Shown here: positions 1-20,000 of the stretch, one piece after another
Layout: each line of letters starts with the position of its first letter
Position numbering within the stretch: the first letter of the stretch is position 1
Origin: an uncultured virus (IMG/VR IMGVR_UViG_3300046010_015841)
Lineage: Duplodnaviria > Heunggongvirae > Uroviricota > Caudoviricetes
DNA: 20,000 nucleotides
Direction: 5' to 3' (one strand)
IMG/VR virus record: IMGVR_UViG_3300046010_015841
Program-made: the position numbers and the translations under genes
The notes under the pieces: model-generated
The model's database searches: none
What the model saw: the letters and a program-made list of their open reading frames with translations, nothing else
What the model was told of the DNA's origin: nothing

Positions 1-1
1 G

Positions 2-412
2 TGTTATTGTTTTAGTAGGAGTTATAGTAACCGATGGAGTAACAGTTGCGGTAGGAGTAATAGTTGAAGCTACAGTTGCTGTAGGAGTAACTGAAAGGGT
101 TTTTGTTATGGTAGGAGTTATAGAAGGAGTTCTAGTGATACTTGGAGTAATACTAGGTGTTGCAGTTACTGTTACAGTAGGTGTAGGTGTAAAAGTTGGA
201 GGAGGAGTAAATAATATAAGTGTATTACTTTGAAAAAAAGGATCAACCGCTTGTATATAAGCAGCATATGTTGCTGAAGGAACAGGAGCATAAGAAGCAG
301 ATCCACTTGAGTTATTAGCATATATAATGACATCCTGCAAACCAGTTTCATAATACTGGTCTACATAAAGCACTGAAGCTGTAACATCAAATGAAGCTGA
401 AGTGTATCCCAT
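2..412 (-). CDS. Thr/Pro-rich putative virion (fibre/adhesin-like) protein, runs off the window start
   Basis: Hand translation from ATG at 412: MGYTSASFDVTASVLYVDQYYETGLQDVIIYANNSSGSASYAPVPSATY...FTPPPTFTPTPTVTVTATPSITPSITRTPSITPT..., open to the window edge. A-rich leader; starts 15 nt after the stop of 428-1429. Not in the ORF track. Confidence 0.8.
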   Translation of the reverse strand, partial: MGYTSASFDVTASVLYVDQYYETGLQDVIIYANNSSGSASYAPVPSATYAAYIQAVDPFFQSNTLILFTPPPTFTPTPTVTVTATPSITPSITRTPSITPTITKTLSVTPTATVASTITPTATVTPSVTITPTKTIT

Positions 413-427
413 TTTCTTTTTTCTTTT

Positions 428-1429
428 TTATGGTGCTAATTGAGTAAATTCTACAACCAATTCACCACTTCCACTTACTAAAGGAGAAGCTAATATAATT
501 AATGATGGTTCTCCTATAGACATTTCAAATTCACAATTTGGATCTAATACATTAACTCTTATCTTTCCTAAGTTACTTGTTAATGGATTACAATATGATC
601 CTGTAACTTGGAATGTATAGAAGGTTTCATAAACACCTACTCCAAGCCCACTAAAGGACATTGTTACTGTATTATTAGAACCTGTGCTAAAGAATTGTAT
701 ATCTCCTCCTGATAGTTGTATTGATTGATTTATAAGGATATTTCCATTTAAAACATCATTGGCTAATGGAGATATTGAAATACTAACAGGGTTTCCATAA
801 TCACTTCTTGTAATAGTAACAACATCATCGTAAGCAATAGGAGTTAATGGGAATATTCCTTGATAATCTTGATTTGTAAGTACTACAATACCTTCTGGGT
901 AGAAAATATTTCCTGAATGGGTTGTGTAATTATCATATATATTTCCTTTACCATCATCTGTAAGGTTATATGTAGATGAAGTCATTTGGAAACTGTATGG
1001 TAATATTCTTTCACCATAAATTTTAGGGGATATAGAAAGCACTTTAATAGATTCTCCAACACCAGTTGGAAAATTGCTAATAAATGCTGGGTCGTTGTTG
1101 AAATCAAAATATGAGCGAGATGCTCTTAATCCTGTAGGATTTCCACTATAATAAATTGAGGAAGCAAGAGAAGCAGTTGATAGATATAAATTATCTCCGT
1201 ATTCATGATAAAACATTTGGTTTATCATGTCATACATTAATCTATCATATTGTCCATTTGTAATAGGTTCTCCACCTGGGTCGAAAGTACCTGTTATATA
1301 AGTACCATTGTATATGTCGACATAAGGATCATCTACTGGTAAAGGACAATAGTTAAAATTCCATTGCTTGTTAGCTATAACAGGTACTGTTATAACATCT
1401 GAAGACTTTAACTTTTTGAATGATCCCAT
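428..1429 (-). CDS. Putative baseplate/tail-fibre-associated structural protein with C-terminal Ig-like (Big_9/cadherin-like) domain
   Basis: Shares a motif series with the neighbouring 340-aa ORF (GERILPYSF...LTDDGKGN...GNIFYPEGIVVLT). The segment PIAYDDVVT...ISPLAND resembles the P-x-A-x-DD...V-L-x-ND Ig-like repeat pattern. Confidence 0.5.
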   Translation of the reverse strand: MGSFKKLKSSDVITVPVIANKQWNFNYCPLPVDDPYVDIYNGTYITGTFDPGGEPITNGQYDRLMYDMINQMFYHEYGDNLYLSTASLASSIYYSGNPTGLRASRSYFDFNNDPAFISNFPTGVGESIKVLSISPKIYGERILPYSFQMTSSTYNLTDDGKGNIYDNYTTHSGNIFYPEGIVVLTNQDYQGIFPLTPIAYDDVVTITRSDYGNPVSISISPLANDVLNGNILINQSIQLSGGDIQFFSTGSNNTVTMSFSGLGVGVYETFYTFQVTGSYCNPLTSNLGKIRVNVLDPNCEFEMSIGEPSLIILASPLVSGSGELVVEFTQLAP

Positions 1430-1450
1430 TTAATAACATTATTATCTAGA

Positions 1451-2473
1451 TTAGTAGTCTAATTTAACTTTAATTAAGGCTTCCTTAGTAAAATCTTTAA
1501 CTAATGGTCTACTTAATTTAGCAACCGCTAATAATTCATTTTGGTCGTTATATAAACCAACTGTTGTAATGAATGTTTGTGGATTGTTAATTAACGTGGT
1601 GTAAATTAAATTACCATTACTATCTATGATTGAAGGGTTTGTTGTATAATTAAAGTCTTGGTTTTTAACTCTTGTAAAGAAATAATGTGATGATACATCT
1701 TCAGCTGATTGTAGAGCAAAATAAGCACTAGATGACATTGCTGTATAAAATTGAAACTGAATGTTACTATCAGTTCCAGGAGCAGCTACAGCTGGATTAA
1801 AGTTGATACCACCATTTGCTTGAGACTTAGATAATGCTGTTGGATTTAAAATGATAATATCATTATCTGGGAACAAATATCCATAAATAGAAGCTGAAGC
1901 AGCAGCTGTATATTGTGTGCCACCACTACCACTAATTAAATTATAATATAATAAACCATTAGTTGTATAGTTAGTAGTAGAAGTAATTTGACTATCATCA
2001 GTTAAAGATATTTCGTAAGTAGTATTCTTTAATTTTAATGTCATAGAACCAGGTTGGATATGTTCCTTATATCTATTTCTAGCTACGTTAATAACATATA
2101 TACCATTTGGATTATCATTACCAAATTCAAAACTTCCACTTTCTGTCCCCAATAACAATGTTCTATATTGGCCATAAACTACCCTAGTAGGTGTTATAGC
2201 AGAACCATCTGGTAAATTTGTAGTTACTGATGGGCTTATGTAATTGGAACCACTTCCGTATTTGTTGCCGTATTGTACGGCCATTTGTATAGAGGAAGAA
2301 GTAGAAGTTAAAGCACCTGGGTATTCACTATATACATTTAAATAGAATGAACTGGTGATTACACTAGAAGTAAAGAAAGTAGATAATACATTAGTATCAC
2401 CACTCCACATTGGACGTACTACTGTTTCCGTACTTACTACTGAATCTTCTGGGTTATATCTTACGAATGACAT
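1451..2473 (-). CDS. Baseplate/tail-collar fibre-attachment-like structural protein
   Basis: C-terminus ITTVGLYNDQNELLAVAKLSRPLVK resembles the I-x-E-V-G-L...L-x-A motif of P2 gpH N-terminal/tail-collar (DUF3751-like) domains; lies within the baseplate module. Confidence 0.55.
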   Translation of the reverse strand: MSFVRYNPEDSVVSTETVVRPMWSGDTNVLSTFFTSSVITSSFYLNVYSEYPGALTSTSSSIQMAVQYGNKYGSGSNYISPSVTTNLPDGSAITPTRVVYGQYRTLLLGTESGSFEFGNDNPNGIYVINVARNRYKEHIQPGSMTLKLKNTTYEISLTDDSQITSTTNYTTNGLLYYNLISGSGGTQYTAAASASIYGYLFPDNDIIILNPTALSKSQANGGINFNPAVAAPGTDSNIQFQFYTAMSSSAYFALQSAEDVSSHYFFTRVKNQDFNYTTNPSIIDSNGNLIYTTLINNPQTFITTVGLYNDQNELLAVAKLSRPLVKDFTKEALIKVKLDY

Positions 2474-2484
2474 ATATTAATTTA

Positions 2485-3147
2485 TTAAGAATTTGTTTTT
2501 GTTATAGTTAACGGAATAGTAATTCTAGCACCACTATCTCTACCTAATACTGTAATTGTAGTTGATATTTGAGTTAAACTAGAACCAAACAATGTATTAA
2601 TTGTAGTACCAGTTAATGTGAATGAAGTACCAATTAAAGTTTGGCTTACAGATGAACCAAGTGTTTGAGTAACACCAGTTGCTGTAACTTCAGCACCTGC
2701 AACACCAGTTGAAGAGAATGTAGATAAGAATCTAACATCAGCTACTGTTATGGCATATCCATTGGCTTCAAAAGTACTTGTAGCACCTAAGTAGTTCAAT
2801 GTTTGTGGAGTAATTGTAATTGTTGAACCTTGTCTTAAATTAATTGCATTGTATCCTACACTAATTACTGGTAACTTAGCAGTACCTCTTGGTAATGTTA
2901 CTAGCTTAAAGATCATGATTTGTGTATCATCTGGGAAAGCTTCAATTAAAGGCATTGCCTCAATAGCTTGACCATAAAATGCAGACCCTGATGGATGTTG
3001 AGGGTTATACAAAGTATAGTCAACTTCATCGTCTGCTAATGAAAACTGTGTGATTTGGAACGACCCGTCGTTGCGAGCCATTAATTCCCTACCTTTAGCT
3101 GTTAAAACTGCATCAATTGTTACAGTATTGTTATTTAAAATAGCCAT
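2485..3147 (-). CDS. Baseplate/tail-collar-like structural protein
   Basis: N-terminus DAVLTAKGRELMA...FQITQFSLADD resembles the L-T-x-x-G-x-x-x-x-A...GD start of tail-collar/fibre-attachment domains. Confidence 0.55.
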   Translation of the reverse strand: MAILNNNTVTIDAVLTAKGRELMARNDGSFQITQFSLADDEVDYTLYNPQHPSGSAFYGQAIEAMPLIEAFPDDTQIMIFKLVTLPRGTAKLPVISVGYNAINLRQGSTITITPQTLNYLGATSTFEANGYAITVADVRFLSTFSSTGVAGAEVTATGVTQTLGSSVSQTLIGTSFTLTGTTINTLFGSSLTQISTTITVLGRDSGARITIPLTITKTNS

Positions 3148-3166
3148 TCTTTTAATGTATTTTGAT

Positions 3167-3175
3167 TATAAATAT
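3167..3175 (-). promoter_or_regulatory. Candidate late promoter ATATTTATA
   Basis: Intergenic, 19 nt upstream of the ATG at 3147; the same motif precedes four other genes. Confidence 0.5.
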
Positions 3176-3195
3176 TTAATTCTTGTGGATCTAGA

Positions 3196-6100
3196 TTATG
3201 TAGTTACACCAACTCCAACGTCTACTAACTGTTGATTTACGTTTCTATTTATGGTATCTATGTTAGCCATTACTGCTGGGCTAATGTTTTGTGGAATTAT
3301 ATAGCCATATGATGTTTTTCCTTCTGGTTTTGGAAAATCAAGTATTACACTTGTTTCATCTATAATGCGTTTTATAAATAAAATTTTATAATATTGACTA
3401 CATAAATTTCCAAAATAACCATCTATATCTTCATAAGTAACAAAGTATATAAATGATGTATTATTAGGACCAGCTACTGTAACTACACTTTTAACAGTAT
3501 ATTCTAGAATAGGACCGTTTGCGTTTGTGATTTGTATTACTATCTTATCGTTTGGTTCTAAAGAGAATGGATAGAAAATATCACCATAATCTTCATACAA
3601 ACTACCATAAGAAGCAGATACTTGAGAATCTAAAGGATTAAAGAATAAAGAAGGTCCATAAAAATTAGATAAATTATTATTTAAGTAAAAAGCATTTTGT
3701 GTTTGGTCTACACATACTTCTATATTATTAGCAATTAAATTTCCATTTGTAGGAACCACTTTAATGGATCCATAAGGATTTAAATAAGCCTGAGAAACAC
3801 CACCAGAATCAATAAAAAATCTAAATTCCACTTTATCCCCAGGATTTACAGACCCCGTTGTATTTATATCTATTGATCTTCTAAATAAAAATGATTGATT
3901 TGCATTTCCCGTTACTGGAATAGAATCTATATTAGTATAATATGTTATGTTAAAAATATTACCCATAGTAGGAATAGTAGGTAACTCTACCCAAATTATT
4001 CCTAAATAAACAAACTGATCATCTCCAAAACTTGGTACATATATCCTACCAGTTACGTCATATGCTCTAAATGTTTTATCACCTCCTGTAATAGAAATAG
4101 TATTTACAACTTGTCCAAAAACATTCACTTGACGTATGTCATATCCGTTAAGTAAAATAATATCAAAGACATCTTGGCTTGGAGTAAATGAATATTGATT
4201 ATATCCATTTGGTAAATTTTCTAAAACAGCATTATAATATCCACCTTGATAAGCAACCGTTTGTTTATTTTGATCTAAAAGAGTATAAGTACCTGTTGAA
4301 CTACTTAACCACAATTCCATACTAGCTGTAAAAGTATTAGCAGGATTTATTATAGAAGCGGTTGTTTGGATATTAAAATCATAAGTAAATTGATAAATAC
4401 CTTCAGCTGGTATTTGATAATATGAAGATGTTGAGTTAAAAGAAGTGCCACCAGGACCAGAACCTGTAAAGAAGTATCCTCCAAAACTAGTATTTGATCC
4501 TGTTATATTAAATAAATTCCACACTTCTTGCATATTAACAGTACCAGCAGCAGAATAACTTGATGACACATAAGGGGAACCAAGTTGCCCCACAGGCACT
4601 AAACTTCCTGAAGAAGCAAAAACAGTAAAGTAACGGTTAACTATGTTTGAAGAACTACCTACTACAGAATTAAACACAGCAGATGCTGTCCAGTTTGCTG
4701 GGGCTGATTCTGAACCATAGGCATAAAATATTGGGAAATAACTATACCCACTTTCTGCTATAAGTTTATTTCCGTTAGTTTGAATTTGATTTCCAAATTT
4801 CTTAGGATCAAATAACGATACATTTAAAAAGTCTCCTGTTTCAAATGTATTTTGAACTTCCTCCCAGTTTCTATTACGTAAGTTTAATTCTGTTAAACTA
4901 CCACTTTCATTTACAAGGTATTTTAAAGTAGCATTAGTTTTATAGGGTAAATAACGGTTTTCTACCACTTCAGTAAATAAACCTAATTTTTTAACATTAT
5001 AATTAATTACTGGGGATTGGCCATATGAGTTATCTCCCACAGACCATGTATTAAATTGTCTTCCATATAATTGAACACCACTATATCTAGGACGTGTATA
5101 TGCTGTTAAACTTAAATATGAATCTTGTAATTCAACAGATCCACTAATTGAATATGAGGTAAAGTTTCTTCCTAAAGCATCTGTAGATAAAATAGGTATT
5201 AATTTTTTTCTATACTCTGATGTTAAACTTACGTCAACATTATTTTGTAATACGTTAAAGTCAGAATTTAAAAAGAAGTTTTCTGGTCTAGGTGAATCAT
5301 AATTTAATACGAAATCCGTATTTCCACTTATAAATCCTGGAGGAATATATCCAATAGTATTGTCTACTAAAAATGGATTTCTATTATTTTCCTGAAAAAC
5401 TAAATAAGTATCAAGAGAAGAACCAGGTATATTACCATTATAATAATCTGCTTTGTCTCCTGCTAAATAATAATAGTACGGATCATAAACAGGTTCTAAT
5501 GAAGCACTTTCTGGTGTAGCGGAAAATTCATTTGTTCTAAAGAATAAAGGTTGGTATTGAGCAACTTTAGGCCTTTCAAGTACAGGGGATTTAATAGAAA
5601 CACCTGTCCAAGTATTACCTCTAGCAGGTGTAAAATCTTTGACCATTTTAAATAATGAATTGTCAAAGAATTGTATTAATCTTATAAACCCACCATAATC
5701 AAATGGTTCATTAAATGTTTGTCCAAACCAGTATTCACGTTCATATGATAATGAAGGATATGTATTTAATTGTAAATCTCTTGGGTCTCCAATATAATCA
5801 TCTAATATCCAATTAGGATTAATAGCAACAATTGAAGCTGATACGGCGGCATCAATTTGTGTTTCTGGTGAAAACGAAACATCAATAAAATGTAAATCTT
5901 GGCTTTTAACAGCTCTAGATGATGTAGGTGATGTTTCTAATCGTTTGATTGGAGATAATACACTACCTGTAATGATATTTGAACCAATATTAATTTTATC
6001 TGTAGTATATCCTTTTAATTCTTGAGAATCAGTCATTCCACCATATTCCTTAATAGGAAGAATAGAACCTGTAATGCCAAATAATGTAATTAATCCTTCT

Positions 6101-7791
6101 AAACCACCATGTGCTCCTTTAGCTTTAAATAAATAAGGAAGATTATGGTATAAACGTTTGTAAGAATCTAATGTTAAATCTTTTCTTGGAACGTTGTTTA
6201 AGAAACTACTTGATGGTGAATAATCACCATTAAAGTCAACACTACCACTATATCCACCCACTTGGTAATCCAACACAGTTTGATCACCTTGCGAGTTATA
6301 TAATTTCATTCCAAATGATTGTAACCAATCATATACTAAATCTTGAGAAATACCTCTATTAAGATTATTGTTATTATCCCAAAGGTCTGTTAATTTATCA
6401 ATATAGATCCAAACATTATCAAAATATTGACCTATCATATTGACAAATGTCAAATATGGGAGATAATTAGAAGGATCGTCTGTAATATAAGACGGAATTG
6501 ATCCTAATAAAATATCTTTATTATTAATATCATAAGCAACTGCTACTTCAGAAGCACTAAAAAACCAATTCTGTGCTGTTGATGATGCTGATGGGTATAA
6601 TGTGTATGGTTGTGTAGAATTAGTTTTAGGATAAGGAGCAATATTGTATTCAAAGAATGATCCTGTTTCTAAAGTATATTCTACAATAGAAGATGTTAAT
6701 GAACTTGAAGTATAATATAAGTAATACTCAAACCCATCAAACTTAGAAATTATTTCATTTATACTTGAACTAGCTCTAGTTACGGAAGAAACTAATGATG
6801 GATTACTAGCTGTTAAAGGAGAATTATTGTTAATTTCTGCTTGATAAGAGGTAATTTCACCTATTTTATACATGAAATTATACACCCTATTTTCAGCAGA
6901 ACTGTAATGTATAAAGTCGTTTAAAACACTAAAATCTATATTAATATTAGTATTCTGGTTGTTAATTACATTTAAAACAACTTGATAATAAGATCCTGTA
7001 AGTGAAGAAACAAGTTGATTGTAATTATTATAAGGTGTAGGAACTACATTTTTTAATTCTAAATCAATATCAAAGTTAGGTCCTTTTAATCTAGGTTGAG
7101 GTGGAGGAGTAATTAATTTGTCTAAATTAAGATCAAATATATAAGGATTAACTATTTCCTCTACAACCCAAAATGTATCTTTTAAAGCAATATTGTTAGG
7201 AAGTGGATTAGCTAATTTAAATAATATACTAGCATTTCCATCACTATCAACATCACTTACTGCATTAACGGCTATTGATTGGTTATTACTTCCAAAGTTT
7301 AATATTACATAGTAATAGTAAGGAACAGTAGCTTGTCTTTGAGTAAAACTTGAAACTATTGAAAGTAATTGATCATTCGTTAAGATGGTCGAATTTACTC
7401 TTACTTCAGTTCTATCGGTAGAAATCTGCTGGATAAATAGCTGGTTACTAAAAGGTTCACCTGATATTTTTCTAAAGAAATTATATCTAGTGGTTACTTC
7501 ACCTGATTCATATCCTAAATTTCTAATATCTTGAATAGGGTCTATTTCAAGAACAGGAAGTAAACTTTGAGAATACCCAACATTAGAAGGTAACTTATAT
7601 GATTGATAATTATAGTTTGTATTTAATACACTACCTCCAAGATCAAAAACATAAAACTCAATATAATCGTTAGAAGCACCAAACGTTTCTTGTTGTACAC
7701 TAGGAAGTAATAATCTTTCATCCTGTAGTGGATAACGATTAATTATGTCTGTATTAAGAACTTCGCCTACTATAGTAATATTAGATGCCAT
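3196..7791 (-). CDS. Large baseplate wedge protein (P2 gpI / T4 gp7-like core) with C-terminal beta-rich domains
   Basis: 1531 aa. The central YLTFVNMIGQYFD...ISQDLVYDWLQSFG...KRLYHNLPYLFKAKGAHGGLEGLITLFGI...IKEY matches the Tail_P2_I-type pattern; downstream of the gp25 and gp6-like genes. Confidence 0.6.
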   Translation of the reverse strand: MASNITIVGEVLNTDIINRYPLQDERLLLPSVQQETFGASNDYIEFYVFDLGGSVLNTNYNYQSYKLPSNVGYSQSLLPVLEIDPIQDIRNLGYESGEVTTRYNFFRKISGEPFSNQLFIQQISTDRTEVRVNSTILTNDQLLSIVSSFTQRQATVPYYYYVILNFGSNNQSIAVNAVSDVDSDGNASILFKLANPLPNNIALKDTFWVVEEIVNPYIFDLNLDKLITPPPQPRLKGPNFDIDLELKNVVPTPYNNYNQLVSSLTGSYYQVVLNVINNQNTNINIDFSVLNDFIHYSSAENRVYNFMYKIGEITSYQAEINNNSPLTASNPSLVSSVTRASSSINEIISKFDGFEYYLYYTSSSLTSSIVEYTLETGSFFEYNIAPYPKTNSTQPYTLYPSASSTAQNWFFSASEVAVAYDINNKDILLGSIPSYITDDPSNYLPYLTFVNMIGQYFDNVWIYIDKLTDLWDNNNNLNRGISQDLVYDWLQSFGMKLYNSQGDQTVLDYQVGGYSGSVDFNGDYSPSSSFLNNVPRKDLTLDSYKRLYHNLPYLFKAKGAHGGLEGLITLFGITGSILPIKEYGGMTDSQELKGYTTDKINIGSNIITGSVLSPIKRLETSPTSSRAVKSQDLHFIDVSFSPETQIDAAVSASIVAINPNWILDDYIGDPRDLQLNTYPSLSYEREYWFGQTFNEPFDYGGFIRLIQFFDNSLFKMVKDFTPARGNTWTGVSIKSPVLERPKVAQYQPLFFRTNEFSATPESASLEPVYDPYYYYLAGDKADYYNGNIPGSSLDTYLVFQENNRNPFLVDNTIGYIPPGFISGNTDFVLNYDSPRPENFFLNSDFNVLQNNVDVSLTSEYRKKLIPILSTDALGRNFTSYSISGSVELQDSYLSLTAYTRPRYSGVQLYGRQFNTWSVGDNSYGQSPVINYNVKKLGLFTEVVENRYLPYKTNATLKYLVNESGSLTELNLRNRNWEEVQNTFETGDFLNVSLFDPKKFGNQIQTNGNKLIAESGYSYFPIFYAYGSESAPANWTASAVFNSVVGSSSNIVNRYFTVFASSGSLVPVGQLGSPYVSSSYSAAGTVNMQEVWNLFNITGSNTSFGGYFFTGSGPGGTSFNSTSSYYQIPAEGIYQFTYDFNIQTTASIINPANTFTASMELWLSSSTGTYTLLDQNKQTVAYQGGYYNAVLENLPNGYNQYSFTPSQDVFDIILLNGYDIRQVNVFGQVVNTISITGGDKTFRAYDVTGRIYVPSFGDDQFVYLGIIWVELPTIPTMGNIFNITYYTNIDSIPVTGNANQSFLFRRSIDINTTGSVNPGDKVEFRFFIDSGGVSQAYLNPYGSIKVVPTNGNLIANNIEVCVDQTQNAFYLNNNLSNFYGPSLFFNPLDSQVSASYGSLYEDYGDIFYPFSLEPNDKIVIQITNANGPILEYTVKSVVTVAGPNNTSFIYFVTYEDIDGYFGNLCSQYYKILFIKRIIDETSVILDFPKPEGKTSYGYIIPQNISPAVMANIDTINRNVNQQLVDVGVGVTT

Positions 7792-8134
7792 TATTTGCTA
7801 GTTGTTGTGTTAAATTTGCATTTTGGGTTTCTGCGTCTAATAATTGTTGTCTTAAATCAGTTATTTCTTGTAGTAAAGCTTGAACATCAACATCCTCAGC
7901 AAAAGTAACACCTAAATATTCTGCTTCTCTGTTTAATATATAAGTGTGTGAATTGATTTCTCCTTCTCTAGGTATCTCAAAAAATAACTCATCATATAAA
8001 GCAAAAAATTCATCTATTGTTATTTCAGGAACCGTTGGTTCTGTAACACCTAATTCTCTAAATTGTGTGTCTATAACTTTAGAGAATCTATTCTTGTCGT
8101 ATATTGCACGTCTAACAGGAATATTTTCTGCCAT
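7781..8134 (-). CDS. Hypothetical protein with C-terminal coiled coil (probable structural)
   Basis: 117 aa, translationally coupled (TAATG) to 8134-9222; heptad-like VQALLQEITDLRQQLL. Confidence 0.7.
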   Translation of the reverse strand: MAENIPVRRAIYDKNRFSKVIDTQFRELGVTEPTVPEITIDEFFALYDELFFEIPREGEINSHTYILNREAEYLGVTFAEDVDVQALLQEITDLRQQLLDAETQNANLTQQLANNGI

Positions 8135-9222
8135 TATTTATTTATTTTAAATGTATATTGATTATCAAATACCATTGTAGATCCATTAGAAAAAGTAGAT
8201 TTAATTAATATCTTATAAAGTCTTTCAGGTTGAAGACCATTCATATATAAATTAAAATAGTTTCCGTTTGGATCACAACTTACTTTAGTGTAGTTAACAT
8301 CATAGTCTATAACATAATCTCCTGTATCTACGTCTTGAAGAGCATAATAAGAGGCAGATGGTAAAGCACTATTTAAAGTATAAACAGATACTGTTGTAAA
8401 TTGTCTTGCAGGGTATATAGGTCTAGCGTTTACTCTAAACTGATATTTGGTATCTCTATCATATTGGCCTATATTATTCCCTACAGTAACTGTGGTATTA
8501 TTATTAGATAATACAGCTAAAGAACCAGTATTGTATACACTATCATTCCACCTAATTTCAAGTTGTGGAGGATAAATAGTATGGGTATCTTTAGAAAAGA
8601 ATTTTAATGAATAAGATGATGAAGGATTAAATTCATATCCTGATTCCATTCTAACTAGGAAACCATCATTTTTAACATTTAGATTATTAAAATTACCTAC
8701 AATATCAGTAACTTCAATATCTGTATCTTTTGTACTATTAATAGCAAAAGATTGAGAATCTTCAAACAATGTGTACCATGTTGCTCCTCCAGGGCTATCG
8801 TTTTGAAACGATGCCGTAGTATCAGCAGCAAAACTAGAAGTACGCCAATTATTAGTACTATTTCTTTGTTTCCATGTACAATCTGTTGTTACCGATGGAT
8901 CATATAAAAATCTACCTGTACCTACTTCCCAAGATTGAGAAACAGGATTAACAAATAATGTGTAATTATCTGGCAATTCAGTACCATCAGCAACGAATAA
9001 TTTTAAAAATGCTTTGTAGTTCCCGGGACCACCAGCTTTAACAATAGTTTCTTGAATTTCTGAAAGAGGGAATTGAACTAGAATTCGTGATACCTGCGCA
9101 TCGTTATTAGAAGATGATGGTTCATTTTGAATTTCTAATATTTGATCAAGCCCCGTATTCATTAGGGGATATGCGGAGTAAATAGTAGTGTCCTTTTCAG
9201 GATATATTTTATAGATGGCCAT
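8134..9222 (-). CDS. DNRLRE-like domain virion protein
   Basis: YPEKDTTIYSAYPLMNTG...SRILVQFPLS...VSQSWEVGTG...TW...YPPQLEIRW follows the DNRLRE-type beta-sandwich pattern. Confidence 0.55.
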   Translation of the reverse strand: MAIYKIYPEKDTTIYSAYPLMNTGLDQILEIQNEPSSSNNDAQVSRILVQFPLSEIQETIVKAGGPGNYKAFLKLFVADGTELPDNYTLFVNPVSQSWEVGTGRFLYDPSVTTDCTWKQRNSTNNWRTSSFAADTTASFQNDSPGGATWYTLFEDSQSFAINSTKDTDIEVTDIVGNFNNLNVKNDGFLVRMESGYEFNPSSSYSLKFFSKDTHTIYPPQLEIRWNDSVYNTGSLAVLSNNNTTVTVGNNIGQYDRDTKYQFRVNARPIYPARQFTTVSVYTLNSALPSASYYALQDVDTGDYVIDYDVNYTKVSCDPNGNYFNLYMNGLQPERLYKILIKSTFSNGSTMVFDNQYTFKINK

Positions 9223-9238
9223 CTATTAATTTATTTAC

Positions 9239-9247
9239 AATAAATAT
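9239..9247 (-). promoter_or_regulatory. Candidate late promoter ATATTTATT
   Basis: 16 nt upstream of the ATG at 9222. The 12-mer TTCTATATTTAT (9240-9251) is identical to 14710-14721. Confidence 0.5.
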
Positions 9248-9254
9248 AGAATTA

Positions 9255-11069
9255 TTAGAAAGTTACAACTCTACCTTGGATATCCAAGTCAGGGAATCTA
9301 ACCTCAAATATAGATGGATCTAACGAAGGATACAAAATATCATTTCTAATAGCACCCTGTACGTCATAACTGTATGGAGAATAATTACCTCCTGAAAGAT
9401 TTGTAAAGCTAAACTTTACAACTGACTGTACACCTTTAATTTGTAATAAAAGACCAGCAACATCTGATATAATAACTGGCTGGTTAATTTGCCATTTATC
9501 TATATCAAAGTAGTCTTGTAGTGCTAAAATACAATCAGATAATATTTGTTGGTTACTTAACCCTGGAATAACTGTTATATCAAAGTTAATACCTATATTA
9601 ATGTAAAAGGCATCTTTGATAGTAATAGCATCTGTAACCATTCTAAATGGTTGTAAGTATTCCTTTAAATTAGTTTTAAGATCAAGTGTAGCGTTTTCTA
9701 ATTGTTTATTATCATTATAAGCTAAAATATACATTGATAAAGCAAGCGGGTTATTATCAATTAATGGGTCATTACCTGCTTGAACCGATAAAGCGGATGC
9801 TTGTTCTACGTATACTTTAGCAATAGTACCAAATTGGGATGGCATACTTAAAGCACGAGTCATATAATCGTCTTTAGTTACTGATCTCAATTGGGCTGAA
9901 AATGCATTTAATGTATTCAAACGAATTTCTTCTACTGTATCTCCTCCTCTACCACCACTTGAAGGTATTGGATTAGTACAAACTAATGTAGTTAAAGAAG
10001 TATTTGTATTAGCAGGGTTTGTAGCTGTTATACCTGCTGTTGATAATATTTGTATAATATCTCCTGCTGGTAAATTAGACTCAACACCTCCTCCTACTGT
10101 GTATTGAACATATAAACTAATATTAGCAGGTACAGTACCATACTGTTTAGTATAGAACACAGCAGCCTGATTGTAATTATTTACTAGGTCAGATGTATCT
10201 GCTGGTGGTATTAATCCAAGTTGAATTGTATTTGGGTTTGGAATAATAACATCATCAGGATCATTTACATACATTCCTGAACCAAACTGTAATTCTACAA
10301 TATCGTCTGTTTTAATTCTTGTAACATAACGATTTGGTGTTTGTAATAAACTTAATAAATAAGGAACTTTATCAATATTAGCTCCCGTATTAACAGTTTT
10401 ATTAATGATATTAGATTGAGCTAAATAAGGTACTTCATACCATACACTACTATCACTTCCTGTTACTTGTAATACCTGTAAAAAGTTAGGTTCATTTAAT
10501 TCAACTGAAGTGAACTTAACAGGTGCTCCAAAAGTAAAATTTGTACTTTTAATTTCAGCAGAAATTGCTCTTGTAGATTTTTTAAATAGATAATTACTTG
10601 CATTAAACAAACTAATTTCTACAGATCCAGTATCATTAAAATCTACTCTATCAACTGTTAAAAATTTAATACCTGTAGATACAGAAGCAAGTTGTGTATT
10701 TTCTGGGATTGTTAATGCATAGCTTAAATCAGGTTGACCTGCTACAATAGGTACTCTTTGGTAAAAGTCAATTGTAGTAACAGCAGCATAAGATGTTTTA
10801 GGGCGGTATCCTAATGAATAGGCCATGTTTAACAAATTCTGTTTTTCAACAGCCGTTAAAACAAAGTTTTCTTGAATTTGGGTATCAGTATAAAACGATA
10901 ATACATCACCAACATAAGCAGCCATTTCAATAAACATCGTACCAGGGGATGCTTCTGAAAAGTCTGTATAAGTGTTTGGGAAATAATTTTTTGCAAACTC
11001 AATAAGGGAAGCCTTAAATTGAGTAAAATTCTTATTTAAATATGATATGTTTTTATTATTGTTTGCCAT
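9255..11069 (-). CDS. Baseplate wedge subunit (T4 gp6 / baseplate J-like)
   Basis: NFTQFKASLIEFAKNYFPNTYTDFSEASPGTMFIEMAAYVGDVLSFY, LGYRPK, YTVGGG..N, SSGGRGGDTVEEIR, QLRSVTKDDY are characteristic gp6/J motifs; adjacent to a gp25-like gene. Confidence 0.9.
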   Translation of the reverse strand: MANNNKNISYLNKNFTQFKASLIEFAKNYFPNTYTDFSEASPGTMFIEMAAYVGDVLSFYTDTQIQENFVLTAVEKQNLLNMAYSLGYRPKTSYAAVTTIDFYQRVPIVAGQPDLSYALTIPENTQLASVSTGIKFLTVDRVDFNDTGSVEISLFNASNYLFKKSTRAISAEIKSTNFTFGAPVKFTSVELNEPNFLQVLQVTGSDSSVWYEVPYLAQSNIINKTVNTGANIDKVPYLLSLLQTPNRYVTRIKTDDIVELQFGSGMYVNDPDDVIIPNPNTIQLGLIPPADTSDLVNNYNQAAVFYTKQYGTVPANISLYVQYTVGGGVESNLPAGDIIQILSTAGITATNPANTNTSLTTLVCTNPIPSSGGRGGDTVEEIRLNTLNAFSAQLRSVTKDDYMTRALSMPSQFGTIAKVYVEQASALSVQAGNDPLIDNNPLALSMYILAYNDNKQLENATLDLKTNLKEYLQPFRMVTDAITIKDAFYINIGINFDITVIPGLSNQQILSDCILALQDYFDIDKWQINQPVIISDVAGLLLQIKGVQSVVKFSFTNLSGGNYSPYSYDVQGAIRNDILYPSLDPSIFEVRFPDLDIQGRVVTF

Positions 11070-11485
11070 TACTCAAAATTAACTGTTACTGTGTCTGTTT
11101 GTCCTGAAATTAGAATTTGATATATTATTTTAATAACTAAAGAATTACTAACATTATTTGGTTCTTGTGTAAATTCTATATTATTAATTGATATTTCAGG
11201 AATATACACTTGAACACTGTCTCTAATACTATCTTCAATATCGCTAAAAGAGGCTTCAGTCATTGGGTTAAATAACTGAGATCTTAAAGTTGTTCCAAAA
11301 TTAGGATTGTCAATCCTTTCACCTTGGGAGGTTAATATTAGATTAATTAAATTATATTTCAATTGGTCTTTAGTTGAAAAAGTACTATAAAATACACCAG
11401 GAGCGTTAAACGGAAGTCTAACGCCTATTGCTGTGTTTCGCTGTAGATCTCTAGGATCAACTCTAGTACTTCTTACGTAAGCCAT
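11069..11485 (-). CDS. Baseplate wedge / sheath-initiator gp25-like protein (GPW_gp25)
   Basis: QLKYNLINLILTSQGERIDNPNFGTTLRSQLF...YIPEISI matches the gp25 family signature L-T-x-x-G-E-R-x-x-x-P-x-F-G. Confidence 0.92.
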   Translation of the reverse strand: MAYVRSTRVDPRDLQRNTAIGVRLPFNAPGVFYSTFSTKDQLKYNLINLILTSQGERIDNPNFGTTLRSQLFNPMTEASFSDIEDSIRDSVQVYIPEISINNIEFTQEPNNVSNSLVIKIIYQILISGQTDTVTVNFE

Positions 11486-11811
11486 TATTGAACATTTCTA
11501 AAATTACTAACTTCACCTGGATTTTGTCTCATTTCTGCAGCAACTTGAGCCAGCATGTTTTGGTAAACATTTTGTTTTTGAGCTGGTGTAGTTGGTTTGG
11601 CTTGTGGCGCTCCTTGCATTCCCATTTGATCCATCAAACTTTGACGGAAAGCAGCAGGGTTAACATTTTTAGTAGTTAAATTAACTGTAGGCCATTCCTC
11701 AGTAGCAGCTAATGATTCCTGGATTTTTTGTTTGCCGATATTGGCTAGTTCTTCTTTCAAAACTTCCCTAACGGCTTCTTTAATTAGATTTTTTAAGTCT
11801 TGTGTTTTCAT
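11485..11811 (-). CDS. Hypothetical protein, possible internal head protein
   Basis: 108 aa, coupled to gp25 by TAATG; N-terminus has repeated [ILV]-x-E (IKE, VRE, LKE, IQE). Confidence 0.7.
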   Translation of the reverse strand: MKTQDLKNLIKEAVREVLKEELANIGKQKIQESLAATEEWPTVNLTTKNVNPAAFRQSLMDQMGMQGAPQAKPTTPAQKQNVYQNMLAQVAAEMRQNPGEVSNFRNVQ

Positions 11812-11814
11812 ATC

Positions 11815-11823
11815 AATAAATAT
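11815..11823 (-). promoter_or_regulatory. Candidate late promoter ATATTTATT
   Basis: Fills the 11-nt gap between two genes, only 3 nt before the ATG at 11811. Confidence 0.4.
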
Positions 11824-13130
11824 TAAGCTTCGAGATTTCGTTCGTCGATTTGGAGTTTTAAATCTTCAATTAAAACATCAGAATTTAATGTAAATGATGG
11901 TTGTGTACGTAATACGATAAATCCACTTCTATCTAAAGCAACAGCATATCTACGTTTATTTCCATCTACTACAAATTTAGGATCATTTTCTTCATATATT
12001 GCAAAAGTAAATCCTTTATATGAAACATTAGGTACTGCACCTAATTGACCACCACCTTCTAACTGTGCTACTAATGCATTAATTTCATTTGGTGATAAGT
12101 CATTGTCAATTGCTTTATCAATAATATCGCTAATTGGTAATAATCTTGATTTTTGGTATTGTACTTCAATTACTAATCCATTTAATGCTTCTCTAGTAAT
12201 TCCTAACATTACTGTTATAGAATCTAATGTCATTATAGCATCTGTTATTTTTTTAACAGTACCCGGAGTTGCTGGGGTAGGGATTAATAATAGTATTCTA
12301 ACAACTATAGAAATAATTCTTAATATTCTTTCTAAAGTTCTAATTGTATTTCTAATTTTAGTAATTTGACGTTCAGCTTTATTTAATTCAACTAAAGCAG
12401 CATTTCGTACTACCCTTGCTCTTAATACATCCTGTTTAGTTTGAATATTTAAAATTTGTTCGTTTACTCTATCAACTAAATCAGTTAATTGCTGTACTAT
12501 TTTAGCTAATCGCTGAACTTCTCTATTCAATAATTTAGATATGATAAATAGAGCTGCGGCTTTAGCTAATGATCTAATTGCTGAACTATTTTTCTTTGCA
12601 ATTGCTCTAGCATCATTTATTTTAATTTTTTTAACATCTTGTTTAACAATAGTATCACTTTTCCTTTCAGATGCTTCTACTGTTTGTTTTAATTCTCTTT
12701 TCCTAAATATATTTCCTACTCTTCTTGTAAGATCATCTACTTTAGTTTGAACAGCTTCTAAAAATTTAGTAAGTTGTTGAACTTCTTTTTCTGCTTTTTT
12801 CTTTTTTTCCTCTGCAACTTTTAACTTTTTATCGGCTTCATTTGATAAATTTTGTCTTATTTGTTCTGAATTTGCTCCTGGTTGGTTAGCTTGTTGGTTG
12901 AATGTTGCTGGGTCTGGAGCAAGAGTAGCAGCAGCAGCTAAAGCAGCATCAGCAGATAATTGTTTGTTACTTAAAGTACCAGCATATGATTTAGCTTGTA
13001 TAGCAGCTGCTTTAGCTTGTTCATATAGTGCTTTAGCATTTTCATACCTACGTCTTCCCTCTTCGTATAGTTTACGATTTTCCTCTATCTCTTTTTGAGT
13101 ATTTTCTATCCTTTCATCAATAGTAGCCAT
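11823..13130 (-). CDS. Hypothetical long coiled-coil protein with a hydrophobic segment
   Basis: 435 aa, K/E/Q/A-rich helices, hydrophobic ILRIISIVVRILLLIP, small C-terminal globular domain (YKGFTFAI...RRYAVALD). Confidence 0.75.
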   Translation of the reverse strand: MATIDERIENTQKEIEENRKLYEEGRRRYENAKALYEQAKAAAIQAKSYAGTLSNKQLSADAALAAAATLAPDPATFNQQANQPGANSEQIRQNLSNEADKKLKVAEEKKKKAEKEVQQLTKFLEAVQTKVDDLTRRVGNIFRKRELKQTVEASERKSDTIVKQDVKKIKINDARAIAKKNSSAIRSLAKAAALFIISKLLNREVQRLAKIVQQLTDLVDRVNEQILNIQTKQDVLRARVVRNAALVELNKAERQITKIRNTIRTLERILRIISIVVRILLLIPTPATPGTVKKITDAIMTLDSITVMLGITREALNGLVIEVQYQKSRLLPISDIIDKAIDNDLSPNEINALVAQLEGGGQLGAVPNVSYKGFTFAIYEENDPKFVVDGNKRRYAVALDRSGFIVLRTQPSFTLNSDVLIEDLKLQIDERNLEA

Positions 13131-14338
13131 TATAAGGTCTTTACAGTTTTAGAAAGTAAATTATCTTTATTTAACTTTTTAGTATTATTACTAAGATATG
13201 TTTGTAATTTTTCGGCAGCTAAAGCTATATCCATAATAGTTATACCTTCAGGAGTAGCCTTAGCATCAATTATATCAGTGCTAAAATCACTTAATGCCTT
13301 ATATAATCCAGATAAAAGTTGTCTTAAATTATTTCCTAAAACAACAGGTTGAAGTTTATTAAATGAAGTATCTATTGATGGTCCTAAAGCAATAATATTA
13401 TCTTGTATAGTTATTCCTGTTTTATCACTTTGCATATAAACAGGACCTTGAGAATATAATTCAACACCTGTTCTACCAAATACTAATACTTCATCTGATT
13501 TAGAAGAAATAATAGTTCTATCAGCATTTATAATTGCTTGAGGATTTGAATAGGAAGATATACCAATAGGTTCAGTAATATTACTTAAACGTACGTTACC
13601 TATATTTAAAGGAACAATTTGTTGAGATGTTAAGTAAAATGAAGATCCATCTTGGTTAATATTTTCAACGTATAAATCAGAACCTGAAGGTTTAAATCCA
13701 TGTTCATTTGAAAGAATAAGAATAGGATTACTATTTAATTCTCCTGGGTTGGTAGACCATGGTGTTAAATCTTTATCTCCTGATCTATTTGTACTTCCAA
13801 AACGAAGTGAATTTCCAAATCGACCTTCTAAAACATAGTCACCTTCAAATGTTTGTACTCCTCTAAAATCAGAATTTTGTGTAAATGAATTATATAATAA
13901 ATCTTTATTTTCATTAATAAATAATCCGTTAAATTGAGGGCTATTCCATGCATTAATTACACTTAAGTAATAAGTTTCTTCTGTTTTATTTGTAATAGGA
14001 GAAGGTGCTGATGGTAAATCCATCAACAATACTATTTCACCTGGTAATGGGAAATACTTTTGGTTTGGATATAAAGGTAAAGCAGTAGGTAACGTAGCAA
14101 GAGTAGCATCATTCAACTGATCCAAAGGAATTTCAGTTGATTCATCATATATTTGATACAATATAGTTCCTACACCAGCCCAACCACCATTAGCATCCCA
14201 TACTTTTTCAGGGACACTAGTTGGGCCTAATATAACAGCATAAACCTTTCCTGTCTTAAATTGAAAAGGAGGCAAAAAGTTATTATTACCAATAGAGGTA
14301 GTAATAAACGATAGACCTTCTCTTATTCTAGTACTCAT
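13130..14338 (-). CDS. Putative baseplate hub/spike protein (gp5/Vgr OB-fold-like N-terminus)
   Basis: PLYPNQKYFPLPGEIVLL (P-x-x-G-E-x-V OB-fold motif), EGDYVLEGRFGNSLRFG, a beta-strand-rich middle and a QPVVLG..L C-terminal helix; upstream of gp25/gp6. Confidence 0.5.
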   Translation of the reverse strand: MSTRIREGLSFITTSIGNNNFLPPFQFKTGKVYAVILGPTSVPEKVWDANGGWAGVGTILYQIYDESTEIPLDQLNDATLATLPTALPLYPNQKYFPLPGEIVLLMDLPSAPSPITNKTEETYYLSVINAWNSPQFNGLFINENKDLLYNSFTQNSDFRGVQTFEGDYVLEGRFGNSLRFGSTNRSGDKDLTPWSTNPGELNSNPILILSNEHGFKPSGSDLYVENINQDGSSFYLTSQQIVPLNIGNVRLSNITEPIGISSYSNPQAIINADRTIISSKSDEVLVFGRTGVELYSQGPVYMQSDKTGITIQDNIIALGPSIDTSFNKLQPVVLGNNLRQLLSGLYKALSDFSTDIIDAKATPEGITIMDIALAAEKLQTYLSNNTKKLNKDNLLSKTVKTL

Positions 14339-14339
14339 A

Positions 14340-14693
14340 TTAGTTATTTGTAGGTCCGCTAATGTTGTCTCCTACTTCTTTTACAGCAGAAAACAATTGT
14401 TCTTTTTCAGCCTCACTTAAAATATAACTAGCAGCTTCATCACTATTACTAGATAATGCACGCTGAACAATACCTGCTAATTTAACAAGTTGTTCATCAT
14501 TTTTAACACTAATATTAAGGTGCTCAGCAATTAAAGGAACAATCATAAGAGCCGATTGAGCGTCACTGACCAATGGTTTAAGAGTCTCAATTAGGTCTCT
14601 AATTTGCTTTTCTTTATCCTTAGAATTGGTATATATGTCCTTGAGTAAATCAGAAAACTTTTTACTGCCCCACATTACTTGATCAAAATTCAT
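14340..14693 (-). CDS. Helical hypothetical protein (weak resemblance to T4-type small terminase)
   Basis: 117 aa, all-helical pattern, own candidate late promoter; the function is speculative. Confidence 0.6.
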   Translation of the reverse strand: MNFDQVMWGSKKFSDLLKDIYTNSKDKEKQIRDLIETLKPLVSDAQSALMIVPLIAEHLNISVKNDEQLVKLAGIVQRALSSNSDEAASYILSEAEKEQLFSAVKEVGDNISGPTNN

Positions 14694-14708
14694 TGTCTAA
14701 TTTTTGAC

Positions 14709-14717
14709 TATAAATAT
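14709..14717 (-). promoter_or_regulatory. Candidate late promoter ATATTTATA
   Basis: 15 nt upstream of the ATG at 14693, in the gap after the sigma gene. Confidence 0.5.
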
Positions 14718-14732
14718 AGAAGCAGTAAAAGT

Positions 14733-15536
14733 TTATATATTTACATACCCCTGTTCGTAATATGAATTATATAATTGAACATAAACAACCTTTAACTTTT
14801 TAATTATTTTAGTGATTTGGGGTGTTTCAACATCAACCATCTCACGTATATAAATGTAAAGGGCTTTTTTATTGAATATGTCTAATGATTCACATTTACG
14901 AAATAGCTCCATTATAGCATCAGCTGTTTTAGCATCATTTTCTTTAGGGAATAATTTATTAAGATTTTTATCTATATACTTAATATACAATCCCATGAAC
15001 TCTGTAAGGCTATAGTCTTGGCTATAATGCTCATTTAGTGTTTCTTCTTTAATTTTTTTATCATCATCTACTTCGGCCAAGTCACCTTTGTCTTGTAGTT
15101 TTTGATAATTTTTCTTATTTTTAAGGATAAGGTAACGCTTTGCAATAGTACCAAAATATGAATAAGCTTTACCTTTATGTGGTTTATAAAGCTTAAGTTT
15201 TTCAAGTAAAAATGCAATTACTTCCTGCTGCATATCTTCTACGGATTCACCATCCATATAATAAAACTTAAACGTATGAATAATATTTTGGGTTAATTTA
15301 AAAAACCCATACTCAATACGTTCGCGATACACAGTATTTCTAAACTCCTGGTCATCTGAGGCTACATATTCCACAATAGCGTTTTGAGTATCCTCAGTAA
15401 AATAAGTATTAGATGTTTTAGGTTTACGTTTGCGTACTTTTCCAGATTTAGTATACTCGACAGTTACTAAATTATCTTCTACTAGAAGACTATTGGTTTG
15501 GTTGTTGTCCACGCTTTTTATTAATGTTAAAGTCAT
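14733..15536 (-). CDS. Phage sigma factor (gp55-like late sigma, sigma region 2)
   Basis: YFTEDTQNAIVEY...KLTQNIIHTFKF...EDMQQEVIAFLLEKLKLYKPHKGKAYSYFGTIAKRYLI resembles sigma regions 2.1-2.4. The true start may be GTG at 15512 (A-rich leader, less overlap). Confidence 0.75.
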   Translation of the reverse strand: MTLTLIKSVDNNQTNSLLVEDNLVTVEYTKSGKVRKRKPKTSNTYFTEDTQNAIVEYVASDDQEFRNTVYRERIEYGFFKLTQNIIHTFKFYYMDGESVEDMQQEVIAFLLEKLKLYKPHKGKAYSYFGTIAKRYLILKNKKNYQKLQDKGDLAEVDDDKKIKEETLNEHYSQDYSLTEFMGLYIKYIDKNLNKLFPKENDAKTADAIMELFRKCESLDIFNKKALYIYIREMVDVETPQITKIIKKLKVVYVQLYNSYYEQGYVNI

Positions 15537-15798
15537 TTAATTCGCTTTGTAATGTTTTTACACTCTCAAAGAACCAACCAATTTCATCATCAGAATGAAA
15601 CGTACCTTTAGCATCTATATCTTCCAAACGTCTATTAGTATTATTTACAGCATTAGAAAAAAGGGCAATATATTGATCTTGTGAATCAACAATTTTTTCC
15701 AACTTTTCTACTTTTTTAAATAAATTATAAGACACATATCCCGAAATAGAAGCCAAAGCCGATAAAATAATAATTGTTATAATCATAATTAGTTCCAT
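15490..15798 (-). CDS. Membrane-anchored coiled-coil hypothetical protein
   Basis: N-terminal TM helix (IMIITIIILSALASISGYV) followed by a coiled coil and DDEIGWFF. Confidence 0.7.
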   Translation of the reverse strand: MELIMIITIIILSALASISGYVSYNLFKKVEKLEKIVDSQDQYIALFSNAVNNTNRRLEDIDAKGTFHSDDEIGWFFESVKTLQSELNDFNINKKRGQQPNQ

Positions 15799-15971
15799 TC
15801 ATCGTTTTCAATAGAAATATTATCCTGCAACTGTTGAAGTAACGTTTTAATCATTTCTAATCTAGCATTAACTTGTTGAAGTGAACCTCCACGATTCAAA
15901 TCAATTTCTAATGCACGTAATTGATGTTCAAGTTTTTCGATTTTTGAAAGTGCTTGTTGTTTATATTTCAT
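15789..15971 (-). CDS. Small coiled-coil hypothetical protein
   Basis: Start moved to ATG 15971 (MKYKQQ...) because the track start overlaps the predicted promoter. Confidence 0.6.
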   Translation of the reverse strand: MKYKQQALSKIEKLEHQLRALEIDLNRGGSLQQVNARLEMIKTLLQQLQDNISIENDEWN

Positions 15972-15993
15972 AAAATATTTTTTAAGTATTATC

Positions 15994-16024
15994 ACAATAT
16001 ACGACCTTTATTTTCAATAACCAA
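15994..16024 (-). promoter_or_regulatory. Bacteroidota-type -33/-7 promoter
   Basis: Minus strand reads TTG-N20-TATATTGT, close to the TTTG-N19-21-TAnnTTTG consensus. Confidence 0.5.
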
Positions 16025-16099
16025 GTTTTCAACGCCCTATTTTTAGAGCGATTTTACCCTTACTCCTCAATAAATACGTATATACACGCATTTTAACAA

Positions 16100-16135
16100 G
16101 AAAGATAGCCTAAAAGGTTTTTACACACTTTAGAC
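16100..16135 (-). terminator. Possible weak intrinsic terminator
   Basis: Minus strand GTCTAAAG...TTTTAGGC stem with GU pairs directly after the stop of 16136-16402, followed by TATCTTTC. Confidence 0.3.
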
Positions 16136-16402
16136 TTAACGACGAGACGCCTCAACCATTTGTTTGAGGTTAATTTTCTTAATTGGATACGAAAAAGTCT
16201 TCTTATCAATCAACTTATCAAGCAATTGTATCTCAATTGGATTATCAGTTATAAAGATACATTTATCATCAGCACCATCACCAGGAATATCAATAAAATT
16301 TTGAGTATTAAGCTTAGTACCAGGTTTAACCTGACCAAGAAAATCATTCATTTTGTTAGTGAAGGCTGCTTTATCGCGATCGCGCATTAAATATTCTGCC
16401 AT
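16136..16402 (-). CDS. Hypothetical protein
   Basis: 88 aa, same strand as neighbours, preceded by a candidate late promoter. Confidence 0.7.
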   Translation of the reverse strand: MAEYLMRDRDKAAFTNKMNDFLGQVKPGTKLNTQNFIDIPGDGADDKCIFITDNPIEIQLLDKLIDKKTFSYPIKKINLKQMVEASRR

Positions 16403-16427
16403 GATATAATTTTGAGTATATACTGGA

Positions 16428-16436
16428 TATAAATAT
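16428..16436 (-). promoter_or_regulatory. Candidate late promoter ATATTTATA
   Basis: Intergenic, 25 nt upstream of the ATG at 16402. Confidence 0.45.
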
Positions 16437-16447
16437 ATGAAAGGACT

Positions 16448-16639
16448 TTAGGTACCGTGCTTTTTGGATTTGCGCTTATGTTTATCCAATTCAAACTTAT
16501 AATAACGAATATTATTACCCTTAGCAGAGAAAAATTCCTTAATTTCCGGCTTACCATAATTAGTCTCAATATTCATAACCAACTCGGGACTAATAGTATG
16601 GATATAATCAACAGTAAATTGAGAATAAATAAGAATCAT
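16448..16639 (-). CDS. Hypothetical protein
   Basis: 63 aa; the ATG directly follows the TAG of the upstream gene. Confidence 0.55.
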   Translation of the reverse strand: MILIYSQFTVDYIHTISPELVMNIETNYGKPEIKEFFSAKGNNIRYYKFELDKHKRKSKKHGT

Positions 16640-17110
16640 CTAAATACCAGCATTGTTTTCACCAATAATACGAATAATAACATCCTCAGCCATCTTGGGA
16701 GTAACGGCAAACCCCTCCTTATTAACGTGATACTCCCACAATTGTGTATGGACCATACCCTCAATATGCGATGGGGCCTTACAAGCAAATGAATTAATAA
16801 TATACCACGGGGTAATAACACCCGTACCACCATTAATTTCTTTTAAACGCGATTGGGGTGTACGATCCGTATATCCAATTTTTAATATACCTGGTTGTCC
16901 TTTATTTTCCAACACGTATATATAACCTTCATTAAATGATAATTGGGCATCAAAACTGTGTCGCTTAATCCAATAATGAACAAGTTCAAATTCTGGATCA
17001 TGTGGATCTGGTGTAAGTGTATAGGCATTGGCATATACAACGGATTCACCTTCATTTTTAGGGTAATACTCGCGTTTAGCCTCCTCCATTGTGATAAGCT
17101 TTATCATCAT
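16640..17110 (-). CDS. T5orf172 / GIY-YIG-like domain protein
   Basis: GYIYVLEN...GILKIGYTDRTPQSRLKEINGGTGV..PW...IEGMVH..L...E.F is the T5orf172/MUG113 signature. Confidence 0.85.
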   Translation of the reverse strand: MMIKLITMEEAKREYYPKNEGESVVYANAYTLTPDPHDPEFELVHYWIKRHSFDAQLSFNEGYIYVLENKGQPGILKIGYTDRTPQSRLKEINGGTGVITPWYIINSFACKAPSHIEGMVHTQLWEYHVNKEGFAVTPKMAEDVIIRIIGENNAGI

Positions 17111-17325
17111 AAGATAATACCTTTAACTACTACGTGCGTAGATGGGTTTAAAACAAATTTAGCATCTTCATGTGGACCATAATACCAAGCTTCATTTACA
17201 TTCAAGGCAATTTCTTTTTCCTCACCTATAACAACATCACAATATCCACCTTCGTATCCATTAGTGAATACATGTAAATCGGGATCTAGCTGTTGTAATT
17301 GTTGGATTAATTCTTTAATGGTCAT
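17107..17325 (-). CDS. Small phage hypothetical protein
   Basis: MTIKELIQQLQQLDPDLHV..GYEGG is a common phage small-protein pattern; ATGA overlaps at both ends. Confidence 0.75.
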   Translation of the reverse strand: MTIKELIQQLQQLDPDLHVFTNGYEGGYCDVVIGEEKEIALNVNEAWYYGPHEDAKFVLNPSTHVVVKGIIL

Positions 17326-17519
17326 TTTCTAAATTTAGAGATGAAAAAATCAAAACAAAATAACCAATCAAACATGATTGCTCGTGGAATACTAGAAACA
17401 TACAAATCAAATGTAAGTGGTTGTTCAAAAACCTCTGCCTTAATAGATGCATAACGAAATGCTCCTAATGTTGAGGCAATTAAAACATAAACTAAAAGTA
17501 CTAATTTTAATGTTTCCAT
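17322..17519 (-). CDS. Small membrane protein
   Basis: Likely start at ATG 17519 (METLKLVLLVYVLIASTLGAF) after the leader AAATTAAAAATC; the upstream ATG overlaps the promoter. Confidence 0.65.
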   Translation of the reverse strand: METLKLVLLVYVLIASTLGAFRYASIKAEVFEQPLTFDLYVSSIPRAIMFDWLFCFDFFISKFRK

Positions 17520-17536
17520 GATTTTTAATTTAGACA

Positions 17537-17567
17537 TTAATTTACGTATATACGCTTGGTTTCCAAA
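17537..17567 (-). promoter_or_regulatory. Early-type promoter (degenerate AAC-box class)
   Basis: TTTG-GA-AACCAAGCG-TATATACG-TAAATTAA, 19-nt spacer. Confidence 0.55.
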
Positions 17568-17579
17568 AAAAGATTGTCA

Positions 17580-17820
17580 AAAGAAAGGTTTCACCCCCTA
17601 TAGATATTTGGCGAAAGGGGTATAATGGATTTTGTGGAGCCAAAATCTAGCAATATTTTGTTGGATATTTGTATATATGCGCGCCTTGGGTAAAGATCGT
17701 AGTTTATCTGTGAGTACGGGGCAGGCCGCGACATATATGCGGCCCGTCGATGGACCGCTATTGCCGTGGGGTCATAACGATAGCGGAGCGCTATCGCCCC
17801 GCTATCGAGTATCCTTATTT
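17580..17820. other. GC-rich structured non-coding island (ncRNA, origin or packaging site candidate)
   Basis: 17711-17810 is 62% GC by hand count, with several inverted repeats and four CCGCTATCG-like boxes. Confidence 0.55.
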
Positions 17821-17828
17821 TCTTTTTT

Positions 17829-18110
17829 TTATACCATTAACGGATTTGCCGCTACGATATTGTCAATTAACTTATAATCACTATGACCATTATATAATTG
17901 ATCATCAATTTGTATTGCAATGCCTAAGTTATTCTGTATACAATCATCTAATACAGTCAGTACTGATAACATATCATAATTACTTAAGTCCATTTCAACA
18001 TAATATATGTTATTAACTGCATCATCAATTTCAATATTAAATCCTAGTTTCTGATATTCAGATAATACTTTGTAATTGGCATCTACAAATGCAAACATTA
18101 ACTTTTTCAT
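17829..18110 (-). CDS. Early-type hypothetical protein
   Basis: 93 aa, leader AAAATTAAAAGTT-ATG, own promoter. Confidence 0.75.
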   Translation of the reverse strand: MKKLMFAFVDANYKVLSEYQKLGFNIEIDDAVNNIYYVEMDLSNYDMLSVLTVLDDCIQNNLGIAIQIDDQLYNGHSDYKLIDNIVAANPLMV

Positions 18111-18147
18111 AACTTTTAATTTTAATTATTTAATCATTTTAACATGT

Positions 18148-18172
18148 TAAATATAATAAATTTAGTTATGTT
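18148..18172 (-). promoter_or_regulatory. AAC-box early promoter
   Basis: AACATAACT-AAATTTAT-TATATTTA. Confidence 0.7.
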
Positions 18173-18300
18173 TATTGAGGAACTCTTGTGATTAATTTGC
18201 TTCTACCTTTACACCCATATCCGTTTGTAGCACAGCTGGTTAATCCAGATAATAGAGCTAACATTACAATTATTAACAGTATTACTTGATGTGGCTTCAT
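18172..18300 (-). CDS. Small lipoprotein (42 aa)
   Basis: Hand translation MKPHQVILLIIVMLALLSGLTSCATNGYGCKGRSKLITRVPQ*: basic N-terminus, hydrophobic core, lipobox LTS-C. Starts 1 nt after the stop of 18302-18502. Confidence 0.8.
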   Translation of the reverse strand: MKPHQVILLIIVMLALLSGLTSCATNGYGCKGRSKLITRVPQ

Positions 18301-18301
18301 C

Positions 18302-18502
18302 TTATTTAATTTTATAAATTAATCGTTTAAGGTCATTTACTTCTTCCTTTTGTTCCTCTATAATCACGAAACATAGGAACACGACTGCCATTAGTAAGGT
18401 GATGAACATGAATGTTAGATCTAAATTGGTTTTAGCTGTAAACATTAAATACAATGCTAACACCCCTAATACTACACTGATAATACCATTTACTATTTTC
18501 AT
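18302..18502 (-). CDS. Small two-TM membrane protein
   Basis: Two hydrophobic helices and a charged helical C-terminal tail. Confidence 0.8.
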   Translation of the reverse strand: MKIVNGIISVVLGVLALYLMFTAKTNLDLTFMFITLLMAVVFLCFVIIEEQKEEVNDLKRLIYKIK

Positions 18503-18521
18503 ACTTATTAATTTTATAAAT

Positions 18522-18546
18522 TAAATATAAGGAGGGGAATTGTGTT
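18522..18546 (-). promoter_or_regulatory. AAC-box early promoter
   Basis: AACACAATT-CCCCTCCT-TATATTTA. The 23-bp segment 18508-18530 is identical to 18812-18834. Confidence 0.7.
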
Positions 18547-18554
18547 CCCCTCCT
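18522..18554 (-). terminator. Stem-loop / intrinsic terminator overlapping a promoter
   Basis: 10-bp perfect stem AGGAGGGGAA (18530-18539) / TTCCCCTCCT (18545-18554), 6 nt after the stop of 18561-18806, followed by TATATTT on the minus strand. Confidence 0.65.
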
Positions 18555-18560
18555 ATTCCG

Positions 18561-18806
18561 TTATATTCCAAATTTAGCTCTTGTTTCAACGTATTCATTA
18601 TACAATCCACCTCGTTGATATATTACACCCAAGGCACTTAATAGCACTTTTGAAGTGCATTTATGACTTATCCCCATAAAATCACATACTTGTCTTTTGA
18701 CATTAACGTAATTGGGGGCAAGGTGTTGTTTGTGTTTAATGTGCATTATAGTATCTAACAATAATGCTTTCACTTGCAGGCGATTGAATGTTACTGTTTG
18801 TTCCAT
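18561..18806 (-). CDS. Early-type hypothetical protein
   Basis: 81 aa, own promoter and A-rich leader. Confidence 0.75.
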   Translation of the reverse strand: MEQTVTFNRLQVKALLLDTIMHIKHKQHLAPNYVNVKRQVCDFMGISHKCTSKVLLSALGVIYQRGGLYNEYVETRAKFGI

Positions 18807-18825
18807 ACGTTTTAATTTTATAAAT

Positions 18826-18856
18826 TAAATATAACACAGTTTGTTGGGTTAACAAA
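18826..18856 (-). promoter_or_regulatory. AAC-box early promoter with -33 TTTG
   Basis: TTTG-TT-AACCCAACA-AACTGTGT-TATATTTA, 19-nt spacer. Confidence 0.75.
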
Positions 18857-18879
18857 TGGACCCCCTAGAAAGGGGGTCC
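18850..18879 (-). terminator. Intrinsic terminator
   Basis: 9-bp stem GGACCCCCT (18858-18866) / AGGGGGTCC (18871-18879) followed by ATTTGTT on the minus strand, just after the stop at 18884. Confidence 0.7.
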
Positions 18880-18883
18880 GTAA

Positions 18884-19093
18884 TTAAAAATTAAAAGTAT
18901 GAACAGTCTTTATTTGGCCATGATTCCAGTCTTCCATTATTTGATTTGCTCGATCAATTCCGTCTCTACTTCTACACATTCTAGACACGTTCAATTGTTT
19001 CATCCATTCCTGGAATTTAGGGTCCAGTTGTGTTTGTAGTCGTTCTTGTTCAAGCCGTTCCCATTGTTCAATGGTAATGTCTTTTATGTTCAT
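18884..19093 (-). CDS. Early-type hypothetical protein (69 aa)
   Basis: Start corrected to ATG 19093 (MNIKDITIEQW...) after the leader AAATTAAAAGTT; the longer track ORF overlaps the upstream gene and promoter. Confidence 0.75.
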   Translation of the reverse strand: MNIKDITIEQWERLEQERLQTQLDPKFQEWMKQLNVSRMCRSRDGIDRANQIMEDWNHGQIKTVHTFNF

Positions 19094-19108
19094 AACTTTT
19101 AATTTAAA

Positions 19109-19142
19109 TAAAGATATGAAGAGGGGTTTAGTTCCCCTCTTC
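19109..19142 (-). promoter_or_regulatory. AAC-box early promoter embedded in a stem-loop
   Basis: AACTAAACC-CCTCTTCA-TATCTTTA; 9-bp stem GAAGAGGGG (19118-19126) / CCCCTCTTC (19134-19142) spanning the upstream stop codon. Confidence 0.7.
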
Positions 19143-19442
19143 GTCCAAATAATTTCCAAGTACACCTTCAACCACACGTTTAATTTTATTGTCATCAAAC
19201 TCAATACTTGTTAACTCCACCTCACGATAATTCATTTCCAACTCATAATCACTAAGTACATCTGTACCCCAACTACTAAATTCGTTTTGGAGTGCCTCCA
19301 CAACGTCATCAATAATCTCTTTAGTGATACCTCCACCATTCAACTCATTTACCCATTTAATTACTTCACTTACTGGTACGTAAGCAATCTTTACTAATTC
19401 ATCTGATGATTGGAGCTTGTCCAATAATTGTTGTTTTGTCAT
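19128..19442 (-). CDS. Acidic early-type hypothetical protein
   Basis: 104 aa, D/E-rich, own promoter. Confidence 0.8.
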   Translation of the reverse strand: MTKQQLLDKLQSSDELVKIAYVPVSEVIKWVNELNGGGITKEIIDDVVEALQNEFSSWGTDVLSDYELEMNYREVELTSIEFDDNKIKRVVEGVLGNYLDEEGN

Positions 19443-19482
19443 AACCTTGATTTTTAATTTTTAATTAATCAAATTAACAAGT

Positions 19483-19512
19483 TAAATATACACAAAAAAA
19501 TTGTGTTTCAAA
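19483..19512 (-). promoter_or_regulatory. AAC-box early promoter with -33 TTTG
   Basis: TTTG-A-AACACAATT-TTTTTGTG-TATATTTA, 18-nt spacer. Confidence 0.75.
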
Positions 19513-19693
19513 ATGTTTCCCTAATTAATACTTCCACTCTAGCTTGTGTGTACTTTGCTTTTACATTTTCATACATCTCCATTGCTTCAATTAGTTGTGT
19601 TCTTACTGTACCTGATTGAAACTCATTATCAACCTTAATGTAATAGGTAACATCACCTATTGTATTAAATTCTTTAACTAATTCAATTGTCAT
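19508..19693 (-). CDS. Early-type hypothetical protein
   Basis: 61 aa, leader AAAATTAAAAGTT-ATG. Confidence 0.75.
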   Translation of the reverse strand: MTIELVKEFNTIGDVTYYIKVDNEFQSGTVRTQLIEAMEMYENVKAKYTQARVEVLIRETF

Positions 19694-19712
19694 AACTTTT
19701 AATTTTATAAAA

Positions 19713-19742
19713 TAAAGATATGTAAAATAATTATGTTTACAA
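19713..19742 (-). promoter_or_regulatory. AAC-box early promoter with -33 TTG
   Basis: TTG-TA-AACATAATT-ATTTTACA-TATCTTTA, 19-nt spacer. Confidence 0.75.
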
Positions 19743-19754
19743 GCTGAAAATTTG

Positions 19755-19785
19755 TTTGGAAACCAAATAATCTTTTTTACATTTA
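19755..19785 (+). promoter_or_regulatory. Plus-strand AAC-box promoter
   Basis: TTTG-GA-AACCAAATA-ATCTTTTT-TACATTTA, 19-nt spacer; same architecture on the opposite strand. Confidence 0.65.
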
Positions 19786-19789
19786 CATT

Positions 19790-19875
19790 GTCATTTGGAC
19801 GGGCGCCCTATGAAATGGGTGGAGGGATCAGAGGTAGGCTGCCTAAGACGTCTTCCACTATCCCCAAAATAAAAT
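19790..19875. ncRNA. Candidate small structured RNA between convergent promoters
   Basis: About 52% GC over 19791-19870. Stem GGTGGAGGG (19818-19826) / TCTTCCACT (19851-19859), inner TAGG/CCTA hairpin, closing TTTGG/CCAAA. No credible ORF. Confidence 0.45.
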
Positions 19876-19880
19876 TGGTC

Positions 19881-19912
19881 TAAAATTACGAATAAGAATT
19901 TGGTTTCCCAAA
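19881..19912 (-). promoter_or_regulatory. Minus-strand AAC-box promoter
   Basis: TTTG-GGA-AACCAAATT-CTTATTCG-TAATTTTA, 20-nt spacer. Confidence 0.65.
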
Positions 19913-19923
19913 TCATACCAGGA

Positions 19924-19964
19924 CAACAAAAGACCCAGTTCATTAATTAAAACGAACCGGGTCT
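19924..19964 (-). terminator. Intrinsic terminator
   Basis: Minus strand AGACCCGGTTCGTT-ttaatt-AATGAACTGGGTCT (14 bp, two GU pairs) followed by TTTGTTG. Confidence 0.75.
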
Positions 19965-20000
19965 AGTTGATAACCCCTAAATTACCAACAATTAAGCCAC

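What the first reader, a model, noticed from the sequence alone, without database searches (positions are those of the whole stretch)
19755..19912. Small GC-rich structured element transcribed from two convergent promoters (candidate sense/antisense RNA pair)
Seen: two near-identical promoters face each other (+ strand TTTGGA-AACCAAATA-N8-TACATTTA at 19755-19785; - strand TTTGGGA-AACCAAATT-N8-TAATTTTA at 19912-19881). They bracket an ~85-nt GC-enriched segment with no credible ORF. The + promoter is the only clear plus-strand promoter I found in the window. The - promoter sits just behind a strong terminator (19924-19964), and the next gene has its own promoter, so this one appears dedicated to the non-coding segment. 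The main stem needs three G-U pairs on the + strand, which favours the + RNA as the folded one. Inference: an early sRNA with a cis-antisense partner, an RNA decoy against host defence, or a primer/antisense pair at a replication origin.
Basis: partly seen in the sequence, partly recalled or inferred. Interest (0 to 1): 0.75.

Follow-up and report, generated by a model that had tools for sequence, protein, structure and literature searches.

The report
Conserved two-hairpin phage small RNA
The GC-rich patch is the gene for a small folded non-coding RNA made early by a group of uncultured T4-like phages of Bacteroidota; it fits no catalogued RNA family, and the second, facing promoter probably serves to stop or limit it rather than to make a second folded RNA.

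Summary
Both promoters are real Bacteroidota sigmaA-type promoters. The + one drives a structured small RNA starting at about 19790: a 3-bp 5' hairpin, an RGG linker, a 5-bp hairpin, then a nearly invariant unpaired purine-rich tail. I found 50 distinct versions (31 clusters), up to five per contig. On 44 aligned members 97.7% of cells pair and 7 of 9 pairs show two-sided changes. The facing promoter occurs in 24 of 50 members, always 54-58 nt from the core; most others have a converging terminator hairpin there. The antisense-only part is not conserved, so a second folded RNA is unlikely. No Rfam family, shared complementary target, conserved ORF or host homologue was found. The RNA was not found in four complete or near-complete relatives, which argues against an essential origin primer. 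Best guess: an early trans-acting RNA that offers a fixed surface to a host protein, with its 3' end set by oncoming RNA polymerase. Function and expression are untested. The scan reported this stretch before in another genome (e1-5971528).

The parts
19755..19785 (+). Sense promoter, Bacteroidota sigmaA type (-33 TTTG at 19755; -7 box at 19778-19785); predicted +1 = G19790
   Evidence: Of 31 true members picked by the core alone, 30 match the box pattern 36-62 nt upstream and L160 has a variant box. Counting five bases from the box end gives a purine at +1 in 47 of 50 and a pyrimidine at -1 in 47 of 50.
19790..19800 (+). P1: 5'-terminal 3-bp hairpin (19790-19792 with 19798-19800); loop length varies widely
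   Evidence: All three pairs show two-sided changes: 5, 8 and 8 cells of 44. The +1 base pairs with the base before the linker in 40 of 50.
19801..19803 (+). RGG linker, conserved and unpaired in the model
   Evidence: G-G invariant in 29 of 29.
19804..19821 (+). P2: 5-bp hairpin (19804-19808 with 19817-19821), invariant closing C-G, then a G.U wobble; loop and stem length variable
   Evidence: 99.5% of cells paired, 4 of 5 pairs with two-sided change, G.U in 38 of 44 at pair 2. Mean pairing probability 0.55 on + against 0.07 on -.
19822..19836 (+). Near-invariant unpaired purine-rich core (RAGRGAUCAGAGGUA)
   Evidence: In a scan with a pattern for the 5' half only, all 7 low-GC hits with a promoter box (of 29 hits; 22 were high-GC chance matches) carry this tail, one with a single A-to-G change.
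19837..19848 (+). Partly conserved tail (nGYUG then pyrimidines); inferred 3' end of the RNA about 19845-19850
   Evidence: Column counts. The end position is inference from collision geometry.
19881..19912 (-). Facing promoter (-7 box 19888-19881; predicted +1 = 19876)
   Evidence: A box ending 54-58 nt from the G of the core GATC occurs in 24 of 50 members (10 of 31 clusters); chance is about 0.03 per member.
19921..19964 (-). Intrinsic terminator of the upstream 83-aa gene; shields the RNA gene from read-through
   Evidence: 14-pair stem with T tail; kept in L004 with a shorter loop.
19713..19742 (-). Divergent early promoter of the next gene (61 aa, 19508-19693), back to back with the sense promoter
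   Evidence: A divergent promoter is found in 38 of 50 members.
19992..20000 (-). 3' end of an 83-aa basic protein gene with RGR(K/P) repeats (continues to 20243, beyond the window); frequent neighbour, not an obligate partner
   Evidence: No Pfam family. Relatives G309 and G310 encode a relative of it but gave no match to the RNA model.

Best explanation
The + strand carries a stand-alone gene for a small RNA of about 55-60 nt (longer if it runs to a downstream hairpin), transcribed at once after infection by host sigmaA RNA polymerase. Its first nucleotide closes a 5' hairpin, which would protect the 5' end. P1 and P2 are a scaffold whose sequence can change freely. The conserved bases on both sides of the P2 base (RGG, C-G, G.U) and the unpaired RAGRGAUCAGAGGUA form a fixed surface that most likely binds a host protein, as a decoy or modulator, for example of a defence ribonucleoprotein or an RNA-binding regulator. 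The gene sits against the flow of an otherwise single-strand genome and, in the window's type, has no terminator of its own. Oncoming polymerase, at a facing promoter at fixed distance or at the terminator of a converging gene, probably stops it just after the conserved part and keeps it from silencing the upstream early gene; interference or antisense pairing would also limit its level. Shown: the family, the fold, the strand, the promoter geometry. Inferred: transcription, 3' end, protein partner, purpose.
For: Family of 50 distinct sequences (L347 dropped). Covariation: 97.7% paired, 65 two-sided cells, 0 of 500 shuffles as high, slid controls 35-56%. Strand from G.U and folding probabilities. 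+1 coincides with the first base of P1. Up to 5 divergent copies per contig, each with a promoter, fits a dosage-dependent trans action. No complementary partner found: no perfect 10-mer outside the gene in 5 phage records, no shared target between G000 and G002, no shared host gene among 30 Bacteroidota loci with a 12-mer match, 35 taxonomically scattered 16-mer hits in GTDB. Sense box to core varies 37-56 nt while core to facing box is 54-58 nt. Collided polymerases have 26-31 bp between active sites (PMC13082048 section 10), which would end the RNA at +19..+24 from the core GATC, where conservation fades. Of 26 members without a facing promoter, 19 have a hairpin of -8 kcal/mol or better, 3 a same-direction promoter and 4 neither.
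Against: No expression data. No partner protein is identified, and no RT, Cas or Ro60-type Pfam hit was seen in 132 proteins of this 67%-complete contig. Target searches cover only perfect or near-perfect pairing and not the true host, so a short imperfect seed is not excluded. Elongating polymerase usually dislodges an open complex ('sitting duck' interference, PMC6593788, passages), so a facing promoter may be removed rather than act as a stop; the cryo-EM distances are for two elongating E. coli enzymes. Promoter and hairpin exclude each other partly for the trivial reason that they would occupy the same DNA, and about 3 of the 19 hairpins look weak or overlap a promoter. Members are related and the alignment was fitted to the structure, so pair counts are not independent events; the count of pairs with two-sided change was reached by 30 of 500 shuffles. 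P1 alone does not tell the strand (0.44 against 0.43).
Confidence: 0.42

Rival explanations
1. Trans-acting base-pairing sRNA: the unpaired core is a seed that pairs, imperfectly, with one or more host mRNAs to redirect host gene expression, as lambda LPR1/PreS does with dnaN.
For: An unpaired conserved stretch after hairpins is typical of seeds (own knowledge). Variation in the core is mostly A/G, compatible with pairing to U. Precedent: 10.1101/2024.10.31.621285 (abstract and outline).
Against: Invariant bases also lie 5' of P2 and at its base. No shared target in phage genomes, in 30 Bacteroidota loci, in GTDB 16-mer hits or in 16S regions. The 12-mer occurs in 93 of 301 Bacteroidota genomes against few control hits, but the reversed control contains CTAG (rare in bacteria, own knowledge), the rate is below a uniform expectation, and the 30 loci checked share no gene.
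Confidence: 0.25
2. Ligand-binding RNA: the two hairpins and invariant joints form a pocket that sequesters a small molecule, such as an immune signalling nucleotide, or a catalytic core.
For: Invariant junction nucleotides with freely varying stems are what aptamers and ribozymes show (own knowledge). Stand-alone early expression and extra copies suit a sponge.
Against: No Rfam riboswitch or ribozyme match even at E up to 5-10. No tertiary helix with covariation was found among all column pairs.
Confidence: 0.12
3. Cis-acting nascent RNA (HK022 put-like): two promoter-proximal hairpins modify the polymerase so that it makes a long antisense transcript across the early genes and shuts them down.
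For: Two hairpins directly at +1, mostly antisense to flanking genes (38 of 50 have at least one antisense flank and no sense flank); no own terminator in the window type.
Against: Facing promoters and converging hairpins at a fixed place look like stops. Two copies lie in the sense of both neighbours. Several copies per contig. put features are recalled, not tested.
Confidence: 0.08
4. Primer/antisense pair at a replication origin (ColE1 RNA II / RNA I type, or a T4-type R-loop origin).
For: Convergent promoters 87 nt apart; purine-rich RNA that would favour R-loops; a second conserved GC-rich non-coding island 2-5 kb away in G000, G002, G317 and G318.
Against: Facing promoter in only 24 of 50. 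1-5 copies in both orientations. Not found in G309, G310, W01, W02. No switch of GC skew at this place in the complete genome G002, though skew there follows the single coding strand.
Confidence: 0.06
5. Mimic of 16S rRNA helix 23 (690 loop) that titrates a small-subunit protein.
For: The commonest P2 loop and tail resemble the helix-23 stretch of Bacteroidota 16S; it was the best same-sense local match for L202 in 3 of 5 operon regions.
Against: Not significant: 4-14 of 100 shuffles scored as well for L202, and 46-91 of 100 for the window. The loop is unrelated in many members.
Confidence: 0.04
6. Not an RNA: a DNA site (palindromic operators) or a short peptide gene.
For: The window holds short palindromes and a 20-codon frame starting in the P2 loop.
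Against: The palindromes are not conserved. Conserved G.U pairs are strand-specific. An ATG in the best frame in only 19 of 50, and no synonymous variation in the core.
Confidence: 0.03

Closest known systems
Phage-encoded stand-alone small RNAs (lambda LPR1/PreS, 10.1101/2024.10.31.621285, abstract and outline seen; T4 RnaC/RnaD, recalled)
   Same: Small non-coding RNA in a phage, own promoter, no ORF.
   Different: No sequence or Rfam link. No base-pairing target found. The host phylum lacks Hfq (recalled). A review of phage sRNAs has no occurrence of 'Bacteroid' or 'Flavobacter' (PMC12197685, term search).
Face-to-face promoter pairs: coliphage 186 pR/pL (PMC6593788, passages seen), ColE1 RNA I/RNA II (recalled)
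   Same: Two promoters under 100 bp apart that must interfere and give complementary transcripts.
   Different: Here neither transcript leads to a dedicated gene, only one strand has a conserved fold, and the facing promoter is replaced by a terminator hairpin in many members.
Head-on collision termination of convergent genes in E. coli (PMC13082048, passages and section 10 seen)
   Same: Opposing polymerase at a fixed place could set the 3' end; 26-31 bp spacing fits where conservation ends.
   Different: There the collision is between two elongating enzymes at a hairpin; a promoter serving as the stop is my inference.
RNA decoys against defence: RNA anti-CRISPRs, pseudo-ToxI of phage phiTE (both recalled; small-RNA anti-CRISPRs mentioned in PMC12409349, passages seen)
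   Same: Early, promoter-driven, sometimes multi-copy phage RNA proposed to bind a host protein.
   Different: No match to a host RNA: no two-hairpin homologue in 151 Bacteroidota genomes (best hit lies inside a coding gene). No tandem repeats or pseudoknot.
Candidate structured RNAs from IMG/VR 3.0 (PMC10690425, passages and tables seen)
   Same: Same source type and size range (mean 67 nt, 8495 candidates).
   Different: Their alignments could not be read, so this motif may be among their unnamed candidates; none was matched.

Membership tests
Any Rfam 15 family | Match to a covariance model | tested here: not met
   Window: 2 weak hits elsewhere, none on the element. Seven homologue loci: 10 hits, all far below gathering score.
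Structured non-coding RNA (general) | Compensatory base-pair changes, strand-specific | tested here: met
   R-scape was not available.
Structured non-coding RNA (general) | No conserved reading frame | tested here: met
   ATG in best frame in 19 of 50.
Structured non-coding RNA (general) | Transcript detected | not testable with these tools
   No RNA holder listed; no evidence either way.
ColE1-type primer/antisense pair | Antisense promoter obligatory and antisense RNA with its own conserved stem-loops | tested here: not met
   24 of 50 have it; antisense-only part not conserved; P2 does not form on the - strand.
ColE1-type primer/antisense pair | Single copy, essential, at the origin | tested here: not met
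   1-5 copies; not found in 4 complete or near-complete relatives.
ColE1-type primer/antisense pair | R-loop and DNA start at the site | not testable with these tools
   Needs bench mapping.
Trans base-pairing sRNA | Conserved complementary target | tested here: inconclusive
   None found, but the host is unknown and imperfect seeds were not covered.
RNA anti-CRISPR / antitoxin mimic | Likeness to a host CRISPR repeat or antitoxin RNA | tested here: inconclusive
   No Rfam hit and no homologue in 151 Bacteroidota genomes; host repeats were not compared directly.
HK022 put-type antiterminator | Lies at the head of an operon in the same sense | tested here: not met
   Both flanks in the RNA's sense in only 2 of 50; 38 of 50 antisense.
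HK022 put-type antiterminator | Binds RNA polymerase and suppresses termination | not testable with these tools
   Needs in-vitro transcription.
16S helix-23 mimic | Similarity above chance, loop conserved | tested here: not met
tRNA / tmRNA | Cloverleaf detected | tested here: not met
   ARAGORN finds none in the window.

The most novel reading that the evidence does not exclude
A new class of phage counter-defence RNA: a short early aptamer-like RNA, amplified to several diverged copies in some phages, that neutralises a Bacteroidota defence protein or signalling nucleotide, and whose 3' end is set not by a terminator but by a dedicated facing promoter held at a fixed distance (a promoter used as a terminator).
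Probability: 0.17. Interest if true: 0.88.

Novelty: new variant of a known kind. Interest (0 to 1): 0.62.

Why it matters
Few small RNAs of lytic phages have a known job, and my searches found none described for phages of Bacteroidota. This one comes with a covariation-supported fold, a predicted start at a single base, a 15-nt invariant core to mutate, and a cultured relative that appears to lack it (Flavobacterium phage immuto, 53.5% capsid identity), so gain of function can be tested directly. If the facing promoter sets the 3' end, it would be a natural case of collision at a promoter used to define an RNA gene.

Tried and rejected
Single-sequence folding of the insert: no better than shuffles. 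RNAalifold on the first, misaligned MAFFT alignment gave only a 4-pair long-range helix with no two-sided change; its mean probability was 0.09, rejected. blastn of the element against cultured phages: chance hits only. Exact 23-mer in GTDB: none. The Flavobacteriales 20-nt match (L233) lies mid-gene in one genome, taken as chance. The weak model hit in immuto lies in an annotated CDS. Sequencing runs: no RNA holder listed; this is not evidence. The 23S rRNA search gave no answer, so most of 23S was not compared; only 16S and flanks were. The first hairpin detector missed several terminators and was rerun; the Fisher test is not used because promoter and hairpin compete for the same DNA. Rows dropped before counts: L154, L156, L157, L192, L193 (chance core hits, no hairpins) before A5; L347 (no P2) from the 51 rows; weak hits above E 1e-5 are not in A6 (44 rows). 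A promoter box was part of the filter, so promoter prevalence is taken. Resemblances to SAM-I, c-di-GMP-I, twister, SRP, ToxI and CRISPR repeats were recalled leads; none was supported by Rfam. Literal sequence search of papers: 0 hits. Supplement alignments of PMC10690425 could not be read and bear on novelty.

Full report
Setting. The window is G000:C1:40327-60326 of a 115-kb virus record, 67% complete. It is a T4-like myovirus: Gp23 capsid, T4-type portal, gp25, family-B polymerase, clamp loader. The nearest cultured relative by capsid protein is Flavobacterium phage vB_FspM_immuto, 53.5% identity. 157 of 159 ORFs in G000, and 213 of 216 in the complete relative G002, lie on one strand. The finding lies among small early genes that each carry a Bacteroidota sigmaA-type promoter (consensus and -12..-5 position from PMC9723704, passages). 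The host phylum is inferred from these promoters and that relative.

Observation. The promoters resemble each other (71% over 31 nt) because both follow the early consensus. Rfam and ARAGORN give nothing here.

A family. The neighbouring protein led to L004, which keeps both promoters and a core. Pattern scans of viral contigs and metagenomes and two covariance models gave 51 distinct rows, 50 after dropping the chance hit L347, in 31 clusters by downstream sequence. The contigs are 30-44% GC, with related early genes where I listed them. G314 holds five copies, G315 three and G316 two. G309 (100% complete), G310 (96%), immuto and W02 gave no real match, so the RNA looks accessory. No two-hairpin homologue was found in 151 Bacteroidota genomes and no exact 23-mer in GTDB.

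Structure and strand. The RNA is read from the window's + strand. Counting five bases from the end of the promoter box gives a purine at +1 and a pyrimidine at -1 in 47 of 50 each, and +1 pairs with the base before the linker in 40 of 50. The RNA therefore starts with a 3-bp hairpin P1 (19790-19800), then RGG, a 5-bp hairpin P2 (19804-19821) and an unpaired core (19822-19836). On 44 aligned members 97.7% of 386 cells pair, 65 cells show two-sided change, no shuffle of 500 reached the pairing or covariation score, and slid controls pair 35-56% (29 members). The ninth modelled pair uses the -1 base and is probably not in the RNA. Caveats: members are related, the alignment was fitted to the model, and the count of covarying pairs alone was reached by 30 of 500 shuffles. 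The G.U in P2 (38 of 44) and pairing probabilities (0.55 against 0.07) fix the strand; P1 does not (0.44 against 0.43). My core patterns bias the core towards invariance, so I scanned with the 5' half only: all 7 low-GC, promoter-bearing hits of 29 carried the core. No reading frame is conserved (19 of 50 at best).

The facing promoter. A -7 box on the other strand ends 54-58 nt from the G of the core GATC in 24 of 50 members, in 10 of 31 clusters, against about 0.03 expected per member. The distance from the sense box to the core varies from 37 to 56 nt, so the tight spacing looks selected. The 5' part of the antisense transcript is not conserved outside the window's clade. 19 of the 24 also have a separate promoter for the next gene. 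Of the other 26 members, 19 have a hairpin at about that place, usually behind an A tract as for a converging gene's terminator; 3 have a same-direction promoter and 4 neither. Collided E. coli polymerases sit with 26-31 bp between active sites (PMC13082048, section 10). A polymerase at the facing start (19876) would thus stop the sense enzyme at 19845-19850, just past the conserved part. Against this, elongating polymerase commonly removes an open complex (PMC6593788, passages), so the promoter may act by interference or antisense pairing instead. This step is inference.

What the RNA may do. I found no complementary partner: no perfect 10-mer outside the gene in five phage records, no common target between G000 and G002, no shared gene among 30 Bacteroidota loci with a 12-mer match, only scattered 16-mer hits in GTDB, and nothing above chance in 16S regions, where a likeness to helix 23 was matched by 4-14 of 100 shuffles at best. 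No RT, Cas or Ro60-type family appeared among 132 phage proteins. Invariant bases on both sides of a helix base, free stems and loops, early expression and extra copies point to a surface for a host protein (0.42). An imperfect base-pairing sRNA (0.25), a ligand-binding RNA (0.12), a put-like antiterminator (0.08), an origin primer (0.06), an rRNA mimic (0.04) and a non-RNA element (0.03) remain as rivals. That it is a real small-RNA gene I put at about 0.9; no transcript data were available.

Novelty. No Rfam match for the window or seven divergent loci. Paper searches for the motif class and the literal sequence found no description, and a review of phage sRNAs does not mention these hosts (PMC12197685, term search). 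PMC10690425 mined IMG/VR 3.0 for 8495 unnamed candidates (passages); its alignments could not be read, so the motif may be among them. The library lacks most subscription papers. The scan noted the same stretch earlier in another genome with the same reading (e1-5971528); I had found the family and fold before that look-up. New here, as far as its few lines show: the start site, the multi-copy contigs, the relatives without a match, and the fixed spacing of the facing promoter.

Verdict. A real, apparently undescribed structured small RNA of Bacteroidota-type T4-like phages; the facing promoter is an optional, position-conserved part, not a second folded RNA. Interest 0.62.

Noticed in passing
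window 17663-17826: A second GC-rich (64%) non-coding island with palindromes at the end of the early region. Its core (about 17740-17770) is kept in the complete genomes G318, G002 and G317, 2-5 kb from the RNA gene, which always points away from it; not matched in G309 or immuto. Candidate origin, packaging or other cis site.
   Followed up: partly
G000:C1:60570-61150 (just beyond the window): About 580 nt without a long ORF, with several short repeated motifs and a GC-rich patch at 60980-61098, upstream of the 83-aa gene.
   Followed up: no
window 19992-20000 and G000:C1:60318-60569: 83-aa basic protein with three RGR(K/P) repeats (AT-hook-like, label recalled), no Pfam family, relatives at 18 viral loci; often within 1.5 kb of the RNA gene.
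   Followed up: partly
G000:C1:77107-78470: Six tRNA genes and a tmRNA with tag peptide.
   Followed up: no
L163:1329-2056, L349:693-1210: Two RNA copies lie a few hundred bases apart in the same direction; in L163 they flank a 91-aa ORF read in the RNA's direction, a local block inverted against the genome's coding strand.
   Followed up: no
window 14733-15536: 267-aa gene with a weak Sigma70_r2 hit (E 5e-4, below cut-off), probably the phage late sigma factor, directly after the early region.
   Followed up: no
window 18530-18554, 18858-18879, 19118-19142: Early genes are built as cassettes of terminator hairpin, promoter and A-rich leader, repeated with similar sequence.
   Followed up: no
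W02 (PP395634.1): A record annotated as a Microcystis phage has a capsid protein 47.8% identical to this Bacteroidota-type phage; its host label may deserve a check.
   Followed up: no
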